Shown here: positions 1 to 64,000 of the stretch, piece by piece
Layout: each line of letters opens with the position of its first letter
How positions within the stretch are numbered: the first letter of the stretch is position 1
Position numbers and translations under genes: made by a program
Source of the DNA: Escherichia coli
Lineage (GTDB): Bacteria > Pseudomonadota > Gammaproteobacteria > Enterobacterales > Enterobacteriaceae
Direction: 5' to 3' (one strand)
Assembly: GCF_003334305.1 (NCBI RefSeq)
Contig: NZ_QOWS01000008.1
Length of the DNA: 64,000 bases
Notes under the pieces: model-generated
The model's input: the letters and a program-made list of their open reading frames with translations, nothing else
Database searches by the model: none
Told to the model about the DNA's origin: nothing

Positions 1-93
1 CATGGCAATAACCGCCGCCAAAAACTGCGCCAGAATGGGGATGCCGAAAAAAGTCATTACCAGCGAGGTCAAAATCCATTTTCTGTTTTGCAT
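1..93 (-). CDS. 5' part of a small ORF running off the window edge; hydrophobic N-terminus (MQNRKWILTSLVMTFFGIPILAQFLAAVIAM...)
   Basis: ATG at 93..91 on minus strand preceded by GGAAAG Shine-Dalgarno-like motif; open to position 1. May correspond to the small ORF downstream of glgP in K-12 (yzgL), not verified. Confidence 0.3.
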   Translation of the reverse strand, partial: MQNRKWILTSLVMTFFGIPILAQFLAAVIAM

Positions 94-176
94 TATTCTT
101 TCCATTCTTTCTGAATGGCGAAATTATACTCCCCGAGTCCCCTTGCCCCTTCTGGACACTTTTCCGAAATGATGGC

Positions 177-205
177 GAAAAAAACGGGACCCTTTGGCCC
201 CGTTC
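177..205 (-). terminator. Rho-independent terminator candidate downstream of glgP
   Basis: Minus-strand reading gives GC-rich imperfect hairpin (ACGGGGCC..GGGTCCCGT) followed by a T7 run, 15-40 nt past the glgP stop. Confidence 0.5.
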
Positions 206-220
206 TATTTATTAGTGAAA

Positions 221-2686
<2,466 letters not shown>

Positions 2687-4120
2687 CTATTTCAAGCGAT
2701 AGTAAAGCTCACGGTACGACTTCGCCGCGACCTGCCAGCTAAAATCCATTGCCATAGCCTGACGTTGCACAAACCGCCACAGTGAAGGACGGGACCACAG
2801 TACAAAAGCACGTCGAATAGCCCGTAACAGCGACCAGGCATTACTATCTTCAAAGACAAACCCACTGGCGACGCCATCTGCAAGGTTCTCAAGAGAACAG
2901 TCAGAAACCGTATCAGCAAGCCCACCGGTGCGCCGCACTAACGGCAGCGTACCGTACTTCAATCCATAAAGTTGCGTTAAGCCGCACGGTTCAAAACGGC
3001 TGGGCACCAGAATGACATCCGCGCCGCCCATAATGCGATGCGAAAATGCTTCGTGATAGCCAATCTGAACGCCCACCTGGCCGGGGTATTCCGCTGCCGC
3101 CGCAAGGAAACCTTCCTGCAGCACCGGATCGCCCGCGCCGAGTAGCGCCAGCTGCCCGCCCTGCTCCAGAAGGCCCGGTAAGGCTTCCAGCACCAGGTCG
3201 AGACCTTTCTGGCTGGTCAGACGGCTCACCACTGCAAAAAGCGGCACTTTATCATCAACCTTAAGCCCCATTGCGATTTGTAACTGGCGCTTATTTTCCG
3301 CTTTATCTTCCAACGTATCGCGGGTGTAGCGCGAGGCCAACAGTAAGTCCGTCTCTGGACTCCAGATTTTCTCGTCCACGCCGTTCAGTACGCCGGAAAG
3401 ACGCCCTTCACGGTGACGCTGTTGCAACAGACCTTCCATACCGTAGGCAAACTGCGGTTCGGTGATCTCGCGAGCGTAGGTTGGACTGACCGCCGTAATG
3501 TGATCGGCATAGTACAGACCGGCCTTCAGGAAAGAGATTTGTCCGTTGAATTCCAGCCCATGAATATTAAAGAATGACCATGGCAATTGGATGTCATTCA
3601 TATGATGTGCATAAAACATGCCTTGATAGGCCAGGTTGTGCACAGTAAACACCGACTTCGCCGGACGCCCGCGCGCCGCCAGATACGCAGGCGCAAGGCC
3701 TGCATGCCAGTCGTGCGCATGCACCACATCAGGACGCCAGAATGGGTCAAGCCCGCTGGCCATTTCTGCCCCAACCCACCCCAGCAGCGCAAAACGCAAT
3801 ACGTTGTCGGTATAGGCAAATAAGTTGGTATCGTGATACGGGCTTCCCGGACGATCATAGAGATGCGGCGCGTCAATCAGGTATATGCCAACCCCGTTGT
3901 AATGACCGAACAACAGCGTGATATGTCCGGCGAAGGTATCACGACGGGATACTACCTGCGCATCGGTAACGCCACGGCGAATATCGGGAAATGCAGGCAA
4001 CAGTACGCGAGCGTCAACGCCGTCTGCGATTTGTGCTGCGGGTAATGCCCCAATAACATCAGCCAGACCGCCGGTTTTAAGCAGCGGGAACATCTCTGAA
4101 CATACATGTAAAACCTGCAT
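2687..4120 (-). CDS. glgA: glycogen synthase
   Basis: 477-aa ORF starting [22 protein letters not shown], the conserved ADP-glucose binding KTGGL motif; matches E. coli GlgA. Confidence 0.96.
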
Positions 4121-5415
4121 TATCGCTCCTGTTTATGCCCTAACTTCCGTAGCATTTCGCGCGTTACCAGCACGATGCCTTCTTCTGAACGATAGAAACG
4201 ACGTGCATCTTCCTCTGCGTTTTCACCAATCACCATGCCTTCCGGAATAACACAAGCACGATCGATGACGCAGCGGCGCAGACGGCACGAGCGACCTACC
4301 CATACTTCCGGTAACAATACGGCGGAATCAATGTTGCAGAATGAATTCACGCGAACGCGCGAGAACAGAACGGACTGCACCACCACCGAACCGGAGATCA
4401 CACAGCCGCCGGATACCAGTGAGTTAAGGGTCATCCCGTGGCTACCGGAGCGATCCTGCACGAATTTCGCTGGCGGTAATGATTCATTGTAGGTGCGAAT
4501 TGGCCAATTGCGATCGTACATATCCAGTTCCGGCACCACAGAGGCCAGATCGAGGTTCGCTTTCCAGTAAGCTTCCAGCGTACCCACATCGCGCCAGTAC
4601 GGCTCGGCATCCGGGTCGGATTGTACGCAAGAGAGCGGGAACGGGTGCGCATAGGCCAGACCGGCTTCGGTGATCTTGGGAATCAAATCTTTGCCAAAGT
4701 CGTGGCTGGAGTTCTCATCACGATCGTCTTCTTCCAGCAGTTCATACAGATAGTCGGCGTCAAAGACGTAGATACCCATACTCGCCAGAGATTTGCTCGG
4801 ATCGTTCGGCATTGACGGTGGGTTAGCAGGTTTTTCAACGAATTCGATAATTTTATCGTTCTCATCAACCGCCATAACGCCAAATGCGGAGGCTTCTTCA
4901 ATCGGTACTGGCATACAAGCAACGGTGCAACGTGCGCCTTTTTCGACGTGATCGATAAGCATACGCGAGTAGTCTTGCTTGTAGATATGGTCGCCCGCCA
5001 GGATCACCACGTATTCCGCTTTATAACGGCGGATAATGTCGAGGTTTTGGGTGACCGCATCTGCGGTGCCGCGATACCAGTTTTCCCCTTTCATTCTCTG
5101 CTGTGCTGGCAGCAGATCGACAAACTCGTTCATTTCTTCATTGAAGAATGACCAGCCGCGCTGAATGTGCTGCACCAGAGTGTGGGACTGGTACTGGGTG
5201 ATCACACCCATACGACGGATCCCGGAGTTGATGCAGTTAGACAGCGCAAAGTCGATAATGCGGAACTTACCGCCGAAGTGTACGGCCGGTTTTGCTCGCT
5301 TATTGGTTAAATCCTTCAGGCGGGTACCACGTCCTCCCGCCAGTATCAGGGCAACAGATTTCAATGGCAGCTGGCGCGCCAACATTAAGTGATCGTTCTT
5401 CTCTAAACTAACCAT
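4120..5415 (-). CDS. glgC: glucose-1-phosphate adenylyltransferase
   Basis: ORF track gives 443 aa from 5451; recognised protein begins [33 protein letters not shown] at internal ATG 5415 (431 aa). Stop overlaps glgA start by 1 nt. Confidence 0.93.
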
Positions 5416-5432
5416 GACTAACTCCTTTTTTA

Positions 5433-7406
5433 TCATCTCTGGAACACACACAATCCGTGTGCAGGTCCCTGCCAGACAGCCGTAATCACTGGGTTATCCT
5501 CTCCAGCGAATGGGGGAATGGCGTGCCACTCCCCAGCAGGTAAAACAATCTCTGTTACCTCAAGCGTGGCGTTAATTGCGATCAAAAAGCGATCCGAGAG
5601 CAGAATTTGCAGCTGTTTCGGCCCGTTTTGCCACTCATCCGTGCTTAAAGGTTGAGCATATCGATTTAGCCAACGGACATTGCCGTCGCCTTCTTCCCAC
5701 CAGCGATTCTCCACCAAAGCGGGAATGCGCTTGCGCAGATGGATTAACGCGGCGGTAAATGCGGTTAAACCACTGCTTGCCTGCGACCAGTCCAACCAGG
5801 TTAATTGGTTATCCTGACAGTAGGCATTGTTATTGCCATGCTGGCTGTGACCATGTTCGTCACCGGCCAGTAACATCGGCGTACCCTGGGAGAGCAACAA
5901 CGTTGTTAACAGGGCGTGAATGCTGTCGCGCCGCCGTTCAACCAGGTCAAGAGAACCGCCTAACCCTTCTTTACCATGATTGTTACTGTAATTGTTGTTG
6001 GTCCCGTCGCGATTTTCTTCTCCGTTTGCTTCATTGTGTTTATGGTTGAAGCAAACGCAGTCGCGAAGCGTAAAACCGTCATGCGCGGTGACGAGATTAA
6101 TCGCGGCACTCGGCAGACGACCATTACGTTTAAAAACATCGCTGGAGGCAGCAAAACGCCCGGCAAACGCCCCCAGAGGCAAATCATAATGTAGCCAGAA
6201 ACGACGGGCAGCATCGCGGAAATGATCGTTCCACTCGGCAAACAGCGGCGGGAAATTTCCCACCTGATAACCACCAGGAGCGATATCCCACGGTTCAGCA
6301 ATTAACTTCACCTGCGAGAGCACCGGGCAGTTCTGGATAGCGGTAAACAACGGCGCATCCTGACGGAACTCTGGCGTACGGCCCATGACTGCCGCCAGAT
6401 CAAAGCGGAAACCATCGACGTGGCAGGTTTCTACCCAATAACGCAGGCAGGCGCTGGCATAATCCACCACCGCCGGATGACTCAAATTGAGCGTGTTGCC
6501 GCAACCGGTCCAGTTGTGATAATCGCCGTCTTCTCTTATCCAATAATAGCTACGGTTATCGATCCCACGCAGCGAGAATAACGGGCCGTCGAGGTCCAGT
6601 TCCGCACTATGGTTGAGCACGATATCAAGAATGACTTCGATACCCGCTTTATGCAGTGCTTTGATTGCATCGCGAAACTCATCCAGCGCCGTTTCTGGCG
6701 AGCAGGCATACGCCGGATGCAGCGCAAACATCGCCACCGGGTTGTAACCCCAGTAGTTACTTAGCCCCATGCGTTGCAGACGTGGTTCACTGGCAAACTG
6801 CGCCACTGGCAGCAGTTCCAGCGCGGTAATGCCCAATTGTTTCAAATAGTTGATCATCACCGGATGCCCGAGGGCTTTATAAGTGCCACGGATCTCGACC
6901 GGGATCTGCGGGTGCAAGTACGTTAATCCTTTGACATGGGCTTCATAAATGATGGTGCTGCCCCACGGCGTGCGCGGCGGGGCATCATCTTCCCAGTCAT
7001 AGTGATCAACCACCACTACGCATTTCGGCGCAATGGCGGCGTTGTCGCGATAGTCAGGTTCATTATGACCGGCGTGCAGCAGCGGGTTATCTTTAAACTC
7101 CCCGTCAATTTGCCGCGCGCAAGGATCAATCAACAACTTCGCCGGGTTAAAGCGATGCCCCTCGGCGGGTTGCCAGGGGCCATGAACGCGATAACCATAA
7201 CGCAAACCCGGGCGCGCATCCGGCAGATAACCGTGCCAAATGTCGCCACTGTGCCCTGGCAAGTCATAGCGATGTTCCTGGCCATTGGCGTCAAAGACAC
7301 ACAGTTCTACCCGCTCGGCATGAGCGGAGAAAAGTGTGAAGTTGACGCCCTGACCGTCGTAATGCGCGCCGAGGGGAGCGGGTTTGCCAATGGCGAGTTG
7401 TGTCAT
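5433..7406 (-). CDS. glgX: glycogen debranching enzyme
   Basis: 657-aa [44 protein letters not shown]13 family motifs; start ATG overlaps glgB stop (ATGA). Confidence 0.96.
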
Positions 7407-9589
7407 TCTGCCTCCCGAACCAGCCAGATAGTGGCCAGCGGTGGTAGCGTCAGGCTTAGTGAATGCTGACGACCGTGGCTGGCAATCTCATCGCTGTGTA
7501 CCGTGCCGCCATTGCCTGCATTACTGCCGTGATAGTGCATGGAATCGGTATTGAGGATTTCACGCCATTTGCCCGGCTGGTTTATGCCGAAGCGATAATC
7601 ATGACGCGGTACCGGCGTAAAGTTACTGGCAACGATGATTTCGTTACCCTCTTTATCGCGACGCACAAAGATCAGCACCGAGCGTTCTTTGTCATCCACC
7701 ACCAGCCATTCAAAGCCGTACGGGTCAAAATCCAGTTCATGCATTGCTTTATGGTGGCGGTAGGTGAGGTTCAGATCGCGCACCAGACGCTGGACACCGT
7801 GGTGCCAGTTATCGCCGCCTTCCAACAGATGCCAGTCGAGGCTGGCGTCATGGTTCCACTCGCGGCCCTGGGCAAATTCGTTACCCATGAACAGTAGTTT
7901 CTTGCCCGGGAATGCCCACATCCAGCCATAGTAGGCGCGCAGGTTCGCGAATTTCTGCCATGCGTCGCCCGGCATGCGGTCGAGAATCGATTTTTTACCG
8001 TGGACCACTTCATCATGCGACAACGGCAGGACGAAGTTTTCAGTGTAGTTGTAGAGAATCCCGAAGGTCAGTTTATCGTGATGATACTGACGATAAACCG
8101 GGTCGAGCTTCATGTAGTCCAGGGTGTCATGCATCCAGCCGAGGTTCCACTTGTACCAGAAGCCCAGACCGCCCATATCCTGCGGACGAGAAACGCCAGG
8201 GAAATCGGTAGACTCCTCAGCCATTGTCACCGCACCGGAAACCTGCTCACCAAGAATACGGTTGGTATTACGCAAGAATTCAATCGCTTCAAGATTCTCG
8301 CGCCCGCCAAATTCGTTCGGGATCCACTCCCCCTCTTTACGGCTGTAGTCGCGATAAATCATTGACGCCACCGCATCGACGCGCAGCGCATCAATACCAA
8401 AACGTTCAATCCAGTAAAGCGCGTTACCGACGAGGAAGTTACTGACTTCACGGCGACCATAGTTGTAGATCAGCGTGTTCCAGTCCTGATGATAGCCTTC
8501 ACGCGGATCGCTGTGTTCATACAAGTTCGTGCCATCAAATTCGGCAAGCGCAAAGTCATCGGTCGGGAAGTGGCCTGGCACCCAGTCGAGAATCACGTTC
8601 AGACCCGCTGCGTGTGCGGCATCAATGAAATAACGGAAGTCGTCGCGAGTACCAAAACGGCGGGTTGGTACATACAGGCCGGTTGGCTGATAACCCCAAC
8701 TGCCATCGAAGGGATGCTCGTTAATGGGCAGTAGTTCGAGGTGGGTAAAGCCCATCCATTTAGCATAAGGCACCAGTTGATCGGCCAGCTCGCGGTAGCT
8801 CAACCAGAAATTGTTATCGGTGTGGCGACGCCAGGAACCCAGGTGAACTTCATAAATAGAGATTGGCGCATCAAACTGATTCGCTTTTTTGCGCTCTTCA
8901 GTCTGTACAACCTTTTCCGGCAGCCCGCAAATAAGAGACGCGGTTTCCGGGCGCATTTGCGCTTCGAAGGCATAAGGGTCGGACTTCAGACGCAAGTTGC
9001 CATTGGCATCAATCATCTCGTATTTATAGAGCTGACCGTTATGCGCCCCAGGGATAAACAGTTCCCAAATGCCGCTCTCTTTACGCAGACGCATCGGGTG
9101 ACGGCGACCGTCCCAGTAGTTGAATTGCCCAACCACCGAGACCCGACGGGCGTTTGGAGCCCAGACAGAGAAACGCGTACCTGTGACGCCATCCATAGTA
9201 TCTGCATGCGCGCCTAAGGTTTCATACGGGCGCAGGTGAGTACCTTCAGATAATAGCCAGGCATCCATTTCCTGGATTAGCGGGCCAAAACGGTAAGGAT
9301 CATCAATCAGGTTTTGCTGACCATGCCAGACAACAGCCAACTGATAGCGGAAAAAATTCTTACGTCGCGGAATGACACCGCTAAAGAATCCCCGTGAGTC
9401 GAGACACTCCAGTTTTGCGAGTTTGCGCCCGGTTTTCGGTTCAATCACCCACACATCGGTAGCGTCGGGTAAAAGGGCACGGACTTCCAGTCCCGCGGTG
9501 GTTTTATGCATTCCCAGTACGGAAAAAGGATCCGCAAAATGGCCTGCAATTAGCGCGTTAATCACGTCTCTATCGATACGATCGGACAT
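7403..9589 (-). CDS. glgB: 1,4-alpha-glucan branching enzyme
   Basis: 728-aa [31 protein letters not shown]; matches E. coli GlgB length and sequence. Confidence 0.96.
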
Positions 9590-9861
9590 GCTTGTCTTCC
9601 TGTTTTATTGTGTCACCCCATCCAATTGGATTTTTGACTTCTGGTTGTGACATTTTTTTGACCTGAACGGCGCAGCACTCTGTGCATCCTCTCTGCGTCG
9701 TCCTCACTTCAGGTAAGGCTGTGAATACTCATGTATTCAGCCACCCTTAAAGAATAGCCAATGCTCTATTTAACTCCCGGTAAATCATGAAACATCTGCG
9801 CTTACTCCTGTATTACGCACTAACAGGGGCGGCATCGCGCCCCAGATTTAATGAATAAAGA

Positions 9862-10965
9862 TTACGCCAGTTGACGAAGCATCCGACGCAGCGGCTCCGC
9901 GGCCCCCCACAGCAGCTGGTCGCCCACGGTAAAGGCTGACAGGAACTCTGGTCCCATATTCAGCTTACGCAGGCGGCCTACCGGCGTGGTCAGCGTGCCG
10001 GTAACGGCAGCTGGGGTTAGCTCACGCATAGTGATTTCCCGATCGTTCGGAACGACTTTCGCCCACGGATTGTGCGCAGCCAGCAGTTCTTCCACGGTCG
10101 GAATAGACACATCTTTTTTCAATTTAATAGTGAATGCCTGGCTGTGGCAGCGCAATGCCCCGACACGCACACATAAACCATCTACCGGAATTACGGAAGA
10201 TGTGTTGAGGATCTTGTTGGTTTCCGCCTGCCCTTTCCACTCTTCGCGGCTCTGACCGTTATCGAGCTGTTTGTCGATCCACGGAATCAGGCTACCCGCC
10301 AGCGGCACGCCAAAGTTATCCACCGGCAGCTCACCGCTACGGGTTAAGGTTGTGACTTTGCGTTCGATATCGAGAATAGCAGAGGACGGGGTCGCGAGTT
10401 CATCTGCCACATGGCCATACAGATGGCCCATCTGGGTTAATAACTCACGCATATGTCGCGCACCACCGCCGGAAGCGGCCTGGTAGGTTGCAACGGACAC
10501 CCAATCAACAAGATCATTGGCGAATAAACCACCCAACGACATCAACATCAGGCTTACGGTACAGTTACCGCCAACAAAAGTCCTGATGCCATTATTTAAT
10601 CCGTCGGTAATGACGTCCTGATTGACGGGGTCAAGAATGATGATGGCGTCATCTTTCATGCGCAGAGACGATGCTGCGTCAATCCAGTAACCTTGCCATC
10701 CGCTTTCACGAAGCTTTGGATAGATTTCGTTGGTATAATCGCCGCCCTGACAGGTCACAATGATATCGAGGGCCTTTAGCGCCTCCAGATCAAAGGCATC
10801 CTGAAGTGTGCCAGTGGTTCCGCCAAAAGACGGCGCAGCCTGGCCAAGCTGAGAAGTAGAAAAGAAGACAGGGCGAATGGCGTCGAAGTCGCGCTCTTCA
10901 ACCATGCGTTGCATGAGAACGGAGCCGACCATACCGCGCCAGCCGATAAAACCAACATTTTTCAT
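9862..10965 (-). CDS. asd: aspartate-semialdehyde dehydrogenase
   Basis: ORF track 408 aa from 11088; recognised Asd begins [21 protein letters not shown] at internal ATG 10965 (367 aa). Confidence 0.94.
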
Positions 10966-11157
10966 AAGCGTTTTTTTCCTGCAAAGATGTGTGCTGTATA
11001 AATGTGCCGGTCTCCTCTTGGCACATCTTTCACCATACAAAAAGCAGCCAAAGTCGCAAGTGAAATTAATCAATGATAGCGAAGCCATCAGTAATGCGAC
11101 TTATCCTGCTTTGTTAGCACGCAGAAAGTCCGCGGCAATTATCAGGGAATTTGAGTT

Positions 11158-11751
11158 ATGAATGAAATCATTTCTGCAGCAGTTTTATTGATCCTGATTA
11201 TGGATCCGCTCGGAAACCTACCTATTTTCATGTCCGTACTGAAACATACTGAACCGAAAAGACGGCGGGCAATCATGGTGCGAGAGTTGCTTATTGCTCT
11301 CCTGGTGATGCTGGTGTTCCTGTTTGCGGGTGAGAAAATTCTGGCATTTCTCAGCCTGCGAGCAGAAACCGTCTCCATTTCTGGCGGCATCATTCTGTTT
11401 CTAATTGCCATTAAGATGATTTTCCCCAGCGCTTCAGGAAATAGCAGCGGGCTTCCGGCAGGTGAAGAGCCATTTATCGTGCCGTTGGCAATTCCGTTAG
11501 TCGCCGGGCCGACTATTCTCGCCACGCTGATGTTGTTGTCTCATCAGTACCCGAATCAGATGGGGCATCTGGTGATTGCTCTGCTGCTGGCCTGGGGCGG
11601 CACCTTTGTCATCCTGCTACAGTCTTCGCTATTTTTACGTCTGCTGGGCGAGAAAGGGGTGAACGCACTTGAACGCCTGATGGGATTGATTCTGGTGATG
11701 ATGGCAACCCAGATGTTCCTCGACGGCATTCGAATGTGGATGAAGGGGTAA
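11158..11751 (+). CDS. yhgN: MarC-family inner membrane protein
   Basis: 197-aa hydrophobic ORF MNEIISAAVLLILIMDPLGNLPIF; divergent from asd as in K-12. Confidence 0.9.
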   Translation: MNEIISAAVLLILIMDPLGNLPIFMSVLKHTEPKRRRAIMVRELLIALLVMLVFLFAGEKILAFLSLRAETVSISGGIILFLIAIKMIFPSASGNSSGLPAGEEPFIVPLAIPLVAGPTILATLMLLSHQYPNQMGHLVIALLLAWGGTFVILLQSSLFLRLLGEKGVNALERLMGLILVMMATQMFLDGIRMWMKG

Positions 11752-11807
11752 CGAGGAGAGTTTTTCGAAAAGAACCCGGTAGCGTCACAACTACCGGGCG
11801 AACAAAC

Positions 11808-13148
11808 TTAACTCAACAGCTGGAACGCAATCATCCCAACGATGGCACCGACAGTGCCGAGGATGGTTTCCATCATGGTCCAGGTTTTCAGCGTTTCGGC
11901 TTCGGTCGCGCCGGTAAATTTACCGAACAACCAGAAACCGGCGTCGTTAACGTGGCTGACAACAATCGAACCACCAGCGATACAAATCGACAGCGCCGCC
12001 ATTTGCGCACCGGAGTAGTTCAGTTGTTCAATAACCGGCATCACCAGTCCTACCGCCGTTAAACAGGCTACGGTGGCAGAACCCTGAATGATGCGCACTG
12101 CAGCGGCCAGCACGAAGCAGGTGATGGCTATCGGCAGGCCCATGCCAGTTAACGCTTCGCCCAGTGCCGGACCTACGCCAGAGTCAACCAGCACCTGTTT
12201 GAACACGCCACCTGCACCAATCACCAGCAGAATGATCCCCGCCGGTTGCAGCGCGTGACCGCAAATCTCCATCACTTTGTCTTTTGGCATGCCCTGACGC
12301 ATTGCCAGGCCATAAATCGCTACCAGACAAGCAACCAGAATCGCGGTAAACGGATGACCAATAAACTCGAACCATTCGTAAGCGGTAGAGCCTTCTGGCA
12401 CAAAACGCGCGGCAATGGTTTTCAGCCCCACCAGCACCAGCGGCAACAGGATCAGCGACAGGCTGAATCCGAAAGATGGCATTTTGCCTTCGCCGAGATG
12501 CGGTTCGCTGATGTCGTCAGGAATATGCAACTCCACGTAGCGGCTGATGAAATTACCCCACAGCGGCCCGGCAATAATCATTCCCGGAATTGCCGCACAC
12601 AGGCCAATCAGGATCATCCAGCCAAAATCGGCGTTCATCTGCGATGCCAGCAGCATTGGCGCTGGCCCTGGCACCAGGAACGCCGCCGCTGCCGCCACGC
12701 CTGCGAATAATGGGATTACCAGCTTCACCAGGTTCGTACCGGTGTGGCGCGCCATTGAGAAAGCAACGCTAATCAGCAGAACAATCGCCACTTCAAAGAA
12801 CAGCGGTAGCGCACAGACCAGCCCCGCAAGGCCGATGGCATAATGCGCGCGGCTGTGACCGAAGGATTTAAGCATTTTGACGGCAATCTGATCGACTGCG
12901 CCGGTTTCATGTAAGATCTTGCCAAACATAGCTCCCAGGGCGACAACCACCGCCAGGAAGCCGAGGGTGCCTCCCATCCCTTTTTCCATCGTCGCTGCGA
13001 TTTTATCGAGCGGCATACCGGAAAAAAGGCCAGCCCCCATGGACACCACCATCAAAGCCAGGAAAGCGTGCATACGCGCCTTCATGACTAAAAACAGCAG
13101 CAGTAAAACAGACCCTACTGCTGTTAAAACAAGCGTTAATGTAGTCAC
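11808..13148 (-). CDS. gntU: low-affinity gluconate:H+ symporter (GntP family)
   Basis: 446-aa polytopic membrane ORF MTTLTLVLTAVGSVLLLLFLVMKARMHAF; immediately downstream of gntK. Confidence 0.94.
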   Translation of the reverse strand: MTTLTLVLTAVGSVLLLLFLVMKARMHAFLALMVVSMGAGLFSGMPLDKIAATMEKGMGGTLGFLAVVVALGAMFGKILHETGAVDQIAVKMLKSFGHSRAHYAIGLAGLVCALPLFFEVAIVLLISVAFSMARHTGTNLVKLVIPLFAGVAAAAAFLVPGPAPMLLASQMNADFGWMILIGLCAAIPGMIIAGPLWGNFISRYVELHIPDDISEPHLGEGKMPSFGFSLSLILLPLVLVGLKTIAARFVPEGSTAYEWFEFIGHPFTAILVACLVAIYGLAMRQGMPKDKVMEICGHALQPAGIILLVIGAGGVFKQVLVDSGVGPALGEALTGMGLPIAITCFVLAAAVRIIQGSATVACLTAVGLVMPVIEQLNYSGAQMAALSICIAGGSIVVSHVNDAGFWLFGKFTGATEAETLKTWTMMETILGTVGAIVGMIAFQLLS

Positions 13149-13151
13149 TAC

Positions 13152-13679
13152 TTATTTGCCTTTTTTAATAACCTCAATGGTGCTTGCCACAACACCTTCC
13201 AGCGGTTGATCGATATCCACCACCAGTACATCAGTTTCGTCCGCACCCGGCTCCTGCAGCGTTTCAAACTGCGTCACCAACATTTGGGTTTTAAAGAAAT
13301 GGCCTTTGCGCGCTTTCAGGCGGCTTTCAATCACGTCAAAATCGCCTTTCAGGTAGATGAAAGAGAGATTCGGATTACCTTCACGCAGCAAGTCGCGATA
13401 GTGTTTTTTCAATGCAGAACAGACGATCAGTGACACTTTATTAGTGCGCTGCATAGCAAACGCGGCGTCGTTCAGCGCCTGCAACCACGGTTTGCGATCG
13501 TCGTCATTCAGCGGTTCGCCAGACGCCATTTTTTCGATATTGCGCCGTGGATGGAGGAAATCGCCATCAAGAAACGCGGCATGAAGTTGATGCGCCACTT
13601 CACTGGCGACCGCAGATTTGCCGCTGCCCGATACGCCCATCAAGACGTAAATGTGGTGATCATGGTTAGTCGTGCTCAA
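13152..13679 (-). CDS. gntK: thermoresistant gluconokinase
   Basis: P-loop GVSGSGKS; ORF track starts at ATG 13700 (182 aa) but remembered protein (175 aa, MSTTNHDHHIYVL) corresponds to TTG start at 13679; start assignment uncertain between the two. Confidence 0.88.
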   Translation of the reverse strand: MSTTNHDHHIYVLMGVSGSGKSAVASEVAHQLHAAFLDGDFLHPRRNIEKMASGEPLNDDDRKPWLQALNDAAFAMQRTNKVSLIVCSALKKHYRDLLREGNPNLSFIYLKGDFDVIESRLKARKGHFFKTQMLVTQFETLQEPGADETDVLVVDIDQPLEGVVASTIEVIKKGK

Positions 13680-13707
13680 AGTGGTGCCCCCACAATACAA
13701 GAATTAA

Positions 13708-13740
13708 AAATGTTACGGGTAACTGTTATCGGTAACATTG
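13708..13740. promoter_or_regulatory. paired LacI-type half-sites, likely GntR operators in the gntK promoter
   Basis: Sequence AAATGTTACGGGTAACTGTTATCGGTAACATT contains two overlapping TGTTAC..GTAACA palindromic units between gntR stop and gntK start. Confidence 0.55.
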
Positions 13741-13817
13741 TCCAGCCGGACAATATCAGAAGCAATATCCATCCGTGCCTTAAGTGTATAAGTGTGAGCT
13801 ACTTCAAATTTGTGGGC

Positions 13818-14813
13818 TTAAATAGATCCGCCCGGTGACAAGGTGAAACCTAAATCTAACATTTTCGGTGTCACAGATTCGCCACGAATACGCGCCAGCA
13901 GGCGTTCAGCGCCAATACTGCCCATCCGCTCACGCGGCGTCAGCACGCTCGCTAACCGCGGCTCCATCACCTGGCCAATGTCATGACCGTGGAAACCGGC
14001 AATCGCCATATCGTCAGGAACCTTCAATCCCAGACGCTGACATTCAAACGCCGCGCCGACCGCCAGGTCATCGTTGGTACAGAACACGCCATCCATCTGC
14101 GGATATTCCCGCCGCGCCTGGCGAATCAGTTCAATACCGGAAGAGTAAGAAGAAGATTGCTCAACCATCACGCTATACGGCACCAGACCTGCATCCAGCA
14201 TCGCCTGTTCGTATCCCTTCTGTTTGATGATAGTACGTTCGTCGAGACGCGCGCCGAGATAGGCAATGTGGCAATGCCCGCGAGCAATAATGGCGGTGGT
14301 CATCTGGCGTGCCGCTTCAAAGTTATCAAAACCGACGGCGATATCGAGGCACGGCGACTGGCTGTCCATGAGTTCCACCACCGGGATCCCCGCCACTTCA
14401 ATCATCTTTAAGGTGCGCGGCGTGTGGGTACGTTCGGTGAGGATCAGTCCGTCGATATTCCATGAGAGCATGGATTCGAGACGTTCTTGCTCCATTTCCG
14501 GTTTATAACCGTAGTGCGCCAGCATGGTCTGATAACCGTGCGCGTCGGTGACGCTTTCGATTCCGCGTAATACTTCCGCGAAAACCTGGTTGGTGAGAGA
14601 AGGTAACAGGACGCCAATCGCCCGGCTGGTAGCGTTAGAGAGGATATCGGGCGCACGATTGGGAATATAGCCCAGTTCATCAAGAGCGGCGGCAATCTTG
14701 CCGCGTAGAGCGACGGAAACCTGCTCCGGGTTGCGTAAAAAACGGCTGACCGTCATTTTGGTCACGCCTACACGGTCAGCCACATCCTGAAGTACGGGTC
14801 TTTTCTTTTTCAT
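13818..14813 (-). CDS. gntR: gluconate operon repressor (LacI family)
   Basis: 331-aa ORF MKKKRPVLQDVADRVGVTKMTVSRFLRNPEQV with N-terminal HTH; matches E. coli GntR. Confidence 0.95.
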   Translation of the reverse strand: MKKKRPVLQDVADRVGVTKMTVSRFLRNPEQVSVALRGKIAAALDELGYIPNRAPDILSNATSRAIGVLLPSLTNQVFAEVLRGIESVTDAHGYQTMLAHYGYKPEMEQERLESMLSWNIDGLILTERTHTPRTLKMIEVAGIPVVELMDSQSPCLDIAVGFDNFEAARQMTTAIIARGHCHIAYLGARLDERTIIKQKGYEQAMLDAGLVPYSVMVEQSSSYSSGIELIRQARREYPQMDGVFCTNDDLAVGAAFECQRLGLKVPDDMAIAGFHGHDIGQVMEPRLASVLTPRERMGSIGAERLLARIRGESVTPKMLDLGFTLSPGGSI

Positions 14814-15036
14814 CGTCCTGAAGGTACAAAAGAGATAGATTCTCTTAGTTTAACACGGACGCATCAGAACCTTCCCGGGGAAAACAGTGCTTGTTTACAA
14901 TTATTAGATATACACTAAATCAATTGCATCGCATTGTGCTAACGACGCGGCAAAACCCCGGAAGCGTGCATCAGCACGCGACCGGAGCGAGCGAGGAAGC
15001 CTGCAAAAAGGCAGGCTTCAAAGATGCCGTTGAGTT

Positions 15037-15732
15037 TTAAACCGGCGGCAGATCGAACAGTAACACTTCGCTGTCGCTATCCGCATGGATGGAGATTGCC
15101 TGCTCATCCCAGATTGCCAGACCATCGCTGGTCGAGGCTTTCACGCCGTTAATGGTGACATTGCCTTTCACCACCTGGATCCAGACGCGGCGTTCAGCGG
15201 CAATCTGATGCACCGACTGCTCATCTTTCAGCAACGCCCAACGATACAGTTCCATATCCTGATGCACTTTCAGCGAACCATCTCGCGCATCCGGCGAGAG
15301 CACCAGCTGTTTGCCCTGCACGGCATCGAAGCGACGCTGTTCATAACGCGGCGTAATGCCATTTTCTTCAGGCATGATCCAGATCTGATACAGATGCAGA
15401 CGCTCGGTGCTGTTTGGGTTGTACTCTGAGTGACGAATACCCGTACCCGCACTCATAATCTGGAACTCACCCGCCGGAACCTGCTCTTTATTGCCCATGC
15501 TGTCCTGATGCTCAACAGTACCTTCCAGCACGTAGGTCAAAATTTCCATATCTTTATGCGGGTGAGTGCCGAAGCCCTGTCCTGCTTCAATCACGTCGTC
15601 GTTAATCACGCGCAGCGCGGAGAAGCCCATAAAGTTCGGATCGTAATAGTTGGCAAAAGAGAAAGTATGCCAGGAGTCCAGCCAGCCATGATTTGCATGA
15701 CCACGTTCATTTGCTTTGCGTAAGTAGATCAT
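15037..15732 (-). CDS. yhhW: pirin-like quercetin 2,3-dioxygenase
   Basis: 231-aa cupin ORF MIYLRKANERGHANHGWLDSWHTFSFANYYDP; His-rich metal site HPH..H. Confidence 0.93.
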   Translation of the reverse strand: MIYLRKANERGHANHGWLDSWHTFSFANYYDPNFMGFSALRVINDDVIEAGQGFGTHPHKDMEILTYVLEGTVEHQDSMGNKEQVPAGEFQIMSAGTGIRHSEYNPNSTERLHLYQIWIMPEENGITPRYEQRRFDAVQGKQLVLSPDARDGSLKVHQDMELYRWALLKDEQSVHQIAAERRVWIQVVKGNVTINGVKASTSDGLAIWDEQAISIHADSDSEVLLFDLPPV

Positions 15733-15854
15733 TTGTATTCGCCCCCTGAATGATTTCGATGGGCTTAGTGTGGACCCGATCTGCCTGGGATGATAGAGGG
15801 TGAAAATTGACCCCTCTGTTCAAAAAAATTGAACTATTCGAGGGGCCATCAAAC

Positions 15855-16892
15855 TTACTTAGCGAGAGTTACTGTGGAGGGAGAGGCTTGCTCAAATCCG
15901 CGTTCAAGGATTTCCAGATTGGTAAGAACTTCAGATTCCTTGACGTAATTTGGCGCACCGTGGGTGATGGTTTGATACAACGCATCATAAACGCGCCCGT
16001 AATCGCCCATCTCCGGCTTCATCTCTTCTCTGACCGTCACGCCCTCGTCATTGACATACTCCAGCACACCGACCGAATCATCCGCTGCGAATCCCGGTTC
16101 GCCCGGCATAATATTAGCCTTCAGGCTGGTTTCCTGCTGGTCGATACCGTATTTAATAAACGAACCTTTCTTACCGTGAACGATAAATTTCGGATAATCG
16201 ATTTTCACCAGATGGCTGGTTTTGACGATGGCTTTCAGGTCGCCATAAAACAGTTGCGCTTCAAAGGTGTCGTCAGGATTGGCTTTATTACGCAGGCTGC
16301 GGATGTCATAAGCGACGTGATCCGGGCGACCGAACAGAGAAATAATCTGGTCCATCGTATGCACACCAAGGCCATAAAACGCGCCATCCTGCGGCAGCCC
16401 AGGTTTGGTTTCTGCCACCGGGCGGTAATAGTCAAAATGGCTTTCCACTTCAACAATCTCTCCCAACTTGCCACTTTCAATCGCTTTTTTCGCTGTCAGG
16501 AAGCAGGAGTCAAAGCGACGATTCTGATACGGCGTGACGGTCAGCCCTTTGCTTTTCGCCAACGCAAACAGCTCCTTCGCCTGGGCAAGCGTCGGGGTGA
16601 ACGGTTTTTCGACCAGCACATTTTTCCCGGCTTCCAGCGCGCGTTTCGCGTACTCGAAATGGCTGTCCGCGTGGGTGCAGACAACAACCAGCTTAACATC
16701 GGGATCGTTTAGTACTTCGTCGAGATCGCTGGTGAAATGGATATGGGAATAAATGGGAGCCTGTTCTTCCGGCTTCGCATGGCGACGAAAAATATGCGCG
16801 ACATGCCAGCTATCCTTGCGGTTAAGTACATACGGCAGATGGTAACGGGTGGTGCTTTTGCCGAAGCCAATAAAGGCGCAGTTGATGACCAT
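15855..16892 (-). CDS. yhhX: Gfo/Idh/MocA-family NAD(P)-dependent oxidoreductase
   Basis: 345-aa ORF MVINCAFIGFGKSTTRYHLPYV with N-terminal Rossmann motif; matches E. coli YhhX. Confidence 0.92.
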   Translation of the reverse strand: MVINCAFIGFGKSTTRYHLPYVLNRKDSWHVAHIFRRHAKPEEQAPIYSHIHFTSDLDEVLNDPDVKLVVVCTHADSHFEYAKRALEAGKNVLVEKPFTPTLAQAKELFALAKSKGLTVTPYQNRRFDSCFLTAKKAIESGKLGEIVEVESHFDYYRPVAETKPGLPQDGAFYGLGVHTMDQIISLFGRPDHVAYDIRSLRNKANPDDTFEAQLFYGDLKAIVKTSHLVKIDYPKFIVHGKKGSFIKYGIDQQETSLKANIMPGEPGFAADDSVGVLEYVNDEGVTVREEMKPEMGDYGRVYDALYQTITHGAPNYVKESEVLTNLEILERGFEQASPSTVTLAK

Positions 16893-17010
16893 GATTTCGT
16901 CCTTTTTAAGGTGGTTATTTACACCTTAGCGCAAAGCGGACGTGGTTCCTACTGGAGTGCGCATAACGAACACAAGCACTCCCGTGGATAAATTGAGAAC
17001 GAAAGATCAA

Positions 17011-17103
17011 AAAAAAAGCCAGCACCCGGCTGGCTAAGTAATACTGGAAGCAATGTGAGCAATGTCGTGCTTTCAGGTTCTCCGCGAGGGTCTTCCTGAT
17101 CGC
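17011..17103 (-). ncRNA. ryhB: RyhB iron-starvation small RNA
   Basis: Reverse complement of 17103..17011 reads GCGATCAGGAAGACCCTCGCGGAGAACCTGAAAGCACGACATTGCTCACATTGCTTCCAGTATTACTTAGCCAGCCGGGTGCTGGCTTTTTTTT, the RyhB sequence with its terminator hairpin and U-tract; located between yhhX and yhhY as in K-12. Confidence 0.93.
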
Positions 17104-17105
17104 GA

Positions 17106-17132
17106 GACAATAATAATCATTCTCATTCGCAC
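17106..17132 (-). promoter_or_regulatory. Fur box overlapping the ryhB promoter
   Basis: Minus strand reads GAATGAGAATGATTATTATTGTCTC immediately upstream of the RyhB 5' end; resembles the GATAATGATAATCATTATC Fur consensus. Confidence 0.7.
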
Positions 17133-17224
17133 TTGTCCAACACTTTTTGCAAAAAAATGCATTTGACTCGCATTTGAAAGTCAATGATGTTGAAAGGGAC
17201 ATTTACCCCAAAGAGGACAAAGGA

Positions 17225-17713
17225 ATGAGTGAGATAGTAATACGCCACGCAGAAACACGGGATTACGAGGCCATCAGGCAGATTCACGCCCAGCCGGAGG
17301 TGTATTGCAACACACTACAGGTGCCTCATCCTTCCGATCATATGTGGCAGGAGCGACTCGCCGATCGTCCCGGCATCAAGCAACTCGTCGCCTGTATTGA
17401 TGGAGACGTCGTGGGCCATCTCACCATTGACGTGCAACAGCGCCCACGCCGCAGTCATGTTGCCGATTTTGGTATCTGTGTCGACTCTCGTTGGAAGAAC
17501 CGCGGCGTCGCCAGCGCCCTGATGCGAGAGATGATTGAAATGTGCGACAACTGGTTGCGGGTAGATCGCATTGAACTAACCGTGTTTGTCGATAACGCCC
17601 CGGCAATTAAGGTCTATAAAAAATACGGCTTTGAAATTGAAGGGACTGGTAAGAAGTACGCATTGCGTAATGGTGAATATGTCGATGCATATTATATGGC
17701 GCGGGTGAAGTAA
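17225..17713 (+). CDS. yhhY: GNAT-family N-acetyltransferase
   Basis: Recognised protein begins MSEIVIRHAETRDYEAIRQIHAQPEV at internal ATG 17225 (162 aa) preceded by AAGAGGACAAAGGA; ORF track start 17147 lies inside the ryhB promoter region. Confidence 0.9.
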   Translation: MSEIVIRHAETRDYEAIRQIHAQPEVYCNTLQVPHPSDHMWQERLADRPGIKQLVACIDGDVVGHLTIDVQQRPRRSHVADFGICVDSRWKNRGVASALMREMIEMCDNWLRVDRIELTVFVDNAPAIKVYKKYGFEIEGTGKKYALRNGEYVDAYYMARVK

Positions 17714-17949
17714 GATAGTGCCCTTTTTCTGAGATGGAAAAAGGGTGTCATTCAAAATCGACATACCTTCCTTTAAGGTATTTATTTGCCCAATACATAT
17801 ATTGAGATTTAACTCATAATTACTTCCTAAAGTGTAATATTTTATTTTTTAATATATACGCCTACAATTTCCTGGAGTAAATAAATAACAATTAACAAGC
17901 ATAATATTGCCATTGATAAAATAGCATGCCATAAAAGGACTTTTCAGGG

Positions 17950-19128
17950 ATGAGTAATATTGTTTACCTGACAGTAACGGGAGAACAACAAGGAAGCATC
18001 TCCGCAGGTTGTGGGACTTCTGAGTCTACAGGTAATCGTTGGCAGAGCGGGCATGAGGATGAAATATTTACATTCTCACTCTTAAATAATATTAATAATA
18101 CGGGGCTTGGTTCACAGTTCCATGGTATAACATTTTGTAAATTAATTGATAAAAGCACTCCATTATTTATTAATTCCATTAACAATAATGAACAATTATT
18201 TATGGGATTTGACTTCTATCGAATAAATAGATTTGGTAGATGGGAAAAGTATTATTATATACAACTAAAAGGCGCTTTTTTATCGGCTATTCATCATCAG
18301 ATCATTCAAAATCAACTGGATACAGAAACAATAACTGTTAGTTATGAATTTATCCTCTGTCAACATCTTATCGCAAATACCGAGTTCAGCTATTTGGCAC
18401 TCCCTGAAAATTATAACCGTTTGTTTTTACCAAATTCAAAAAACCAAACAAATAATCGTTTCAAAACGTTAAACAGCAAAGCTATTGGCAGGCTACTTGC
18501 TGCTGGTGGCGTATACAATGGGAACATTGAAGGATTCAGAGATACTGCGGAAAAACTGGGTGGAGATGCAATAAAAGGCTATGATCAAATACTAAATGAA
18601 AAAACAGCGGGCATAGCGATAGCAACAGCATCTATTCTTTTAACAAAGCGTTCTAATGTTGATACATATACAGAAATAAATAGTTACTTAGGCAAACTTA
18701 GAGGTCAACAAAAACTTCTTGATGGTATAGACATAATAGAAATAATATACATTAAGAGACCTTCAAAAGACTTAGCTAACTTACGAAAGGAGTTTAATAA
18801 AACTGTAAGAAAAAATTTTCTTATCAAACTTGCAAAAACCTCCGAAGCATCTGGAAGATTCAACGCCGAAGACCTTTTAAGAATGAGAAAGGGCAATGTT
18901 CCTCTAAATTATAATGTTCACCATAAACTATCTCTAGATGATGGTGGTACTAATGATTTCGAAAATTTAGTATTAATCGAAAACGAACCATATCATAAAG
19001 TTTTTACTAACATGCAATCACGAATAGCTAAGGGAATATTAGTAGGTGAAAGCAAAATCACTCCCTGGGCCATTCCATCTGGCTCAATTTATCCTCCCAT
19101 GAAAAATATTATGGACCACACAAAATGA
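17950..19128 (+). CDS. yhhZ: Hcp-family protein fused to C-terminal HNH (colicin-DNase-like) nuclease domain; orphan polymorphic toxin
   Basis: 392-aa ORF in AT-rich DNA; N-terminal approx 150 aa Hcp-like; C-terminus NYNVHHKLSLDDGGTNDFENLVLIENEPYHK fits the HH..N..H HNH signature. Confidence 0.85.
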   Translation: MSNIVYLTVTGEQQGSISAGCGTSESTGNRWQSGHEDEIFTFSLLNNINNTGLGSQFHGITFCKLIDKSTPLFINSINNNEQLFMGFDFYRINRFGRWEKYYYIQLKGAFLSAIHHQIIQNQLDTETITVSYEFILCQHLIANTEFSYLALPENYNRLFLPNSKNQTNNRFKTLNSKAIGRLLAAGGVYNGNIEGFRDTAEKLGGDAIKGYDQILNEKTAGIAIATASILLTKRSNVDTYTEINSYLGKLRGQQKLLDGIDIIEIIYIKRPSKDLANLRKEFNKTVRKNFLIKLAKTSEASGRFNAEDLLRMRKGNVPLNYNVHHKLSLDDGGTNDFENLVLIENEPYHKVFTNMQSRIAKGILVGESKITPWAIPSGSIYPPMKNIMDHTK

Positions 19129-19619
19129 TGACTAAAACCCAAATAAATAAATTAATAAAAATGATGAATGATTTAGACTATCCATTTGAAGCACCGCTCA
19201 AGGAATCATTTATTGAAAGTATAATCCAAATAGAATTTAATTCTAATTCAACTAATTGCCTGGAGAAGTTATGTAATGAAGTTAGTATTCTTTTTAAGAA
19301 TCAACCTGATTATCTTACTTTTTTAAGAGCAATGGATGGATTCGAAGTTAATGGATTACGATTATTTAGCCTCTCGATTCCAGAACCTTCAGTTAAAAAC
19401 CTTTTTGCCGTAAATGAATTTTATAGAAATAATGATGATTTCATAAACCCTGATCTACAAGAACGGTTAGTGATCGGGGATGATAGCATTTCAATATTTA
19501 CTTATGACATTAAAAGTAACTTTTTTGAAATTAGAGATAATATTGGCACAGAAAATATATTCAGTTCGTTTAGTGATTTCTCTTCATTCTTAAACGAAAT
19601 CATGGACAGTTGTTCATAA
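19125..19619 (+). CDS. yrhA: putative cognate immunity protein of the Hcp-HNH toxin
   Basis: 164-aa acidic ORF whose ATG overlaps the yhhZ stop (ATGA); same AT-rich composition; position corresponds to yrhA, which in K-12 is disrupted by IS1 (no IS1 here). Confidence 0.6.
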   Translation: MMTKTQINKLIKMMNDLDYPFEAPLKESFIESIIQIEFNSNSTNCLEKLCNEVSILFKNQPDYLTFLRAMDGFEVNGLRLFSLSIPEPSVKNLFAVNEFYRNNDDFINPDLQERLVIGDDSISIFTYDIKSNFFEIRDNIGTENIFSSFSDFSSFLNEIMDSCS

Positions 19620-19713
19620 TAATCAAAAGGAAACAAAAATCATTGTAAACCATGCCATCTTTTTAGAGATTACCAGCAGAAAATTCCTTGTTCGAAATTT
19701 AGCAGTGCAAGCT

Positions 19714-19869
19714 ATGGAAAAACTTACAACGGAACTACACTCCTTAAGTGAGATGGACCGAAGACATGTAGTCTCTATTTTAGCCGAAATAGCTAATGGC
19801 TATGATGATTTTAATGACATGTTGATTTATTTAGAATTTTACCCGAATCATAAGATTCTGATATCTTAA
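19714..19869 (+). CDS. small ORF (51 aa) in degenerate tail of the toxin islet
   Basis: ATG..TAA reading MEKLTTELHSLSEMDRRHVVSILAEIANGYDDFNDMLIYLEFYPNHKILIS; below ORF-track cutoff; possibly the small gene annotated yrhD in K-12, not verified. Confidence 0.3.
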   Translation: MEKLTTELHSLSEMDRRHVVSILAEIANGYDDFNDMLIYLEFYPNHKILIS

Positions 19870-20068
19870 ATAAGAAAATCCCGTTCGACGTTCTGAAAAA
19901 GAAATCATAAAATATTAGCAGATACTTATTTCGTGACTATATCTTATCCGATGAACTTTTTTCAAAACCAGCATTTAATAATATCTTTGACGAAGATGAA
20001 CGCGTCTTTGCTCAATGTATCACACAGGAATAATAATATAACACTCAACAATAATATTTATTATAATT

Positions 20069-20353
20069 ATGATTACTTATCACGACGCATTCGCGAAAGC
20101 GAACCATTACCTTGATGATGCAGATCTCCCGGTCGTCATTACTCTACATGGACGCTTTAGCCAGGGCTGGTATTTCTGTTTCGAAGCACGAGAATTTCTC
20201 GAAACTGGAGATGAGGCCGCGCGCTTAGCTGGTAACGCACCTTTTATTATTGATAAAGACAGTGGTGAAATTCATTCTCTGGGAACGGCAAAGCCGCTGG
20301 AAGAATATCTACAGGATTACGAAATAAAAAAGGCTACCTTCGGCTTGCCCTGA
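20069..20353 (+). CDS. yrhB: small heat-stable chaperone-like protein
   Basis: 94-aa ORF MITYHDAFAKANHYLDDADLPVVITLHGRFSQGWYFCFEAREFLETGDEAARLAGNAPFIIDKDSGEIHSLGTAKPLEEYLQDYEIKKATFGLP recognised as YrhB. Confidence 0.88.
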   Translation: MITYHDAFAKANHYLDDADLPVVITLHGRFSQGWYFCFEAREFLETGDEAARLAGNAPFIIDKDSGEIHSLGTAKPLEEYLQDYEIKKATFGLP

Positions 20354-20360
20354 CAAAATA

Positions 20361-20382
20361 GCCCTCTTCCCACGAAGAGGGC
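20361..20382. terminator. bidirectional hairpin between convergent yrhB and ggt
   Basis: GCCCTCTTC-CCAC-GAAGAGGGC perfect 9-bp stem between the two stop codons. Confidence 0.55.
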
Positions 20383-20390
20383 CGCTAACC

Positions 20391-22133
20391 TTAGTACCCC
20401 GCCGTTAAATCATCCACCGAGCGCGGGTCGGATGCGCCGTACAACTCACCGTCCGGCCCAACCATAATGCTTTGTGTACTGCCCATCGCCTCTTTCAGCG
20501 CCACTTTCTGACCTTTTGCTTCCAGCAGCTTGAGCGTATCCGGGCTAAACCCTTTTTCGACACGCAGCTCGTCCGGCAACCACTGATGGTGGAAACGCGG
20601 CGCATTGGTCGCTTCGGCGACGTTCATGCCATAATCGATGCTATTCACCACCATTTGCAGCACTGTAGTGATGATCCGGCTACCGCCTGGGCTACCGGTA
20701 ACCAGCCAGGTTTTACCGTCTTTCACCACAATGGTCGGCGACATCGACGACAGCGGGCGTTTGTTCGGCCCGACGGCGTTGGCATCACCGCCCACCAGCC
20801 CGTAAACGTTCGGTACGCCCGGTTTGGCGGAGAAATCATCCATCTGGTTATTAAGCAGAATACCGCTCTCGCCCGCGACAATGCCCGTACCGAAGGTGGT
20901 GTTCAGCGTATAGGTCACCGCCACCGCGTTACCATCTTTATCCACCACTGAGTAATGGGTAGTTTGATTACTCTCATAAGGCGCAAGCTTGCCGGGGCGA
21001 ATTTCGCTGGATGGCTTCGCTTTATTGATATCAATTTGATCGGCAATAGATTTGGCATAGGCTTTATTGGTCAGCGCCTGCCACGGTACTTTGACAAAAT
21101 CCGGGTCGCCAAGATATTCCGAGCGGTCGGCGTAGGCGTATTTCTCCGCTTCTGCCATGATTTGCATCGCATCGGCGCTGCCAAAGCCGTATTTCTTCAT
21201 ATCGAAGTTTTCCAGAATATTGAGGATTTGTACGATATGGATCCCGCCGGAGGATGGCGGTGGCATGGAGTAAACCTGATACCCGCGATAATCGCCGCTT
21301 ATCGGAGTGCGTTCGACCGCTTTATAGGCTGCTAAATCTTCTTTAGTGATCAAGCCACCGTTTTTCTGCATCTCCTGGGCGATCTGTTCCGCAATCGTGC
21401 CTTTATAGAATTCGTCCGGGCCGTTTTCAGCAATCATCTCCAGGCTCTTTGCCAGGTTCGCCTGCACCAGCGTGTCGCCCTTTTTCAGCGGCTCGCCCTC
21501 TTTCCAGAAGATAGCTTTACTGTTTTCGTGATTCGGCAACACTTCGCTACCGTAGGTTTTGAGATCGTCAGCCAGCGCGTCGTTAACGATAAAACCATCG
21601 CGTGCCAGTTTAAACGCGGGCTGCACGACTTTGTTCAGCGGCATGGTGCCGTATTTATCCAGCGCCAGCGAGAAACCTGCTACCGTACCCGGTGTGCCGG
21701 AAGCCAGATGCGAAGTGAGTGATTTTTTGCTGTCCGGGTTGCCCTGATCATCGAGGAACATATCGCGGGTCGCTTTGGCGGGTGCCATTTCGCGGAAATC
21801 GATAGCCGTGGTATTGCCATTTTTCGAGCGGATTAACATAAAACCACCACCGCCCAGATTCCCTGCCTGCGGATGCGTTACCGCCAGCGCGTAGCCCACC
21901 GCCACGGCGGCATCAACGGCATTCCCGCCCTCCTTGAGAATATCCACCCCCACCTGAGTGGCAGTGGCGTCCACAGACGCTACCATTCCCTGTTTCGCGC
22001 GTACCGGGTGGAAGACATCTTCCTCCACACCATACGAGACGGGCGGCGCAGGAGGCGCGGCGGCGGCGCTAAAACAACTTCCTGAGAGCAGAGCAGCAAT
22101 GGCCACCCGGCGTAAAAACGTCGGTTTTATCAT
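20391..22133 (-). CDS. ggt: gamma-glutamyltranspeptidase
   Basis: Recognised protein starts MIKPTFLRRVAIAALLSGSCFSAAAAPPAPP (signal peptide) at internal ATG 22133 (580 aa); ORF track extends to 22160. Confidence 0.94.
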   Translation of the reverse strand: MIKPTFLRRVAIAALLSGSCFSAAAAPPAPPVSYGVEEDVFHPVRAKQGMVASVDATATQVGVDILKEGGNAVDAAVAVGYALAVTHPQAGNLGGGGFMLIRSKNGNTTAIDFREMAPAKATRDMFLDDQGNPDSKKSLTSHLASGTPGTVAGFSLALDKYGTMPLNKVVQPAFKLARDGFIVNDALADDLKTYGSEVLPNHENSKAIFWKEGEPLKKGDTLVQANLAKSLEMIAENGPDEFYKGTIAEQIAQEMQKNGGLITKEDLAAYKAVERTPISGDYRGYQVYSMPPPSSGGIHIVQILNILENFDMKKYGFGSADAMQIMAEAEKYAYADRSEYLGDPDFVKVPWQALTNKAYAKSIADQIDINKAKPSSEIRPGKLAPYESNQTTHYSVVDKDGNAVAVTYTLNTTFGTGIVAGESGILLNNQMDDFSAKPGVPNVYGLVGGDANAVGPNKRPLSSMSPTIVVKDGKTWLVTGSPGGSRIITTVLQMVVNSIDYGMNVAEATNAPRFHHQWLPDELRVEKGFSPDTLKLLEAKGQKVALKEAMGSTQSIMVGPDGELYGASDPRSVDDLTAGY

Positions 22134-22252
22134 CGTTATTCTCCAGAGATTAAGGGGCAACCCCAGCTAAGCCTGGTATATAACTCTGAATTAATCATCG
22201 TTTTGTCGGGAAGCGAGTAAACTTAAAGGATATCTTCAGAGGAGGATACGCG

Positions 22253-22693
22253 ATGAAACGACTTCTGATTCTTACGGCACTCCTGCCGTTTGTCGGCTTT
22301 GCACAGCCCATTAATACTCTGAACAACCCTAACCAGCCGGGGTATCAGATACCCAGCCAGCAGCGGATGCAAACCCAGATGCAGACTCAGCAAATCCAGC
22401 AAAAAGGGATGCTGAATCAGCAACTGAAAACGCAAACTCAGTTGCAACAGCAGCATTTAGAAAACCAGATAAACAATAATTCTCAGCGGGTGTTGCAGTC
22501 ACAGCCGGGGGAGCGAAATCCCGCCCGGCAGCAAATGCTGCCCAACACCAACGGCGGGATGTTAAACAGCAACCGTAATCCGGATAGTTCGTTGAATCAG
22601 CAGCATATGCTGCCGGAGAGGAGAAACGGCGACATGCTGAATCAGCCCAGCACGCCGCAGCCTGACATTCCGTTGAAAACTATTGGGCCGTAA
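22253..22693 (+). CDS. yhhA: Gln/Asn-rich secreted protein (DUF2756)
   Basis: 146-aa ORF with signal peptide [17 protein letters not shown] followed by Q/N-rich low-complexity sequence. Confidence 0.88.
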
Positions 22694-23423
22694 AGTTCGG
22701 ACCAATCACGTCAATCGCATCGGTACAGATGCAATCCACGCCCCAGCGCAGCAACTCTGCCGCGCGCTGGGGTTTATTGACGGTATAAACCAGAATCCGC
22801 AGTCCGGCGTCTTTCAACTGCATCACTCGCACTTTATCGAGTAACTTATGATTGAGATGAATAGAGACGCAGCCCAGCCGCGCGGTCAGTTCGCGCCAGT
22901 CGTCGCGCCACTCATCAAGCAATAAACCACGCGGCAGTTCCGGTGCCGCCAGCTGTGCAGCTTCTAAAGCATCAATCTCAAACGATGACAGCAGCGGCGG
23001 CGTCATACCGGCCCACAGTTGGCGTGCCGCCAGCGCCACCATTTTGCCCGTTAATGGTCCAGTGCCAGTGGTGGGTTTGATTTCGATATTCGCCATCATC
23101 CCGTGTTCGCGACAGCGTTCCGCCACCTGCGAAAGCAACGGCAGCGGCTCACCTTTAAACGCTTTGCTGTACCAACTGCCCGCATCCACGCGCAGTAAAT
23201 CCTGCCAGTTCAGTTCACCCGCGACGCCCCAGCCGTTGCTGGTGCGTTCGAGATTGTCGTCATGGAGCAGGAAGATCTCGCCATCTTTCGATAACTTCGC
23301 GTCAAATTCGATCATTTTATGACCGTATTTTGCCCCGACGTCGATTGCCGCCAGGGTGTTTTCCGGGGCCAGCTTACCGCCGCCACGATGAGCGACGATG
23401 CGGGGATAAGGCCAGTTACTCAT
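22680..23423 (-). CDS. ugpQ: glycerophosphodiester phosphodiesterase (cytoplasmic)
   Basis: 247-aa [33 protein letters not shown] with GDPD motifs; last gene of ugp operon; 3' end overlaps yhhA 3' end convergently. Confidence 0.94.
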
Positions 23424-24490
23424 ACTCGTTGTCCTGTTTCACCATCAAAAAGATGCAGCTGATTTTCCGCCAGATGCAGCCACAGCGTGCTGCCTGCCGT
23501 CGGGCGCTCCTGATGCGCCAGTCGCACCACCAGCTTCTGCTCGCCCCAGCGTCCGTGCGCCAGGTTATCTGCGCCGAGGATCTCCAGCGTGTCCATCACC
23601 AGCGGTACGCCGCCTTCTGCCTGCGAGCTTAGCGCAATATGTTCCGGGCGAATGCCGAGAGTCATTTTACGCCCGGCATACTGACGGTAGCCACCGTTTA
23701 GCGGCAGCTCAATACCGCCGTCCAGTTCGAAATGCGTGCCTTCGTTATTCACGCGGCCTGTCAGCAGGTTCATCGCCGGACTGCCGATAAAACTCGCTAC
23801 AAACAGGCTGGCGGGCTTTTCGTAGACTTCAACTGGTGTGCCAATCTGTTCGGCAACGCCGCCGTTCATCACCATTACTCGCTGGGCGAGCGTCATCGCT
23901 TCAACCTGATCGTGAGTAACGTAGAGTGAAGTCGTTTTCAGGCGACGGTGCAGCTGTTGCAGCTCAAGGCGCATCTGCACGCGCAGCTTGGCATCGAGGT
24001 TAGAGAGCGGCTCATCAAACAGGAACACCGCCGGATCACGCACAATCGCGCGACCCATCGCCACACGCTGACGCTGACCGCCGGATAGCTCGCGCGGGCG
24101 GCGCTTAAGCAGGCCATCCAGCTCCAGAATGCGCGCCGCTTCTTTAACGCGCTCGGCTATTTGCTGCTTGCCCATGCCGCGAATTTTCAGCCCCCACGCC
24201 ATGTTTTCTTCGACGCTCATATGCGGATAAAGCGCGTAGTTCTGGAACACCATCGCAATCCCGCGATCTTTCGGCTCCATTTCGGTCACGCGCTGGTCGT
24301 TGATCCAGATATCGCCTTCCGTCACCCGCTCCAGCCCGGCAACCATGCGCAGCAGCGTCGATTTTCCGCAGCCAGACGGCCCGACCATCACGATAAATTC
24401 GCCATCCGCCACATCAAGGGTCAGTGGTTTAATCACCTGGGTTTTGCCATCCCAGCTTTTGGTTACTGCCTGTAATTTCAGTCCTGCCAT
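23420..24490 (-). CDS. ugpC: sn-glycerol-3-phosphate ABC transporter ATP-binding protein
   Basis: Recognised protein starts [15 protein letters not shown] at ATG 24490 (356 aa); Walker [10 protein letters not shown], signature LSGGQRQR. Confidence 0.94.
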
Positions 24491-24491
24491 C

Positions 24492-25337
24492 TTATTTCTC
24501 ACTATCGACCAGGCCGCGCACGAAGGCACGCTGCATCACTAAAACAATCACCACCGGAGGGATAAGCGTTAACAACATCGCCGCCATTACCGAGTTCCAT
24601 TCCGTGGTGCCTTCGCCAGTGGCGATCATCCCTTTGATCCCTGCCACGGTGGTGCCGAGATCAACGTCGGTAATAATCAACAACGGCCACAAATACTGAT
24701 TCCAGCCGTAGATAAAGGTGATCACAAACAGCGCCGCCAGATTAGTTTTGGAGAGCGGAAAAACGATGTCGCAAAAGAAGCGCATTGGCGATGCGCCGTC
24801 GATCCGCGCGGCTTCCACCAGCTCATCCGGCAGCGTCATAAAGAACTGGCGGAACAGGAAAGTAGCGGTCGCCGAGGCCATCAGCGGCAGCGTTAAACCG
24901 GCGTAGCTGTCGAGCATCTGCAGGTTGGCGATGACTTCCACCGTCGGGAAGATACGTACTTCAACCGGCAGCATCAGGGTGATAAAAATCATCCAGAAGA
25001 AGAGGTTACGTAGCGGAAAACGAAACCAGACAATGGCAAATGCCGAGAGCATCGAGACGGTAATTTTGCCGAGCGTAATGCTGAACGCCATCACAAAGCT
25101 GTTAAGCAACATCCGCCAGAACGGCGCGCTATTCGTGCCTACCCCGTTCACCCAGATGTTGTGGATGTTTTCCAGCAGATGTGTGCCGGGGATGAGCGTC
25201 ATCGGCGCGGCATAGACGGCCTGTTTATCCAGCGTCGCCGCGACAAACGCCACGTACAGCGGGAAGAGGATCACCGCGATCCCGAGGATCAGCATGGTAT
25301 GGCTGAATATCGTCAGCCACGGACGGTTCTCAATCAT
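24492..25337 (-). CDS. ugpE: sn-glycerol-3-phosphate ABC transporter permease
   Basis: 281-aa membrane [34 protein letters not shown]. Confidence 0.94.
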
Positions 25338-26221
25338 TGGTAACGCACCTTGCTTTCAACATAGCGGAACTGCACCACCGTCAGCACGATGACGAGGAAC
25401 ATCAACACCACCGACTGTGCGGCAGACGAAGCCAGATCCAGTCCGGTAAAACCTTCGCGGTAGATCTTATAAATCAGCGTCGTGGTGGCCTGAACCGGCC
25501 CGCCGGACGTGGCGGCGTCGATCACCGGGAAGGTGTCGAAGAAGGCATACACCAGGTTCACTACCAGCAGGAAGAAACTCACCGGGGCGATAAGCGGCAT
25601 CGCAATCTTAAAGAAGCGGCGAATCGGCCCTGCACCGTCGATGGCTGCGGCTTCGATCAACGAACGGGGAATGGATTGCAGCGCGGCATAGAAGAACAGG
25701 AAGTTGTAGCTGATTTGCTTCCATACTGAGGCAAACACCACCAGAAACATTGCCTGACCGCTGTTTTGCGCGTGGTTCCAGTCGTAGCCGAACTCCGCGA
25801 GAAAATGGGTGATCAGCCCGCGACCGGGGTTAAACAGGAAGATCCACAATACGGCGGCAACGGCGGGAGCCACGGCGTAAGGCAGCAACATTAAGGTTTG
25901 ATAGAAACGGCTGCCGCGCACGATGTACTCCACCAGCGCCGCGAAGAACAGCGACACCAGCAAACCGCTGACGGTGACAAAGGTGCTGAATTTTATCGTC
26001 GTCCAGAAGGAGTCGAGATAGTAGCTGTCATGAAACAGCGCGACGAAGTTATCCAGGCCGACAAACTGGCTGGAGAAACCAAACGGATCGACGCTTTGTA
26101 GCGAGTACCACAACGCTTCGCCCGCAGGCCAGATAAAAAAGATAACGGTGATGATGAGCTGCGGCGCGACCAGCAGATAAGGCAGCCAGCGCGAGCGGAA
26201 CACCGGACGGGATGATGACAT
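25334..26221 (-). CDS. ugpA: sn-glycerol-3-phosphate ABC transporter permease
   Basis: 295-aa membrane [32 protein letters not shown]; 4-nt overlap with ugpE. Confidence 0.94.
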
Positions 26222-26241
26222 TACGGTTAATTCCTGAACTG

Positions 26242-26310
26242 TGCCGGATGCGCTTCGCTTATCCGGCCTACACGCGATGCCAGGTCAGATAAGCGAAACG
26301 CATCCGACAT
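26242..26310. repeat. REP (repetitive extragenic palindromic) elements between ugpB and ugpA
   Basis: TGCCGGATGCGCTTCGCTTATCCGGCCTACA and a second inverted copy GCGATGCCAGGTCAGATAAGCGAAACGCATCCGACAT. Confidence 0.7.
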
Positions 26311-26318
26311 TACACTGA

Positions 26319-27635
26319 TTAAGACTTCGTCGATTTCTCAAAGCGGCGCAGCAACTGATTTCCACGCTCAACGGCGGTATCCAGTGCCTGCTGTGGTGTC
26401 TTCTTACCGGTCCACACGCTCTCCAGCTCTTCATCCACAATCACGCGGATCTGCGGCATGTTGCCCAGACGCAGCCCTTTGGTGAACGGCAACGGCGGCT
26501 TGTTCAGCATCTGACGCGTCGCGGTATCCGCCCCTGGGTTTTTCTCATAAAAGCCCTGCTCACGGGTCAGGTCATACGCTGCTTTGGTGATTGGCAGATA
26601 ACCGGTTTTCTGATGCCACTCGGCAGCGTTTTCTGGCTTCGCGAGGAAGTCGAGGAACTTCGCCACGCCGGTATACGTTTCTTTATTTTTGCCCTGCATC
26701 ACCCACAGGCTGGCCCCGCCGATAATGGCGTTTTGCGGTGCATCTTTCGCATCGGCGTCGTAAGGCATCATGCCTACGCCATAGTTAAATTTGGCGTACT
26801 CACGAATATTAGCGAGAGAACCGGAAGAGGCGGTGGTCATCGCGCAATCACCGTTATAGAACTTCTCGGTGGATTCATCCTTACGACCGACGTAGCTGAA
26901 GTCGCCCTTCTTGTTCATCTCCTCGAGCATGGCGATGTGTTTCACCTGCTCCGGCTTGTTGAACTCCAGCACCGCGTCCGTGCCGTCAAAGCCGTTGTTT
27001 TTGCTGGCAAACGGCAGACCGTTCCAGGCGCTAAAGTTTTCCAGTTGGATCCAGCCCTGCCAGCCGCTGGCGTAGCCGCACTTCATACCGGAGGCTTTCA
27101 GTTTCGCGGCATAGTCCGCCAGATCCTGCCAGGTTTTCGGCGGTTGTTCCGGGTCTAATCCTGCTTTCTTGAAGGCGTCTTTGTTGTAATAGAGAACGGG
27201 GGTCGAGCTGTTGAATGGCTGGGAGAGTAAGTGGCCCGTTTTGCTGTCGGAGTAGTAACCGGAAACCGTCGGCACAAACTGCGACTCATCGAATTGAATC
27301 CCCGCCTCTTTAAACACGTCATATACCGGTTTAATGGCTTTCGATGCCATCATGGTGGCGGTGCCAACTTCATAAACCTGCAAAATAGCCGGAGCGTTGC
27401 CGGTACGAAATGCGGCAATCCCCGCGCTTAAATTCTGTTCGTAGTTGCCTTTATAGGTCGGTACAATTTTGTAATCCGGATTTTCGGCGTTAAAACGTTG
27501 GGCCAGAGAATCCACCTCTTTACCCAGTTCCCCTTCCATAGAATGCCAGAACGGAATGGTCGTCACTGCCTGTGCATTCCCCATTAACGCCAGTCCGAGC
27601 GCCAGTGCTGAAGCTGTATAATGTAACGGTTTCAT
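26319..27635 (-). CDS. ugpB: sn-glycerol-3-phosphate periplasmic binding protein
   Basis: 438-aa ORF with signal peptide [23 protein letters not shown]. Confidence 0.95.
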
Positions 27636-27749
27636 CGTTTATCTCTCTTGTTGTACCGAATGCGCGAATTCACGCGTTTTATGCTCGCGGGGTAACATGA
27701 CATGCTCGAATTACAGAAAAATAACTTTTTTGTTACATTTGTAAGATAG

Positions 27750-27776
27750 TAAGGTGTCAGAAAGATGACAAGGCGG
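27750..27776 (-). promoter_or_regulatory. Pho-box-like element in ugpB promoter
   Basis: Minus strand reads CTTGTCATCTTTCTGACAC, resembling the CTGTCATA(A/T)A(T/A)CTGTCAC PhoB consensus; ugp is a known Pho regulon operon. Confidence 0.5.
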
Positions 27777-27870
27777 TGACGGCGTGGGTGAGGGAAAATG
27801 GGAGATGGGGCACGGATAAGCGGAAAAATAGAAGGTCTGAATCAAACTCTACAGATTACTCATCGTTTCA

Positions 27871-27962
27871 TGCCGGATGCGGCGTAAAGGCCTACAAGAT
27901 CGTGCAAATTCAATATATTGCAACTCACCCAGTAGGCCTGATAAGCGCAGCGCATCAGGCAA
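27871..27962. repeat. pair of inverted REP elements (BIME-like) between livF and ugpB
   Basis: TGCCGGATGCGGCGTAAAGGCCTACA ... GTAGGCCTGATAAGCGCAGCGCATCAGGCAA. Confidence 0.7.
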
Positions 27963-28021
27963 TTTTACATTTGTCACCTGTCTCAAAGGAGTCTTTTGAC
28001 TCCTTATCAATCAACGTGTTA

Positions 28022-28735
28022 TTACCCGCCTAAATACGCACTTCTCACCGCTTCATTCGCCAGTAGTGCATCACCAGTATCGGAGAGCACCACATGGCCG
28101 TTTTCCAGCACGTAGCCGCGATCCGCCAGCTTTAGCGCCTGGTTGGCGTTCTGCTCGACGAGGAAGATAGTCATCCCCTGCTCGCGCAGCTGCTCGATGG
28201 TGTCGAAAATTTGCTGGATGATAATCGGCGCAAGACCGAGCGATGGCTCATCAAGTAGCAGCAAACGCGGGTTGCTCATCAGCGCGCGACCAATCGCCAG
28301 CATCTGCTGTTCACCGCCGGACATGGTGCCCGCCCGTTGAACACGGCGCTCATGGAGACGTGGAAACAGCTCATACACCCACTTTATGCGCTCCTGAAAC
28401 TGATCACGTTCGGCAAAAAAGCCGCCCATCGCCAGGTTCTCTTCCACCGTCATCCGCGAGAAGACGCGACGCCCTTCCGGGACAATCGCTACCGCTTCGC
28501 GCATGATTTTCGCCGTTTGCCAGTCGGTAATGTCTTTATCATCAAACACAATTCGCCCGCTGGTGGCACGCGGATCGCCGCATAACGTGCCGAGCAAGGT
28601 GGTTTTCCCCGCCCCGTTCGCGCCAATGAGGGTGACAATCTCGCCCTGATTGATATGCAGGCTCACCTCATGCAGCGCCTGGATTTTGCCGTAGTGGGCG
28701 CTGACTTTGTCAAAGGACAACATGACTTTTTCCAT
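28022..28735 (-). CDS. livF: branched-chain amino acid ABC transporter ATP-binding protein
   Basis: Recognised protein starts MEKVMLSFDKVSAHYGKIQALHEVSL at ATG 28735 (237 aa); Walker A GANGAGKTT. Confidence 0.93.
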   Translation of the reverse strand: MEKVMLSFDKVSAHYGKIQALHEVSLHINQGEIVTLIGANGAGKTTLLGTLCGDPRATSGRIVFDDKDITDWQTAKIMREAVAIVPEGRRVFSRMTVEENLAMGGFFAERDQFQERIKWVYELFPRLHERRVQRAGTMSGGEQQMLAIGRALMSNPRLLLLDEPSLGLAPIIIQQIFDTIEQLREQGMTIFLVEQNANQALKLADRGYVLENGHVVLSDTGDALLANEAVRSAYLGG

Positions 28736-28736
28736 C

Positions 28737-29504
28737 TTATGCCTCACCTAAATAGGCACGGATCACGTCCGGGTTATTACGGATTTGCTCCGGCGTACCG
28801 TTTGCCAGTGGCGTCCCCTGATTGACCACGTAAATTCGGTCCGAAATTCCCATCACCAGCTTCATATCGTGTTCAATCAACAAGATAGTGGTGTTGTGAT
28901 GATTGCGCAGTTCGGCAATCAGCTCATCCAGCTCTTTCGTCTCTTTCGGGTTAAGACCTGCCGCCGGTTCGTCGAGCATTAAAATCTCCGGCTGCGTCAC
29001 CATGCAGCGGGCAATCTCCAGACGGCGTTGGTCACCATAGGCCAGGTTACTCGCCTGACGGTTGGCGTGTTCCAGCAAACCAATGCGCTCAAGCCAGGTG
29101 GCGGCGCGGTCGAGCGCTTCGCTCTGGGCGCGACGGAAAGATGGCGTTTTCAACAGGCCAGAGAACAGCCCGGTTTTCAGTTGCTGATGCTGCGCCACCA
29201 GCAGGTTTTCAATTACCGTCATTTCACGGAACAGACGCACATGCTGGAAGGTACGCACCACGCCCATGCGGGCAATTTGCTGCCCCGGTAAACCTTCCAG
29301 ATGCTGATCACGCAGTAAAATAGTGCCGCCGGTGGGTTTGTAGAATCCGGTCAGGCAGTTAAAAACCGTGGTTTTTCCGGCACCGTTAGGGCCGATTAAC
29401 GAGACGATCTCCTGCGGGTACAGTTCAAGATTGACGTTGTTCACCGCCAGCAAGCCGCCGAAGCGCATCATCAGACCGTTAACAGATAATAATGGCTGAC
29501 TCAT
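28737..29504 (-). CDS. livG: branched-chain amino acid ABC transporter ATP-binding protein
   Basis: 255-aa [33 protein letters not shown]; Walker [10 protein letters not shown]. Confidence 0.95.
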
Positions 29505-30778
29505 GCCTGCTCTCCTTTCGCTGCGCCGTTTTTCAGCTTCAGTTGCGGGCGCGTCATGGGCAGCAAGCCCTGCGGACGCCAGATCATCATCAGCACCATC
29601 AAACCACCGAGCATTAACATGCTGTATTCGTTGAAATCACGCATCAACTCGCGCGACACCACCAGCAAAATTGCCGCCAGAATCACCGCAAATTGCGAGC
29701 CCATACCGCCGAGCACCACTATCGCCAGCACAAACGCCGATTCGGCAAAGGTGAAGGATTCCGGGCTGACAAAGCCCTGACGCGCAGCAAACAGCGTTCC
29801 GGCAAAACCGGCAAACGCGGCACTGATGGTAAAAGCGGTCAGCTTGATACGACGCGGGCTTAAACCCAGCGAACGGCAGGCGATCTCGTCTTCACGCAAC
29901 GCTTCCCACGCACGCCCCAGCGGCATCCGCAGCAGGCGGTTAATGACAAACAGACTTAATACCACCAGCAGCAACGCCACCAGGTAGAGGAAGATGACAC
30001 GATCGGAGGGATCGTATTTCAGGCCAAAGAAATTACTGAACGTGTCCCAGCCGCCTTCACGAGCGGTACGGCTGAACTCGAGTCCGAAGAGTGTCGGTTT
30101 CGGGATCTGACTGATTCCGTTCGGGCCGCCGGTAATTTCGGTATTATTGAGCAACAATATGCGCACAATTTCGCCGAAACCGAGGGTAACGATCGCCAGA
30201 TAGTCACCGCGCAAGCGAAGCACCGGAAAGCCGAGCAGGAAGCCCGCCGCCGCGGCCATTAACCCGGCAATCGGCAGACAGGTCCAGAAGCCCAGGCCGT
30301 AATAGTGATTGAGCAGCGCAAAAGTGTAAGCGCCGATGGCGTAAAAGCCGCCGTACCCCAGCACCAGCAGACCAGAAAGACCAACAACCACGTTCAGCCC
30401 GAGACCGAGAATAATGTAGATCATGGTCAGGGTGGCGATATCCACCGTCCCGCGCGACACCATAAACGGCCACGCCACCGCAAGCACCAGCAGCGCCACG
30501 AGGAACAGCTTTTGCTTCACCGTGGAGCCATCAATTGCAGGCAGAATAAACTTCGGTCCGGAAACGCTTTTCAGCCCTTTCTGGAAAGCAGGTCGCAAAA
30601 GCTGAAAGAAAAAGACCACCGCCGTGCCGATAAACACCCACTGCCAACGGATGTCTGAAGCCGTGTCGACCACCAGTTTGGTGCCATCCAGCTCCAGTTG
30701 TACGCCCATAAAGACGCCCGCCAGGACAAAAAACATCGCGGCAGAGAGCAACGCCATTGCAATATGCATCGGTTTCAT
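29501..30778 (-). CDS. livM: branched-chain amino acid ABC transporter permease
   Basis: 425-aa membrane ORF; 4-nt overlaps with livG and livH. Confidence 0.94.
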
Positions 30779-31701
30779 ACTTTCTCTACCTCCGGGCGAC
30801 CCAGAATACCGGTCGGCATCACCAGCAGCACCAGAATCAGCAGGGCAAATGAAACCACATCCTTATATTCCGTACTCAGATAGGCAGAAGAGAGCGCCTC
30901 CGCAATCCCCAGAATCAGCCCGCCAATCATCGCCCCCGGAATACTGCCAATCCCACCGAGCACCGCAGCGGTAAAGGCTTTCATCCCGGCCATAAAGCCG
31001 ATGTAGGGGTTAATCACACCGTAGAACTGACCGAGCAGTACACCGGCCACCGCCGCCATTGCCGCGCCAATCACAAAGGTCAGCGCAATCACCCGGTCGG
31101 TGTTGATGCCAAGCAGGCTCGCCATTTTCAGATCTTCCGCGCAGGCACGACAGGCGCGCCCCATACGGGAATAGCGAATGAAAATCGTCAGCGCCAGCAT
31201 GGCGAGGAAAGTAACAATCCAGATCACCGCCTGCATGGTGGTAATAGAGGCAGAGAAGTTTTCGCTATGGCCCACCACCCACTGCCCGTTAAACAGGCTC
31301 GGCAGCGCCACGTCGCGCGAACCTTCGGTCAGGCTGACATAGTTTTGCAGGAAGATGGACATACCGATTGCCGAGATGAGCGCAATCAGGCGCTTGGAGT
31401 TGCGCACCGGGCGATAGGCCACCCGTTCGATACTCCAGCCGTAGGCGCTGGCGATGACGATTGCGCCGACGAATCCCGCCGCCACCAGCAGCCAGCCGGT
31501 ATCAATGCCCATCATCATCAGCGCGGCGATGATCATAAATGAGACATAGCTGCCGATCATATAAACCTCGCCGTGGGCGAAGTTGATCATGCCGATAATG
31601 CCGTAAACCATGGTGTAGCCGATGGCAATCAGCGCGTAGGTACTGCCCAGCGTGACGCCGTTAAACATCTGCTGCAAGAAATATAAAAACTGCTCAGACA
31701 T
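30775..31701 (-). CDS. livH: branched-chain amino acid ABC transporter permease
   Basis: 308-aa membrane [37 protein letters not shown]. Confidence 0.95.
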
Positions 31702-31748
31702 AAGGTAACCTTTCTAAACCCGCCCGTTTTTCACGGGCGGTGGGATGA

Positions 31749-32858
31749 TCACTTGGCTGCCGTGGATGAACCGTCGGCGTGCCACTGGAAGACACCAAAA
31801 TCAAATCCCTTAAGATCGCCTTTTTCATCCCAGTTCAGCGGCCCAATCACGGTGTTTGCACCGTTTGCTTTTAAATCTTTCACCAGCGCCAGCGGCTCAT
31901 CGCTGCCGGTACGCTCAAGGGCTGTTGCCAGAGATTGCACCGCCGCGTAAGTGATCCAGACATAAGGCCCGGACGGATCTTTCTTGTCTGCTTTCAGCGC
32001 ATCAACGATGCCCTGGTTTGCCGGATCCTGGTCATAGCGTTTTGGCATGGTGACCAACATGCCTTCGGCAGCATCGCCAGCAATATTCGACAGCGACGCA
32101 TTACCCACACCTTCCGGCCCCATAAACTGGGTTTTCAGGCCAACGGAACGGGCCTGGCGCAGCATCTGCCCCATTTCCGGGTAGTAACCGCCGTAGTAAA
32201 CGAAGTCGATGTTTTCTTTTTTCAGGCGGGCGATCAGCGCGGAGAAATCTTTCTCGCCAGCGGTAATGCCGTCGAAGAAAACAACATTGGCGTTAGCCGC
32301 TTTCAGCCCGTCCTGCACCGAACGTGCCAGCCCTTCGCCATATTGTTGTTTGTCGTGAATGATGGCGATGCGCTGGGGCTTCACCGTCTCAAGAATGTAT
32401 TTTGCCGCCGTTGGCCCCTGGGAAGAGTCCAGCCCGGCAGTACGCATAATGTGTTGATAACCGCGTTGGGTCAGCTCCGGGTTGGTCGCTCCCGGCGAGA
32501 TCATCAGAATACCTTCGTCTTCATAGATATCTGACGCAGGCTGGGTAGAAGAAGAACACAGATGACCAATAACGTATTTAATGCCGTCATTAACGATTTT
32601 GTTGGCGACCGCAACGGCTTGTTTCGGGTCGCAGGCGTCGTCATATTCCACGCCAACCAGCTTGTCGCCCTTAATTCCCCCTTTGGCATTAATGTCTTTA
32701 ATCGCCTGACGCGCGCCGTTAAATTCCATATCACCCCACTGGGCAATCGGGCCGGACATCGCGCCGACAACGGCGACTTTAATATCGTCAGCCATAGCGG
32801 TGTGTGAAATTGCCAGTGCAATCATCCCTGCGATGATAGTTTTCGCATTCCGTTTCAT
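31749..32858 (-). CDS. livK: leucine-specific periplasmic binding protein
   Basis: Recognised protein starts [23 protein letters not shown] at ATG 32858 (369 aa); paralog of livJ. Confidence 0.94.
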
Positions 32859-33281
32859 AGTCAAAAATCCCCATTCGTGATGTTGTGTTGCTTTGTTTTT
32901 ATGTGTTAACAAATCAGACTGTTCTTTTTTTATACTGCACTGTTTTTGCCTGTCTGATTAAGGGTTTAGCGCAGTATTTTGTGATAATAGCGATTAAAAT
33001 CCCTATTTTTCAGTCGATTAAGAACAGATAATATTCTGAATTTATTGATAGATAAACAGAAAAAAGTGCCTTTGTCAGCATAAAATAACGGCACAAAGGG
33101 CGGAATAATTCACTACCATTCAGGGGATTATGCTGGGTATTTTTCATTCTCTAATGTTTTAACTTTGTAATTATTGCTGTTAAAAAATTAATCACCTGCC
33201 AAAAGAAATAAAAAAGAGAAAGCCTCCGATTAAATTATTTCGCTACACTGGTTCCACTTTTGTGATTTACACGGGTTACCC

Positions 33282-33665
33282 ATGAAGCTGACCATCATTC
33301 GATTAGAAAACTTTAGCGACCAGGACCGGATTGACCTGCAAAAGATCTGGCCGGAGTATTCCCCTTCCTCTTTACAGGTTGACGATAACCACCGTATCTA
33401 CGCCGCGCGTTTTAACGAGCGCCTGCTCGCTGCCGTACGGGTAACCTTAAGCGGCACCGAGGGAGCACTGGATTCCCTGCGTGTGCGGGAAGTCACCCGA
33501 CGTCGCGGTGTGGGGCAATATCTGCTGGAAGAGGTTTTGCGTAACAATCCTGGCGTTTCATGCTGGTGGATGGCGGATGCAGGCGTGGAAGATCGCGGTG
33601 TGATGACGGCGTTTATGCAGGCACTGGGATTTACGGCACAGCAGGGCGGCTGGGAGAAGCGTTAA
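33282..33665 (+). CDS. panZ: PanD maturation factor (GNAT-like)
   Basis: 127-aa ORF MKLTIIRLENFSDQDRIDLQKIWPEYSPSSLQVDDNHRIYAARFNERLLAAVRV; position between livK and livJ. Confidence 0.9.
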   Translation: MKLTIIRLENFSDQDRIDLQKIWPEYSPSSLQVDDNHRIYAARFNERLLAAVRVTLSGTEGALDSLRVREVTRRRGVGQYLLEEVLRNNPGVSCWWMADAGVEDRGVMTAFMQALGFTAQQGGWEKR

Positions 33666-33706
33666 TCGTCAAGTTTGATTTCAAAAGTGATGACCAACGA
33701 GAAATT

Positions 33707-33806
<100 letters not shown>

Positions 33807-33864
33807 TGAAGCAACGTACTCGATATTAGCAATTTGGCGGCAACCCAAAGTTGCCGATTAATGA

Positions 33865-34968
33865 TTACTTCGCATCGGTTGCCGTGCCGTTGGCGTGCCA
33901 GTCAAATACGCCGAACTCAAAGCCTTTCAGATCGCCTTTCTCATCCCACGTCAGCGGCCCCATCACGGTATCAACCGAGTTCGCTTTCAGGTATTTGGCG
34001 ATTTCAGCCGGATCGTCAGACTGATTCAGGCCCGCCTGCAAAGATTGCAGCGCGGCGTAGGTGGTCCAGACGAACGCGCCACTTGGATCCTGTTTTTTCG
34101 CTTTGATGGCGTCAACAATGGGTTTGTTCGCCGGAACCTGATCGTAGTTCTTCGGCTTGGTCACCAGCAGCCCTTCCGCTGATTCGCCCGCAATGTTAGA
34201 CAGCGAAACGTTAGCCACACCTTCCGGCCCCATAAACTGAGTTTTCAGCCCTGCCGCGCGTGCCTGACGCAGGATTTGCCCCATTTCCGGGTGATAACCG
34301 CCGTAGTAAACGAAGTCGATATTCTCTTTTTTCAGACGCGCCACCAGCGTTGAGAAATCTTTTTCCCCGGCGGTGATACCATCAAAGAACACCACGTTAG
34401 CATTGCCTTTCTTCAGGCCGTCCTGCACCGCTCGCGCCAGACCTTCGCCGTATTGCTGTTTGTCGTGAACGATAGCAATACGCTGCGGTTTCACTTTCTC
34501 AAGAATATATTTCGCCGCCGTCGGCCCCTGGTCGGAGTCCAGGCCGGTGGTGCGCAGGATCAGCTGATAGCCACGGGCGGTCAGCTCCGGCGCGGTTGCC
34601 GCTGGGGTGATCATTAAAATGCCTTCGTCTTCGTAGATGTCAGACGCAGGCTGCGTTGATGAAGAACAGAGGTGACCAATCACATATTTAATGCCGTCGT
34701 TAACGACTTTGTTCGCCACCGCAACCGCCTGTTTCGGGTCACAGGCATCGTCATATTTTACGATTTGCAGTTTGTTGCCTTTAATGCCGCCTTTAGCGTT
34801 GATATCCGCAACCGCCTGCTCTGCGCCGGTAAACTCCTGGTCACCGTACTGCGCAACCGGACCGGACATTGCGCCCACGACCGCGACTTTAATATCTTCT
34901 GCCAGAGCCATATTGCTGAATGCCAGCGCGATACATCCTGCCAGTAACGCTTTACCCTTTATATTCAT
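33865..34968 (-). CDS. livJ: Leu/Ile/Val periplasmic binding protein
   Basis: Recognised protein starts [23 protein letters not shown] at ATG 34968 (367 aa); ORF track extends to 35025. Confidence 0.94.
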
Positions 34969-35187
34969 CCTGAGAATCCCCATTCTTCTGGTTATTACGT
35001 GTGTTGTGGTGTTGTGATTCAGCACTTTATTTCGTTTTATGCATGACTACCCGTGCTTTAGCAGCATACTCTGCTAAAACATACCCCATTTTTATGATAT
35101 TGGAATAGCTATTTTGACAGTTTATTAACAATCTGCGTGGGGATTGACGTTTTGCCGGAGGGGGAATTGATTATTGTAGAGGCCCAA

Positions 35188-35218
35188 AAAACAAAAACCC
35201 CGGACTCTCATCCAGGGT
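35188..35218 (-). terminator. Rho-independent terminator of rpoH
   Basis: Minus strand: CCCUGGA-UGAGAG-UCCGGGG hairpin followed by UUUUUGUUUUUU, 20 nt after rpoH stop. Confidence 0.7.
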
Positions 35219-35238
35219 TCTCTGCTTAATAGCGGAAA

Positions 35239-36093
35239 TTACGCTTCAATAGCGGCGCGAAGTTTTTTCATCGCGTTCTTTTCCAGTTGGCGCACACGTT
35301 CAGCGGAAACACCGTAACGGTCAGCCAGTTCCTGCAACGTGGACTTGTTGTCTTCGTCCAGCCAGCGCGCACGGATGATGTCCTGGCTGCGTTCGTCCAG
35401 ACCCTGCATCGCGTCGGTCAGACGGTTTGCCGCCTGCTCTTCCCAGTTATCATCTTCGATGCCGTCGGCAAAGTTAGATGATTTATCCTGCAGATAGAGC
35501 ACCGGTGCCATCGGCTGGCTGTCGGAATCGTCGTCGGAAAACAGGTCAAAGGTCATGTCCTGTGCCGCCATACGTGATTCCATCTCACGTACGTCTTTGC
35601 TGGTTACGCCCAGTTCACGGGCCACCATTTCAACTTCATCCTGATTAAACCAGCCCAGACGCTGCTTGGTTTTACGCAGGTTGAAGAACAGTTTGCGCTG
35701 CGCTTTGGTAGTCGCAACTTTGACGATACGCCAGTTACGCAGAACGTATTCGTGGATCTCTGCTTTGATCCAGTGGACGGCGAAGGAGACCAGGCGCACA
35801 CCCACTTCCGGGTTGAAACGGCGCACTGCTTTCATCAGGCCGATGTTACCTTCCTGAATCAAATCCGCCTGTGGCAGGCCATAGCCCGCATAATTACGAG
35901 CAATATGAACAACAAACCGCAGGTGAGACAGGATCAGCGTTTTAGCTGCTTCCAGATCGCCATGGTAATGCAGCTTTTCAGCCAGCGCCCGCTCCTCGTC
36001 AGCCGACAACATCGGCCACGCGTTAGCTGCCCGGATGTAGGAATCCAGGTTGCCAACTGGGGCTAAAGCTAAACTTTGCATTTTGTCAGTCAT
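35239..36093 (-). CDS. rpoH: RNA polymerase sigma-32 (heat shock sigma factor)
   Basis: 284-aa [76 protein letters not shown]. Confidence 0.97.
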
Positions 36094-36186
36094 TCAAATC
36101 CTCTCAATCGATATCTTCTGGCGCTTCAGTGGTAGCAACAACTGTGCCAGAGCTTAAGAGCAACGAGGTTATCATTCACTGTTTTA

Positions 36187-36213
36187 TCAGACCGTGATTT
36201 TATCCACAAGTTC
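36187..36213 (-). promoter_or_regulatory. sigma-E-type promoter (rpoH P3) overlapping a DnaA box
   Basis: Minus strand reads GAACTTGTGGATAAAATCACGGTCTGA: -35 GAACTT, 16-nt spacer, -10 TCTGA; a perfect TTATCCACA DnaA box lies at 36200..36208 on the plus strand. Confidence 0.65.
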
Positions 36214-36336
36214 AATGCAAGCTTGTGAATAAATTACGCACAAAATGTGACATAGAGATGAAATACCGGGAAGAGACAACGGGATCTCTTTCCCTGCTAC
36301 GGAACCCATTGCAGGGAAGAGTATAACACGCTTTTA

Positions 36337-37395
36337 TTATTCAGGCGTAAAGTGGCGTAAATGTTGTACCGTGGCAAGCCACGCTGCCACCCAGCCAATC
36401 ATCGAGCATACCAGCAGCAATAGCAGGCATTCATCGAACGATAAGCCATTGATATCAAACTTCGTTCCGAAAACCTGTGCCACTTCTGCAACCGCCGATG
36501 ACAAACGCAGTACCAGAATTTCTGACAAAATTAATGACAGCAATGCGCCAGAAAATCCCAGCAGTGCGCCACCATACAGGAACGGGCGAAGGATGAAACC
36601 ATCCGTCGCACCAATCAGTTTCTGCACGTTGATGGAGTCACGGCGAGCAAAGATGCTCAGACGTACGCTGTTGCCGATGACGAGGAACACTGCCGCCACC
36701 ATCAACACGCCGATCATCGCCGAAACGCGCCCGACCAGCCCGGTCAACGCCGCCAGACGGGCAAACCAGCTGTCATCCATCCGCACTTCGTCAATGCCGT
36801 TAATCTGCGTGATACGATCACGCAGCGTATTGAGTGATTCCGTCCCCTGAAAATCGAGTTTCGGGATCACCACCGCCACTGCCGGAAGCGGGTTTTCTTC
36901 CAGCATATCCAGCGCACCACCAAAACCAGACCAGTTACGGAACTCGCCCAGTGCGTCTTCACGAGAAAGATAGTTCACTTTCTCCACGCCTTGCTCGGCC
37001 TGCAACTGTGCCACCACGCCCGCAGCGGCGTCATCGTCCAGCGTTTTTTGCAAGTAAACAGTGATTTGCGGTGACGGATAATACTGCGTCGCCGCCTGAT
37101 TAACGTTTTTGTACACCATATAACAGACGCTGGGCAGCGTCAGGGAGATGGCGATAACCATCACCGTTAAAAACGTGGCGAACGGTTTGCTTTTCAGATC
37201 CTGCAATGCGCCGTGGAAGGCATAGCGCACCTGTTCGTTGAAAACGTTGGTTTTACGATTTACCGGTTTTGGCGAGGATTTCGCGCGTTTCGGGGCGTTA
37301 CGACCGCCGTCGCCAGAGCCGCCGACCGATTTACGGAAGCGATCAAGACGCCCGCCAAACTGCCGAATATGATTGATTGCATCGCGCTTATTCAT
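36337..37395 (-). CDS. ftsX: cell division ABC-transporter-like permease
   Basis: Recognised protein starts [26 protein letters not shown] at ATG 37395 (352 aa); overlaps ftsE 3' end by 8 nt. Confidence 0.94.
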
Positions 37396-38056
37396 GGCCC
37401 ACGCCTCCATGCAAGTGACCATCGCTCAGGGTGAGCATGCGATAGGAACGCCGTGAAATCAGGTTGATGTCGTGCGTTGCCATCAATACGGTTACCCCAA
37501 CGCGGTTAAACTCTTCAAACAGACGTAGAATCCCTTCCGACAACGCGTCGTCCAGGTTACCGGTCGGTTCGTCCGCCAGCAGTACCGCGGGCTTATTCAC
37601 CACCGCGCGGGCAATGCCAACACGCTGTTGTTCACCGCCGGAAAGCTGAATAGGGAAGTTCTTCGCTTTGTCCAGTAGCCCGACTTTATCCAGTGCCGCC
37701 GACACCCGGCGACGAATATCGTCACCGCTGGCACCAGCGATAATCAGCGGGATCGCCACGTTATCGTAGACAGTACGGTCCATCAGTAGATGGTGATCCT
37801 GGAAAATCATGCCAATCTGGCGGCGCAGAAACGGAACTTCACGGTTTTTCAGACGCGTGATGTCATGGCCGCTAAACCAGATTTTCCCGGCGCTGGGCCG
37901 CTCAATCCCACAGATCAGCTTCAGGAGGGTACTTTTCCCTGCGCCGGAATGACCGGTCAGAAACGCCATCTCACCCGGCTGCATATGGAACGTAACGCCC
38001 TGCAGCGCCTGTCTCCCACCGAGATAAGCCTTGCTGACATGTTCAAAGCGAATCAT
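37388..38056 (-). CDS. ftsE: cell division ATP-binding protein
   Basis: 222-aa [50 protein letters not shown]. Confidence 0.96.
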
Positions 38057-38058
38057 TG

Positions 38059-39552
38059 TTAATCCTCTCGGGCAAAAAGTGCCTCTATAAAGTCGTCCGC
38101 CTTAAACGGACGCAAATCCTCAATACGTTCGCCGACACCAATGTAGCGGATAGGGATACCAAACTGGTCAGCCACCGAGAAAATTACCCCGCCTTTCGCC
38201 GTGCCGTCCAGTTTCGTTAGCGTGATGCCGGTTAAGCCAACAGCTTCGTGGAACAGTTTGGCCTGGCTTACCGCGTTCTGCCCGGTGCTGGCATCAATAG
38301 TCAGCATAACTTCATGCGGCGCTTCAACGTCGAGTTTCTTCATCACGCGGACGATTTTCTTCAACTCTTCCATCAGATGCGATTTGTTCTGCAGACGTCC
38401 GGCGGTATCGGCAATCAGGACGTCGATATTACGCGCTTTAGCTGCCTGAATGGCGTCGAAGATAACAGAGGCGGAATCCGCACCAGTATGCTGGGCAATC
38501 ACCGGAATATTGTTGCGCTGACCCCAGACCTGAAGCTGTTCAACCGCTGCTGCACGGAAAGTATCGCCCGCCGCCAGCATCACCGATTTACCCTGCTGCT
38601 CAAACTGACGCGCCAGCTTACCAATCGTCGTGGTTTTACCCACACCGTTGACGCCCACCATCAGGATCACGAACGGCGTTTTACCTTCAACATTCAGCGG
38701 CTCATCGACTTTCGCCAGAATCTCGCCCATCTCTTCTTTCAGCAGGCCATAGAGCGCCTCGGCATCACGAAGCTGCTTGCGGGATGCGCCTTCCGTCAGA
38801 TTGGTGATAATTTTACGTGTGGTTTCCACGCCCACATCGGCGATCAACAGCTGTTCTTCCAGCTCCTCAAACAGATCATCGTCGATTTTTTTACCGCGGA
38901 ACAGGCTGATAAATCCGGAACCGAGATTTTCTTTGGTTTTTAACAGGCTGCGTTTCAGGCGCGCGAAGAAACCTTCTTTGGTCGGTTTTTCCTGCTCCTG
39001 AGCGATTTCTTCCACCGGCTGCTCTTCTACCGGAGGAACCACCATCACCGCCTCTTCTGCCGCTTCGGCAGCCAGCGCCTGTGCTTCCAGCTCTTCGTCG
39101 GTGATTTCTTCTTTAGCCGCTTCTTCTTCCGCCGCTTCGACAATCTCTACGGTTTCCGCTTCAGCCTGCCACTCTTCTGGCGAAACCTCTTCGGCGTTGA
39201 CGTCTTCCGGCAACGGCAGCTCTTCACGCTCGATAGCCACTGGCTCCGGCGTTTCTTCTACGACCGGTTCCGGCTGTGCAACGACTTCCGCTTCAGGCTG
39301 CGCTTTTTCACTTTCAGCAACCTGTTCAGTGACTTCCACAACGTCGGCAGCAAAAGTTTCCGCCTCGGCTTCAGTATGCGCCTGCGGCTGCTCTTCGACG
39401 GCTTGTTCAGAAGCCTTCACAGGCTCTTGCGCCTGAACGATTTCTTCTACAACCGGTTGTTCATTCTGAACTTCTGTCTCTTTTTCCGGGGTCTGCTCTT
39501 TTTGACCAAAGCCCAGCCAGGAAAAAAAGCCACGTTTTTTTTCTTTCGCCAT
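38059..39552 (-). CDS. ftsY: signal recognition particle receptor
   Basis: 497-aa ORF; acidic repetitive N-terminal A domain followed by SRP-GTPase NG domain (GVNGVGKTT, DTAGR). Confidence 0.96.
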   Translation of the reverse strand: MAKEKKRGFFSWLGFGQKEQTPEKETEVQNEQPVVEEIVQAQEPVKASEQAVEEQPQAHTEAEAETFAADVVEVTEQVAESEKAQPEAEVVAQPEPVVEETPEPVAIEREELPLPEDVNAEEVSPEEWQAEAETVEIVEAAEEEAAKEEITDEELEAQALAAEAAEEAVMVVPPVEEQPVEEIAQEQEKPTKEGFFARLKRSLLKTKENLGSGFISLFRGKKIDDDLFEELEEQLLIADVGVETTRKIITNLTEGASRKQLRDAEALYGLLKEEMGEILAKVDEPLNVEGKTPFVILMVGVNGVGKTTTIGKLARQFEQQGKSVMLAAGDTFRAAAVEQLQVWGQRNNIPVIAQHTGADSASVIFDAIQAAKARNIDVLIADTAGRLQNKSHLMEELKKIVRVMKKLDVEAPHEVMLTIDASTGQNAVSQAKLFHEAVGLTGITLTKLDGTAKGGVIFSVADQFGIPIRYIGVGERIEDLRPFKADDFIEALFARED

Positions 39553-39701
39553 TTGCGACTACACTCCTCGCTGTTGCTTCATGGCACAGCGTTAACGCTA
39601 TGTACATAGCAGCTAAAAAAATGATGAAATAGTCTATCACTTAACTTAATTCACATCACCGCCTGCAAGTATGTGTTATCTGGCGGATTGAGCAATTTAT
39701 C

Positions 39702-40298
39702 ATGAAAAAACCGAATCATTCCGGCAGCGGCCAAATCCGCATTATTGGCGGGCAGTGGCGAGGCCGTAAACTCCCGGTTCCTGATAGCCCAGGTCTGCGC
39801 CCCACCACCGACCGCGTACGCGAAACGTTGTTTAACTGGCTGGCTCCGGTCATTGTTGACGCCCAATGTCTGGATTGCTTCGCCGGGAGCGGCGCGCTGG
39901 GGCTGGAAGCGTTATCGCGCTACGCTGCGGGGGCCACGTTGATTGAGATGGATCGCGCAGTTTCTCAGCAGTTAATTAAGAATCTGGCGACACTAAAAGC
40001 AGGCAATGCACGCGTGGTGAACAGCAACGCAATGTCATTCCTGGCGCAAAAAGGCACACCGCATAATATCGTGTTTGTCGATCCACCGTTCCGCCGTGGC
40101 TTGTTAGAAGAGACGATAAATTTACTGGAAGATAACGGCTGGCTGGCTGACGAAGCCCTGATTTATGTCGAAAGCGAAGTCGAAAACGGTCTGCCCACTG
40201 TTCCGGCAAACTGGTCATTACATCGGGAAAAAGTGGCGGGTCAGGTGGCTTATCGGCTGTATCAACGCGAAGCACAAGGAGAAAGTGATGCTGATTAA
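39702..40298 (+). CDS. rsmD: 16S rRNA (guanine966-N2)-methyltransferase
   Basis: 198-aa ORF MKKPNHSGSGQIRIIGGQWRGRKLPVPDSPGLRPTTDRVRETLFNWL; DPPF motif. Confidence 0.94.
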   Translation: MKKPNHSGSGQIRIIGGQWRGRKLPVPDSPGLRPTTDRVRETLFNWLAPVIVDAQCLDCFAGSGALGLEALSRYAAGATLIEMDRAVSQQLIKNLATLKAGNARVVNSNAMSFLAQKGTPHNIVFVDPPFRRGLLEETINLLEDNGWLADEALIYVESEVENGLPTVPANWSLHREKVAGQVAYRLYQREAQGESDAD

Positions 40299-40557
40299 TA
40301 TTGGTCGTTTGTTAATGCTCTGCGTTTGGGGATTTTTAATCCTCAATCTGGTGCATCCCTTCCCGCGCCCGCTGAATATTTTCGTTAACGTGGCGCTGAT
40401 TTTTACCGTGCTGATGCATGGTATGCAACTGGCGCTATTGAAATCCACTTTACCGAAAGATGGCCCGCAGATGACCACCGCCGAAAAGGTGCGGATTTTC
40501 CTTTTCGGCGTGTTTGAACTGCTGGTCTGGCAGAAGAAATTTAAAGTTAAAAAATAA
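40288..40557 (+). CDS. yhhL: small inner membrane protein (DUF1145)
   Basis: 89-aa hydrophobic ORF MLINIGRLLMLCVWGFLILNLVHPF starting at ATG 40288, overlapping the last 11 nt of rsmD in another frame. Confidence 0.8.
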   Translation: MLINIGRLLMLCVWGFLILNLVHPFPRPLNIFVNVALIFTVLMHGMQLALLKSTLPKDGPQMTTAEKVRIFLFGVFELLVWQKKFKVKK

Positions 40558-40559
40558 CC

Positions 40560-40919
40560 TTATTGTTCGCCTACAAAGCTGACAAAGCGCGTTCCTTTAT
40601 AGCTCAGCGTACCTTTATCGCCCACTGTCAGGGCGTGGTACTGCTGGGCGTCGAGGCGAAACGTCTGCTCCATTCCTCCGCTTTGCGGTTTGAAGCTTGC
40701 CTCATAGCGCATACTGGTGCCTGCCGGAGTCACTTCCTGCTGGCGCGAACGGCGATCGTTAATCGGTTTTTCCCGCTTGTTGCTCACCACCACCAGCTTT
40801 TGCTGGAGCGGAGCCATATCATTATCAGCTTTTTCCCGTCGCTGTTGCATAAAACGAAACGATGCGGCGACGACAATTAAGCCAATGATAACAATAAAGA
40901 AAAGAGGTGGTTTGCTCAT
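40560..40919 (-). CDS. yhhM: membrane-anchored protein (DUF2500)
   Basis: 119-aa ORF MSKPPLFFIVIIGLIVVAASFRFMQQRREKADN. Confidence 0.88.
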   Translation of the reverse strand: MSKPPLFFIVIIGLIVVAASFRFMQQRREKADNDMAPLQQKLVVVSNKREKPINDRRSRQQEVTPAGTSMRYEASFKPQSGGMEQTFRLDAQQYHALTVGDKGTLSYKGTRFVSFVGEQ

Positions 40920-41059
40920 CTTTATCCCTCATCGGAAAATGCGGAAATAAGCATACCCTGCCAGTTATGGTGTTGTCATCCGTCCACCCTCGCCACTAAA
41001 CTGGAAGCAAGACCGTAGGCATTCCGCTTACGAAAAAATAACGAATTCAAGGAACTAAG

Positions 41060-41686
41060 ATGCTTTGGTCGTTTATCGCTGTCTGTCTTTCCGCATGGCT
41101 ATCTGTGGATGCATCGTATCGTGGGCCAACCTGGCAACGCTGGGTGTTTAAACCGTTAACCCTTCTTCTCCTGCTGTTACTGGCCTGGCAAGCGCCGATG
41201 TTCGACGCCATTAGCTATCTGGTGCTGGCAGGGCTGTGCGCCTCACTGCTGGGCGATGCGCTAACCCTGTTGCCACGTCAACGTCTGATGTACGCCATCG
41301 GCGCGTTTTTCCTCTCGCACCTGCTGTACACCATCTATTTCGCCAGTCAGATGACGCTCTCTTTCTTCTGGCCTCTGCCACTGGTGTTGCTGGTTCTGGG
41401 TGCGCTGCTACTGGCGATTATCTGGACGCGGCTGGAAGAGTACCGTTGGCCTATCTGCACGTTTATCGGCATGACGCTGGTGATGGTGTGGCTGGCAGGT
41501 GAACTGTGGTTCTTCCGTCCGACCGCTCCGGCGCTCTCTGCGTTTGTTGGCGCTTCGTTGCTGTTTATCAGTAACTTTGTCTGGCTGGGGAGCCACTATC
41601 GCCGACGCTTCCGTGCGGATAACGCGATTGCTGCGGCCTGCTACTTTGCCGGTCACTTCCTCATCGTCCGCTCGCTGTATCTCTGA
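41060..41686 (+). CDS. yhhN: YhhN-family (TMEM86-like) integral membrane protein
   Basis: 208-aa polytopic membrane [47 protein letters not shown]. Confidence 0.9.
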
Positions 41687-41692
41687 TAAAAC

Positions 41693-41724
41693 TTGACTCT
41701 GGAGTCGACTCCAGAGTGTATCCT
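41693..41724 (+). promoter_or_regulatory. zntA promoter with ZntR (MerR-type) operator
   Basis: TTGACT -35 overlapping a perfect 22-bp palindrome ACTCTGGAGTCGACTCCAGAGT, with a TATCCT -10-like hexamer 20 bp downstream of the -35; long-spacer MerR-family architecture 35 nt upstream of zntA. Confidence 0.75.
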
Positions 41725-41759
41725 TCGGTTAATGAGAAAAAACTTAACCGGAGGATGCC

Positions 41760-43958
41760 ATGTCGACTCCTGACAATCACGGCAAGAAAGCCCCTCAATT
41801 TGCTGCGTTCAAACCGCTAACTGCGGTACAGAACGCCAACGACTGTTGCTGCGACGGCGCATGTTCCAGCTCGCCAACGCTCTCTGAAAACGTCTCCGGC
41901 ACCCGCTATAGCTGGAAAGTCAGCGGCATGGACTGCGCCGCCTGTGCGCGCAAGGTAGAAAATGCTGTGCGCCAGCTTGCAGGCGTGAATCAGGTGCAGG
42001 TGTTGTTCGCCACCGAAAAACTGGTGGTCGATGCCGACAATGACATTCGTGCACAAGTTGAATCTGCGGTGCAAAAAGCAGGCTATTCCCTGCGCGATGA
42101 ACAGGCCGCCGAAGAACCGCAAGCATCACGCCTGAAAGAGAATCTGTCGCTGATTACGCTAATCGTGATGATGGCAATCAGCTGGGGTCTGGAGCAGTTC
42201 AATCATCCGTTCGGGCAACTGGCGTTTATCGCGACCACGCTGGTTGGGCTGTACCCGATTGCTCGTCAGGCATTACGGCTGATCAAATCAGGCAGTTACT
42301 TCGCCATTGAAACGTTAATGAGCGTAGCCGCTATTGGTGCGCTGTTTATTGGCGCAACGGCTGAAGCTGCGATGGTGTTGCTGCTGTTTTTGATTGGTGA
42401 ACGACTGGAAGGTTGGGCCGCCAGCCGCGCGCGTCAGGGCGTCAGCGCGTTAATGGCGCTGAAACCAGAAAACGCCACGCGCCTGCGTAACGGTGAGCGT
42501 GAAGAGGTGGCAATTAACAGCCTGCGCCCTGGCGATGTGATTGAAGTTGCGGCGGGTGGGCGTTTGCCTGCCGACGGTAAACTGCTCTCACCCTTTGCCA
42601 GTTTTGATGAAAGCGCCCTGACCGGCGAATCCATTCCGGTGGAGCGTGCGACGGGCGATAAAGTTCCTGCAGGCGCCACCAGCGTAGACCGTCTGGTGAC
42701 GTTGGAAGTATTGTCCGAACCGGGAGCCAGCGCCATTGACCGGATTCTGAAACTGATCGAAGAAGCCGAAGAGCGTCGCGCTCCCATTGAGCGGTTTATC
42801 GACCGTTTCAGCCGCATTTATACGCCAGCAATTATGGCCGTCGCCCTGCTGGTAACGCTGGTGCCGCCGCTGCTGTTTGCCGCCAGCTGGCAAGAGTGGA
42901 TTTATAAAGGCCTGACGCTGCTGCTGATTGGCTGCCCGTGTGCGTTAGTTATCTCCACGCCCGCGGCGATTACCTCCGGGCTGGCAGCAGCGGCACGTCG
43001 TGGGGCGTTGATTAAAGGCGGAGCGGCGCTGGAACAGCTGGGTCGTGTTACTCAGGTGGCGTTTGATAAAACCGGTACGCTGACCGTCGGTAAACCGCGC
43101 GTTACCGCGATTCATCCGGCAACGGGTATTAGTGAATCTGAACTGCTGACACTGGCGGCGGCGGTCGAGCAAGGCGCGACGCATCCACTGGCGCAGGCCA
43201 TCGTACGCGAAGCACAGGTTGCTGAACTCGCCATTCCCACCGCCGAATCACAGCGGGCGCTGGTCGGGTCTGGCATTGAAGCGCAGGTTAACGGTGAGCG
43301 CGTATTGATTTGCGCTGCCGGGAAACATCCCGCTGATGCATTTGCTGGTTTGATTAATGAACTGGAAAGCGCCGGGCAAACGGTTGTGCTGGTAGTACGT
43401 AATGATGACGTGCTGGGTATCATTGCATTGCAGGATACCCTGCGCGCCGACGCAGCAACTGCCATCAGTGAACTGAACGCGCTGGGGGTTAAAGGAGTGA
43501 TCCTCACCGGCGATAATCCACGCGCAGCGGCGGCAATTGCCGGGGAGCTGGGGCTGGAGTTTAAAGCGGGCCTATTGCCGGAAGATAAAGTCAAAGCGGT
43601 GACCAAGCTGAATCAACATGCGCCCCTGGCGATGGTCGGTGATGGTATTAACGACGCGCCAGCGATGAAAGCTGCCGCCATTGGGATTGCAATGGGCAGT
43701 GGCACAGACGTGGCGCTGGAAACCGCCGACGCAGCATTAACCCATAACCACCTGCGCGGCCTGGTGCAAATGATTGAACTGGCACGCGCCACTCACGCCA
43801 ATATCCGCCAGAACATCACTATTGCGCTGGGGCTGAAAGGGATCTTCCTCGTCACCACGCTGCTAGGGATGACCGGACTATGGCTGGCGGTGCTGGCAGA
43901 TACCGGTGCGACCGTGCTGGTAACAGCGAATGCGTTAAGATTGTTGCGCAGGAGATAA
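41760..43958 (+). CDS. zntA: Zn/Cd/Pb-exporting P1B-type ATPase
   Basis: 732-aa ORF; N-terminal GMDCAACARKVE metal-binding motif, membrane CPC motif, DKTGT phosphorylation site, GDGINDAPA. Confidence 0.96.
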   Translation: MSTPDNHGKKAPQFAAFKPLTAVQNANDCCCDGACSSSPTLSENVSGTRYSWKVSGMDCAACARKVENAVRQLAGVNQVQVLFATEKLVVDADNDIRAQVESAVQKAGYSLRDEQAAEEPQASRLKENLSLITLIVMMAISWGLEQFNHPFGQLAFIATTLVGLYPIARQALRLIKSGSYFAIETLMSVAAIGALFIGATAEAAMVLLLFLIGERLEGWAASRARQGVSALMALKPENATRLRNGEREEVAINSLRPGDVIEVAAGGRLPADGKLLSPFASFDESALTGESIPVERATGDKVPAGATSVDRLVTLEVLSEPGASAIDRILKLIEEAEERRAPIERFIDRFSRIYTPAIMAVALLVTLVPPLLFAASWQEWIYKGLTLLLIGCPCALVISTPAAITSGLAAAARRGALIKGGAALEQLGRVTQVAFDKTGTLTVGKPRVTAIHPATGISESELLTLAAAVEQGATHPLAQAIVREAQVAELAIPTAESQRALVGSGIEAQVNGERVLICAAGKHPADAFAGLINELESAGQTVVLVVRNDDVLGIIALQDTLRADAATAISELNALGVKGVILTGDNPRAAAAIAGELGLEFKAGLLPEDKVKAVTKLNQHAPLAMVGDGINDAPAMKAAAIGIAMGSGTDVALETADAALTHNHLRGLVQMIELARATHANIRQNITIALGLKGIFLVTTLLGMTGLWLAVLADTGATVLVTANALRLLRRR

Positions 43959-43964
43959 GGCAAA

Positions 43965-44028
43965 CCGATCGCAACATTGAGCGCGATCGGTCCCCTCGCT
44001 CCTCTGGGGAGAGGGTTAGGGTGAGGGG
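43965..44028. repeat. GC-rich hairpin plus inverted-repeat element in zntA-tusA spacer (probable convergent terminators / dispersed repeat)
   Basis: CCGATCGC-N10-GCGATCGG 8-bp stem hairpin followed by CCCCTCGCTCCTCTGGGGAGAGGGTTAGGGTGAGGGG with internal CCCCTC/GAGGGG symmetry. Confidence 0.45.
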
Positions 44029-44059
44029 AAAAGGCGGCATCGAAGCCAATCTTTCCCCA

Positions 44060-44305
44060 TCAACCGCCTTTACGAATCAAATAACGATAAGGCAGTCCAT
44101 CCGTCTCTTTCGCAACCAGTTCGTGTTCCATAAAGGTACAAAACCCAGGAATATCGCGGGTCGTCGCCGGATCGTCGGCGATAATCAGTAAAGTTTCGCC
44201 AGGCTGCATATTGCGCACGGTTTTGCGCACCATCATCACCGGTTCCGGGCAGCGCAGGCCAAGCGCGTCGAGTGTGTGGTCAGGGCTGGAAAAGAGATCG
44301 GTCAT
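44060..44305 (-). CDS. tusA: sulfur carrier protein TusA
   Basis: 81-aa [36 protein letters not shown] with the CPxP active-site motif. Confidence 0.95.
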
Positions 44306-44525
44306 TTTCTTCTCATCACTTAAAAAAACGGCGCTAGTTTACGCCCTGTGAGTCCGTAAGCAAACCAGGTTAACGATTGCGTGAAAATTAACCATTGCAT
44401 TGTCAACGTAAAGCAGTATCATGCGGCGGCTCGAAAAAAGGGTAAGCACGTTATTATGTTAAGATAACAGACGTGTCGTACGTATTGGGTTCCCTCACCC
44501 CAATGGTTAATCAAAAAGGTACAAT

Positions 44526-45191
44526 ATGAACGTTTTCTCGCAAACTCAACGCTATAAGGCGTTGTTCTGGTTATCGTTATTTCATCTGCTGGTGATCACC
44601 TCCAGTAACTATCTGGTCCAGCTTCCGGTCTCCATTTTTGGTTTTCATACCACCTGGGGCGCGTTTAGTTTTCCGTTTATCTTTCTCGCGACCGACCTGA
44701 CCGTGCGTATTTTTGGCGCACCGCTGGCCCGACGCATTATCTTCGCGGTAATGATCCCTGCGTTATTAATCTCCTATGTCATCTCGTCGCTGTTCTATAT
44801 GGGTTCATGGCAGGGATTCGGCGCACTCGCCCACTTCAACCTGTTTGTCGCCCGTATCGCCACCGCCAGTTTCATGGCCTACGCGCTGGGGCAAATCCTC
44901 GACGTGCACGTTTTTAACCGCCTGCGTCAAAGTCGCCGCTGGTGGCTGGCACCGACAGCGTCCACACTGTTCGGTAACGTCAGTGACACGCTGGCCTTTT
45001 TCTTCATTGCCTTCTGGCGTAGCCCGGATGCCTTTATGGCTGAACACTGGATGGAAATCGCGCTGGTCGATTACTGTTTCAAAGTGTTAATCAGTATCGT
45101 TTTCTTCCTGCCAATGTATGGCGTATTACTCAATATGCTGTTGAAAAGACTGGCAGATAAATCCGAAATCAACGCTTTGCAGGCGAGTTAA
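44526..45191 (+). CDS. yhhQ: queuosine-precursor transporter (YhhQ family)
   Basis: 221-aa membrane ORF MNVFSQTQRYKALFWLSLFHLLVITSSNYLVQLPV. Confidence 0.9.
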   Translation: MNVFSQTQRYKALFWLSLFHLLVITSSNYLVQLPVSIFGFHTTWGAFSFPFIFLATDLTVRIFGAPLARRIIFAVMIPALLISYVISSLFYMGSWQGFGALAHFNLFVARIATASFMAYALGQILDVHVFNRLRQSRRWWLAPTASTLFGNVSDTLAFFFIAFWRSPDAFMAEHWMEIALVDYCFKVLISIVFFLPMYGVLLNMLLKRLADKSEINALQAS

Positions 45192-45263
45192 AGGTTCGTT
45201 ATCAGAGTTGTGATAAGATGGATGAATGAGCCGTTATGGCCGTTTATCGAAAGGAAGAAGTCA

Positions 45264-45821
45264 ATGCGCAATCTGGTTAAATATGTCGGAATTGGCCTGC
45301 TGGTTATGGGGCTTGCGGCCTGTGATGATAAAGACACTAACGCTACGGCGCAGGGTTCGGTCGCGGAAAGTAACGCTACCGGGAATCCCGTCAACCTGCT
45401 TGATGGCAAGTTAAGTTTCTCGCTGCCAGCGGATATGACCGACCAGAGCGGTAAGCTGGGAACGCAGGCCAATAACATGCATGTCTGGTCCGACGCCACC
45501 GGGCAGAAAGCAGTCATCGTCATCATGGGCGATGATCCGAAAGAAGATCTGGCGGTGCTGGCGAAGCGTCTGGAAGATCAGCAACGTAGCCGCGATCCGC
45601 AGCTGCAAGTGGTAACCAATAAAGCCATTGAGCTGAAAGGTCACAAAATGCAGCAGTTAGACAGTATTATCTCCGCGAAAGGCCAGACGGCGTACTCTTC
45701 CGTTATTCTGGGTAACGTGGGTAATCAACTGCTGACCATGCAAATTACGCTGCCCGCTGACGATCAGCAAAAAGCGCAGACCACCGCAGAAAACATCATT
45801 AATACGCTGGTTATTCAGTAA
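45264..45821 (+). CDS. dcrB: periplasmic lipoprotein DcrB
   Basis: Recognised protein starts [24 protein letters not shown] (lipobox LAAC) at ATG 45264 (185 aa), preceded by AGGAAGAAG. Confidence 0.9.
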
Positions 45822-45824
45822 GTT

Positions 45825-47042
45825 TTAAGATGATGAGGCGGCCTCAGGGACGTGTTCCGGAGGCCGTTTTTTTAATCGCCACGTCAGTAATAACGCGATT
45901 GCGACCAGTCCCGCCGCCGCCAGATAAATCACCGGTACGCCCGCCCAGCTCATCACCAGCCCAGCCAGTGGTCCAGTCACGCCAAGCGATAAATCCATAA
46001 ATACGGTGTAAGTTGCCAGCGCCGCCCCCTGATTTTGCTGCGGAACCGCTTTTACCGCCACTACACCCAATGCCGGGAACACCAGCGAAAACCCGGCCCC
46101 CGCCAGTAAGACGCCGATTTTCGCCATCCACGGCATAGTCGCCACGCCAACCAGTAGCAGGCCGATTATCTCAACGCTAAAGCAAATCATCGCTACGTTT
46201 AAGCCACCGATACGGTTAATGCCGTTAGGGAATAACAAACGCGTACCGACAAACGCACAGCTAAACAGCGTCAGCGCGAAAGCCGCACCGTCCCAACCTT
46301 TAGCGTCATAAAACAGCGTGATAAAGGTGGCGATGACGCCAAATCCGGCGGAAGCCAGTGCCAGCGCCATACCGTACAGCCAGACGCTCCCAAGCACCGC
46401 GCGAAACGGCAGCGGTTTGCCTTTACTGGCTTTTACCGTCGGACGCGGGATCGCCAACAAAATGGCCACCAGCGCCACGCCCATAATGATTAACGCTAAC
46501 GCCTGCAAGCCGCCCCAGTGATAAAACACGACGCCTAACGGCGCACCCATCGCCATCGCCCCGTAAGTGACAATGCCGTTCCACGAAATCACCCGCCCGA
46601 TATGCAGCGAGCCAACCACGCCAACGCCCCACAGGGTCGATCCCGTTCCGGCAAAACTTTGCCCAATCCCAAGGATGACGCGCCCCAGGCAAAGTAATAA
46701 CAGGCTGATGACAGGCAGACTGGCGGTTAATCCTGCCGTCAGATACCCCAGACCGCTCAAAAAGCAGCCGCATAAACCGAAGACGACAATCTTTTTGGGT
46801 CCCAGCAAATCGGCATAACGTCCGGCATGAGGGCGGCTCAGCAAGGTGGCGAAATATTGCAGGCTGATAACCAATCCTGCCCAGAAAGCGCTAAAGCCCA
46901 TCACATCATGGACATAGCCCGGTAATACAGCGAGCGGCAACCCGATGGTGAGGTAGCTGGCGAAGTTAAACATGACAATGGAGACAATGCGCAAATTCAG
47001 GCGCAATCCGTTTAGCGCGGGTTCGGCTACGGGTTCGGGCAT
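45825..47042 (-). CDS. yhhS: MFS transporter
   Basis: Recognised protein starts MPEPVAEPALNGLRLNLRIVSIVMFNF at ATG 47042 (405 aa); 12 predicted TM segments by eye. Confidence 0.9.
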   Translation of the reverse strand: MPEPVAEPALNGLRLNLRIVSIVMFNFASYLTIGLPLAVLPGYVHDVMGFSAFWAGLVISLQYFATLLSRPHAGRYADLLGPKKIVVFGLCGCFLSGLGYLTAGLTASLPVISLLLLCLGRVILGIGQSFAGTGSTLWGVGVVGSLHIGRVISWNGIVTYGAMAMGAPLGVVFYHWGGLQALALIIMGVALVAILLAIPRPTVKASKGKPLPFRAVLGSVWLYGMALALASAGFGVIATFITLFYDAKGWDGAAFALTLFSCAFVGTRLLFPNGINRIGGLNVAMICFSVEIIGLLLVGVATMPWMAKIGVLLAGAGFSLVFPALGVVAVKAVPQQNQGAALATYTVFMDLSLGVTGPLAGLVMSWAGVPVIYLAAAGLVAIALLLTWRLKKRPPEHVPEAASSS

Positions 47043-47173
47043 GAGGATCACCACATTTTTACAACAGTGTTTCATTTTTACCATGTGCTGACGTGAAAAT
47101 CAGCAGTAAGAATCAGAATATTGCTGGCGTGACTCCCGCTACACTTAATACAAAAAGTCACAAGGAAGCCCCA

Positions 47174-48223
47174 ATGGAAACCCCTCAACCCGATAAAACG
47201 GGCATGCACATTCTGCTCAAGCTGGCCTCGCTGGTAGTGATCCTCGCGGGCATTCACGCAGCGGCAGATATCATTGTGCAGCTGTTACTGGCGCTGTTTT
47301 TTGCCATCGTCCTCAACCCGCTCGTCACCTGGTTTATTCGTCGGGGAGTACAACGCCCCGTTGCCATTACGATTGTAGTGGTGGTGATGCTGATCGCACT
47401 AACCGCGCTGGTCGGCGTACTGGCGGCATCGTTTAACGAATTTATCTCTATGCTGCCGAAGTTTAATAAGGAGCTGACGCGCAAACTTTTTAAATTGCAG
47501 GAGATGTTGCCTTTTCTTAATTTGCATATGTCGCCGGAGCGAATGCTGCAGCGGATGGACTCGGAAAAAGTGGTTACCTTCACCACAGCGCTAATGACCG
47601 GGCTTTCCGGGGCAATGGCGAGCGTGCTTTTGCTGGTGATGACCGTAGTTTTTATGCTGTTTGAAGTGCGCCACGTCCCTTACAAAATGCGTTTTGCGCT
47701 GAATAATCCACAGATTCACATCGCGGGATTACACCGCGCACTTAAAGGCGTTTCGCACTATCTTGCATTGAAGACGCTACTCAGTTTATGGACAGGTGTC
47801 ATCGTCTGGCTGGGGCTGGAGCTGATGGGGGTACAGTTTGCGCTGATGTGGGCAGTACTGGCGTTTTTGCTTAACTACGTGCCCAATATCGGCGCGGTAA
47901 TTTCCGCCGTACCGCCAATGATTCAGGTGCTGCTGTTTAATGGTATTTACGAATGTATTCTGGTCGGCGCATTGTTTTTAGTTGTCCATATGGTCATCGG
48001 CAATATTTTAGAGCCACGGATGATGGGCCATCGCCTGGGGATGTCCACCATGGTGGTATTTCTTTCATTGTTAATCTGGGGATGGCTGCTCGGCCCGGTA
48101 GGGATGCTACTTTCGGTGCCATTAACCAGCGTGTGTAAAATCTGGATGGAAACGACGAAAGGTGGCAGCAAACTGGCGATTTTACTGGGGCCGGGCAGAC
48201 CGAAAAGTCGGTTACCGGGATGA
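47174..48223 (+). CDS. yhhT: AI-2E / PerM-family membrane transporter
   Basis: Recognised protein starts METPQPDKTGMHILLKLASLVVILAG at ATG 47174 (349 aa). Confidence 0.9.
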   Translation: METPQPDKTGMHILLKLASLVVILAGIHAAADIIVQLLLALFFAIVLNPLVTWFIRRGVQRPVAITIVVVVMLIALTALVGVLAASFNEFISMLPKFNKELTRKLFKLQEMLPFLNLHMSPERMLQRMDSEKVVTFTTALMTGLSGAMASVLLLVMTVVFMLFEVRHVPYKMRFALNNPQIHIAGLHRALKGVSHYLALKTLLSLWTGVIVWLGLELMGVQFALMWAVLAFLLNYVPNIGAVISAVPPMIQVLLFNGIYECILVGALFLVVHMVIGNILEPRMMGHRLGMSTMVVFLSLLIWGWLLGPVGMLLSVPLTSVCKIWMETTKGGSKLAILLGPGRPKSRLPG

Positions 48224-48277
48224 GGCGACAAGTGATACGATACGCACTTTCATTTTCCATTAAACGTTGGCCCTGAT

Positions 48278-48865
48278 ATGTATCGGATAGTTCTGGGGAA
48301 AGTTTCGACCTTAAGCGCAGCTCCACTGCCACCGGGTTTACGCGAGCAAGCACCGCAAGGTCCACGACGCGAACGCTGGCTGGCGGGGCGTGCATTGCTT
48401 TCGCACACGCTTTCCCCGCTACCGGAGATCATCTATGGCGAACAAGGCAAACCTGCATTCGCGCCGGAAACGCCGCTATGGTTCAACTTAAGCCATAGCG
48501 GTGACGATATCGCTCTGCTGTTGAGTGATGAAGGCGAAGTCGGCTGCGATATCGAAGTGATTCGCCCGCGCGCCAACTGGCGCTGGCTGGCGAACGCCGT
48601 ATTCAGCCTCGGGGAACACGCTGAGATGGACGCCGTGCATCCTGATCAGCAACTGGAAATGTTCTGGCGCATCTGGACGCGCAAAGAAGCCATCGTTAAA
48701 CAGCGTGGCGGCAGCGCCTGGCAAATCGTCAGCGTAGACAGCACCTATCACTCCTCGCTGTCAGTCAGCCATTGTCAGCTTGAAAATTTAAGCCTGGCGA
48801 TCTGCACCCCCACCCCCTTTACGCTCACCGCCGACAGTGTGCAATGGATCGATTCAGTTAACTGA
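48278..48865 (+). CDS. acpT: 4'-phosphopantetheinyl transferase
   Basis: 195-aa ORF MYRIVLGKVSTLSAAPLPPGLREQAPQGPRRERWLAGRALLSH; FNLSHSGD and W..KEA motifs. Confidence 0.92.
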   Translation: MYRIVLGKVSTLSAAPLPPGLREQAPQGPRRERWLAGRALLSHTLSPLPEIIYGEQGKPAFAPETPLWFNLSHSGDDIALLLSDEGEVGCDIEVIRPRANWRWLANAVFSLGEHAEMDAVHPDQQLEMFWRIWTRKEAIVKQRGGSAWQIVSVDSTYHSSLSVSHCQLENLSLAICTPTPFTLTADSVQWIDSVN

Positions 48866-48910
48866 TCCGCCCACCCGACTGCCCATCTATTGATCCAGAA
48901 CAGGTAATCA

Positions 48911-48938
48911 GTATGACGAATACTTAAAATCGTCATAC
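48911..48938 (+). promoter_or_regulatory. NikR operator in nikA promoter
   Basis: GTATGA-N16-TCATAC dyad (GTATGACGAATACTTAAAATCGTCATAC) 38 nt upstream of nikA start. Confidence 0.8.
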
Positions 48939-48975
48939 TTATTTCCGCCATCTATTTTAATCCATTGGGGTTACC

Positions 48976-50550
48976 ATGCTCTCCACACTCCGCCGCACTC
49001 TATTTGCGCTGCTGGCTTGTGCGTCTTTTATCGTCCATGCCGCTGCACCAGATGAAATCACCACCGCCTGGCCGGTGAATGTCGGGCCACTAAACCCGCA
49101 CCTTTACACGCCTAACCAGATGTTCGCCCAGAGCATGGTTTATGAACCATTGGTGAAATATCAGGCAGACGGTTCGGTGATCCCGTGGCTGGCAAAAAGC
49201 TGGACTCATTCAGAAGATGGTAAAACCTGGACCTTCACCCTGCGTGATGACGTGAAATTCTCCAACGGTGAACCGTTCGATGCCGAGGCGGCGGCAGAAA
49301 ACTTCCGCGCAGTGCTCGATAACCGTCAACGTCACGCCTGGCTGGAGCTGGCAAACCAGATTGTTGATGTTAAAGCACTCAGTAAAACAGAGCTGCAAAT
49401 TACCCTGAAAAGCGCCTACTATCCTTTCCTGCAAGAACTGGCCCTGCCCCGTCCTTTCCGTTTTATCGCTCCCTCGCAGTTTAAAAACCATGAAACCATG
49501 AACGGAATTAAAGCGCCGATTGGCACCGGACCGTGGATTTTGCAGGAATCGAAACTGAATCAGTACGATGTCTTCGTCCGTAACGAAAACTACTGGGGCG
49601 AAAAGCCGGCGATTAAGAAGATCACTTTTAACGTCATCCCGGACCCGACTACCCGCGCGGTGGCGTTTGAAACTGGCGATATCGACCTGCTGTACGGAAA
49701 CGAAGGGTTATTACCGCTCGATACCTTCGCCCGCTTTAGCCAGAACCCGGCTTACCACACCCAACTGTCACAGCCGATCGAAACCGTGATGCTGGCACTC
49801 AATACCGCCAAAGCCCCCACCAACGAGCTGGCAGTACGGGAAGCTCTTAATTACGCGGTGAACAAAAAATCGCTGATTGATAACGCGTTGTATGGCACCC
49901 AGCAGGTCGCCGACACCCTGTTTGCCCCTTCTGTGCCCTACGCCAACCTCGGCCTGAAACCGCGCCAGTACGATCCGCAGAAAGCGAAAGCGTTGCTGGA
50001 AAAAGCCGGTTGGACGCTGCCTGCGGGCAAAGACATCCGCGAGAAAAATGGTCAGCCGCTGCGCATTGAACTGTCGTTCATCGGCACCGATGCGTTAAGC
50101 AAATCGATGGCGGAAATCATTCAGGCTGATATGCGCCAGATTGGCGCAGATGTCTCGCTGATTGGCGAAGAAGAGAGCAGTATCTATGCTCGTCAGCGCG
50201 ACGGTCGTTTTGGCATGATTTTCCACCGCACCTGGGGCGCGCCATACGATCCACACGCCTTCCTCAGTTCAATGCGCGTACCGTCACACGCTGACTTCCA
50301 GGCACAGCAAGGATTAGCCGACAAACCGCTGATTGATAAAGAGATCGGCGAAGTGCTGGCGACCCATGACGAAACGCAACGTCAGGCGCTGTATCGCGAC
50401 ATTCTGACCCGTCTGCATGACGAGGCGGTTTATCTGCCTATCAGCTACATCTCGATGATGGTGGTATCAAAACCGGAGCTGGGTAATATCCCCTACGCGC
50501 CGATCGCCACCGAAATTCCGTTCGAACAGATTAAACCGGTGAAACCTTAA
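48976..50550 (+). CDS. nikA: nickel ABC transporter periplasmic binding protein
   Basis: 524-aa ORF with signal peptide [27 protein letters not shown]. Confidence 0.96.
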
Positions 50551-51490
50551 TGTTGCGTTACGTATTACGCCGCTTTCTGCTGCTGATCCCGATGGTGCTC
50601 GCCGCCTCGGTGATCATTTTTCTGATGCTGCGCCTCGGTACCGGCGACCCGGCGCTCGATTATTTGCGTCTGTCTAACCTGCCGCCGACGCCGGAGATGC
50701 TGGCCTCTACCCGCACCATGCTGGGACTGGATCAGCCGCTGTACGTCCAGTACGGCACCTGGTTGTGGAAGGCGCTGCATCTTGACTTTGGTATCTCATT
50801 CGCCAGCCAACGCCCGGTACTGGACGATATGCTGAACTTCCTGCCCGCCACGCTGGAACTTGCAGGTGCGGCGCTGGTATTAATTCTGCTCACTTCCGTA
50901 CCGCTCGGTATCTGGGCGGCGCGCCACCGCGACCGTCTGCCGGATTTCGCCGTGCGCTTTATCGCGTTTCTTGGCGTGTCGATGCCTAACTTCTGGCTGG
51001 CGTTTTTACTGGTGATGGCGTTTTCGGTGTATCTGCAATGGCTACCCGCGATGGGTTACGGCGGCTGGCAGCACATCATTTTGCCTGCGGTTTCCATTGC
51101 CTTTATGTCGCTGGCGATTAACGCGCGTTTACTGCGCGCCAGTATGCTGGACGTCGCCGGTCAGCGTCACGTCACCTGGGCGCGTCTGCGCGGCCTGAAC
51201 GACAAACAGACCGAACGTCGCCACATCCTGCGCAATGCCTCGCTGCCGATGATCACCGCCGTGGGGATGCACATCGGCGAACTGATCGGCGGGACGATGA
51301 TTATCGAAAACATCTTTGCCTGGCCGGGCGTCGGGCGCTATGCGGTGTCGGCGATTTTTAACCGTGACTATCCGGTGATCCAGTGCTTTACGCTGATGAT
51401 GGTGGTGGTTTTTGTGGTCTGTAATTTGATTGTCGATTTGCTCAACGCCGCGCTGGACCCGCGCATTCGTCGTCATGAAGGAGCGCACGC

Positions 51491-51494
<4 letters not shown>
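50550..51494 (+). CDS. nikB: nickel ABC transporter permease
   Basis: 314-aa membrane [32 protein letters not shown]. Confidence 0.96.
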
Positions 51495-54298
<2,804 letters not shown>

Positions 54299-54329
54299 GT
54301 TATTTCTGAAACGAGGAAAGAAAAGATAT

Positions 54330-54362
54330 TAACTGAACTTAATTTATAAAATTAAGTTCAGT
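54330..54362. terminator. perfect 33-bp palindrome (15-bp stem, 3-nt loop), bidirectional terminator candidate between nikR and the hicB-like gene
   Basis: AACTGAACTTAATTT-ATA-AAATTAAGTTCAGTT read directly from sequence. Confidence 0.55.
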
Positions 54363-54417
54363 TGCATAGATAGATCCTGTAAAGGCAGATATTCTGCGTA
54401 ATGTACGCCGCTAAAAT

Positions 54418-54777
54418 TTATAAATGATTCAAACGCTCATTCAGTGTTTCAATAATATAGGTATTAACAGAGACTTGTTGCTGCGCAGCCGCATTATTAA
54501 GGCGTTCACTCAGCGATTCTGGATAGCGTAACGTAAAGGTCTTAATCTTTTCTGTACGCGCATACGGCTCAATACCCGCAGCTTTACAATCCTCAAGATA
54601 CTCTCGCAGGGAAAGTTCCCCTTCTTTTTGCAGCCCCTGAATGCTGTCAGAGACAAAATCACAATAACCTGACAAGCCCAGGAATTTGCCACGAAATGCA
54701 TTCAGTTCTGGCACGTAAGTGATAACTGCAGGTTGCCCGGCAATCTCCATAGAGTTTGGCGTCTTCAGTTTGATCAT
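54418..54777 (-). CDS. HicB-family antitoxin candidate with C-terminal ribbon-helix-helix DNA-binding tail
   Basis: 119-aa ORF; RHH-like C-terminus TFTLRYPESLSERLNNAAAQQQVSVNTYIIETLNERL; 4-nt ATGA overlap with upstream HicA-like ORF. Confidence 0.6.
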   Translation of the reverse strand: MIKLKTPNSMEIAGQPAVITYVPELNAFRGKFLGLSGYCDFVSDSIQGLQKEGELSLREYLEDCKAAGIEPYARTEKIKTFTLRYPESLSERLNNAAAQQQVSVNTYIIETLNERLNHL

Positions 54778-55049
54778 GGTTTTACCCCTATACTTAGTAA
54801 CCAGTCACGCACGCTTTCTACAGCGCCTTTATCGGTATCTGGCGACGGATGAGGCCGATGGAAACACGCAACGCTCATATTTAGTATGAACTTACAACGC
54901 GAACCTCTTCCTTCCTTAATTTCTCCGCCTAATGCTTTAACCAGTGACTCTATATCAGACCACTTGATCCCTTGAGGAACAGGAGTTTTAAATATTTGAT
55001 CCAATGTATTTTTTTGTTTCTTCCGTAAAGCCTGTACCTTGGTTCTCAT
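54774..55049 (-). CDS. HicA-family (YcfA-like) mRNA-interferase toxin candidate
   Basis: 91-aa basic ORF MRTKVQALRKKQKNTLDQIFKTPVPQGIKWSDIESLVKALGGEIKEGRGSRCKFILNMSVACFHRPHPSPDTDKGAVESVRDWLLSIGVKP with the conserved His-Pro core; toxin-first order typical of hicAB. Confidence 0.6.
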   Translation of the reverse strand: MRTKVQALRKKQKNTLDQIFKTPVPQGIKWSDIESLVKALGGEIKEGRGSRCKFILNMSVACFHRPHPSPDTDKGAVESVRDWLLSIGVKP

Positions 55050-55050
55050 G

Positions 55051-55102
55051 GCATGTCCTTATGACTTCACTTTATGACATCAATAGTATGACATCACAGT
55101 AT
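55051..55102 (-). promoter_or_regulatory. operator-like repeat cluster upstream of the hicA-like gene
   Basis: Direct repeats TATGACATCA (55062..55072 and 55077..55086) nested within inverted repeat ATGACTTCA ... TGAAGTCAA, directly 5' of the toxin start. Confidence 0.45.
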
Positions 55103-55121
55103 GAAGTCAAGTTTCCCTTCC

Positions 55122-56249
55122 TTACGCCATTGTCCCAATCGTCTTCCTGAATCGCAGCAGCGCGATGGTGAAAAACGCGCCGCCAATTGCCATCAGCGTC
55201 AGGAACTGCGGCCAGACGATTTCGAATCCGGCACCCCGGTAGAGAATGGCCTGCGCGAGGCTAACAAAGTGTGTCGTCGGCATGGTCAGCATAATGTCCT
55301 GCACCATCTGCGGCATACTTTCGCGCGGCGTGGATCCACCGGAAAGCATTTGCAGCGGCAGCAGCACCAGAATCACCAGCAGCCCCAGTTGCGGCATTGA
55401 ACGCGCTATCGTCCCCATAAAAATGCCGATTGACGTGGTGGCAAACAGACTGAGCGCCACGCCCAGCATAAACAGCGGGATCGAGCCTTCAATCGGTACA
55501 CCCAGCACGCCTTTCACCATCAGCACCAGTGATAATCCCGACACCACCAGCACCACCAGCCCCATCGACCAGACCTTTGCCATCATGATCTCAAACGGCG
55601 TTATCGGCATCACCAACAAGTGTTCCACCGTGCCGTGTTCACGCTCGCGGATCAGCGCCGATCCGGTCAATACAATCGCCAGCATGGTAATGTTGTTGAT
55701 GATTGCCATCACCCCGCCAAACCACGCGGGATCAAGGTTCGGGTTAAAGCGCATCCGGGTTTCCAGCGATACCAACGGTTCGCTGTTATCACGGTAGCGC
55801 GCGACAAAGCTGTTCACTTCACCGTTGATAATATTCTGGATATACCCATTGCCGGTAAATGCCTGGCTCATGCGCGTGGCATCGACGTTCACCTGAATAT
55901 CCGGCTGGCGTCCGGCGAGGACATCACGCTGAAAATTAGGCGGAATATTTATCGCAAAGGTATAACGCCCGGCGTCCAGTCCGGCATCCATCTCATCGGC
56001 GGTGATCATCTCCGGTGGCAAAAACCACGGGCGATAGAAGCTGTTAACGATCCGGTTCGATAACTGCGATTGATCCATATCGGCAATGGCGATCGGCGCG
56101 AGGTTCAACGATCCTGGCGTAACGGTCGCTGACGAATACACCGACACCGTAAACGAGAAGACAATCAGCGTCAGCATCGCTTTATCACCGAGCAGACTGC
56201 GCAACTCTTTGATACCCAGATTAAAAATATTGCGTAAATGGCGCATCAT
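55122..56249 (-). CDS. yhhJ: ABC-2 family transporter permease
   Basis: Membrane [34 protein letters not shown]; start taken at ATG 56249 overlapping rbbA stop (ATGA); the adjacent ATG 56246 is an alternative; ORF track extends to 56330. Confidence 0.9.
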
Positions 56250-58981
56250 CCCTCCTGTTTTTTCAGCAGCAGGATACTTAAGCCCATCACCAGCGGGATG
56301 GCTATCAGCAACGGGATAAAAAGTTGCCACAAATCAGTCAGATCCAGCGCCTTCGAGAACGTCCCGCGGGCGATAGTCAGAAAATGACTGGTCGGGTAAA
56401 CCTCGCCGATCCAACGTCCAGGCCCTTCCAGCGAAGCTACCGGATCGATCATCCCGGAAAACTGTGTCGCCGGGATCAACGTGATAATCGCCGTTCCGAA
56501 AATGGCGGCAATCTGGCTTTTCATAAAGGTGGAGATCAGCAGCCCCATTCCGGTGGCAATGATGATATACAGCAGCGCCGCCAGGGTGAGCGTCAGGAAA
56601 CTGCCTTTATGCGGTACGCCAAACACAAACACCGACAGGCCGCAGAGCAGGAAAAAGTTCAGCATCCCCAGCGCGATGTATGGCAACTGTTTACCAAGCA
56701 AAAATTCACTACGCGTGGTGGGGGTCACGTAAAGGTTGATAATCGACCCAAGCTCTTTTTCCCGCACCACGCTAAGGGCGCTTAGCATTGACGGGATCAT
56801 CATCAGCAGAAGCGGGATCACCGCCGGAACAATCGCTGGCAGGCTTTTTACGTCCGGGTTATAGCGATAGCGCGTCTCAATATTCATCAGCCCGCTTTGG
56901 CTGGCGGGTGTGGATTGTCGGCTCGCCACATCCTGTAGCCAGCTCTGGTGCATGGCCTGCACGTAACCTTTTACCGTTTCGGCACGGCTCGGCATCGCTC
57001 CGTCGATCCAGACGCCGAGTTCCACAGGCGTACCACGCGCGATATCGCGCCCGAAATTGGGAGGGATCTCAATTGCCACCGTTATATCGCCCGCACGCAT
57101 CCGACGATCAAGCTCGTCATAACTGGTGAGCGGCGGCTGTTCGATAAAGTAACGGGAACCGGAGAGATTGAGCGTCCACGCCTGGCTACTGACGGTCTGG
57201 TCGCGGTCGAGCACCGCAAAGCGCAGGTTTTCCACATCCATACTGATGCCGTAACCCATTATCAGCATCAGGATCACTGTTCCCATCAGCGCCAGCGTCG
57301 AACGTACCGGATCGCGTCGCAGTTCCAGTGCTTCGCGGCGGCTGTAGCTAAACAGACGGCGCAGGCTAAATCCCTGACGCGGCGCGTGGGTGGTGTCGTG
57401 TATCACGGGCGGCGCTTCGGCTTCGTTGCTCTGTCCTGCCGCTTCCTGCAAATAGGCGATAAATGCCTCTTCCAGACTGGCGGCTCCGCGTTTCTCAACC
57501 AGTTCCTGCGGTGTACCGCTGGCGAGCACTTTTCCGGCGTGCATCAGTGAGATGCGGTCGCAACGTTCCGCTTCGTTCATAAAGTGGGTGGAGATAAAAA
57601 TGGTTACTTTGTCCTGGCGCGAGAGATCGACCATCAACTGCCAGAACATATCCCTCGCCACCGGATCGACGCCAGAAGTAGGTTCATCGAGGATTAACAT
57701 CTCCGGGCGATGAATCACCGCCACCGCCAGCGAAAGCCGCTGGCGAATGCCGAGCGGCAATGACTCCGGCAGAACATCTTCAACGTCGTTGAGCTTAAAA
57801 CGCTCGCTCATTTCAGCCACTCGCGCGGGAATTTCCGCTTCCGGGATGTGAAACAAACGGGCATGTAACTCAAGGTTTTGCCGCACGGTGAGTTCGTTAT
57901 AGAGCGAAAACGCCTGCGACATATAGCCCACCCGACGGCGGGTATCGATATCTTTTGGATCAACCGGTTGCCCAAACAGCCACGCCTCACCTTCGCTGGC
58001 GGGCAGCAGTCCGGTGAGCATTTTCATGGTGGTGGATTTACCGCAGCCGTTCGATCCAAGAAAACCAAAAATCTCCCCGCGTGGAATGCGGAAATTGACG
58101 TGATCAACGGCAACGAAGGAACCAAAACGCATGGTCAGATCGCGCGCTTCGATGGCAATCTCTGCATTTTCAGGTTGATACGGTGGGATCACTACCGCCT
58201 GATGCGCCTGGCGTTGCGCTTGCGGTAACAGATTTATAAACGCCTCTTCCAGCGTGGCGCTTTGCGTTTGCTGCCGCAGCTCTTCGGCGCTGCCAGTTGC
58301 CAGCACTTCTCCGGCATTCATCGCTACCAGCCAGTCGAAGCGTTCGGCCTCTTCCATATAGGCGGTGGCGACCAGCACGCTCATATTGCTCTGCCGCTGG
58401 CGAATACTGTCGATCAGATCCCAGAACTGGGCGCGGGAGAGCGGGTCAACCCCCGTTGTTGGCTCATCAAGGATCAACAGTTCCGGGTCGTGGATTAACG
58501 CGCAGCACAGCCCCAGTTTTTGCTTCATCCCGCCGGAGAGTTTACCTGCCGGACGATCGCGAAACGGTGCTAACCCGGTGCTGGTCAGCAGCTCATTAAT
58601 TCGGACTTCCCGCTCCGCTTTATCGTGACCGAACAAGCGAGCGAAAAAATCGACATTTTCATACACCGATAAGGTGTGGTAGAGATTTTTGCCCAGCCCC
58701 TGCGGCATCCAGGCGATGCGCGGGCAGACGTCGCGGCGATGCTTCGGGTCGCGCATATCGCCGCCCAGCACCATCACATTGCCCTGTTCAATGACGCGGG
58801 CACCGGAAATCAACGACAACAAGCTCGACTTCCCGACGCCGTCCGGGCCAATCAGCCCGACCATGCAACGGGCCGGAATATCGAGTGTGATATTGTTCAG
58901 CGCAACGGTTTTTCCATAATGCTGGCTCACGCCCGCCAGTTGCGCGACAGGCGGGACGGGAACCAGTTCCAGATGCGTCAT
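56246..58981 (-). CDS. rbbA: ribosome-associated ATPase; fused tandem ABC ATPase plus ABC-2 permease
   Basis: 911-aa ORF with two Walker A motifs ([18 protein letters not shown]) and a C-terminal multi-TM domain. Confidence 0.94.
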
Positions 58982-60045
58982 TGCGGCAACCTCACCACGA
59001 GGTCGTCAGGCCACGGAAGTTCTTCATTCACCCGCACCCACGCTACGCCCGGTAAACCGGTTTTGACATATTCCAGATGCTGCTGGAGTAATTCCGGTGG
59101 GATACGCGCTTTGACGCGGAACATCAGTTTCAGCCGTTCATCGCTGGTTTCGACGGTTTTTGGCGTGAACTGGGCGACACTGGCGACAAAACTGATGGTT
59201 GCAGGAATACGCAGATCTGGCGCGGCATCGAGGATCAGCCGGGCTTCACCGCCCAGTTTCAGCGTGCCCGCCTGTTCGGTTGGCAGGAAGAAAGTCATAT
59301 AGACGTCGCTGAGATCGACCATATTCAGCACCCGACCGCCTGCCGCCAGCACTTCGCCTGGCTCGGCAACCCGATACTGCACGCGTCCGTCACGCGGGGC
59401 TTTCAGTTCGCTGTCATCGATATCTGCGGCAATGCGCCGTTCAGTGGCTTGTGCGGCTTCGACGCGAGTTTGCGCCTGAATGATATTGGTGCGTGCCGCT
59501 TCTATAGCGGCTTTAGAAGCCGAAACCTGAGCTTTTGCCGATTCCAGCGCAGCTCGGGCGCTCTCAGCGGCGGCGCGGTCGTCATCCAACTGTTGCGCAG
59601 AAATAGCCCCACGATGGGCGAGCGAGCGGGAACGGGTATGACGTTTGGCTACGGAGTCCAGTTCAGCTTGCCGTTGATTAACCAGCGACTGAGCGGCGCG
59701 AGTTTCACTTTGGCGTTGCTCCAGCAAAGCCTGCGCGGCAGCAACGGCGCTTTGTGCTTCTTTGATTTGCGCGATGGCTTCCAGTCGCTGTTCCTGCAAC
59801 ACGCGAGTATCCATCTTCGCCAGCACTTCACCTTCTCGAACAAACTGGCCTTCTTTCACCAGAATGGTGTCAATACGCCCGGCAATTTTGCTGGCGATAT
59901 CCACTTCCGTCGCTTCAATGCGCCCATTGCTGACAGCAAAGCCTTCCGGCACACCTGCCGGGCGCAACAGCCACCACGCCACGATAGCCGCCACCGCCAG
60001 TAACCCGACAACCCACCACGCCAGATGGCGCTTACTCTTATCCAT
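58978..60045 (-). CDS. yhiI: HlyD-family membrane fusion protein
   Basis: 355-aa ORF with N-terminal TM anchor and long Ala/Gln-rich coiled-coil segments; 4-nt overlap with rbbA. Confidence 0.92.
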
Positions 60046-60410
60046 AATCGACCCGCCATAATCCCTGTAAGCAAACGACGCGTGTTACAACTGCCGCCGA
60101 ACGACGTTCAGCGGATTCTTCCATCCGGGATAAGAAGGAAACGGCAAATACGACCAGCGCGCAGAGCATTGAGCGCCAACGGGGAAGGCTTAGTGAAAAC
60201 GGGTAGTAATGTTGTCATCATCAGCATTCCTGGCCGTAAATGAAACACGCATACTCATAAGTGTGATCTATAAAACTGGCTGACAAAACGGTATCCATCC
60301 TGTTGGATAGCGTTTCACGCCTGTTCAGTTGCAGGAACAGAGCATTCCTTTTTACGTTTTATCAACAGTCTCAACCAGATAGTAACATTAATATTCATGT
60401 TGTCTATGGT

Positions 60411-64000: not shown

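Follow-up and report, generated by a model that had tools for sequence, protein, structure and literature searches.

The 5′ end of gntK – the gene for the thermoresistant gluconokinase of Escherichia coli – raises two questions: which of two in-frame codons, 21 nt apart on the minus strand, starts the protein, and what role belongs to the two overlapping dyads in the sequence just upstream. We conclude with high confidence that translation starts at the TTG codon whose first base is position 13679, giving a 175-aa gluconokinase, and that the region comprises the 5′ end of gntK together with the gntKU promoter-operator. All positions are those of the window, i.e. the entire stretch of 64,000 nucleotides (64 kb) that was analysed.

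The gene order in the window, yhgN-gntU-gntK-gntR-yhhW, is that of a segment of the E. coli chromosome, and an 801-nt query matches several E. coli strains (including H15) with 100% identity and is found in 5425 of 5426 complete E. coli genomes. In the RefSeq annotation gntR, encoding a LacI-family gluconate repressor, occupies positions 13818–14813, and gntU, encoding a low-affinity gluconate transporter and forming the second gene of the gntKU unit, occupies positions 11808–13148, both on the minus strand. The RefSeq gntK coding sequence of strain H15 maps onto positions 13152–13679 of the same strand, stop codon included, and the same 528 nt form the gntK coding sequence of MG1655 (NC_000913.3, positions 3577065–3577592). 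The region is thus the gntKU control region of the GntI gluconate system, which is curated in RegulonDB and carries an identical RefSeq annotation. Between gntR and gntK the window differs from MG1655 at one of 181 nt. This sole difference, a C/T change at position 13775, marks the window as belonging to a non-K-12 strain; it is located between the CRP-like site and the −35 hexamer described below, and falls outside every named element (promoter, operators, and CRP-like site).

Three proteins encoded here are identified by their sequences as GntU, GntK, and GntR, through NCBIfam equivalog models above their curated cutoffs. GntK scores 373.6 bits against NF008583 (cutoff 265), within the GntK/IdnK-type TIGR01313 family, GntR scores 774 bits against NF011563 (cutoff 433), and GntU scores 915.8 bits against NF007781. 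GntK also has a P-loop of the form GxxGxGK[ST] close to its N-terminus, preceded by a beta-strand (IYVLMGVSGSGKS, residues 10–22 of the 175-aa form). The closest known alternatives, idnK (gntV) and IdnR, are members of homologous kinase and repressor families, but the window proteins do not reach the corresponding cutoffs, with GntK giving 184 bits against the IdnK equivalog (cutoff 304) and GntR giving 399 bits against that of IdnR, below its cutoff. GntR has nonetheless been reported to recognise IdnR sites also (PMC4052901). The weaker profile matches of GntR are all to LacI-family regulators (IdnR, RbsR, CytR, PurR, and GalR), which assigns it by sequence to the LacI/GalR family and not to the GntR/HutC family, and the gntK operators are therefore LacI-type palindromes.

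The apparent start ambiguity is a product of the longest-ORF rule. The longest minus-strand reading frame of gntK runs from position 13700 to 13152, and a preliminary description of this DNA, which placed the beginning of the longest frame at an ATG at 13700, was right about the position and wrong about the codon: it is TTG (caa on the plus strand). The minus strand reads ...TAA TTC TTG TAT TGT GGG GGC ACC ACT TTG AGC ACG ACT AAC CAT GAT CAC CAC..., with two TTG codons in the same frame. The supposed competition from a longer frame that opens with ATG therefore does not exist, position 13700 being simply another TTG. The upstream TTG (13700–13698) follows closely on an in-frame TAA (13706–13704), and this stop codon caps any extension beyond 13679 at seven codons (MYCGGTT). 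There is no ATG in frame upstream of 13679 on the minus strand; the nearest upstream ATG of that strand, at 13738–13736, is out of frame and sits inside an operator. The same rule seems to have overcalled a further gene in the window, an asd-like gene at positions 9862–11088 on the minus strand, whose longest ORF of 408 aa (MASLSLINF...) extends well upstream of the apparent real N-terminus; it looks like another case of this kind.

The downstream TTG (13679–13677) opens the coding sequence MSTTNHDHHIYVLMGVSGSGKS, translated as MSTTNHDHH..., and is preceded by a Shine-Dalgarno-like GGGGG 7 nt upstream (13687–13691). That the protein corresponds to a TTG start at 13679, as had been proposed earlier, agrees with RefSeq, which annotates the start at this codon in both H15 and MG1655. 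The MG1655 protein record (NP_417894.2, from NC_000913.3) is in its second version, i.e. its sequence has been revised at least once, perhaps to correct the start site. Crystal structures of GntK (PDB entries 1KNQ, 1KO1, 1KO4, 1KO5, 1KO8, and 1KOF) contain a 175-aa chain that begins with MSTTNHDHH and aligns to residues 8–182 of the longest ORF. The window protein is identical to 1KNQ over all 175 aa from the TTG-encoded methionine, although the N-terminus of a crystallised chain reflects the construct used and not the codon used by the cell.

To compare this start among relatives we used 80 species of Enterobacteriaceae, with one genome for each species. The codon homologous to that at 13679 is TTG in 77 of the 80 and ATG in the other three (Yokenella, Trabulsiella, and Buttiauxella), and exchange between TTG and ATG is the behaviour expected of a true initiation codon. 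Of 48 four-fold synonymous sites in gntK, 47 are less conserved than the first base of this codon. All 80 genomes have a purine-rich run (GGGGG, GGGAG, GGAGG, or GAGGGA) that starts at −11 to −13 relative to this codon. The distance from operator to start varies widely, with values such as 20, 24, 25, 28–35, 41, 42, 45, and 74–87 nt; these leader lengths differ by non-multiples of three, and the leader upstream of 13679 is thus not coding. Taken together, the comparative data leave essentially no ambiguity about where gntK starts.

Could translation instead begin at the TTG at 13700, to give a 182-aa GntK carrying the extension MYCGGTT, or could both TTG codons be used to make two isoforms? 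The 13700 frame is the longest ORF, and its TTG is inside the predicted leader transcript, which makes the position of the transcription start compatible with its use. Escherichia, Citrobacter koseri, some other Citrobacter, and a few further genomes keep an in-frame start at −21, and among three loci (L003–L005) the single codon difference within the extension is synonymous (TAT to TAC). Against this, just 15 of the 80 genomes have an in-frame start at −21, and most relatives have lost the 13700-type TTG or have it in another frame. In Salmonella it is displaced by a 1-nt indel that breaks the frame, and the same happens even within Citrobacter amalonaticus, in one of two genomes (L007 compared with L008). 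The upstream TTG is preceded by AACATTTTTAATTC, which has no Shine-Dalgarno-like or purine-rich run, and by a stop two codons upstream, and the Shine-Dalgarno sequence of the 13679 start would fall inside the seven-codon extension. The crystallised enzyme is the 175-aa form, and the family profile NF008583 begins at residue 1 of that short form, with its residues 1–174 aligned to residues 1–174 of GntK. Use of 13700, alone or as a second start, is accordingly extremely improbable, even if the E. coli sequence by itself would permit rare initiation there. The TTG at 13700 (13698–13706 together with the TAA) is most likely unused, a chance in-frame codon within an untranslated leader of about 50 nt.

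Two other proposals for the 5′ end of gntK were considered and rejected. Initiation at the first in-frame ATG (Met14, position 13640) is contradicted by the conservation of residues 2–13 as protein, and a start there is rejected because it would delete the strand that precedes the P-loop. A riboswitch or otherwise structured leader in E. coli is contradicted by the folding of the leader, which is worse than that of its shuffled versions (z = +1.55), and no Rfam family matches the gntK leader. A literature search combining gntK, start codon, and TTG returned nothing relevant, and the portion consulted of the tetracycline-profiling supplements (PMC4909307) holds no entry for gntK or b3437. Since gntK is repressed without gluconate, its absence from rich-medium data sets would be unsurprising.

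With the start placed at 13679, the dyads lie a short distance upstream. The preliminary description had noticed two overlapping TGTTAC/GTAACA dyads in the promoter region, and this proves to be correct. On the plus strand the 14-mers TGTTACGGGTAACT (13711–13724) and TGTTATCGGTAACA (13724–13737) each match TGTTACNNGTAACA at 13 of 14 positions; they are the only matches with no more than one mismatch in the 64 kb, where 0.09 are expected, and just one of 100 shuffles gave at least two such matches. The bare hexamer TGTTAC occurs 27 times in the window against 21 expected, which is no enrichment, and the spacing of the half-sites is important: TGTTAC-N4-GTAACA has no match at the gntK locus and one chance-level match elsewhere, the correct spacing being N2. 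A repeat finder reports a 13-nt direct repeat at 13-bp spacing at the operators, and 15-nt inverted arms that are 87% complementary. The dyad centres are CG and CC, and both dyads are imperfect palindromes of 14–16 bp that match the published consensus ATGTTACCCGTAACAT.

Both dyads are GntR operators, with GntR binding, its relief by gluconate, and the function of overlapping sites reported in the literature (PMC10450161; PMC4052901, citing Tsunedomi 2003a). O1 (ATGTTACCGATAACAG, positions 13723–13738 on the minus strand, centre 13730.5) has exactly the sequence of the natural operator cited in a study (PMC10450161) that gives ATGTTACCCGTAACAT as the consensus of the regulon and in which a single 16-mer suffices for GntR-dependent control. 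O2 (CAGTTACCCGTAACAT, positions 13710–13725 on the minus strand, centre 13717.5) agrees with that consensus at 14 of 16 positions. The suggestion that the dyads are consistent with GntR repression is borne out by these matches and by the 13 bp between the O1 and O2 centres, which is the gntKU arrangement described in PMC4052901. That paper, citing Tsunedomi 2003a, describes overlapping LacI-family sites about 13 bp apart as functional upstream of E. coli gntKU, and it finds the overlapping arrangement conserved for more than half of the GntR-regulated operons in gamma-proteobacteria.

The composite operator is present in all 80 genomes, and nearly all positions from GACAATGTTACCGATAAC to GTTACCCGTAACA are invariant. 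O2 varies at the base it shares with O1 and, in single genomes, at three other positions. The shared base pair, window position 13724, is common to both 14-mers and is the only freely variable position of the 27-bp composite operator, with A in 47 and T in 31 of 78 distinct sequences. A T here makes O2 a perfect TGTTACCCGTAACA palindrome, and an A, as in E. coli, gives O1 an additional match; because the two overlapping operators have this one base pair in common, it can complete the palindrome of just one of them at a time, and the position toggles between A and T.

The inverted arms reported by the repeat finder surround one central base and their outer half-sites are exact TGTTAC and GTAACA hexamers, and the element of 29–31 bp could therefore be read as one long palindrome, AATGTTACCGATAAC-A-GTTACCCGTAACATT, bound by a single higher-order GntR complex that uses the two perfect outer half-sites only. 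In the 80 genomes, however, the inner half-sites (ATAAC and GTTAC) and the centres (CG and CC) vary no more than the outer half-sites. In a heterologous system, ATGTTACCGATAACAG by itself sufficed for control that depended on GntR (PMC10450161), and the alternation of A and T at the shared base is what two 14-bp palindromes in competition would produce. We consider a single long palindrome very improbable, and treat the element as two operators.

The K-12 gntKU promoter-operator, as described by Izu 1997 and Tsunedomi 2003a (both as cited in PMC4052901) and by the RegulonDB entry for gntKp, is the same locus, and there is no substantial difference between the two: in both, a pair of GntR sites about 13 bp apart overlap each other, and there is a site for activation by CRP. 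The gntT operator, given as ATGTTACCCGTATCAT by Peekhaus and Conway 1998 in the quotation found in bioRxiv 10.1101/2023.01.10.523462, is similar to those of gntK, as is the consensus: all are 16-bp LacI-type palindromes with ATGTTAC and GTAACAT half-sites and a central CG or CC. Unlike gntT, gntK has two operators fused at a 13-bp offset with one base pair in common, and each of these has one perfect outer and one imperfect inner half-site.

Promoter features were sought in the 80 upstream regions after anchoring them on the operators. A −10 hexamer, GACAAT (13737–13742, minus strand), is inferred from its presence in 74 of the 80 genomes, the other six having GA(G/A)AAT at this place, and a −35 hexamer, TTGCTT (13760–13765, minus strand), is found at the exact spacing of 17 bp from it in 77. 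Farther upstream is a CRP-like site, TTTGAAGTAGCTCACA (13793–13808, minus strand, centre 13800.5), which conforms to TTTGA-N6-TCACA in 78 of the 80 genomes; the half-sites are the same throughout and the spacer varies. The distance of the site to the operators is fixed in 74 genomes and 11 bp greater in four. This 11-bp shift (4/80) corresponds to one helical turn, so that the motif would stay on the side of the helix that it otherwise occupies with respect to the promoter.

According to RegulonDB v8 (PMC3531196) CRP activates gntKp from −69.5. For comparison, the CRP motif of class I promoters (TGTGA-N6-TCACA) is centred near −61.5, −71.5, or −82.5. With the centre of the CRP-like motif at 13800.5, the RegulonDB figure puts +1 at about 13731. 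Transcription of gntK would then start at approximately 13731–13729, 6–8 nt after the −10 hexamer, and O1 and O2 would overlap this start, as judged from the conserved −35 and −10 hexamers and the RegulonDB position for CRP. A generic scan of the locus for sigma-70 promoters returned none on the minus strand, missing the −35 hexamer TTGCTT because only three of its six bases match TTGACA, and the corresponding scan for terminators of the locus returned none. Neither gntK nor a nearby coordinate is mentioned in the consulted text of two transcription start site data sets (PMC3415461 and PMC4782308), and that of a third (PMC4161252) gave no gntK entry.

A different pair of hexamers at 17-bp spacing is also present in E. 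coli, with −35 TTGTCC (13753–13748) and −10 GATAAC (13730–13725). Transcription from this promoter would start near 13718, with O1 over the −10 hexamer and O2 over the start, and repressor sites that overlap a −10 are common. Its −35 region is, however, less conserved than any other part of the intergenic region, while the competing TTGCTT-17-GACAAT is kept in 74–77 of the 80 genomes. With transcription starting near 13718, moreover, the CRP motif would be at about −82.5, and not at the −69.5 given by RegulonDB. We regard this second promoter as improbable, and favour the one formed by TTGCTT and GACAAT.

These features suggest a simple model for regulation of the locus. Transcription would begin near 13730 at a weak sigma-70 promoter (−35 TTGCTT, 17-bp spacer, −10 GACAAT), helped by cAMP-CRP bound at a site centred about 70 bp upstream. 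O1 would cover the transcription start and abut the −10 hexamer, and O2 would cover about +6 to +21, the pair being two LacI-type operators with centres 13 bp apart and one shared base pair. When gluconate is missing, GntR on O1 and O2 would block RNA polymerase, presumably by a steric mechanism, and when gluconate is present GntR would leave the DNA. Most likely GntR represses either by keeping RNA polymerase off the promoter sterically or by preventing promoter escape, and the binding of gluconate to GntR would lift this block. Translation starts at the TTG at 13679, with its GGGGG Shine-Dalgarno sequence 7 nt upstream, and yields the 175-aa gluconokinase.

Leaders of the Klebsiella/Raoultella type (at about positions 1425–1485 of their own loci) are longer, with 74–87 nt between the operators and the gntK TTG compared to 20–45 nt elsewhere; the loci concerned are L024, L025, L028, L029, L032, L033, L039, L045, L046, L055, and L063. 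The additional ~45–55 nt, which E. coli lacks, folds into a hairpin whose lower stem has compensatory changes, 5 of 22 predicted pairs being changed on both sides among 11 sequences.

At the other end of gntK, the start of gntU is also a weak codon. It is GTG in 58, TTG in 19, and ATG in none of the 77 genomes with a placeable gntU start. E. coli gntU starts with GTG, 3 nt after the gntK stop (window positions 13148–13154); the start is 12–14 nt after the stop in a few genomes, and overlaps it in others (TAGTG, GTGA). Because the gntU start abuts or overlaps the gntK stop, translational coupling of gntK and gntU is suggested.

Neither the TTG start of gntK nor the pair of overlapping GntR operators is new, both having been recorded before. 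The database start for gntK is right, and choosing the longest ORF would lengthen the protein by seven residues that do not belong to it; the codon is settled by comparison, through TTG/ATG exchange, a fixed Shine-Dalgarno distance, and upstream indels that break the frame. The gntKU operator pair is conserved nearly base for base across the Enterobacteriaceae, and the significance of these results goes little beyond annotation hygiene. Mildly new are the conservation of TTG at the start of gntK and the finding that gntU never starts with ATG, which hint at possible selection for weak initiation. A tentative reading, about which we are more doubtful than convinced, is that the weak start codons of gntKU are held by selection and that the A/T toggle at 13724 tunes which operator is the stronger across genera. 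If they are selected, the weak starts would limit how much kinase and low-affinity transporter each transcript yields.

Follow-up and report, generated by a model that had tools for sequence, protein, structure and literature searches.

The ryhB locus

The DNA analysed here is a 64 kb segment of an Escherichia coli chromosome (this whole stretch is called the window), and the gene for the small regulatory RNA RyhB lies on its minus strand, between yhhX and yhhY. RyhB is among the best-characterised bacterial sRNAs. The RefSeq record of K-12 MG1655 (NC_000913.3) annotates the ncRNA gene ryhB (b4451) at 3580922..3581016 on the complement strand, between the same two genes, and transfer of this annotation places ryhB at 17009..17103 (-) in the window, with a length of 95 nt. 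The gene has two neighbours: (i) yhhX, encoding an oxidoreductase, which is co-directional with ryhB and lies downstream of it at 15855..16892 (-) according to the open reading frame list and the K-12 annotation, and (ii) yhhY, encoding a GNAT N-acetyltransferase, which is the divergent neighbour at 17225..17713 (+). The yhhY assignment follows the K-12 annotation and the NCBIfam equivalog NF007527, which the 162-aa YhhY product matches end to end with 373 bits. A preliminary description of this DNA had called ryhB 'antisense-adjacent' to yhhY: the two genes are indeed adjacent, but ryhB is not antisense to yhhY, because they diverge without overlapping.

The covariance models of Rfam 15 were run over the whole 64 kb window at gathering thresholds, and the interval 16700..17500 was read on both strands. 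RF00057 (RyhB) matches at 17010..17074 (-), inside the transferred gene, with 83.1 bits against a gathering score of 55 (E-value 3.6e-14); the alignment spans model positions 1-67 of 67 and its posterior probabilities are near-perfect. It is the sole hit at gathering threshold in the 64 kb, with no other RNA and no second RyhB called. The Rfam scan had been set beforehand as the refuting test for a complete RyhB on the minus strand, and it calls RyhB well above threshold.

The window is about 99% identical to K-12 MG1655 and is not K-12 itself. Relative to K-12 its register is offset by one base and interrupted by indels, which makes an ungapped same-register comparison unusable; BLAST was used instead, and it resolves two collinear blocks of about 99.3% and 98.3% identity. 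Alignment to a known RyhB, the other check proposed at the outset, shows 100% identity to the annotated K-12 locus across the whole yhhX-yhhY intergenic region (16890..17230), with zero mismatches in the shared columns. From one intergenic flank to the other, the window copy is thus identical to K-12 RyhB (b4451, also SraI, family RF00057) in RNA, promoter, Fur box and terminator; it has the same neighbours, yhhX and yhhY, and the locus itself is without any difference. It is the strain background that differs, being ∼99% identical, with yrhA free of IS1E and rhsB not seen after nikR. Across the species the locus is close to universal: megablast of 16700..17500 gives hits in 5,425 of 5,426 complete E. 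coli genomes, many at 100%, and the 151-nt interval 16990-17140 is likewise found in 5,425 of the 5,426, being at least 99% identical in 4,947. The median copy number of RyhB in E. coli genomes is one.

Many Enterobacterales have two RyhB-core loci per genome, and Klebsiella has ryhB-2, so the locus might be imagined to be not the functional canonical gene but a paralogue, or a relic, of RyhB-2/IsrE type. The RyhB-2/IsrE paralogues of Salmonella, Klebsiella and other Enterobacterales do share the conserved core and the Fur-box promoter with the window RyhB, but they occupy other genomic positions, have other 5' domains and terminators (e.g. GCCCGC-type stems) and, unlike the window RyhB, are not flanked by yhhX and yhhY; E. 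coli is without this second copy. Rfam calls RyhB once in the window, the median for the species is a single copy, the position between yhhX and yhhY is the orthologous one, and identity to b4451 is complete, promoter and terminator included; a paralogue or relic is extremely improbable here. The locus is almost certainly the canonical E. coli ryhB with its Fur-repressed promoter: every defining feature of RyhB that can be checked at sequence level is present, and the gene, at its orthologous site, represents the type member of RF00057 and is already known and ordinary.

Promoter, Fur operator and terminator

A sigma-70 scan of 16850..17300 finds a single site, on the minus strand, with 10 of 12 positions matched. 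This promoter (17110..17139) consists of a -35 hexamer TGGACA (17139..17134), an 18-nt spacer and a -10 hexamer TATTAT (17115..17110); it puts the predicted +1 at 17103, with the -10 hexamer at -12..-7 of the annotated +1, and it is conserved in orthologues (18-sequence alignment).

The Fur box (17106..17124) covers positions -3 to -21 of ryhB and lies over the -10 hexamer. Its sequence, GACAATAATAATCATTCTC, agrees with the 19-bp consensus GATAATGATAATCATTATC at 16 of 19 positions, and a second, overlapping match of 14/19, shifted by 6 bp, lies at 17112..17130. The two overlapping sites fit the Fur-site 'cluster' of Chen et al. 2007 (PMC2189734), who placed ryhB between yhhX and yhhY, reported a Fur site of 25.2 bits at -15 of ryhB and noted that the Fur site once attributed to yhhX is 'right in front of' ryhB. 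The Fur-box-like dyad which the preliminary description had seen overlapping the promoter is this 19-mer across the -10 hexamer, and the separation of less than 125 nt that it gave between promoter or Fur box and the yhhY start is also accurate: the yhhY ATG at 17225 is separated from the ryhB +1 (17103) by 122 nt and from the 19-mer of the Fur box by 101-119 nt.

A 19-mer that overlaps an AT-rich -10 hexamer and has three mismatches to the consensus could resemble a Fur box by chance, in which case ryhB would not be controlled through 17106..17124. However, this is the only match with three or fewer mismatches in the 64 kb, no such match occurs in 100 dinucleotide-preserving shuffles of the window, and gel shifts with purified Fur were reported for 13 of 13 predicted sites tested, the ryhB site included (Chen et al. 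2007, PMC2189734). Chance resemblance is accordingly given next to no weight, and comparison with other species, described below, argues against it as well.

The ryhB transcript ends in a Rho-independent terminator at 17009..17035 (-), as had been proposed from the first reading of the sequence, with the stem AGCCAGC/GCUGGCU, the loop CGGGU and a U-run of nine; hairpin and poly-U tail make up the 3' Hfq-binding module of RyhB. In the terminator scan the stem (17035..17017) has 7 bp, five of them G-C, with perfect pairing around the 5-nt loop, and the nine-T run occupies 17017..17009, its first T doubling as the last base of the stem. A weak terminator-like hairpin (CACGGGAGTGCTTGTG then TTCGTTATGC) lies at 16971..16986 (-), between the ryhB terminator and the yhhX start. 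It is probably there by chance, because its 6 pairs include just 3 G-C and its T-run is poor; the region diverges quickly in other species.

Open reading frames across the locus

Two open reading frames drawn across ryhB exist mechanically: a 95-aa frame at 16915..17202 (-), with a 53-aa frame nested within it at 16949..17110 (-), and a 188-aa frame at 17147..17713 (+) that begins with TTG. The plus-strand frame is yhhY with 26 additional codons at its 5' end; in the annotation yhhY begins at the ATG at 17225. Both had been called artefacts in the preliminary description, and artefacts they are.

The existence of the minus-strand frames is what would recommend a locus that encodes a protein, of 95 aa or of 53 aa, with the RNA features incidental. 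Against this, the 95-aa frame runs across promoter, Fur operator and intrinsic terminator, an NCBIfam search of the 95-aa and 53-aa products returns no match, and neither frame is annotated in K-12 or in the PGAP records inspected. With the invariant RNA core used to set the frame, relatives have open stretches of anything from 1 to 79 codons upstream and from 8 to 449 downstream, and in E. albertii the upstream part is already down to 34 codons. The conservation pattern in the alignment of 18 orthologues is of the RNA/operator type and not of the codon type. The protein-coding reading was rejected for want of a family hit and of a conserved frame, and its probability is vanishingly small.

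Among the records inspected, ryhB is annotated just in the curated K-12 record; the PGAP-annotated E. coli records (NZ_AP018808.1, here L001, and hits H11-H25) have no feature over ryhB. The omission is an effect of the pipeline and not an absence of the gene. Recognising ryhB matters here for annotation quality only, since it keeps a spurious protein from being called and yhhY from being started too far upstream, and the locus adds no new biology to a gene that is already known.

The RNA: 5' domain, core and target pairing

The RNA upstream of its terminator has two parts, a variable 5' domain (17073..17103 (-), nt 1-31) and a conserved single-stranded core that is the target-pairing region (17043..17071 (-), RyhB nt 33-61, AGCACGACAUUGCUCACAUUGCUUCCAGU). 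The 5' domain contains a helix between UCAGG (nt 5-9) and CCUGA (nt 27-31). In the RNAalifold consensus of the RNA portion of the 18 orthologues this helix is kept by changes on both sides, e.g. A-U to C-G and G-C to C-G. The single-sequence minimum free energy (MFE) fold of the 95-nt RNA has a 5' helix that differs from the covariation-supported one, and its z-score of -0.67 makes it no more stable than shuffles; this value is uninformative because the sRNA core is unstructured. Weak MFE stability is usual for Hfq-dependent sRNAs with a single-stranded core.

The RyhB core GCACGACAUUGCUCACAUUGCUUCCAGU is present at 17043..17071 (-) and is nearly invariant across the 18 orthologues, the one exception being L093 with A to G at nt 36. 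Within it, RyhB nt 38-46 (GACAUUGCU) are exactly complementary to positions -4..+5 of sodB (AGCAAUGUC), so that the start codon is covered. An unrestricted RNAduplex calculation of RyhB against sodB -60..+30 was discarded: it yields an implausibly long interaction that is equalled by 7 of 500 shuffles. The sodB pairing was then assessed by the exact 9-nt complementarity and by a duplex restricted to the core.

One clinical isolate, E. coli 23AR0151 (NZ_CP195448.1, L125), carries a 9-nt duplication (ACATTGCTC) inside the target-pairing core, at a position equivalent to window ∼17058..17066. A natural imperfect tandem, ACATTGCTC-ACATTGCTT, is expanded there to three copies, and judging from the sequence the duplication looks like the product of slippage in the seed's own repeat.

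Conservation in other species

When one-genome-per-species contigs are scanned for exact matches to the 24-nt core CGACATTGCTCACATTGCTTCCAG, at least 120 loci are found, in Enterobacterales, Vibrionales and Aeromonadales and often two per genome; Photorhabdus, Yersinia, Enterobacter and Phytobacter have two each among the matches listed. Within 110 nt upstream of the core, a Fur-box match of at least 14/19 occurs at 102 of the 120 loci among the matches listed, compared with 9 of 600 (1.5%) random 110-nt segments drawn from the same loci as a control. A perfect-stem hairpin with a T-run follows within 70 nt downstream of the core in 86 of the 120 among the matches listed. Many of the listed loci that have no strong Fur-box match or nearby terminator belong to Vibrio. 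Vibrio RyhB is much longer than E. coli RyhB, and Vibrio loci without a near Fur box or terminator would fit the expectation of a longer RNA. The 24-nt core is common to Vibrio and E. coli RyhB, and the same Fur-repressed, Hfq-dependent iron-sparing logic applies to both. That logic is also shared by PrrF1 and PrrF2 of Pseudomonas, functional analogues which are unrelated to RyhB in sequence.

Finer resolution comes from the alignment of 18 yhhY-linked orthologues. The block GAATGAnAATGATTATTATTG, comprising the Fur box and the -10 hexamer, is nearly invariant while its flanks diverge; this persistence across genera, like the excess of Fur-box matches at the listed RyhB loci over the controls, speaks against a chance resemblance of the operator. 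The terminator stem is invariant and its loop variable, and the sequence diverges right after the T-run. Searches by tblastn with the window's YhhX and YhhY show that the order yhhX-ryhB-yhhY is kept in E. albertii, Citrobacter, Enterobacter, Superficieibacter, Phytobacter and Pseudescherichia. The RyhB orthologue of Klebsiella is directly Fur-repressed and, by one account, also lies between yhhX and yhhY.

Predicted mode of action

The mechanism established for K-12 should apply here because the sequence is identical to that of K-12. With plentiful iron, Fe2+-Fur would occupy the operator (17106..17130), over the -10 hexamer and the transcription start, and would block RNA polymerase. When iron becomes scarce Fur would leave, allowing synthesis of a transcript of ∼90-95 nt from 17103 to the terminator (17035..17009). 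With Hfq, the core (nt 33-61) would then pair with the translation-initiation regions of mRNAs for non-essential iron proteins, the targets being expected to include sodB, sdhCDAB, acnB, ftnA and bfr; pairing would block translation and bring about decay by RNase E, so that iron is spared. For K-12, induction by iron limitation or by a fur mutation, repression by Fur in vivo, the requirement for Hfq and RNase E-mediated decay of targets are established, reportedly through the work of Masse & Gottesman 2002 (cited in PMC2189734), Masse et al. 2005 and Geissmann & Touati 2004; for the window locus we infer them from this literature on an identical sequence.

The divergent ryhB-yhhY pair

Upstream of the RyhB core, in divergent orientation, there is a yhhY homologue at a spacing of 146-216 nt, mostly 156-180 nt, in the window (spacer 17104..17224) and at loci L028, L032, L063, L079, L089, L093, L099, L101, L103, L104, L109, L117, L120 and L121. 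Yersinia, Hafnia and Pantoea have the divergent yhhY without yhhX beside the RyhB core, and the ryhB-yhhY pairing is more conserved than the ryhB-yhhX pairing, because it is kept in genera without yhhX. Conserved blocks also occur in the spacer; for example, GTCA and the palindrome TTTTTGCAAAAA stand just upstream of the ryhB -35 hexamer, and AACATCAnTGA stands nearer to yhhY. These could be the yhhY promoter or sites for a further regulator.

A tentative reading, which we hold with less than even confidence, is that the ryhB-yhhY pair is the conserved unit and that the Fur-box cluster might act as a shared bidirectional operator which makes expression of the YhhY acetyltransferase respond to iron starvation. 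Such an operator would fit the conserved distance between the two divergent genes. If true, it would be only a modest addition, because yhhY already appears under Fur in a gene set derived from RegulonDB (PMC2710865). When the literature was searched for a connection of YhhY to microcin C or albomycin detoxification, no paper mentioning YhhY was found.

Strain background

Three further regions of the window bear on the strain or on its repeated sequences. The yrhA region (19125..19620) contains no IS1E, and from 19506 on it runs straight into the sequence that follows IS1E in K-12; yrhA is intact in the window strain because the IS1E that splits K-12 yrhA is absent, and an intact yrhA is also seen among the PGAP annotations inspected. 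Downstream of the nik operon, at ∼49000..64000, genomes that are 100% identical annotate yhhJ, rbbA, yhiI and two DUF4049 (yhiJ-like) genes, and rhsB is absent from the feature names shown, with nine further names not listed. In K-12, rhsB is presumably located between nikR and yhhJ, and the window strain may be without it. This stretch is a variable region, because it is covered to at least 80% in just 3,870 of the 5,426 genomes. Finally, the segment 33702..33810 has an inverted 109-nt match of ∼84% identity to the region equivalent to 28646..28754 of the K-12 locus L123. The match joins the intergenic regions upstream of livK and between livF and ugpB, and it is probably a repeated extragenic element of the REP/BIME type.

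Follow-up and report, generated by a model that had tools for sequence, protein, structure and literature searches.

The yhhZ-yrhA gene pair found in a 64,000-nucleotide stretch of Escherichia coli DNA (hereafter the window) is most probably the E. coli Hcp-ET1/ETI1 cassette, an orphan T6SS effector-immunity pair. This reading is built on the domains identified, a catalytic core that is intact, the SUKH fold of the partner protein, the conserved linkage of the two genes, and near-identity to a published pair, all of which are shown here. The Hcp domain would let YhhZ be assembled into, and fired with, the Hcp tube of a T6SS whose genes lie at another place in the genome. Residues 244-385 would act as a His-Me-finger (HNH) DNase and break down recipient-cell DNA. 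YrhA would be translated from the yhhZ transcript via a start codon overlapping the yhhZ stop, and may bind the basic nuclease domain, protecting the producer and its kin by neutralising it. The source strain presumably expresses both genes and can deliver the toxin.

Layout and identity of the yhhZ-yrhA locus

The gene yhhZ, equivalent to hcp-ET1 (17950..19128, + strand), encodes a specialised Hcp of 392 aa whose C-terminal part is an HNH DNase toxin, while yrhA, equivalent to ETI1 (19125..19619, + strand), encodes a 164-aa acidic immunity protein of the SUKH superfamily. At 19122-19131 the sequence reads aaaATGAtga, in which the yrhA ATG (19125-19127) overlaps the yhhZ TGA (19126-19128) by 4 nt. 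Both genes belong to an AT-rich module, yhhZ-yrhA-yrhD (17712..20052; GC 0.32), delimited by BLAST break points. The GC content is 0.29-0.34 over about 17650-20100, compared with 0.50-0.58 on either side and 0.517 for the entire window; by gene, it is 0.34 for yhhZ, 0.29 for yrhA, 0.33 for yrhD, and 0.46 for yrhB. The third gene of the module, yrhD (19714..19869, + strand), is a 51-aa ORF annotated as YrhD in RefSeq genomes, and yrhB (20069..20353, + strand), encoding a 94-aa protein of the immunity-type Imm35 family, lies outside the indel. The yhhZ-yrhA-yrhD block is present or absent as a unit relative to E. coli genomes with only yrhB between yhhY and ggt, and BLAST against such a yrhB-only allele (L008) places the breaks at window positions 17711 and 20053.

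The window is collinear with an annotated genome from glgP to acpT (188-49015), and its remainder holds nikA-E, yhhJ, rbbA, yhiI, and two unknown ORFs. No T6SS core gene occurs among the collinear annotation or the remaining genes, which leaves the pair an orphan within the 64 kb. A preliminary description made from the sequence had pointed to the AT-rich islet, the ATGA overlap, and this absence of T6SS core genes, and all three are borne out. The AT-rich leader that runs from the stop codon of yhhY to the start of yhhZ (17714..17949, + strand) is the presumed promoter region. A scan of the AT-rich DNA for consensus promoters and terminators gave nothing above shuffled expectation, and we claim no promoter; predicted promoters yhhZp5 and yhhZp7 are cited in the literature (PMC12428005). 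Rfam matched RyhB upstream only, with no match within the islet. A repeat search at the islet borders returned just short AT-rich chance matches, and a recently mobile element was rejected, the site having no border repeats, integrase, or tRNA.

YhhZ and YrhA are each 99% identical to their counterparts in E. coli O104:H4 C227-11 (AAF13_RS24950 and AAF13_RS24945, respectively), which occupy the same yhhY-ggt site. Five conservative substitutions, none within the HNH core, separate YhhZ from the C227-11 protein, and YhhZ is also 99% identical to the K-12-type YhhZ of the laboratory strain BM28. The pair is therefore not new, being the already described Hcp-ET1/ETI1 (Ma et al. 2017, Virulence 8:1189). 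With that pair, present in STEC004 and C227-11 and equal to YhhZ b3442 and YrhA b3443 of K-12, it shares the genes, the site, the Hcp-plus-HNH architecture, and the 164-aa partner. The C227-11 locus is cited for Hcp-ET1 in a review passage under tag AAF13_24945 (PMC6730261); this tag equals the RefSeq number of yrhA, not that of the neighbouring Hcp gene, and the mapping holds at the level of the cassette. Additionally, a preprint describes an orphan pair 99% identical to Hcp-ET1/ETI1 and relates, second-hand, the neutralisation of the toxin by ETI1 (10.1101/2024.03.05.583533). According to review statements, Hcp-ET1 is an HNH DNase whose delivery depends on T6SS2 and which is paired with a cognate immunity protein (PMC6730261), and secondary sources report T6SS2 as the delivery system in strain STEC004. 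DNase toxicity, ETI1 neutralisation, and T6SS2 dependence are taken here from such secondary descriptions of Ma et al. 2017. The preliminary description had left out that the pair is already characterised.

Domain architecture of YhhZ and its partner proteins

The N-terminal domain of YhhZ (aa 1-147; 17950..18390, + strand) matches the Hcp/TssD family TIGR03344 with an E value of 6.2e-34 and 117.3 bits, well above the curated cut-off of 58.9, and the alignment spans model positions 1-161 of 167, so that nearly the whole Hcp core is represented. Pfam T6SS_HCP (PF05638) also matches at 3.9e-11, and the solved Hcp structures 3he1 (Hcp3, 1.7e-11), 6a2v, and 5mxn match with E values of 1e-9 to 1e-11; the Hcp-like N-terminus read from the sequence is thus confirmed. 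Used alone as a query, the Hcp domain returned only near relatives of the "evolved Hcp" clade and no cluster-encoded Hcp, hence we assign it to no T6SS subtype.

A conserved helical segment follows (aa 172-243, KTLNSKAIGRLLAAGGVYNGN...; 18463..18678, + strand), defined by alignment and AF2, which comprises four helices with pLDDT of 72-88 and leads into a disordered linker. This segment is common to DUF8093-type and plasmid-type toxins and absent from the LXG toxin, and we infer that it may serve as a linker or an entry domain.

The nuclease domain (aa 244-385; 18679..19104, + strand) was delimited by conservation, AF2, and Foldseek. Its motif NYNVHHKLSLDDGGTNDFENLVLIENEPYHK covers aa 320-350 of the 392-aa ORF, and the beta-beta-alpha-metal core extends over aa 321-360 (18910-19029). 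Specifically, residues H324, H325, D330, D331, N335, N339, and H349 of the core are invariant in an alignment of 37 homologues that are 51-98% identical, and the core pattern HH..N..N..H is intact. In the AF2 model, two β-strands (321-325 and 340-344) are followed by an α-helix (348-360), all with pLDDT >90, and the top PDB matches found by Foldseek are the DNase domains of pyocin S2, pyocin AP41, ColE7, and ColE9. As modelled, the C-terminus has the His-Me finger beta-beta-alpha-metal topology, in which a His general base closes the first strand, an Asn lies in the loop, and a metal-ligand His stands where the helix begins, and the YhhZ nuclease has been placed in His-Me finger group 32 (PMC5714182). 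The toxin C-terminal domain is basic, with a pI of 9.56.

Conserved residues and predicted fold together confirm the HNH motif that had been proposed at the YhhZ C-terminus; the Pfam HNH profile (PF01844) is weak when taken alone, with an i-Evalue of 0.013 over aa 322-343 only, and relatives likewise give weak values (0.046 for an Enterobacter homologue and 0.004 for a phage LXG homologue). Among the profile matches anticipated in the preliminary description, that to Hcp was found, that to HNH was weak, and that to the colicin-type DNases failed: membership of the Col-Pyo_DNase family (PF21431) was rejected by sequence (E 1.9). Only the catalytic core of about 80 residues superposes on the colicin and pyocin DNases, with Foldseek probability of 1.0 and TM of about 0.41-0.45 on target, and the two groups are separate families of one superfamily. 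Colicins E7/E9 and pyocins S2/AP41 likewise combine a non-specific DNase toxin with a small acidic protein that is encoded directly downstream and neutralises it. However, their immunity proteins adopt the four-helix Im fold whereas YrhA has the SUKH alpha/beta fold, and they rely on receptor-mediated import rather than the T6SS delivery proposed for YhhZ.

As the preliminary description had stated, the 164-aa product of the downstream ORF is acidic, with a pI of 4.26 and 26 D+E versus 13 K+R residues. YrhA matches NCBIfam NF038335, the YrhA family, over aa 4-163 (E 1.5e-36; 125.5 bits against a cut-off of 55). Searched as a single sequence, it had no Pfam match and gave only antibody noise against PDB sequences; since such searches were uninformative, we built a family profile from a search of a 1.84-billion-protein set. 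The profile matches PDB 2icg (E 2e-5), and Pfam matches among 79 aligned relatives include SMI1_KNR4 (29), SUKH_6 (21), and SUKH_5 (15). The AF2 model of YrhA (pLDDT 89) has as its top four Foldseek PDB matches 2prv (YobK, two chains), 2icg, and 3d5p, with probability of at least 0.99 and TM of 0.48-0.57, while the fifth, 2pag, has a probability of 0.54; the fold of the model matches YobK, Lin2918, and BF1740. YrhA is a member of the SUKH (SMI1/KNR4) immunity superfamily, an assignment added by the present analysis. The charges of the nuclease domain (pI 9.6) and YrhA (pI 4.3) are complementary, which is no more than suggestive of binding.

The yrhB product matches Pfam Imm35 (PF15567) with an E value of 4.6e-23, and yrhB is an Imm35 immunity-type gene, which is likewise an addition of this work. 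It is kept in alleles without yhhZ-yrhA, such as the yrhB-only allele used above, and Imm35 genes are found at the equivalent site of C. freundii and S. salamae. For yrhD, no family match was obtained in NCBIfam, PADLOC, or PHROGs. The PADLOC models gave zero matches for YhhZ, YrhA, YrhD, and YrhB, and a known anti-phage defence system was rejected on this basis.

Distribution and reuse of the nuclease-YrhA module

The cassette is present at the yhhY-ggt site in 3813 of 5426 complete E. coli genomes (70%) with at least 95% identity, and it also occurs in Citrobacter; the sequence cluster containing YhhZ (P0001) has 13,190 members. The cassette is an old resident of this site in Escherichia, Citrobacter, and Salmonella. 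The ATGA overlap is not conserved, with gaps of roughly 15-20 nt in Citrobacter and Enterobacter, and the conserved feature is the tight toxin-immunity linkage, not the overlap.

A YrhA-family gene lies immediately downstream of the nuclease domain in all of the loci examined (7/7), across four N-terminal architectures: Hcp in E. coli and Citrobacter, DUF8093 in Enterobacter, Leclercia, Klebsiella, and others, the Pantoea/IncHI2 type, and LXG in Bacillus phages. Toxin and immunity identities fall together across the loci (72/68, 67/66, 67/62, 49/28, and 44/27%). Together with the SUKH assignment, this arrangement upholds the immunity role that the preliminary description had given to the downstream gene. 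With its varied N-termini and adjoining, co-diverging immunity gene, the nuclease-YrhA module appears to be a polymorphic toxin system.

The DUF8093-borne versions have no Hcp domain, and T6SS genes are absent within 8 kb of them. The module is carried by 433 conjugative plasmids and adjoins traG on hundreds of conjugative plasmids of IncHI2 type. The LXG-borne module occurs in Bacillus SPbeta-like phages, and PHROG families match the YhhZ C-terminal domain. In phage SPR, spr_26 joins an LXG domain (E 4e-57) to a C-terminal nuclease 44-45% identical to YhhZ 244-385, and the downstream gene spr_27 matches the YrhA profile. The same pattern of LXG toxin and SUKH immunity is found in YobL-YobK of Bacillus, YobK being the best PDB match of the YrhA model; LXG toxins, in contrast to YhhZ, contain a Gram-positive type VII secretion trafficking domain instead of Hcp and lack the segment of aa 172-243. 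Other specialised Hcps (Hcp-ET2 to ET5; Usp) share the Hcp core and C-terminal toxin followed by one or more immunity genes (PMC6730261, PMC2907695), but differ in the toxin domain, which is a Tle1 lipase, pyocin S3, colicin DNase, or papain-like peptidase.

Decay of the locus and alternative explanations

In K-12 MG1655, yhhZ is intact and an IS1E insertion has made yrhA a pseudogene, whereas yrhA is intact in the present sequence. The YrhA(1-130) left in K-12 would, by the model, lack two strands and the C-terminal helix and is predicted to give no protection. The preliminary description was right about the IS1 interruption in K-12, and its suggestion that the uninterrupted gene is ancestral agrees with the intact 164-aa immunity gene of the Citrobacter orthologues at the equivalent site. 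Because K-12 keeps an intact yhhZ beside the IS1-truncated yrhA, the toxin is not harmful at native expression. In the source strain the cassette might be a silent relic, silenced by H-NS, undeliverable, and kept by drift or solely for the protection afforded by YrhA against neighbours firing the same toxin, with no offensive role. This would fit the lack of T6SS genes in the window, and the locus is also present in K-12 and BL21, although a review reports T6SS genes to be absent from K-12 and B laboratory strains (PMC6730261). Additionally, a list of H-NS-bound promoter islands in K-12 includes both yhhZ and yrhA (PMC3661553), and IS-decayed copies and deletions of the cassette occur in several lineages; strain TUM12355 (L012) carries an IS3 in the yhhY-yhhZ leader, and just an Hcp stump is left in Salmonella salamae. 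On the other hand, both ORFs are intact in the window, the catalytic residues of YhhZ are invariant across genera, the cassette is kept in most complete E. coli genomes at high identity, and T6SS2-dependent killing is reported in review passages for a 99% identical allele (PMC6730261). On balance, we consider a relic unlikely, yet deserving of some weight.

It is highly improbable that the pair is an intracellular toxin-antitoxin, abortive-infection, or addiction module, in which YhhZ would act in the producer upon loss or degradation of YrhA, independently of any T6SS. The Hcp-less versions behind DUF8093, the carriage on conjugative plasmids, and the PHROG matches would all suit such a role. 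In type II toxin-antitoxin systems, however, the antitoxin is labile, usually encoded upstream, and DNA-binding, and its loss is lethal. A type II system was rejected, as the protective gene lies downstream, its SUKH fold has no DNA-binding domain, and K-12 survives with a truncated yrhA, a tolerance that also argues against addiction. The toxin-first order and the SUKH fold are typical of polymorphic toxins, none of the four proteins is matched by PADLOC, and YhhZ has a bona fide Hcp N-terminus, with T6SS-dependent delivery reported in review passages (PMC6730261). Still harder to credit is the view of YhhZ as a structural Hcp only, with a degenerate, non-catalytic HNH remnant as its C-terminal extension and an unrelated downstream ORF. 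Blondel et al. 2009 judged the HNH degenerate and YhhZ unconnected to T6SS function (PMC2907695), and the Pfam HNH score is indeed marginal; but every HNH core residue is invariant, the beta-beta-alpha model is confident and matches colicin DNases, an LXG protein carries a toxin tip 44% identical to the domain, a conserved SUKH partner is encoded alongside, and DNase activity was reported after 2009, as reviews state (PMC6730261). A further reading, which we hold to be doubtful, takes the nuclease plus YrhA as a delivery-agnostic cassette that many hosts use mainly for something other than T6SS attack. If so, aa 172-243 could act autonomously as an inner-membrane or cytoplasm-entry domain, or could serve a route such as conjugative transfer, and the chromosomal copy in T6SS-less E. 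coli might serve mainly as an immunity or recombination reservoir. This segment is common to all enterobacterial versions and not to the LXG version.

With yhhZ-yrhA taken as the Hcp-ET1/ETI1 cassette, the AT-rich islet, the Hcp-toxin fusion, and the overlapping small acidic ORF were correctly read from sequence as a known T6SS effector-immunity pair. The placement of YrhA in SUKH and of yrhB in Imm35, and the occurrence of the module on plasmids and with DUF8093 and LXG, are modest additions that leave the identity of the locus unchanged; they could guide annotation and experiments on nuclease reuse across delivery systems. The K-12 reference annotation understates the effector-immunity nature of yhhZ-yrhA. 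The entries in K-12 are "putative endonuclease YhhZ" for yhhZ, a pseudogene for yrhA, and "putative heat shock chaperone" for yrhB.

The yhhZ-yrhA cassette and the published Hcp-ET1/ETI1 pair

The cassette lies in an E. coli chromosomal segment with the gene order gntR, yhhW, yhhX, ryhB, yhhY, islet, ggt, yhhA and ugpQ. The 392-aa ORF yhhZ (17950..19128, + strand) is followed by the 164-aa ORF yrhA (19125..19619, + strand), and since the junction DNA reads aaaATGAtga, the yrhA start overlaps the yhhZ stop by 4 nt. YrhA is acidic (pI 4.26), and the C-terminal domain of YhhZ is basic (pI 9.56). The GC content is 0.32 across 17712-20052 versus 0.517 for the whole window, in line with the AT-rich islet named in the preliminary description. 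That description also called the cassette an orphan, and no core gene of type VI secretion (T6SS) is present within the 64-kb window, of which 188-49015 is collinear with an annotated genome (glgP to acpT there) and the other 15 kb contains nikA-E, yhhJ, rbbA, yhiI and two ORFs without assignment. The RyhB small RNA (17010-17074, - strand; Rfam RF00057, 83 bits) is encoded between yhhX and yhhY, just 5' of the islet.

The feature is the already published and known Hcp-ET1/ETI1 (yhhZ/yrhA) effector-immunity pair. Specifically, YhhZ and YrhA are 99% identical to AAF13_RS24950 and AAF13_RS24945 of E. coli O104:H4 C227-11, respectively. DNase toxicity, neutralisation and T6SS2 dependence are taken from the literature: as cited in a review of E. 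coli T6SS, Ma et al. named the protein Hcp-ET1, with degradation of target-cell DNA and T6SS2-dependent delivery (PMC6730261). The locus tag in that review, AAF13_24945, carries the RefSeq number of yrhA, not of the Hcp gene, so we mapped the publication to the cassette and not gene by gene. A second review gives Hcp-ET1/ETi1 as an effector-immunity pair (PMC6099711), and another STEC carries the same orphan Hcp-HNH gene, 99% identical to Hcp-ET1, with a downstream gene 99.4% identical to ETI1 (preprint 10.1101/2024.03.05.583533). As early as 2009, YhhZ was described as an 'evolved Hcp' bearing an HNH domain (PMC2907695), and in 2017 it was placed in His-Me-finger group 32 (PMC5714182). The 2.8-kb region is matched in thousands of E. 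coli genomes, and the yhhZ-yrhA segment occurs in 3813 of 5426 complete ones (~70%), chromosomal every time.

Domains of YhhZ and the fold of YrhA

Residues 1-147 of YhhZ match the NCBIfam Hcp1/TssD model with 117 bits (curated cut-off 58.9) and Pfam T6SS_HCP with 3.9e-11, and this part also matches solved Hcp structures. The proposed Hcp-like N-terminus is upheld by profile search, and the proposed HNH domain gives a marginal Pfam match (E 0.013); for this reason the C-terminus was tested independently by alignment and modelling. The motif NYNVHHKLSLDDGGTNDFENLVLIENEPYHK occupies residues 320-350, and H324, H325, D330, D331, G333, N335, N339 and H349 are invariant in an alignment of 37 homologues that are 51-98% identical. 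In the AlphaFold model of residues 172-392 (mean pLDDT 83.7, >90 across the nuclease part), the HH pair ends strand 321-325, followed by strand 340-344 and by helix 348-360, which begins near H349; as modelled, the core is a beta-beta-alpha-metal finger. Among PDB structures, the model most closely resembles the DNase domains of pyocins S2 and AP41 and of colicins E7 and E9 (Foldseek probability 1.0 over ~80 aligned residues). The helical segment preceding the nuclease (residues 172-243) is conserved. Additionally, a second Hcp gene, which shares 76% identity with the Hcp domain of YhhZ and may also belong to the Hcp-ET clade, was observed at a different site (E. coli contig CAJSHX010000061.1, 7001-7483), after udp-rmuC-ubiE-ysgA-like genes and cut by the contig end.

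YrhA scores 125 bits against NCBIfam NF038335 ('YrhA family'; cut-off 55), and YrhA alone matches no Pfam family. Searched with a profile, 1.84 billion representatives yielded 116 relatives; among the 79 aligned, SMI1_KNR4 (SUKH-1) is matched by 29, SUKH_6 by 21 and SUKH_5 by 15. The family profile matches PDB 2icg (Lin2918) with E 2e-5. The AlphaFold model of YrhA (pLDDT 89.2, pTM 0.86) has as its top four PDB matches YobK (2prv, two chains), Lin2918 (2icg) and BF1740 (3d5p), and PSPTO_5518 (2pag) comes next with lower probability. These structures are the classic SUKH set, in which YobK serves as immunity protein to YobL, an LXG toxin of B. subtilis.

Reuse of the nuclease-immunity module

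YhhZ ends in a mobile module of ~220 residues, which in homologues occurs behind several different N-termini: Hcp in E. coli and Citrobacter, PF26362/DUF8093 in Enterobacter, Leclercia, Klebsiella, Pantoea, Serratia and Erwinia, and a third in Pantoea and IncHI2-type plasmids. In Bacillus SPbeta-like phages, the 142-residue nuclease core also follows an LXG domain (E 4e-57). A YrhA-family gene directly follows the toxin in all loci examined, namely the window, C. koseri, C. freundii, E. roggenkampii, a Salmonella IncHI2A plasmid and phage SPR, and the pair is also present on annotated Pantoea and Enterobacter plasmids. Identity to YrhA declines in step with identity to the toxin C-terminal domain across five loci (toxin/immunity): C. 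koseri (72%/68%), C. freundii (67%/66%), E. roggenkampii (67%/62%), the Salmonella plasmid (49%/28%) and phage SPR (44%/27%). Such reuse behind different N-termini, with paired divergence of toxin and immunity protein, is what defines a polymorphic toxin system. Together with the SUKH partner, this bears out the toxin-immunity arrangement first proposed; the preliminary description and its interpretation are correct in all particulars.

Three loci illustrate these contexts. In Enterobacter roggenkampii (CP056148.1, 8001-9663), the same toxin module follows a DUF8093 (PF26362) N-terminus instead of Hcp, with a 166-aa YrhA homologue downstream, a housekeeping neighbourhood and no T6SS genes within 8 kb. 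The Salmonella Cubana IncHI2A plasmid (NC_021845.1, 3578-5155) encodes a 353-aa 'HNH endonuclease' with a 49% identical C-terminal module, followed by a 168-aa YrhA-family gene; these two genes are flanked by a lytic transglycosylase/HAD gene pair on one side and traG on the other. In all, 462 plasmids carry the module, 433 of them predicted conjugative. In Bacillus phage SPR (OM236515.1, 1558-3915), the last ~147 residues of the 628-aa LXG-domain protein spr_26 are 44% identical to the YhhZ nuclease, and spr_26 is followed by spr_27 (152 aa), a distant relative in the YrhA/SUKH group; therefore, the same toxin-immunity pair serves a Gram-positive type VII-style toxin on a phage.

Likely function and history of the islet

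Our analysis establishes which domains are present, that the catalytic core is intact, that the partner is a SUKH protein with conserved linkage to the toxin, and that the pair matches the published one. Most likely, YhhZ would join the tube of a T6SS from another locus through its Hcp domain; upon firing, YhhZ would enter a neighbouring cell, where the HNH domain would degrade that cell's DNA, and the translationally coupled YrhA would protect the producer and its kin by blocking the nuclease. For the source strain, we infer both expression and delivery.

A non-catalytic YhhZ C-terminus is contradicted by the invariant core residues and by the modelled fold with its colicin/pyocin DNase matches. 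The pair is unlikely to work as an intracellular toxin-antitoxin or defence system, since a PADLOC search yielded no match, the order of the genes and the fold match polymorphic toxin systems, and a disrupted yrhA is tolerated. This disruption is the IS1 split proposed for K-12: in MG1655, IS1E lies inside yrhA and truncates YrhA after residue 130, taking away two strands and the terminal helix of the predicted structure. That K-12 tolerates an intact yhhZ beside the broken yrhA counts against constitutive activity, and yhhZ and yrhA both appear among the H-NS-bound 'promoter islands' listed for K-12 (PMC3661553), so expression of the native genes is probably silenced. We give a small chance to the cassette being a silent relic, or serving immunity only, in the source strain. 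Effector delivery by a T6SS, with YrhA as immunity protein, remains our preferred reading.

The module bounds (17712-20052) are set by an E. coli allele with only yrhB between yhhY and ggt, and border repeats, an integrase and a tRNA are absent at the islet. At this site, C. koseri and C. freundii carry an Hcp-HNH gene with a YrhA of 164 aa, supporting the uninterrupted yrhA as ancestral, and Salmonella salamae carries an Hcp stump plus Imm35. These occupants make the cassette an old resident and rule out a recent insertion. The yhhY-ggt site is polymorphic among E. coli alleles: an IS3 lies upstream of yhhZ in TUM12355, the 3' half of yhhZ and yrhA are missing beside an IS1 in ATCC 8739, and another allele holds a frameshifted DUF4225 pseudogene and a hypothetical gene.

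Downstream, the 51-aa acidic ORF yrhD (19714-19869, + strand) within the AT-rich module has no match in NCBIfam, PADLOC or PHROGs. The next gene, yrhB (20069-20353, + strand), belongs to the immunity-type family Imm35 (Pfam, E 4.6e-23), with no partner toxin visible; it is labelled 'putative heat shock chaperone' in K-12. It lies outside the yhhZ-yrhA-yrhD indel and is retained in E. coli alleles without the toxin, and an Imm35 gene occupies the same site in C. freundii and S. salamae. Only three points are mildly new: its Imm35 identity, the placement of YrhA in SUKH and the range of contexts that reuse the module.

Elsewhere in the window, the ataR-ataT toxin-antitoxin pair is absent relative to strain 401651 at 33668-33865 (panM-livJ interval), where the collinear BLAST blocks break. 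At 60300-64000, a second AT-rich tract (GC 0.33-0.43) contains large ORFs of 540 aa (60411-62033, - strand) and 485 aa (62295-63752, - strand), both without NCBIfam or PADLOC matches; this tract is probably another horizontally acquired, H-NS-type region.

Follow-up and report, generated by a model that had tools for sequence, protein, structure and literature searches.

The AT-rich tail between yrhA and yrhB of Escherichia coli, including the annotated yrhD, as the probable remains of two orphan immunity genes

That strings of leftover immunity genes accumulate after replacement of the toxin tip is an established model for polymorphic toxin loci, as presented by Zhang et al. in 2012 (PMC3482391). 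For toxins built on Hcp, passages of a review (PMC6730261) describe the Hcp-ET effectors with cognate ETI immunity genes reported by Ma et al. in 2017, and give Hcp-ET1 as the toxin type of E. coli YhhZ, a protein that has also been described as HNH group-32 (PMC5714182). Downstream of yhhZ lies yrhD, an unexplained K-12 “y-gene” copied into thousands of annotations as a protein of unknown function. YrhD is mentioned in print as a hypothetical protein (P58037; PMC3575317), and elsewhere in the literature that we found the gene serves as a landmark adjoining IS1E.

The window analyzed here, a stretch of 64,000 nucleotides from an E. coli contig (NZ_QOWS01000008.1, assembly GCF_003334305.1), covers the yhhY-ggt locus, with the gene order yhhY-yhhZ-yrhA-yrhD-yrhB-ggt. 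On the larger scale the chromosome segment reads gntR, yhhW, yhhX, yhhY, a low-GC island, ggt, yhhA and ugpQ. The island (17700-20100) has 26-38% GC, versus 50-59% in its flanks, and contains yhhZ/tssD, yrhA, a 450-bp tail and yrhB. Its features are the following.

yhhZ (tssD), 17950..19128, plus strand: Hcp with an HNH nuclease toxin at its C-terminus (Hcp-ET1 type); the toxin gene that is active at this locus
yrhA, 19125..19619, plus strand: 164 aa, intact here, an exact match to “protein YrhA”
promoter-like TAGAGA-18-TATATT, 19532..19561, plus strand: found by a consensus scan, inside the 3′ end of yrhA
relic 1, 19621..19869, plus strand: probable start-less remnant of a gene of an ~84-residue, four-helix immunity family; stop-free frame 19594-19866
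yrhD, 19714..19869, plus strand: 51 aa (P58037), the stretch of relic 1 from an internal Met codon onward
relic 2, 19869..20036, plus strand: probable N-terminal ~53 codons of an 86-residue gene, with the start codon lost and the C-terminal third deleted
yrhB, 20069..20353, plus strand: 94 aa, intact, an exact match to YRHB_ECOLI; last gene of the string

YhhZ is named an Hcp1 family T6SS effector in protein cluster names, and its residues 1-147 match NCBIfam TIGR03344. YrhA matches the YrhA family of NCBIfam (NF038335, 1.5e-36, residues 4-163) and gave no match in a Pfam search; yrhA is presumed to be the current immunity gene for the HNH toxin. YrhB matches Pfam PF15567 (Imm35, 4.6e-23), and on this match yrhB is a putative orphan immunity gene of the Imm35 family. 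An Imm35 gene occupies the equivalent position in Citrobacter braakii. In strain PKF8 (L003 3288-4071) IS1 abuts yrhB directly, and yhhZ, yrhA and both relics are absent, an arrangement that suggests an IS1-mediated deletion of the toxin module sparing only the Imm35 gene.

The original prediction had described the tail (19620-20068) as AT-rich sequence without a long ORF, containing a clean ATG-to-TAA frame of 51 codons that differs from the frame of the upstream gene. This description was borne out at each point. GC is 0.28-0.36 in 200-nt windows (~31% around the ORF), and no long ORF is present; the small ORF runs from ATG 19714 to TAA 19867-19869, with the peptide exactly as quoted; and the frames differ, yrhA at 19125 being 0 mod 3 and the ORF at 19714 being 1 mod 3. 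The ORF listing begins the same frame three codons earlier, at GTG 19705. However, the ORF itself is not new, and its existing annotation had been missed: by exact look-up the peptide is identical to YRHD_ECOLI (Swiss-Prot P58037). Among 5,426 complete E. coli genomes, 3,809 carry the 449-bp segment, without exception on the chromosome, and its RefSeq annotation includes yrhD in K-12 and many other strains, in ~3,800 of the 5,426.

Nor is a 51-codon ATG ORF alone beyond chance, since one arises in 10% of 20,000 first-order Markov simulations of 19594-20068. The unusual feature is instead the stop-free run of 91 codons in the yrhD frame (19594-19866); runs of at least 92 codons occurred in 1.3% of 20,000 such simulations.

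That this frame is more than chance is shown by its relatives. The 82-codon translation of 19621-19866 was used as the query in an exhaustive phmmer search, which was followed by a profile search. The former returned proteins of ~80 residues with 36-39% identity, aligned to query residues 4-66 and hence beginning well upstream of the Met; the latter gave ~50 full-length relatives of 79-91 aa, again with alignments starting upstream of the annotated ATG. These relatives come from Citrobacter, Salmonella, Stenotrophomonas, Sphingomonas, Labrys, Cupriavidus, Iodobacter and metagenomes, and all are labelled hypothetical. We built a family HMM of 84 positions without any E. coli sequence and ran it on every stop-free segment of the window in six frames (1,817 segments). 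The only significant match among the 1,817 was the segment 19594-19866 (E = 4.4e-16), in which HMM positions 6-68 of 84 align to 19621-19809, with 31 of the 63 aligned codons preceding the annotated ATG. This profile match is the decisive evidence against a chance frame. What is new here is how far upstream the family homology reaches: it sets in at 19621, immediately behind the yrhA stop and 31 codons ahead of the annotated ATG.

The AlphaFold2 (AF2) model of one family member, P0096, based on an alignment of 59 sequences, is a four-helix bundle with a pLDDT of 95 and helices at residues 4-22, 30-45, 49-63 and 68-80. Placed on this model, the YrhD Met corresponds to about residue 37, midway along helix 2, and the YrhD product would be without helix 1, which carries the FLE motif, and without half of helix 2. 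FLE is the only invariant motif of the family; in the window it lies at 19660-19671, upstream of the annotated ATG, and reads FLEI. The window allele thus changes nearly invariant F and D positions, VRN replacing DxD as well. In the relatives the start lies 9-14 codons before the AIFLEF motif, a site that in E. coli is taken up by the 3′ end and stop of yrhA, and a search of the frame from 19594 to 19704 for a canonical start (ATG, GTG or TTG) found none before GTG 19705. At the other end, the helix 4 motif F-V-x-x-L-P-E-x-L-G is not recognizable in E. coli; HMM positions 69-84 are unaligned, and the C-terminus reads MLIYLEFYPNHKILIS.

Residues 42-49 of YrhD (DMLIYLEF, window 19836-19860) weakly resemble the helix-1 motif of the family, DLAIFLEF, and not helix 4, although hmmsearch scored this second domain at E = 28, which is not significant. 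The likeness may be the trace of a fusion between two tandem copies.

Some other sequences touch on the frame. P0078, a protein of 3,000 residues with nine matching stretches, was rejected as a relative: it is eukaryote-like and made of tandem repeats, which inflate its score. A single database protein of 246 residues, P0076, is a YrhA-YrhD fusion (...MDSCHNNQKETK...) explicable by the loss of one base at the yrhA stop (window 19611-19625), and either a sequencing error or a rare variant may lie behind it; this protein, with its 1-nt loss, is the sole support for a yrhA-yrhD fusion through frameshifting. In a metagenome scaffold of 588 nt (L024), the sequence left of window ~19615 is unrelated and richer in GC, and gives rise to an ATG-started, 88-residue version of the relic frame. 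None of the 5,426 complete E. coli genomes has the left junction of this scaffold (L024 1-60), and we regard the scaffold as a chimera or a rare variant. A blastn search of E. coli with the C. braakii cassette found no full-length yrhD homologue, the neighboring 91-aa gene being the only match.

Searches of Pfam, NCBIfam and PDB sequences with the family returned nothing significant. An attempted fold assignment with Foldseek against the PDB gave only generic helical bundles (best E = 0.64) and was not adopted. As for the genomic contexts of the family, six of the seven examined are polymorphic-toxin loci, of the CdiA, Rhs or Hcp kind. In Citrobacter sp. Awk 4 (L013/L014) the family occurs in an orphan array behind CdiA, and its gene overlaps the stop of a 207-residue ORF; in Labrys (L020) it overlaps the stop of an Rhs C-terminal fragment. 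Further orphan arrays stand behind a CdiA-like toxin with a Colicin_E5 tip in Cupriavidus (L018/L019), behind a CdiA-like protein with Fil_haemagg_2 in Iodobacter (L021), and behind CdiA with an endonuclease tip in a metagenome (L022). In C. braakii (L004) the family gene sits beside an Hcp toxin in the same yhhY-ggt hotspot as in the window. The seventh context is that of Stenotrophomonas (L008, 6001-6261), where the gene stands alone between a gene for a ZapE/AFG1-type ATPase and a DUF2884 gene, with no toxin nearby. This stand-alone arrangement recurs in several contigs.

The Citrobacter ORF (L013 5385-6008) and the Labrys Rhs fragment (L020 2883-4004) share their last 123 residues at 62% identity, across a CdiA-type and an Rhs-type scaffold, and in both a YrhD-like gene lies directly 3′. 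The shared toxin domain has the pattern WVDEN...NDSAxGARSN...FDGVDxNxMxDRK...GRWEV, whose FDGVD...DRK portion may, as a guess from sequence, point to a PD-(D/E)xK-like nuclease. Pfam and NCBIfam searches with it were empty; 74 homologues were found, mostly short fragments, of which several are labelled filamentous haemagglutinin. When one small gene follows the same toxin tip on two delivery scaffolds, it bears the mark described for such pairs (PMC3482391), and the family would therefore consist of cognate immunity proteins, a role to which the gene neighborhood points. A by-product of the analysis is thus a candidate uncatalogued toxin/immunity pair, made up of a CdiA/Rhs C-terminal domain of ~123 residues and a partner of ~84 residues predicted to form four helices.

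The original prediction had also noted that toxin loci often accumulate orphan immunity fragments, and the remaining ~200 bp of the tail do appear to hold a second relic of an immunity gene. The frame 19869-20036 reads NKKIPFDVLKKKS, a stop, NISRYLFRDYILSDELFSKPAFNNIFDEDERVFAQCITQE and two further stops. Over 53 residues it shares 49% identity (E = 1e-16) with the N-terminal part of an 86-aa ORF of C. braakii (L004 8180-8440), and in a six-frame search of the window it was the only significant match (E = 3.7e-6). The C. braakii ORF lies directly behind the Hcp-417 toxin gene and is followed by the Imm35 gene, as in the window. In the DNA alignment the ATG of C. braakii is matched by AAT in the window, and the 3′ part has lost ~100 nt. 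The in-frame TAA at 19908-19910 in the window strain is CAA in three other alleles.

In C. braakii two paralogous genes of 83-91 residues (MITETEFNVLKVMAE...) flank the Hcp cassette (L004 6308-6583 and 8779-9030). In 849 E. coli genomes (e.g. NZ_CP023353.1 4994754-4994987) a stretch with 75.6% identity adjoins a different tssD gene, and this would seem to be a further small gene that recurs in Hcp toxin loci.

Toxin tips of polymorphic toxins are swapped by recombination with toxin-plus-immunity cassettes. We hypothesize, with a probability of about 0.82, that two orphan immunity genes in decay make up the tail between yrhA and yrhB, stranded there when recombination exchanged the C-terminal toxin/immunity cassette of yhhZ. 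YhhZ and the Hcp-417 protein of C. braakii are 74% identical over residues 1-229 and have unrelated C-terminal domains, so at this one hotspot the two species carry a common Hcp with toxin tips that differ. For the E. coli locus we infer the following order of replacement events. The ancestor of relic 1 would have encoded a four-helix immunity protein of ~84 residues, whose relatives presumably neutralize the ~123-residue CdiA/Rhs toxin domain. Its start codon and first 5-9 codons would have been lost at the junction with an incoming cassette carrying the HNH toxin and yrhA; since the left edge of relic 1 is the yrhA stop, the simplest reading is that this cassette removed the start of the older gene. 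What is annotated as yrhD would then simply be whatever follows the first in-frame ATG to have survived. Relic 2 would derive from an 86-residue gene that once stood behind an alternative Hcp toxin domain, as it does at the same hotspot in C. braakii. The string would accordingly be ordered as yrhA (current), relic 1, relic 2 and yrhB, the last being an older Imm35 orphan that is still intact. A working protein from either relic is not likely, both would drift neutrally while yrhA and yrhB stay intact, and we infer that neither relic is expressed. Speaking against this reading are the stand-alone family copy in Stenotrophomonas, the lack of any Hcp fusion among the 74 homologues of the toxin domain, most of them short fragments, and the near-invariance of the intact ORF and the upstream RpoD site described below.

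Of the two possibilities raised by the original prediction, a small-protein gene or the decayed remnant of a longer immunity ORF, the second is supported: the frame is homologous to ~84-residue proteins of toxin loci, it extends 31 codons beyond the ATG without a start, and it carries nonsense alleles, described below. The 5′ truncation had escaped that prediction, as had the fact that some of the missing part can still be read in frame ahead of the ATG.

The functional small protein is quite unlikely, though it fares best among the alternatives. It would be a genuine, expressed protein of 51 aa, exapted from the C-terminal two-thirds of the immunity gene and functional wherever the ORF is intact. 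In its favor, the ORF is intact and essentially invariant in ~2,800 complete genomes at ≥99% identity, it has been retained in curated annotation, and an RpoD-binding site has been placed upstream of it by SELEX. An earlier survey likewise recorded zero substitutions among 68 copies of yrhD (PMC3575317), but invariance among those genomes fits close kinship of the strains as well as it fits selection. Against it, the product would begin in mid-helix, without helix 1 and the invariant FLE, and an ORF of this length is expected by chance at the frequency given above. The annotated ATG has no Shine-Dalgarno pairing (ΔG +0.1 kcal/mol, versus −5.3 for yhhZ), although yrhB also lacks it, so that this absence alone is weak evidence.

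The population evidence also speaks against it. We fetched three divergent alleles (L002, L016 and L017), and in these the yrhD frame is cut short by nonsense mutations, at two different codons in all, whereas yhhZ, yrhA and yrhB remain intact. The stops lie at the Leu codon of “SIL” in L002 and L017 and at the Tyr codon of “LIYLE” in L016, and PGAP marks yrhD as a pseudogene in all three. The lineages concerned are large: ~411 genomes, Nissle 1917 and the type strain ATCC 11775 among them, match the L002 allele at 99% identity or more, and ~413 match the L016 allele at that level. By our estimate the frame is broken in roughly a quarter of carrier genomes, a figure drawn from identity bands and not from inspection genome by genome. 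Conservation of the frame among related genomes, which the original prediction had proposed to check, therefore fails; this counts against a small-protein gene and not against a remnant.

Relic 1 evolves neutrally, and not under purifying selection. With few substitutions and three non-independent allele pairs as the basis, pN/pS is 1.18 for the relic frame, 2.75 for its annotated part (22 nonsynonymous versus 2 synonymous differences) and 0.70 for the N-terminal extension; for the neighbors it is 0.23 (yrhA), 0.23 (yrhB) and 0.49 (yhhZ). Nucleotide divergence among the alleles is 2.6-11.7% in three segments of the tail, 1.2-3.1% in yhhZ and yrhA, and 2.1-5.3% in yrhB. Together, the nonsense alleles and the neutral evolution disfavor the small protein, and they also disfavor the possibility that a longer product is made from a non-canonical start.

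That second possibility, which we consider very improbable, is that a frame of ~76-77 codons is translated from ATC 19639 or ATT 19642 to give a near-full-length orphan immunity protein, still protective against CdiA/Rhs toxins that carry the cognate domain. If it were true, yrhD of K-12 would not be dead but would carry a wrongly annotated 5′ end. In favor of this, the frame stays open from 19594 on, its product would include helix 1 and the FLE motif, and AAGGA at 19627-19631 offers Shine-Dalgarno-like pairing (−5.6 kcal/mol, as strong as that of yhhZ) at ~7-10 nt from the ATC/ATT. However, AUC and AUU start codons are very inefficient in E. coli. Moreover, the protein would have an unrecognizable C-terminal helix motif and the altered F and D positions noted above, its frame is the one interrupted by nonsense mutations in other lineages, neither the value for the N-terminal extension (0.70) nor that for the whole frame (1.18) speaks for it, and no toxin domain cognate to relic 1 is found within the window.

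It is just as improbable that the tail is a non-coding regulatory spacer, a promoter or an H-NS-bound region for yrhB with incidental protein-like frames, as its AT-rich sequence, the promoter-like hexamers at 19532-19561 and at 20038-20067 (the latter just upstream of yrhB, from the same consensus scan) and an H-NS mark might suggest, because the protein homologies are significant (E = 4.4e-16 and 1e-16) and account for the origin of the sequence, promoter-like matches in the region are not enriched (12, versus 12.2 in shuffles), and an Rfam search found no family at threshold. The hexamers inside the 3′ end of yrhA are those of the RpoD genomic-SELEX site reported upstream of yrhD together with the H-NS mark (PMC3946193), and this site allows for transcription of the region. 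The tail could serve today as a promoter for yrhB and still be of relic origin; the two readings do not compete.

If yrhD is the start-less, neutrally drifting tail of an immunity gene, there is one fewer uncharacterized small protein in E. coli, and the gene should be re-annotated as a pseudogene. The value for annotation is modest and the general understanding of polymorphic toxin loci is unchanged; the analysis also documents the replacement history of the Hcp-toxin hotspot between yhhY and ggt.

The closest known counterpart is YrhD of E. coli K-12 itself (b4612 region; P58037, cited in PMC3575317), which has the identical 51 residues at the same position between yrhA and yrhB. The setting differs insofar that yrhA of K-12 is interrupted by IS1 (IS1E) whereas yrhA of the window is intact, and the database entry describes an uncharacterized protein where we read a gene fragment. 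Compared with the Hcp-ET/ETI systems, as passages of the review present them (PMC6730261), the relics of the window lie beyond the cognate immunity gene and would belong to other toxin types. Imm35 (PF15567), represented by yrhB, resembles the family of relic 1 in being a small cytoplasmic immunity-type protein in the same string, but the two are unrelated in sequence, and the YrhD-like family is predicted to be all-helical and is without a Pfam, NCBIfam or PDB-sequence match. With the leftover immunity-gene strings of Zhang et al. (PMC3482391) the locus differs in that two of its four downstream units are no longer intact and that no orphan toxin-tip fragments are visible between the units. 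It shares with them the order of toxin and then immunity genes, the presence of several unrelated small genes of immunity type behind one toxin gene, and a conserved toxin N-terminus with a C-terminus swapped between species at one hotspot. In conclusion, yrhD would be a relic of an ordinary kind, an instance of a known phenomenon, and is best treated as a pseudogene fragment.

Follow-up and report, generated by a model that had tools for sequence, protein, structure and literature searches.

YhhA of Escherichia coli: a Gln/Asn-rich protein with a predicted signal peptide, a Q-rich core of conserved length and links to the RpoS regulon

Glutamine-rich and largely unstructured segments are known from the periplasm of Escherichia coli in FtsN and DamX. 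In these SPOR-domain proteins the Q-rich segments link a membrane anchor to the peptidoglycan-binding SPOR domain. A Q/N-rich composition is also found in the curli proteins CsgA and CsgB and in the yeast prion domains. Curli are secreted and their expression depends on RpoS, and prion domains keep their composition rather than their sequence. SilE and PcoE, from plasmid-borne metal-resistance operons, combine a signal peptide and Met enrichment with disorder and helix-forming potential. Classical bacterial hydrophilins, another disordered group, are cytoplasmic. Closest of all is the DUF2756/YhhA family itself, which is a family without an assigned function.

The yhhA gene described here lies in a stretch of 64,000 nucleotides from an E. 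coli contig (NZ_QOWS01000008.1, assembly GCF_003334305.1). The whole stretch is referred to as the window, and the features of the locus are collected in Table 1. The open reading frame is intact with 146 codons, an ATG start and a TAA stop, and its G+C content is an ordinary 51%. RefSeq labels it yhhA, 'DUF2756 family protein', at identical coordinates. The Pfam model PF10956 matches with E=1.1e-60 over its whole length (positions 1-105 of 105), and the NCBIfam equivalog PRK10350 scores the protein at 265 bits against a cut-off of 136, aligning residues 1-146 with profile positions 1-145. Pfam, NCBIfam, the RefSeq annotation and the position in E. coli genomes all bear out the name YhhA, which had been proposed in an earlier sequence-only reading of the window. 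The divergent orientation from ggt that was described there is also found, with ggt on the minus strand and a spacer of 119 bp. The statement that the function is unknown agrees with the literature, where yhhA of E. coli and Salmonella is met solely in omics tables; a functional study of the gene was not found in the searchable literature. The string 'yhhA' in the literature refers in part to an unrelated Lactococcus gene or to other uses. Both yhhA and its family are already known, as are its listing in the RpoS regulon and its odd composition. What is added here is the architecture of the protein, the constraint on the length of its core, a candidate promoter and the narrow range of the family, and no new kind of system is described.

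Table 1. Positions in the window of yhhA, its parts, its upstream signals and its neighbours
Feature	Position	Strand	Basis or remark
ggt (gamma-glutamyltransferase), divergent neighbour	20391-22133	-	ORF list and annotation
ggt/yhhA divergent spacer, 119 bp	22134-22252	.	Conserved blocks in the alignment of 27 genera
Candidate -10 TAAACT followed by TAA	22218-22226	+	Cross-genus conservation; without a recognisable -35 hexamer
Shine-Dalgarno GGAGGA	22241-22246	+	6 nt upstream of the ATG
yhhA CDS	22253-22693	+	ORF list, RefSeq annotation, Pfam, NCBIfam; dN/dS of about 0.08 backs the frame
Predicted Sec-type signal peptide, residues 1-17	22253-22303	+	Sequence rules and conservation; predicted cleavage before Q18
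Mature N-terminal tail, residues 18-33	22304-22351	+	Alignments; low AF2 pLDDT
Proline-free Q-rich core, residues 34-84	22352-22504	+	Bounded by P34-S35 and Q84-P85-G86
Disordered C-terminal tail, residues 85-146	22505-22690	+	Predicted disorder; repeated motifs; conserved IPLKTIGP end
First C-terminal repeat unit, residues 93-116	22529-22600	+	Missing in E. albertii (codon alignment)
ugpQ (glycerophosphodiester phosphodiesterase), convergent neighbour	22680-23423	-	3' end overlaps yhhA by 14 bp

The Pfam scan of YhhA returned the DUF only, with no enzyme and no metal-binding family, and a profile search of the whole PDB gave chance-level matches only (E of at least 0.4). Some homologues carry the names 'membrane-bound lytic murein transglycosylase' or 'exonuclease VII large subunit', which were set aside because they contradict the DUF-only Pfam result. 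Leu-rich antisense ORFs across yhhA were ruled out by the codon-level selection on the yhhA frame. An exact-sequence look-up showed that the YhhA allele of the window is absent from the protein cluster collection. The convergent transcriptional overlap of yhhA and ugpQ appears in a published survey (PMC12288877).

The YhhA family is phylogenetically very narrow. A word-indexed search of 5.8 billion proteins gave 467 relatives, with DUF2756 present in every one of those listed. When 1.84 billion cluster representatives were searched exhaustively with an HMM, there were 79 matches at E<=0.001, many of them fragments, and relatives turned up in 141 species when each prokaryotic species was represented by a single genome. 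Among 80 loci that were kept and named, essentially all belong to Enterobacteriaceae such as Escherichia, Citrobacter, Enterobacter, Buttiauxella, Franconibacter, Atlantibacter, Cedecea and Leclercia, with the exception of one record labelled Chryseobacterium and a few unclassified metagenome bins. Within E. coli, the 701-bp stretch around yhhA is present in 5425 of 5426 complete genomes and is always chromosomal. The order ggt(-), yhhA(+), ugpQ(-), ugpC(-) is kept in 78 of the 80 species loci, where the identity to the proteins of the window is 52-98% for YhhA and roughly 80-99% for GGT and UgpQ. With yhhA divergent from ggt and convergent with ugpQ, the kept order is no sign of co-transcription and therefore yields no functional clue. 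The distant homologues are short (88-117 amino acids) and consist of the N-terminal module only; their genes adjoin a GDPD gene of the ugpQ type, with or without ggt. The C-terminal tail with its ML repeats is absent from these short forms, which fits the reach of the Pfam model: it covers residues 1-105 of YhhA, from the signal peptide through the N-terminal motif to the Q-rich core.

A signal peptide had been claimed for YhhA, and both sequence rules and conservation across 81 orthologues support this. The N-terminus has two basic residues, an uncharged run of 14 residues, Gly at position -3 and Ala at position -1, so that the n, h and c regions and the -3/-1 positions correspond to those of a signal peptidase I substrate. 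Position -1 is Ala in all 81 orthologues and position -3 is taken without exception by A, G, V, S or C, while position +1 is Q in 80 of the 81 and position +2 is P in every one. Neither a lipobox Cys nor a twin-arginine motif was found in the signal sequence. In surface-protein extracts of STEC, YhhA is among the 15 most abundant proteins and appears beside the periplasmic proteins HdeB, SodC and ZraP (PMC9731836). The sequence and this co-extraction with envelope proteins argue strongly for export.

The candidate promoter of yhhA was identified through cross-genus intergenic alignment only (27 genera). Its -10 block (TAAACTTAA) has TAAACT in 25 of the 27 genera aligned and TACACT in the other two. 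A generic scan of the ggt/yhhA spacer for sigma-70 promoters came up empty, since a -35 match is lacking there. Promoters that depend on sigma-S often have a good -10 followed by TAA and no -35. The putative yhhA promoter would fit the sigma-S/sigma-70 type, and TAAACTTAA without a -35 is compatible with RpoS. Further downstream, GGAGG(A/G) is kept as the ribosome-binding signal in nearly all genera. The spacer also contains the conserved blocks TAAGCCTGGT and AATCATCGT and a G-run/C-run hairpin at 22154-22164.

Published data list yhhA among genes of the RpoS regulon. Genomic SELEX with the RpoS holoenzyme gave a peak in the ggt/yhhA spacer, where the target gene is not assignable from the peak (PMC5493296). 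The gene is among those of the RpoS regulon that are induced after a cold shift (PMC4057180), and it rises with rpoS at the transition to stationary phase (PMC2241611). It is also described in the literature as co-induced with RpoS genes under multiple stresses, under acid and by LolCDE inhibition, and elaB, ycaC, raiA, wrbA, yqjC and yqjD are induced together with it. The protein has been detected by mass spectrometry in E. coli (PMC9927464) and in Salmonella (PMC4265081). The sequence-only reading would have been refuted by a protein that is not expressed, and this is not the case: the mass-spectrometry detections, together with the conserved -10 and Shine-Dalgarno, establish the expression of yhhA.

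A different role is given in a preprint (10.1101/364117), which states that YhhA is a validated type III effector of EPEC. EPEC and EHEC would then inject the protein, and its S/TQ motifs would mimic the substrates of the ATM kinase. Such motifs are expected by chance because YhhA is 22% Q. The protein has a predicted cleavable Sec signal peptide, the gene is present in the 5425 E. coli genomes whatever their pathotype, and it is a syntenic core gene that extends to environmental and commensal genera among the 141 species. A distribution restricted to strains with a type III secretion system, which is one criterion for an effector, is not what is found, and yhhA behaves as an RpoS stress gene. 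The Sec signal, the near-universal presence and the RpoS behaviour speak against an effector function as the general role of yhhA, which is considered extremely unlikely. The analysis thus argues against a claim that is in circulation.

The composition of the protein is unusual. Mature YhhA has 129 amino acids including 29 Q and 18 N, which gives 36.4% Q/N and agrees with the claim that these residues make up more than a third of the mature protein. For the 45 other ORFs of at least 200 amino acids in the window, the mean content of Q and N is 8.0% and the maximum 13.4%. The binomial probability of the excess in YhhA is about 2e-19, thus far beyond chance, and the Q+N fraction among orthologues is 32-44%. 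The richest stretch of 80 residues (residues 21-100) holds 36 Q/N, which is above the prion-like compositional criterion of at least 30 Q/N in 80 residues. Proline makes up 11% and Met 5.4% of the mature protein, which has one Tyr and no Cys, Trp or Phe. With a GRAVY of -1.4 YhhA falls on the disordered side of the charge-hydropathy boundary. Since FtsN and DamX also have Q-rich segments, YhhA is an unusual case of a high Q content in the periplasm but not the only one.

The sequence-only reading described irregular low-complexity repeats, and this can be kept in part. There are eight overlapping QxQ triplets and the protein is rich in Q/N, but drift in the repeats is not seen, because both the positions and the length of the core are conserved (dN/dS 0.01-0.14 over the Q-rich core). 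Tandem Repeats Finder detected no DNA-level array in yhhA, so the repeats are not recent expansions. Conservation was assessed in alignments of 28 and then 81 orthologues, and dN/dS was calculated as medians from codon alignments of yhhA to 30 species. The median for the mature protein is 0.08. Of its parts, residues 34-83 have the lowest value (0.03), followed by the N-terminal tail (0.055) and the C-terminal tail (0.21). These codon alignments indicate that yhhA is under purifying selection. Within Escherichia, synonymous change at first seemed too frequent over the helix (dS near 1), an idea that was dropped after comparison with the flanks; the species representatives named 'E. coli' are 5-10% divergent everywhere, and the helix region of yhhA is at the high end and not an outlier.

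The mature protein is built up by three parts. The N-terminal tail follows the pattern QP-x-N-x-x-NNPN-x-P-x-Y (the NNPN-PGY motif), in which N21, N24, N25, P26 and N27 are invariant. The core opens with the invariant P34 and with S35 (95% conserved), followed by QQR-M-Q-x-Q-M, and residues 35-84 contain 20 Q, 5 N, no proline and few charges among 50 residues. Also invariant in the core are Q37, R38, Q40, M43, Q47, M53, L54, Q56, Q61, Q65, Q67 and Q72. The C-terminal tail has repeat units of the form Q-Q-(H)-M-L-P ... N-G-x-M-L, with L96, P97, N98, G101, M103, L104, M119, L120, G126, M128 and L129 invariant or nearly so and H118 conserved in 88% of the 81 orthologues. The number of ML dipeptides per orthologue is three to six. 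In E. albertii the protein has 122 amino acids and is one unit of 24 residues short.

The length of the core is also conserved. From P34 to the next proline there are 51 residues in 52 of the 81 orthologues and 55 residues in 24 more. In these, as in sequences of Enterobacter and Lelliottia type, P85 has apparently been substituted, so that the distance runs to a proline four residues further on. The distance of 51 recurs in 12 of 18 distant homologues with 33-64% identity. These distances show that the core keeps its length although its composition invites slippage.

Methionine is among the conserved residues, and this is relevant for the possibility that disordered YhhA acts as a Met-rich sponge in the periplasm, where it would bind Cu(I) or Ag(I) or soak up oxidants, much like SilE/PcoE or the Met-rich segments that act as antioxidants. 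In addition to the Met content given above, orthologues have up to 12 such residues, three of them (M43, M53, M119) never vary and two (M103, M128) hardly do, and the protein is predicted to be periplasmic and disordered and is stress-induced. However, there is no HxxM or MxxH in the mature protein, which has two His and one MxxxM, and Pfam does not tie it to metal-binding families. The regulation looks to be of the RpoS type, with no copper- or silver-responsive context near yhhA, and the Met residues stand in fixed ML dipeptides that look more like a contact motif. A sponge of this kind is therefore regarded as rather unlikely.

With the family alignment, AF2 gives a single helix at residues 34-83 with pLDDT 75-84, and the mean pLDDT of the model is 59.5. 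Outside the helix pLDDT is below about 60, and below 50 in the C-terminal tail. No strand is predicted. A helix is what AF2 tends to draw for Q-rich tracts, and the present one is therefore only moderately supported. In the core, the heptad power at 3.5 residues is 1.2 compared with a peak of 26.5 at about 5.05 residues, and the best hydrophobic power at 3.4-3.8 residues is matched by 23% of shuffles. With a hydrophobic spacing of about five residues, the helix is not clearly amphipathic and does not resemble a coiled coil. When three linked copies of the core, an artificial construct, were modelled with AF2, no confident bundle resulted (pLDDT 36, pTM 0.26), so that self-association is left unsupported. 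Both results weaken the notion of a coiled-coil rod.

The structural predictions bear on whether YhhA is a functional amyloid or a prion-like protein, in which the exported Q/N domain would form beta-rich fibres or aggregates in the envelope. The 36 Q/N in 80 residues, the core with few charges and without proline, and secretion as in CsgA are in line with this. AF2 predicts helix and no strand, though, and the Pfam scan gave no curlin-repeat match to YhhA even at E<=10. Proline amounts to 11% overall in the tails, the single Tyr is the only aromatic residue when Phe and Trp are considered with it, and no nucleator or secretion genes like csgB or csgG are found near yhhA. Moreover, selection acts on positions in YhhA and not just on composition, as the dN/dS of 0.01-0.14 indicates. 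For these reasons an amyloid is judged improbable to a high degree.

Length variants of YhhA do occur within E. coli. In public collections there are in-frame deletion alleles of 96-143 amino acids and duplication alleles of 155-163 amino acids, and residues 35-85 take most of the length changes. Direct repeats of 4-9 nt mark several of the deletion junctions, for example CAGCAGCAT for the deletion of 50 residues, and the four insertions examined in the Q-rich core are exact tandem duplications of the reference sequence; some indel junctions were misplaced by a simple script owing to nearby substitutions. Direct repeats at the junctions and exact duplications are the signature of replication slippage. 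Each indel variant is found in 1-7 contigs, and the two large clusters with 146 amino acids hold 220 and 40 distinct sequences. Slippage makes length variants, yet the orthologues of different species agree in how long the core is, and this speaks for selection on length. The suggestion that the number of repeats should be compared for conservation thus has a divided outcome: the length of the core is conserved across species, but rare indels occur and E. albertii lacks a unit.

The natural deletions of up to 50 residues, the tandem duplications and the missing repeat unit in E. albertii could also mean that YhhA is a dispensable filler, a weakly constrained hydrophilic polypeptide of the periplasm that has no specific partner and serves, for example, as a crowding or osmotic agent or as a nitrogen-rich reserve. 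YhhA also diverges faster (60-80% identity) than GGT and UgpQ (80-93%). Retention of the gene would then be owed mostly to where it lies, between ggt and the ugp operon. The dN/dS of yhhA is far below 1, however, several motifs are invariant, the core keeps its length throughout the family, and the indel alleles are each rare. A filler function is accordingly doubtful, but it is given more weight than the amyloid, sponge or effector functions.

The identity, expression and architecture of YhhA are established. As to its role, the balance tips slightly towards a small, Sec-exported envelope protein of stationary phase and stress, encoded in the core genome of Enterobacteriaceae, that belongs to the RpoS regulon and acts as a binding scaffold or protectant. 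The protein has no catalytic-looking residues, no Cys or Trp and almost no aromatic residues, and it most likely binds rather than catalyses; from this we infer the binding or scaffold role. YhhA would be made mainly in stationary phase and under stress via RpoS and exported by Sec, and the best guess is that it serves as a periplasmic scaffold or protectant in the stress phase. The Q-rich helix with its constrained length might act as a rod or an interaction surface, and the NG-x-ML repeats and the N-terminal NNPN-PGY might be short linear contact sites for partners in the envelope.

A more specific form of this role is speculative and has little probability. The proline-bounded Q segment of about 50 residues could be a length-calibrated periplasmic rod, or else a redox-sensitive, self-associating domain rich in Met and Gln, that organises or protects the envelope in stationary phase. 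As a helix the rod would be about 75 A long, which is comparable to Lpp. If the rod or the domain were real, YhhA would be an extracytoplasmic bacterial counterpart of the Q-rich, Met-rich proteins that form condensates in eukaryotes. Irrespective of this, YhhA is a 'y-gene' product of E. coli that is a conserved and abundant envelope protein of the stress phase, and it is a well-defined target for studying how the periplasm is remodelled in stationary-phase Enterobacteriaceae.

Compared with the described systems, YhhA differs from FtsN and DamX in that it is free-standing, with no anchor and no globular domain, and in that its Q-rich part is conserved in sequence and length. With SilE and PcoE it shares a similar size, the signal peptide, disorder with helix-forming potential and the Met enrichment, but it lacks HxxM and MxxH and has two His, and its gene is chromosomal, core and linked to RpoS instead of belonging to a plasmid-borne metal-resistance operon. 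The Q/N-rich composition is shared with CsgA/CsgB and the yeast prion domains, from which YhhA is set apart by the lack of curlin repeats and predicted beta structure, by few aromatic residues and by selection at the level of positions. The GRAVY, the predicted disorder and the induction in stationary phase and under stress resemble hydrophilins and LEA-like proteins, but the Gly content of 5.4% is under the 6% threshold for hydrophilins and YhhA is predicted to be exported. The heptad periodicity of canonical coiled coils like Lpp is not found in the core. No difference was seen between yhhA of the window and the DUF2756/YhhA family, to which it belongs as a full-length equivalog match in the same genomic position as in annotated E. 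coli genomes.

Natural yhhA alleles of E. coli differ in length through rearrangements within the Q-rich core of the encoded protein (residues 34-84, window 22352-22504). In-frame deletions remove 3-50 residues and tandem duplications add 10-17 residues in this part, with short direct repeats of 4-9 nt at several of the deletion junctions. The alleles were drawn from the homologous proteins P0001-P0035, P0051 and P0092.

A substitution in the C-terminal tail is known from C41(DE3), a strain for overexpression of membrane proteins, where codon 97 is changed from Pro to Leu (PMC4632034). The change lies at nucleotide 290 of the coding sequence (window about 22542) and replaces the nearly invariant proline of the QMLP motif in YhhA. 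It was considered incidental by the authors who described it (PMC4632034).

Read on the minus strand, the 3' part of yhhA also contains a terminator-like hairpin, with a stem of 13 bp followed by CGTTTCTCCT. Because this hairpin adjoins the ugpQ stop codon, the last codons of yhhA may have a second role as terminator of the ugp operon. The part of yhhA that contains the hairpin shows little synonymous divergence within Escherichia.

At the other end of the gene, the stem of the hairpin in the ggt/yhhA spacer is preserved in most genera compared, with a variable loop, and the two conserved blocks next to this hairpin could be parts of the 5' leader or promoter of ggt, or a site for a shared regulator. 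Only two of 80 species loci have yhhA without a flanking ggt: in Escherichia sp. MOD1-EC7003 (L004) ugpQ is a remnant of 52 residues, and in Intestinirhabdus alba (L080) both ggt and ugpQ are absent beside yhhA. Local rearrangements seem likely to account for these exceptions.

Features in and around yhhA and elsewhere in the window
Feature	Position	Strand	Location or basis
RyhB sRNA gene	17010-17074	-	Rfam RF00057, 83 bits
Hcp-type ORF, 392 aa	17950-19128	+	N-terminal T6SS Hcp (TssD) domain
YrhA-family ORF	19125-19619	+	next after Hcp ORF, 4-bp overlap
G-run/C-run hairpin GGGGCAACCCC	22154-22164		ggt/yhhA spacer; cross-genus conservation
Conserved blocks TAAGCCTGGT and AATCATCGT	within 22168-22202		ggt/yhhA spacer, upstream of candidate yhhA -10
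Terminator-like hairpin	22629-22658	-	3' part of yhhA, directly downstream of ugpQ stop codon

When the entire 64,000-nt window was scanned, RyhB was the sole Rfam match to reach the gathering score. The Hcp-type protein, labelled 'Hcp1 family type VI secretion system effector' in RefSeq, has a C-terminal extension that carries the HNH-like motif …NYNVHHKLSLDDGG…. This gene and its YrhA-family neighbour together look like an orphan Hcp-toxin/immunity pair, and are followed directly downstream by two small ORFs, yrhD and yrhB.

Follow-up and report, generated by a model that had tools for sequence, protein, structure and literature searches.

The 243-bp gap between ftsX and rpoH in the 64-kb stretch of DNA analysed here (the window) carries a sigma-E-type promoter overlapped by a perfect DnaA box, with a second, inverted DnaA box 15 bp away upstream. 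Taken as a whole, this arrangement is very probably best explained as rpoH P3, a promoter read by sigma-E, under repression by DnaA through the overlapping boxes. According to this explanation, RNA polymerase with sigma-E (RpoE) would recognise GAACTT-N16-TCTGA and start P3 at about A36180, and envelope stress and extreme heat would raise sigma-32 synthesis via P3; DnaA would occupy the high-affinity box 1 over the -35 element and spacer as well as the inverted box 2 in the UP-element zone, and the bound protein would occlude RNA polymerase, repressing both P3 and the overlapping sigma-70 promoter P4. The sigma-E dependence, the in vivo DnaA binding and the repression are supported by the literature on the identical K-12 sequence, and we infer the exact P3 start and the steric mechanism.

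A composite sigma-E/DnaA promoter of rpoH is already known for E. coli. The region joins three circuits, namely envelope stress (sigma-E), cytoplasmic folding (sigma-32) and the replication initiator DnaA, a link established towards the end of the 1980s and later borne out by genome-wide work. Seeing it in one more E. coli genome brings no novelty, and the practical value of the case is that of a positive control, in that a reading of the sequence alone found a documented composite promoter to the base.

The rpoH locus and its sigma-E promoter

The window is a piece of the E. coli chromosome with the gene order ftsYEX-rpoH-livJ, syntenic with K-12. All positions given below are window positions, and adding 3564690 gives the MG1655 coordinate. 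The first-pass annotation had placed its motifs in the upstream region of rpoH, and the interval concerned, 36094..36336 on the minus strand, is exactly the whole ftsX-rpoH intergenic gap. The bordering genes and the elements of the promoter core are as follows.

36337..37395, minus strand: ftsX coding sequence, the upstream neighbour and final gene of ftsYEX, with its stop codon at 36337..36339
36232..36224, minus strand: box 2, DnaA box TTATTCACA, which fits TTATNCACA (motif scan)
36211..36219, plus strand: TTCAATGCA, weak "double DnaA box" partner (Table 1 of PMC11317965)
36213..36208, minus strand: P3 -35 element GAACTT (unique pattern match)
36200..36208, plus strand: box 1, consensus DnaA box TTATCCACA (perfect 9-mer)
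36207..36192, minus strand: P3 spacer of 16 nt (sequence)
36193..36208, minus strand: CRP-like half-sites TGTGG-N6-TCACG (8/10 consensus match)
36191..36187, minus strand: P3 -10 element TCTGA (unique pattern match)
36180, minus strand: predicted P3 start, an A, inferred from the spacing rules of PMC1312014 and equal to MG1655 3600870
36093, minus strand: beginning of the rpoH ATG, which borders the intergenic region
35239..36093, minus strand: rpoH coding sequence (sigma-32, 284 aa), identified from the ORF list, the RefSeq annotation of the identical locus and BLASTP

When the gap is aligned with that of MG1655, 241 of the 243 aligned bases are identical and there is one 1-bp gap. One difference is a 1-bp deletion (TTT to TT, 36317/36318); the other, at 36284, is a C-to-T substitution. 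Both fall in the distal P1/hairpin part and leave the P3/DnaA core, which lies further downstream, untouched: over the 150 bp that run from box 2 through the ATG, the alignment is 100% identical. As the window core is identical to that of K-12, experimental results obtained in K-12 transfer directly to it. A 451-bp query spanning the intergenic region found a match of at least 90% identity in 5426/5426 complete E. coli genomes, invariably between ftsX and rpoH. The deletion and C-to-T alleles are common, many E. coli genomes being 100% identical to the query. The RpoH protein itself is identical to that of K-12 at 283 of 284 residues (BLASTP against MG1655). Codon 185 (35541..35543), in the acidic linker of regions 3-4, encodes F185 here and S185 in K-12; the F185 form is a natural allele, found as WP_000130214.1 in strain H15, and the S185 form is WP_000130217.1, present in K-12 and six other strains.

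The rpoH-sense strand through the core reads TTGAACTTGTGGATAAAATCACGGTCTGATAAAACAGTG. Within it, the GAACTT and TCTGA hexamer pair is indeed correctly spaced, as had been proposed, and the combined pattern GAACTT-N16-TCTGA occurs only once on both strands of the 64-kb window, for a mean of 0.03 in shuffled sequences (one match or more in 3 of 100 shuffles). The published rules for sigma-E promoters ask for a GGAACTT -35 element, a (T/C)GGTCAAAA -10 element and, as a strong preference, a 16-nt spacer, together with a discriminator of 5 or 6 nt, a distance of 26 or 27 nt from -35 to +1 and a purine start (PMC1312014). Here tGAACTT (36214..36208) agrees with the -35 consensus at 6/7 positions, and CGGTCTGAT at the P3 -10 has a CGGTC prefix that is exact for the extended (T/C)GGTC motif. 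With the predicted start at A36180, the discriminator would measure 6 nt, the -35 hexamer would be 27 nt away and the leader would be 87 nt long; on that basis spacer and -35 to +1 distance lie within the ranges taken to define sigma-E membership (15-19 nt and 25-28 nt, respectively). This start, MG1655 3600870, presumably corresponds to the database entry for rpoHp3. The sequence geometry and, reportedly, the published start-site mapping support the identification of these hexamers with the mapped P3 promoter. TCTGA agrees with the TCAAA consensus at 3/5 positions only, which counts against the P3 assignment; in the orthologous rpoH set, a TC-initial -10 with variable later bases is the rule.

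P3 resembles the promoters of the RpoE regulon (Rhodius et al. 2006 model) by its GGAACTT-type -35, its 16-nt spacer, its TC-initial -10, its short discriminator and its A start, and differs from them by TCTGA in place of TCAAA, by the repressor sites within its core and by an overlapping sigma-70 promoter with high sigma-E-independent activity. Sigma-32 is itself part of the conserved core of the sigma-E regulon, and sigma-E promoters have A/T-rich UP elements upstream, the zone in which box 2 falls (PMC1312014). The K-12 rpoH P3 is a standard sigma-E reporter (rpoH P3::lacZ) and in vitro control promoter, and rpoH expression is described as RpoE-driven in the K-12 literature; with an identical core in the window, the envelope-stress input that had been suggested from the motifs is supported. 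An rpoH fragment covering -65..+20 shows high sigma-E-independent activity in vivo, which is expected if a sigma-70 promoter overlaps P3.

According to reviews, rpoH is controlled from multiple promoters by RpoD, RpoE, RpoN, RpoS, DnaA, CRP and CytR, a picture with which the first-pass annotation was in agreement, and papers summarise CpxR, IHF and ZraR as further regulators. Compared with the K-12 rpoH region (P1, P3, P4, P5 and P6, with DnaA, CRP and CytR sites), the window has the same locus, the same P3 hexamers and both DnaA boxes.

DnaA boxes and their conservation

Box 1, TTATCCACA, is the sole perfect DnaA box in the 64-kb window. Such a box anywhere in 64 kb, with 0.47 expected, is unsurprising alone; for a box that overlaps the single 27-bp sigma-E match, the rough expectation is 0.47 x 35/64000, or about 3e-4. 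It had been described as a consensus box contained in the spacer, and this has to be refined: the perfect box does overlap the promoter, but it lies on the strand opposite the P3 hexamers and shares one base, 36208, with the final T of the -35 element, its remaining 8 bases being the first 8 of the spacer. Relative to the predicted P3 start, box 1 spans -28..-20. Box 2, TTATTCACA, which was absent from the earlier description, spans -52..-44, in UP-element territory, and is inverted relative to box 1.

Of the 5426 E. coli genomes, 3740 carry the 65-bp core (36176..36240) without any change. When eight E. coli alleles were aligned, the most divergent ones included, both hexamers and both boxes were invariant in 8/8, and variation in the core was limited to the three bases after box 2 (AGC, AAC or GCG) and to the spacer base G36193, changed to T. 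Citrobacter werkmanii and Enterobacter sp. also keep the two hexamers and the two boxes, in the form of two blocks, TTTTGTGCGTAATTTAT(T/A)CACA and GGAACTTGTGGATAAAATCAC(T)GTCTGATAAAAG, between which about 10 bp are scrambled. Such kept blocks around a scrambled interval are a clean phylogenetic footprint of the promoter and its two boxes. Box 2 reads TTATTCACA in Enterobacter and TTATACACA in Citrobacter, with variable flanking bases.

Among the 5426 genomes, the allele that diverges most (94.9%) is that of E. coli DCE7, a pig isolate (L083). Its rpoH 5' leader contains an A-to-G substitution and 9 bp duplicated in tandem (TTGCTACCA); these changes correspond to window positions of about 36136..36144, downstream of the promoters.

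For a wider comparison, one RpoH scan of representative genomes gave 80 loci from gamma- and beta-proteobacteria. At 26/80 loci the 300 nt preceding rpoH contained the pattern GAACTT-N16/17-TC in the sense orientation; the antisense, coding-region and far-upstream controls each gave 0/80, and shuffled sequences 0.6 on average. This is the pattern that was counted; a narrower -10, TCN[AG]A, misses Pseudomonas, Pasteurellaceae and Shewanella (TCAAT, TCTTA, TCTAT). Sigma-E-type examples include GAACTA-N16-TCTCA in Acerihabitans, GAACTT-N17-TCTTA in Pasteurellaceae and GAACTT-N16-TCAAT in Pseudomonas. DnaA boxes were not found upstream of rpoH in Photorhabdus, Acerihabitans, Pantoea symbionts, Vibrio, Pasteurellaceae, Shewanella or Pseudomonas, and many of the genera without boxes still carry a sigma-E-type rpoH promoter. 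The promoter is kept in many genera and the boxes are confined to close enterics. The sigma-E input is therefore ancient and the DnaA input lineage-specific, a speciality of the close relatives of E. coli that the design does not depend on. The same view, an ancient sigma-E input and a DnaA input confined to the close relatives of E. coli, was reportedly expressed by Ramirez-Santos et al. in 2001.

One candidate box, TGTGGATAA at 103 nt upstream of rpoH in Vibrio hannami, was rejected as a chance match: it is absent in two other Vibrio, and there is no sigma-E-type promoter at that place. The upstream regions of the Vibrio rpoH genes (L009, L010, L019) have in common, at about 60-90 nt, the sequences CCCCTGCTTGAAA / CCCCCTTCTTGAAAA, whose resemblance to a sigma-32-type -35 (CTTGAAA) hints at rpoH autoregulation, with no obvious sigma-E-type promoter.

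DnaA binding in vivo and rival readings

In a DnaA ChIP-seq study of 2024, rpoH is among the 16 regions bound in vivo, and the rpoH sequence printed there, tTTATCCACAagTTCAATGCAa, is that of window positions 36199..36220 on the plus strand (PMC11317965). Genome-wide, 13/32 consensus boxes were bound in vivo, the rpoH box among them, and the rpoH peak was the weakest of the 16, at 4x over the control (PMC11317965). The same paper, which was the sole match of a full-text literature search with the promoter sequence, defines a "double DnaA box" as two direct boxes with a gap of 2-3 bp (PMC11317965). At rpoH the partner TTCAATGCA lies 2 bp from box 1 and overlaps the -35 hexamer; it agrees with the DnaA box at only 4/9 positions, which makes it a weak and doubtful partner. 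In reviews and array work the gene is listed as DnaA-repressed, with Wang & Kaguni 1989 as the source (PMC11317965, PMC8203912, PMC2500167), and as de-repressed in dnaA46 or on DnaA inactivation (PMC2500167). The replication-initiator input that had been proposed from the motif is therefore backed by binding on the identical sequence and by this listing. Given the weak peak and the 4/9 partner, the physiological strength of DnaA control at rpoH is uncertain.

The coordinates in PMC11317965 are stated to be those of NC_000913.2, and the rpoH peak at 3600944 fits only the NC_000913.3 numbering, in which the box is at 3600890..3600898 and rpoH at 3599929..3600783.

Other DnaA-repressed promoters (dnaA, mioC and uvrB/DARS1, among others) are like rpoH in having the consensus TTATCCACA over the core promoter, bound in vivo. 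Unlike them, rpoH has its second strong box inverted and 15 bp off rather than in a direct 2-3 bp "double box", shows the lowest ChIP occupancy of the set, and has a promoter read by an ECF sigma factor.

The main alternative reading accepts the sigma-E promoter and takes the DnaA boxes as weakly occupied or titration sites, kept by descent, that do little to regulate rpoH under normal conditions. We regard it as unlikely. It draws on the low rank of the rpoH peak, on the argument that a good double box is necessary (PMC11317965), with such a poor partner at rpoH, and on the fact that Photorhabdus, Acerihabitans, Vibrio, Pasteurellaceae and Pseudomonas do without boxes and yet the sigma-E-type promoter is kept. 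However, the boxes stay invariant in diverged E. coli, Citrobacter and Enterobacter while the intervening bases change, which is a signature of selection, and both the reported de-repression of rpoH on DnaA inactivation (PMC2500167) and the place of its box among the 13 of 32 that are bound in vivo (PMC11317965) speak for regulation. A very unlikely reading, in our opinion, takes the TGTGG-N6-TCACG motif primarily as a cAMP-CRP site, for a CRP/CytR complex, and the DnaA match as a by-product of the half-site TGTGG and its neighbouring ATAA. The CRP-like site coincides with box 1 and the P3 spacer, it matches the consensus at 8/10 positions, and rpoH is a documented CRP/CytR target with sites kept in the close relatives of E. 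coli; but CRP-like matches of this quality are at chance level in the window (17 found for 23 expected), the base G36193 of the right half-site is a T in strain AR_0006, Citrobacter and Enterobacter whereas 9/9 box bases are invariant, and ChIP-seq detects DnaA at this place (PMC11317965). The CRP and DnaA readings of the same 16 bp are not mutually exclusive, and this site is possibly part of the published cAMP-CRP/CytR control, a lead only.

Short motifs do arise randomly, and with 0.47 perfect DnaA boxes expected per 64 kb one might ask whether hexamer pair and box are functionless chance matches in an AT-rich intergenic region. We give this practically no credence: the pair is expected 0.03 times per window and a box inside it about 3e-4 times, the footprint is conserved, and binding and reporter data from K-12 concern the identical sequence. 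Conservation and the published data have effectively refuted it already. A sigma-E-read P3 repressed by DnaA is the reading that we retain.

CIRCE operators and other features

Repressor sites over the rpoH promoter take another form outside the enterics. The CIRCE (HrcA) operator TTAGCACTC-N9-GAGTGCTAA was found upstream of rpoH at 36 of the 80 loci, all of them non-enteric, with 19 perfect copies, at 50-180 nt upstream of the rpoH match (L022, L028-L030, L036, L038, L039, L041, L047, L050, L051, L053, L054, L056, L057, L059-L070, L072, L074-L079, L081, L082). The control regions of the 80 rpoH loci contained no CIRCE. At 17 of the 36 loci GAAC precedes the start of CIRCE by exactly 15 or 16 nt, other offsets occurring 0-1 times each, and at these 17 a sigma-E-type -10 ("TC...") begins at the final two bases of the CIRCE left arm. 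CIRCE thus overlaps an ECF-type promoter in a fixed register, at a place matching that of the E. coli DnaA box. The presence of CIRCE upstream of rpoH is documented in Geobacter sulfurreducens (PMC545781) and in this sense known.

Like the E. coli promoter, these CIRCE/HrcA promoters have a repressor operator over a sigma-E-type rpoH promoter in fixed register; unlike it, they respond through HrcA to chaperone/heat status, DnaA sensing replication-initiator status. A tentative and rather doubtful idea is that the sigma-E-type rpoH promoter is an ancient, conserved module that different lineages have fitted with different operators in one and the same place ("operator swapping on an ECF promoter"). 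If so, the operators of Escherichia, Citrobacter and Enterobacter would be DnaA boxes, which cover the -35, the spacer and the UP zone, and those of many beta- and gamma-proteobacteria would be CIRCE elements whose left arm supplies the -10 "TC"; E. coli would then exemplify a general design. Lineage-specific operators over a conserved sigma-E-type rpoH promoter could merit a small dedicated survey.

The distal part of the intergenic region contains two further elements.

36328..36320, minus strand: extended -10-like TGTTATACT, candidate distal sigma-70 P1 (read from the sequence)
36317..36271, minus strand: two adjacent hairpins downstream of the ftsX stop (RNA fold)

TGTTATACT lies just past the ftsX stop, in a block that is conserved as TATAAT in Citrobacter and Enterobacter (TATACT here). 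It probably belongs to P1, the distal sigma-70 promoter reportedly described by Erickson et al. 1987, which would start near 36313, about 220 nt before the ATG. The hairpin pair (-26.2 kcal/mol, z = -2.4) is situated inside the putative P1 leader and has no T-run after it; a generic promoter/terminator scan detected no intrinsic terminator after ftsX. That scan returned a single sigma-70-like site, overlapping the start codon, and is uninformative for P1, P4 and P5. Scanning 35000..36600 against Rfam (E <= 1) found nothing, so that neither the rpoH leader nor its thermosensor falls under a curated RNA family. Of the two differences from MG1655, the C-to-T substitution at 36284 replaces a G-C pair in the second hairpin by a G-U pair, and the 1-bp deletion at 36317/36318 is located after the putative P1 -10 (TATACT) and before the first hairpin.

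Elsewhere in the window, the 6.7-kb rhsB-yhhH-yrhC-yhhI block of K-12 (nikR-yhhJ) is absent, and about 0.8 kb is found there instead (54305..55121). The ORFs 54774..55049 and 54418..54777 (minus strand) at this site form a HicA toxin/HicB antitoxin pair, according to Pfam (HicA PF07927, E = 3.7e-9; HicB PF05534, E = 3.5e-15), and NCBIfam gave no match for either small ORF. The IS1E element that splits yrhA in MG1655 (3583428..3584195) is also absent, its flanks joining at about 19506..19514 with the 9-bp IS1E target present once, and yrhA should therefore be intact. Finally, the 109 bp at 33702..33810, between panM/panZ and livJ, align in reverse orientation, at 84% identity, with a segment located between ugpB and livF (K-12 3592559..3592667) and look like a copy of a REP/BIME-type intergenic repeat.

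Follow-up and report, generated by a model that had tools for sequence, protein, structure and literature searches.

The window, by which we mean the whole 64-kb stretch of DNA that was analyzed, carries on its minus strand a 497-aa open reading frame (38059..39552) that we identified as ftsY, the gene for the SRP receptor. In addition to the ORF itself, this identification is based on a profile and on matches to proteins of known structure. In an NCBIfam profile search, residues 222-493 of the window FtsY matched the TIGR00064 equivalog with a score of 386.3 bits against a cutoff of 260.7, and PDB chains 5gad_l and 2yhs_A were matched end to end by the window protein. The gene context is that of the ftsY-ftsE-ftsX operon, with ORFs at 38059-39552, 37388-38056 and 36337-37422, all on the minus strand, and with rpoH downstream. 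rsmD (ORF 39702-40298, plus strand) is divergent from ftsY, and the two genes are annotated in this way in matching genomes as well. Both the ftsY annotation and this region were found in all 5426 of the 5426 complete E. coli genomes. Approximately 16% of E. coli genomes are at least 99% identical to the window across the 5' region of ftsY, and strains cq9 and 1-62 are 100% identical to it there.

Two observations concern the wider window and the neighboring gene. The small RNA RyhB (Rfam RF00057, 17010-17074, minus strand, 83.1 bits against a gathering score of 55) is the sole gathering-level Rfam match in the 64-kb window, and a tRNA search of the same window gave no genes. The 90%-identity cluster that contains the window FtsY (11145 members) also includes 222-aa FtsE proteins (P0176, P0178-P0180, P0188). 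Their presence is presumably a clustering artefact, and perhaps reflects fused or read-through ftsY-ftsE gene calls, which we suspect because a gap of just 2 nt (38056/38059) separates ftsY from ftsE here.

The 5' end of ftsY encodes the A domain, residues 1-197 (38962..39552, minus strand), which we delimited by composition, by charge, by the starts of NG constructs and by the limits given in PMC5094494 and PMC2928010. A repetitive acidic segment had been placed at 38900-39552 by a sequence-only reading of this DNA; that segment does lie at the 5' end of the minus-strand ftsY, but its start overshoots by approximately 60 nt into the N domain. The identification of the segment as the acidic, low-complexity FtsY A domain is supported, as is its description as E/A/P/V-rich: residues 1-197 contain 27.9% E, 15.2% A, 12.2% V, 8.6% Q and 8.1% P, their net charge is -46 compared with -4 for the NG domain, and their entropy per 40 aa is 2.8-3.1 bits compared with about 3.6-3.9 bits in NG. 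GAA accounts for 40 of the 197 A-domain codons and for 73% of the Glu codons, compared with 64% of the Glu codons in neighboring genes. Purines make up 64% of the A-domain coding strand, and the AT skew of the plus strand over the segment is -0.36 to -0.40 (T over A).

Three features, all on the minus strand, make up this architecture. Residues 1-14 form the putative basic amphipathic lipid-binding motif MAKEKKRGFFSWLG (39511..39552), recognized from its sequence and kept in the relatives P0002 and P0003. The acidic low-complexity core, defined by composition, spans residues 18-190 (38983..39501). At the A/N junction lies the membrane-targeting amphipathic helix FFARLKRSLLKTK, residues 195-207 (38932..38970), which was likewise recognized from its sequence and is conserved across relatives; its stretch GFFARLKRSLLKTK, which includes Phe196, is present in the window FtsY and conserved in relatives. 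PDB constructs limited to NG begin at residues 194-201, such that the A domain is absent from the NG crystal constructs. Homopolymer runs T7 and A8 (39522-39528 and 39535-39542, minus strand) were observed just downstream of the start codon, in ftsY codons 4-10, which encode the lipid-binding motif KEKKRGFFS.

These features have published counterparts. NMR and FRET of the K-12 protein indicate that the A domain is disordered, that its N-terminus and the junction helix bind lipids, and that its acidic center acts as a flexible tether through non-specific, electrostatic binding to SecYEG; lipid binding by Gly8-Lys18 was reported in the same work, and Asp152-Ala161 is the only transiently helical stretch reported in the A domain (PMC5094494). 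The membrane-targeting function of the junction helix is described in PMC2928010, which also states, citing Eitan and Bibi 2004, that FtsY depletion is complemented by FtsY-NG+1, a form in which Phe196 is all that remains of the A domain. The A domain has been called 'non-essential', and the N-terminal domains of FtsY 'low conserved' (PMC2780400).

Repetition and antisense reading frames in the A-domain code

The A domain had been described as encoded by reiterated GAA/GCN-rich units, visible on the plus strand as repeats such as TTCTTC, GGCTTC and CAGCGC. The first of these hexamers is indeed enriched, with 6 copies in the segment compared with 1.7 +/- 1.3 in dinucleotide shuffles; there is a single copy each of GGCTTC and CAGCGC. 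The fraction of recurring 8-mers in the A-domain segment is about five times the value for the NG domain. The fraction of recurring 6- to 12-mers is far above that of dinucleotide shuffles (z 5-6) and the same as that of codon shuffles (z 0.0-0.8). Autocorrelation of the DNA and of the protein revealed no lag beyond multiples of 3, with maximum z values of 2.6 and 2.3 inside an envelope of 95th-percentile shuffle maxima of 3.4 and 3.3 (codon and residue shuffles). The only periodicity in the A-domain DNA is the 3-nt codon period.

Tandem Repeats Finder (TRF), run at its lowest threshold (minimum score 30), reported a single array of 33 nt at 39106-39138 with a period of 15 and 2.2 copies. This sole tandem microrepeat, read on the minus strand, is GAAGCGGCGGAAGAA/GAAGCGGCTAAAGAA/GAA, encoding EAAEE EAAKE E. 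A repeat search detected dispersed direct repeats of 12-26 nt that are 72-94% identical and whose spacing is, with one exception, a multiple of 3. These are recurring strings of Glu and Ala codons, not copies of a unit. No head-to-tail unit with a period across the segment was found by TRF, autocorrelation or k-mer statistics, and we rejected the tandem-repeat reading. A-domain repetition is fully explained by codon composition, and the proposed reiterated units are thereby reduced to one 33-nt microrepeat.

The same region carries two long ORFs on the plus strand, one of which had been singled out as spurious. That ORF (39101..39436; 111 aa, GTG start, 33% Ser) has third codon positions that coincide with those of ftsY; its frame is open from 39002 to 39433, with a stop codon at 39434-39436. 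The other ORF (39376..39609; 77 aa) lies in the codon-for-codon antisense frame. This in-register antisense frame contains no stops across the A domain and three across the whole 1.5-kb ftsY. When A-domain codons were shuffled, an antisense ORF of at least 111 aa arose in 95% of trials, with a median of 171 aa, compared with 41% of trials with the same number of shuffled NG codons. No Shine-Dalgarno sequence and no NCBIfam match were found for either antisense ORF, unlike ftsY, which carries GAGGAG upstream, and a promoter/terminator scan of the segment found no promoter-like site. Of the 21 polymorphisms in 39101-39436, 13 are synonymous in the antisense frame too, a count that carries no information because that frame shares third codon positions with ftsY. 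Composition accounts for the antisense ORFs, and the earlier description of 39101..39436 as spurious stands. A 231-aa antisense ORF (38248-38943, plus strand) was also observed in the NG-coding part, again in the codon-for-codon antisense frame. Such long in-register antisense ORFs are a usual artefact of rare TTA, CTA and TCA codons on the sense strand.

Length variation and constraint among E. coli strains

The segment had also been proposed as a potential site of length polymorphism. Comparison of A-domain length among strains bore this out, modestly. Seven intact E. coli ftsY alleles encode in-frame proteins of 458, 474, 493, 495, 497 (two make-ups) and 498 aa. The 498-aa form is the FtsY of O157 and of most genomes, and 497 aa is the length in K-12 and in the window. 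Every indel in the seven alleles is a multiple of 3 and falls within alignment columns 125-175. All natural in-frame E. coli indels seen in nucleotide alignments thus lie in one hot zone at about residues 125-175 (39028..39179, minus strand).

Allele frequencies were estimated from two systematic samples of 60 genomes and from summary counts over 5426. Among 60 sampled genomes, 19 have a region of the same length as in the window and in 37 (about 62%, the 498-aa form) it is 3 nt longer; there are single cases of -6, -12 and -117 nt relative to the window sequence. The K-12-type -3 allele was present in 10 of 60 sampled genomes. Compared with the 498-aa form, one GAA is absent from the window at 39028/39029 (PPV-EEQ rather than PPAEEEQ), and 3 nt are absent from K-12 at 39080-39082 (ET-AL rather than EAQAL). 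The FtsY of K-12 (PDB 2yhs and 5gad; A domain in PMC5094494) and that of the window are products of the same gene with the same length of 497 aa and the same architecture, and the DNA of this region is approximately 98% identical. Their lengths agree only by coincidence, since two single-codon indels compensate for each other, and a few substitutions also separate them. Identical protein length in ftsY does not imply identical indel make-up.

Larger deletions were found in roughly 0.2-0.7% of the 5426 genomes. A 160-nt query covering the hot zone had no match in 8 of the 5426 genomes and a partial match in 5 more, and hot-zone identity was below 95% in 23. Overall, two single-codon variants are common and lineage-wide, and deletions flanked by repeats are rare; the region is not hypervariable. 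Two apparent expansions were rejected. In the remaining genome of the 60, that of strain A33, the region is 6 nt longer than in the window and ftsY is annotated 'frameshifted'; the difference resolves into four single-base insertions at homopolymer A/T tracts plus the +3 allele. These insertions, including those in the T7 and A8 runs, are probably assembly or sequencing errors, and a real frameshift is possible. FtsY WXP39172.1 owes its 516 aa to an aberrant upstream start, an artefact caused by a frameshift in the A8 run.

The junctions of the deletions coincide with short repeats. The 15 nt missing from AR_0017 (39124-39138) correspond precisely to one unit of the TRF microrepeat. The 72-nt deletion (39061-39132) of strains GF130, A37 and Q5 falls between two copies of the direct repeat GAAGCGGCNGAAGA, entry D12 of the repeat search, whose left copy (39125..39138, minus strand) and right copy (39053..39066, minus strand) are 72 nt apart. 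Carriers of this allele were counted as one-piece matches to a 64-nt junction query, which gave three genomes with differing hosts and submitters. The right copy of GAAGCGGCNGAAGA also overlaps the 9 nt (39058-39066) that, by alignment, are deleted in the 495-aa allele WP_022646225.1; two unrelated records carry this allele. The largest deletion, 120 nt (39060-39179) in strain PSJ-07, leaves a 458-aa FtsY and falls between two copies of the 8-nt direct repeat CAGAAGAG (left copy 39172..39179, minus strand; partner 39052-39059); with a 64-nt junction query for this deletion, split two-piece matches of normal genomes rank above one-piece ones. Judging from the junctions, an origin of the in-frame deletions by replication slippage or microhomology-mediated deletion fits.

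To gauge constraint, we compared polymorphism in the two parts of the gene across the seven alleles. The pN/pS ratio is 0.16 in the A domain compared with 0.02 in NG. Synonymous diversity is similar in the two (pS of 0.18 and 0.16, respectively), and non-synonymous diversity is about ten times higher in the A domain than in NG. The A domain is a coding sequence under purifying but relaxed selection. Since a ratio of 0.16 is well under 1, its sequence is not free to drift. The relaxed constraint is consistent with the published disorder, charge-based action and non-essentiality of the domain.

FtsY relatives and known systems

The length of the N-terminal extension was compared in the 135 closest 50%-identity representatives whose NG domain is complete. 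It varies between 5 and 945 aa with a median of 168, and it is shorter than 25 aa in 8 of the 135. Alignable sequence among relatives is limited to the basic N-terminal motif and the junction helix; the center cannot be aligned. In Thermus and Thermotoga FtsY (PDB 1rj9 and 1vma), NG is homologous to that of E. coli and the acidic extension is wholly absent. Relatives that do without it mark the extension as an accessory module.

True periodicity does exist in the family, in 11 of 123 extensions (for example P0003, P0120, P0026 and P0077). The extension of P0003 (Oceanimonas sp. GK1, WP_014290776.1) is built from a 12-aa unit, AEEARLAAEAKA, with a lag identity of 0.60 and a z value of 15.7, and that of P0120 from the 8-aa unit EEAEARAR. 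The Oceanimonas A domain resembles that of E. coli in its homologous position, its acidic and Ala-rich composition, its conserved ends and its variable length, but it consists of true head-to-tail repeats whereas the E. coli A domain lacks a period. In some lineages of the FtsY family, then, the A domain grows through duplication of a unit; in E. coli it does not.

Contingency loci and VNTRs offer a further comparison. E. coli ftsY shares with them short direct repeats in a coding region and in-frame length change, probably by slippage. Unlike them, it has no defined unit and a copy number of about 2 at most, and its variation is rare, in frame and not phase-variable, with no switch function implied.

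A separate observation concerns about 20 of the 135 closest representatives (640-675 aa), in which a hydrophobic domain of approximately 350 aa takes the place of the acidic A domain (P0013, P0015, P0023, P0027, P0028, P0033-P0036, P0042-P0045, P0048, P0059, P0088 and P0094). Those with names come from Methylococcales, Methylococcaceae and Methylovulum MAGs, and some are annotated 'cytochrome oxidase assembly family protein/cell division protein FtsY'. In P0013, residues 4-310 match Pfam COX15-CtaA (heme A synthase family; E value 6e-70), fused in one ORF to SRP54_N and SRP54; a locus of this type lies at 268-2292 of L009. Judging by titles and abstracts, the papers found in a literature search do not deal with a fusion of FtsY and COX15. 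Going by its domains, such a protein would be a permanently membrane-anchored SRP receptor.

Interpretation of the segment

We consider it very probable (roughly 0.93) that the segment is simply the code for the disordered acidic A domain, and that its skewed codon pool explains the pseudo-repeats, the antisense ORFs and the tolerated in-frame indels. What we observed here covers gene identity, composition, aperiodicity, the indel alleles with the repeats that flank them, the relaxed pN/pS, and the origin of the antisense ORFs as by-products. The literature supplies disorder, lipid and SecY binding and non-essentiality. From these we infer that the alleles arose by slippage and persist because they are tolerated.

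In the mechanism that we propose, residues 1-14 and helix 195-207 would bind anionic lipids, and the negatively charged center would serve as a flexible, electrostatic tether to positively charged loops of SecY. A-domain function would then rest on bulk charge and disorder and not on exact sequence, which would explain why a few codons (GAA, GAG, GCN, GTN, CAG and CCG) dominate it. A codon pool skewed in this way would generate many short in-frame direct repeats together with TTC-rich strings on the opposite strand, and it would leave antisense frames free of stops, which are seen as long spurious ORFs. It would also provide substrates for replication slippage or microhomology-mediated deletion, leading to occasional in-frame indels. 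Tolerance of such indels would result in strains that differ slightly in A-domain length, and in-frame losses of up to 40 residues would survive in natural isolates because function lies in bulk charge and disorder.

Other explanations of the same segment fare poorly. A true VNTR or contingency-type locus, with a defined, reiterated unit and frequent changes in copy number, would find its best footing in the 15-nt unit present 2.2 times at 39106-39138, one unit of which is missing in strain AR_0017, and in the tandem-repeat A domains of relatives such as Oceanimonas sp. GK1, with its 12-aa unit, and the other periodic extensions among the 11 of 123. Against it, repetition in E. coli equals that of codon shuffles with no domain-wide periodicity, and the window A domain scores a z of 2.7 compared with a 99th-percentile shuffle value of 3.7. 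Moreover, variation is rare, with at least 80% of the hot region retained in 5413 of 5426 genomes, and most differences between strains are single-codon, lineage-wide alleles. This explanation is already largely refuted, and we regard it as highly improbable. Much the same holds for the proposal that the GAA-rich stretch was shaped by a function at the nucleic acid level, such as an RNA structure, an internal promoter or a signal for mRNA localization or translation rate. The mRNA folds slightly better than its shuffles, with a z-score of -1.87, a stability that 3 of 100 shuffles match, and the coding strand is 64% purine. That z-score is marginal, however, the segment has no promoter-like site, and no Rfam match was obtained at gathering or E-value thresholds, the best being a eukaryotic snoRNA at an E value of 0.98. 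In addition, the 73% share of GAA among Glu codons is close to the 64% of neighboring genes, and the region is unalignable between genera. We found the Rfam search, the promoter/terminator scan and the fold z-score unconvincing as a case for RNA-level function and rejected it; the chance that it accounts for the stretch is slim indeed.

There is next to no prospect that either antisense ORF on the plus strand (39101..39436 or 39376..39609) represents a genuine overlapping gene. The lengths of 111 and 77 aa and the 13 of 21 synonymous polymorphisms in the frame of the former might suggest one, but the synonymous excess is inherited from ftsY through common third positions, and 95% of codon shuffles match or exceed 111 aa. 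Neither ORF has a Shine-Dalgarno sequence, a promoter-like site or a family match. The 111-aa product is of low complexity (33% Ser), and natural deletions take out 5-40 codons of its ORF. Finally, the clustering of indels in one 150-nt zone that overlaps Asp152-Ala161 could reflect selection as well as mutational bias. We think it very unlikely that the zone at 39028-39179, instead of being a passive site of slippage, is a 'tether-length dial' under selection. If it were, recurrent in-frame deletions of 3-40 codons would alter the reach of FtsY or its affinity for SecY, and membrane-protein targeting would then differ between lineages.

The FtsY A domain is already known and is textbook knowledge in the SRP field, as are its acidity, disorder and dispensability, so the observation is an ordinary one. 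Annotators should not call genes from the long antisense ORFs here or from those in the gene-wide in-register antisense frame. In the 458-aa and 474-aa alleles, natural strains already provide deletion mutants, which show how much loss of the acidic tether E. coli can bear in the wild.

Follow-up and report, generated by a model that had tools for sequence, protein, structure and literature searches.

It is probable that rsmD and yhhL of Escherichia coli constitute a two-gene operon in which yhhL initiates translation from its own Shine-Dalgarno (SD) sequence, coupling to rsmD is optional, and the 11-nt overlap between the two genes is a by-product. The overlap as such is already known, being both annotated and published, and is an ordinary E. 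coli operon junction; Sergiev et al. (2012) noted it and flagged the association for experimental study. The rsmD (b3465) and yhhL (b3466) genes of E. coli K-12 represent the same locus, with the same products of 198 and 89 aa and the same 11-nt overlap, and no difference from the pair described here was found.

Anatomy of the rsmD-yhhL junction

The junction is surrounded by the ftsYEX / rsmD-yhhL / yhhM / yhhN / zntA region of E. coli and was analysed within a window, the whole 64-kb stretch of DNA under study. Its features are listed below.

39650-39679, + strand: candidate sigma-70 promoter of the rsmD-yhhL operon, TTCACA, an 18-nt spacer and TGTTAT (published hexamers, located by reading the sequence)
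39702-40298, + strand: rsmD (yhhF), encoding the 198-aa 16S rRNA m2G966 methyltransferase, from the ORF list; stop codon TAA at 40296-40298
40266-40295, + strand: RsmD C-terminal tail R189-D198 (REAQGESDAD), which holds the yhhL ribosome-binding site and first codons
40276-40281, + strand: yhhL SD, AAGGAG, 6 nt 5' of the ATG and within rsmD codons Q192-G193-E194
40288-40557, + strand: yhhL (270 nt), encoding an 89-aa DUF1145 protein of predicted inner-membrane type; stop codon TAA at 40555-40557
40288-40298, + strand: the 11-nt overlap, in which yhhL Met1-Leu2-Ile3 and the AA of Asn4 coincide with the D196-A197-D198 end of rsmD and its stop
40296-40298, + strand: rsmD stop TAA, its T being the last base of yhhL codon Ile3 (ATT) and its AA the start of codon Asn4 (AAT)

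Both products were assigned to their families with high scores. RsmD matched Pfam PF03602 across residues 12-188 (E=1e-63) and the NCBIfam equivalogs NF008157 (401 bits) and TIGR00095 (264 bits), and was 100% identical over residues 1-198 to the crystal structure of 'methylase yhhF' (PDB 2FPO). YhhL matched Pfam PF06611 (DUF1145; E=1.6e-26, model positions 1-58 of 58) and the NCBIfam equivalog NF008158 (172.9 bits against a cut-off of 118, positions 1-89 of 89). Both are genuine genes. The name and the 89-aa length that the initial annotation had given to yhhL are correct, and its placement of the yhhL start 11 nt before the end of rsmD, in the +1 frame, agrees with the sequence, the ORF list and RefSeq alike.

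The two genes form a co-directional overlapping pair, on the same strand and in different frames, with the yhhL start 5' of the rsmD stop. The rsmD frame ends as ...CAA GGA GAA AGT GAT GCT GAT TAA, and the ATG at 40288-40290 opens MLINIGRLLML... in the +1 frame. RefSeq annotates both coding sequences at identical coordinates, the 11-nt overlap included; this annotation was transferred from E. coli NCCP15648 (NZ_CP009050.1) and used near the locus only, the window being collinear with that genome only at ~28-56 kb. The remaining parts of the window, 1-28000 and 56000-64000, were out of register with NZ_CP009050.1, which points to insertions or deletions particular to the strain on either side. 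The 1.1-kb region was found in 5,426 of 5,426 complete E. coli genomes, many of them 100% identical to the window across rsmD-yhhL. Of the E. coli junctions sampled, the one that diverged most, at 92.9% identity over 70 nt, still kept the 11-nt overlap and encoded an identical YhhL protein.

The RsmD tail lies outside the conserved fold of the enzyme, as the Pfam model stops at residue 188 and PDB homologues align only to residues 189-191. Since the last codons encode a tail beyond the methyltransferase domain, double coding would be free of cost to RsmD. The yhhL SD pairs with the anti-SD at -8.5 kcal/mol and is therefore a near-consensus SD at a proper distance. For rsmD, no well-placed SD was present in the region 39680-39704, where the best anti-SD duplex reached -4.8 kcal/mol and lay 14 nt from the AUG. 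Given this difference between a near-consensus SD and the lack of a well-placed one, ribosomes may translate yhhL more efficiently than rsmD, which precedes it in the operon.

Regarding transcription, the promoter table of Shimada et al. 2014 (PMC3946193) assigns to an rsmD-yhhL operon the sigma-70 promoter TTCACA-18-TGTTAT, which lies in the ftsY-rsmD spacer. A consensus promoter scan of the sequence did not report the TTCACA/TGTTAT pair at 39650-39679, and on the + strand scanning turned up neither a promoter-like nor a terminator-like site at the junction or close to it. Downstream, just 2 nt separate the yhhL stop TAA (40555-40557, +) from the stop of the convergent yhhM (40560-40562, -), and a terminator-like site was not found. 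The transcripts of yhhL and yhhM must therefore overlap, and ExcludonFinder (PMC12288877) has the yhhL-yhhM pair as an excludon candidate. This arrangement is not family-wide, as the gene 3' of yhhL differs in distant homologues. On the other side, ftsE and ftsX overlap by 8 nt (37388-37395, -), a canonical -8 class and a local contrast to the -11 of rsmD/yhhL, and 2 nt lie between ftsY and ftsE (38057-38058). Elsewhere in the window, the RyhB small RNA was located at 17010-17074 (-) as a full-length match to Rfam RF00057 (83 bits), the only Rfam match at the gathering threshold within the 64 kb.

Conservation of the gene pair and variation of the overlap

One genome per species was scanned with a 9-sequence alignment as the query, which yielded 313 YhhL relatives. 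The best 80 loci of these were kept and, with a second E. coli locus, gave 81 loci that are essentially Enterobacteriaceae plus Chimaeribacter. At each junction, the rsmD frame was walked to its first stop and the conserved yhhL ATG was taken as the start; the loci are phylogenetically related, and the counts are not counts of independent events. The gene rsmD was directly upstream of yhhL in all 81 loci, with the following junctions.

11-nt overlap, 54/81 loci: the E. coli geometry
17-nt overlap, 9/81 loci: the Kosakonia/Enterobacter/Leclercia group, with the yhhL start two codons earlier (MP-LLIN) and the SD shifted along with it
7-nt overlap, 6/81 loci: TGA within ATGCTGA, with a different relative frame
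1-nt overlap, 2/81 loci
Abutting genes, 1/81 loci
Spacer of 1, 10 or 11 nt, 9/81 loci: in 8 of the 9, the rsmD stop is the TAA of TAAGGAG or TAAGGAA, fused to the SD

Lineages differ in overlap length but have kept the pairing of the two genes along with the SD and the ATG. Conservation of the overlap across Enterobacteriaceae, which the initial annotation had put forward as a check, thus came out divided: the pair and the start signals of yhhL were kept, and the junction itself ranged between 17 nt of overlap and 11 nt of spacer. The yhhL SD was AAGGAG, AGGAG or GGAG in 76 of the 81 loci, and the best-scoring motif stood 6 nt from the ATG in 65. The ATG occupied the aligned position in 69 loci and was found two codons upstream in the other 12. 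Within the 11-nt class, the third-codon positions of rsmD inside the SD carried 1.20 and 1.56 bits versus an upstream wobble mean of 0.70, and the wobble positions of yhhL just 3' of the overlap carried 0.2-0.55 bits, as a real coding frame predicts.

The end of RsmD varies accordingly in length, with 4 to 19 residues after the YRL[YF] motif across species. A recurrent QGE in this tail is AAGGAG in the rsmD frame, and a recurrent DAD or DVD is ATG-CTG/TTG-ATT-AA; as these are rsmD-frame readings of the yhhL signals, the sequence of the RsmD tail is dictated by the yhhL start. In E. coli and most Enterobacteriaceae, the rsmD frame would remain open until its first in-frame stop, the TAA formed by the conserved Ile3-Asn4 codons of yhhL (ATT AAY), and the overlap would exist because no stop is supplied before these codons. 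Asn4 of YhhL was invariant in the closer-family alignment A2. At the loci L064, where Ile3 is encoded by ATC, and L061, where Asn4 is changed to His, the TAA is lost and rsmD terminates upstream.

Seven distant homologues (29-55% identity), three of them named (Vibrio, Shewanella and Celerinatantimonas) and four on metagenome contigs, each lay directly 3' of a PF03602 gene, at spacings of -11, +9, +3, -1, +3, +17 and +75 nt. The synteny was thus strict, a DUF1145 gene being found directly 3' of rsmD in 81/81 enterobacterial and 7/7 distant loci. A divergent ftsY was present upstream of rsmD in several sampled loci. The contig CACSKA010000004.1 (L063), labelled 'Chryseobacterium sp. 18061', carries an rsmD-yhhL pair of the enterobacterial type with 83% RsmD and 75% YhhL identity to E. 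coli, and is probably a mislabelled or contaminated assembly.

These observations match the stop-loss/read-through model of overlap origin discussed in Huber et al. 2023, in that the variable RsmD tail of 4-19 residues follows the yhhL signals, short spacers in Vibrio, Shewanella and Celerinatantimonas stand against -11 in most Enterobacteriaceae, and some lineages, such as Citrobacter sp. R56 and Buttiauxella, seem to have regained an upstream stop (TAAGGAG), the ancestral state being inferred.

YhhL itself had 337 homologues, with 88 representatives at 50% identity, and has been kept across Gammaproteobacteria under purifying selection, codon positions 1 and 2 being fixed while the wobble position varies. 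Family members are ~85-100 aa long with hydrophobic helices, and residues W14, N20, H44, F73 and G74 were nearly invariant in an alignment of 33 diverse members (A1). AlphaFold2 predicted three helices (pLDDT 94.5) that span residues 2-22, 29-54 and 64-86, the last of them kinked at G74, and the conserved polar residues N20 and H44 are located in the predicted helices. A Foldseek search with this model found nothing in the PDB at E below 1, so the fold offers no functional lead, and none of the papers searched mentions DUF1145. A predicted protein of 3,349 aa in the representative library (P0146) contains 8 stretches that match YhhL at ~24% identity (E=1.1e-16) and could be a giant protein of repeated DUF1145-like membrane modules, or an artefact.

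Two other starts of yhhL were considered and rejected. Neither a longer, 130-aa ORF from the ATG at 40165 nor a start at the GTG of 40285 is conserved, positions -3 to -1 carrying 0.05-0.92 bits, and both are excluded by in-frame stops further upstream in Buttiauxella, Cedecea and Pluralibacter. In 8 species, the yhhL frame has a stop 6-8 codons upstream of the ATG with no start codon between.

Expression values for yhhL were not found in the supplements of TetRP (PMC4909307), Mori 2021 (PMC8144880), an acid-stress Ribo-seq study (PMC10746267), PMC9624429 or INRI-seq (PMC9825163), the sole yhhL match in the last being in its antisense off-target table. Together with the unsuccessful DUF1145 literature search, this would fit a yhhL that is not expressed or starts elsewhere, with the overlap as an annotation artefact. 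Such an artefact is very unlikely given the purifying selection on YhhL across Gammaproteobacteria, the confident AlphaFold2 model, the conserved ATG and SD, and the upstream in-frame stops, present in some species, that rule out longer forms. Furthermore, yhhL was among the genes under selection in a Salmonella transposon screen (PMC7644838). Conservation, the confidently predicted three-helix structure and the Salmonella screen argue for expression of yhhL.

Routes of initiation at the yhhL start

We infer that YhhL is produced chiefly through de novo, SD-directed initiation, with re-initiation as a minor route. A bicistronic rsmD-yhhL mRNA would be transcribed from the promoter in the ftsY-rsmD spacer, and yhhL would be translated from the ATG at 40288 by means of the strong and well-spaced AAGGAG at 40276-40281, both start signals being encoded in the last 10 codons of rsmD, in its non-conserved tail. 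A ribosome terminating at 40296-40298 would cover the yhhL start region, so that de novo binding and termination would not be simultaneous, and it may sometimes re-initiate, assisted by the SD, at the AUG 8 nt back. Coupling would not be required for yhhL expression.

The initial annotation had taken the overlap to imply coupled translation of the two genes. The gene names, the frame and the 11-nt distance on which this claim was built stood up, and PMC3946193 lists the two genes as one operon, but an overlap alone does not imply coupling; moreover, yhhL has its own SD at -8.5 kcal/mol, its start is not buried, the distance of -11 falls outside the range of -8 to +10, and the geometry is not conserved. 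Some translational coupling between rsmD and yhhL is plausible.

A stronger form of coupling would have yhhL translated mainly by termination-reinitiation, the ribosome ending RsmD at the TAA 40296-40298 and sliding 8 nt back to the AUG at 40288, so that the outputs of the two genes are tied. The proximity of stop and start, 8 nt apart, and an SD that could hold the post-termination ribosome speak for this route, as does the stop-start distance, which lay between -17 and +17 nt in 80/81 enterobacterial loci and in 6/7 distant homologues; tight spacing is also expected under selection for some coupling. A 2025 review (PMC12548453) describes bidirectional scanning to the nearest start and, for other systems, coupling where the distance is -10, -38 or -50 nt. 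In addition, the poor SD of rsmD would bring few ribosomes to the junction, which would suit a low-abundance partner.

The distances, however, point the other way. Huber et al. 2023 (PMC10666635) gave -8 to +10 nt as the range predictive of termination-reinitiation, and the E. coli value of -11 is outside it; their Table S2 lists b3465 rsmD / b3466 yhhL with a distance of -11 and the score 'CMPLX not'. Among the 81 loci, 19 were counted within this range, among them those with a 7-nt overlap (6), a 1-nt overlap (2), abutting genes (1), a 1-nt spacer (1) and a 10-nt spacer (4). According to the 2025 review, which cites an E. coli reporter study, coupling declines steadily between -4 and -25 nt, and re-initiation at -11 is thus plausible but would be weaker than at -4 or -1. 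Furthermore, a gene that initiates independently requires just such a strong, conserved and accessible SD, and in one distant lineage the two genes have stayed paired across a 75-nt spacer. Termination-reinitiation is accordingly judged unlikely as the main route, and independent initiation from the yhhL SD is preferred.

Coupling might also operate through RNA unfolding, with the yhhL ribosome-binding site held closed by a hairpin that it forms with rsmD coding sequence, and freed only by ribosomes translating rsmD. The minimum free energy (MFE) folds do weakly pair part of the GGAG with downstream bases. A stable structure sequestering the SD and AUG of yhhL was looked for by folding 101 and 181 nt, and none was significant: the folds were not more stable than shuffled sequences (z=+1.37 for 101 nt and z=+0.18 for 181 nt), and the MFE structures had ensemble frequencies of 0.0036 and 0.0003, respectively. 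The mean unpaired probability from -15 to +5 of yhhL was 0.45, above the 0.39 of the surrounding 120 nt. A hairpin-controlled start is therefore very unlikely.

A further alternative is that a programmed +1 frameshift late in rsmD yields a membrane-anchored RsmD-YhhL fusion. The yhhL frame is indeed +1 to rsmD and has no stop in the 41 codons before the ATG in E. coli (median 42 over the 81 loci), and an SD-like sequence 5' of the stop codon is reminiscent of prfB. In the prfB frameshift, the SD-like stimulator lies ~3 nt before the stop and is combined with a CUU-U-type shift site. The SD at the junction ends 14 nt before the rsmD stop instead, and no CUU-U-type shift site or slippery codon was present in the sequence at the rsmD end. 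The relative frame differs in the 6 species with a 7-nt overlap, rsmD stops before the yhhL ATG in 9 species, and the yhhL frame is closed 6-8 codons upstream in 8. One database protein (P0140) reads as an RsmD-YhhL fusion, but its frame switch occurs far upstream of the junction, on a metagenome contig, and looks like an assembly or sequencing frameshift. A fusion made by frameshifting is very unlikely, and separate translation of yhhL from its own start signals is retained as the preferred reading.

Relation to known gene pairs and biological meaning

Canonical short overlaps (ATGA, -4; TGATG/TAATG, -1; NTGNNTGA, -8) have been linked to termination-reinitiation. The rsmD/yhhL pair resembles them in that the genes are on the same strand and are listed as one operon, the downstream start lies within the upstream 3' end, and the downstream SD is part of the upstream coding sequence. 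It differs in that the stop and start codons of an 11-nt overlap have no common bases, and in that the 11-nt class is not among the enriched spacings, which for overlaps are -4, -1 and -8, experiments suggesting less efficient coupling (PMC12548453, PMC10666635). Canonical -1 or 0 geometry does occur in some relatives of the pair (L065, L075, L076 and L086). A second comparison is offered by the rsmD-coaD pair of many other bacteria, in which rsmD is likewise the upstream member of a tight and conserved co-directional pair, with a median spacing near -4 to +1 for COG0742@COG0669 (Huber 2023, PMC10666635, Table S4/S5). Unlike in that pair, the partner of rsmD here is a DUF1145 membrane protein and not phosphopantetheine adenylyltransferase.

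The strict rsmD-DUF1145 synteny is the only lead to the role of YhhL, and it was already flagged in 2012. YhhL might be a dedicated membrane partner of RsmD, either a tether or a regulator linking m2G966 methylation of the 30S subunit to the inner membrane, although we consider this rather improbable. If it were so, the tight junction would set the stoichiometry of the two proteins or co-localise their synthesis, next to ftsY, the divergent gene for the SRP receptor.

Genome annotation is left unchanged by these results, since the overlap is real, correctly annotated and already in the literature. The junction shows how overlaps arise and persist, with the ribosome-binding site and first codons of a downstream gene written into the dispensable tail of the upstream protein. 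The rsmD stop is fixed by two conserved yhhL codons, and the length of the overlap drifts by lineage while the gene pair stays together.
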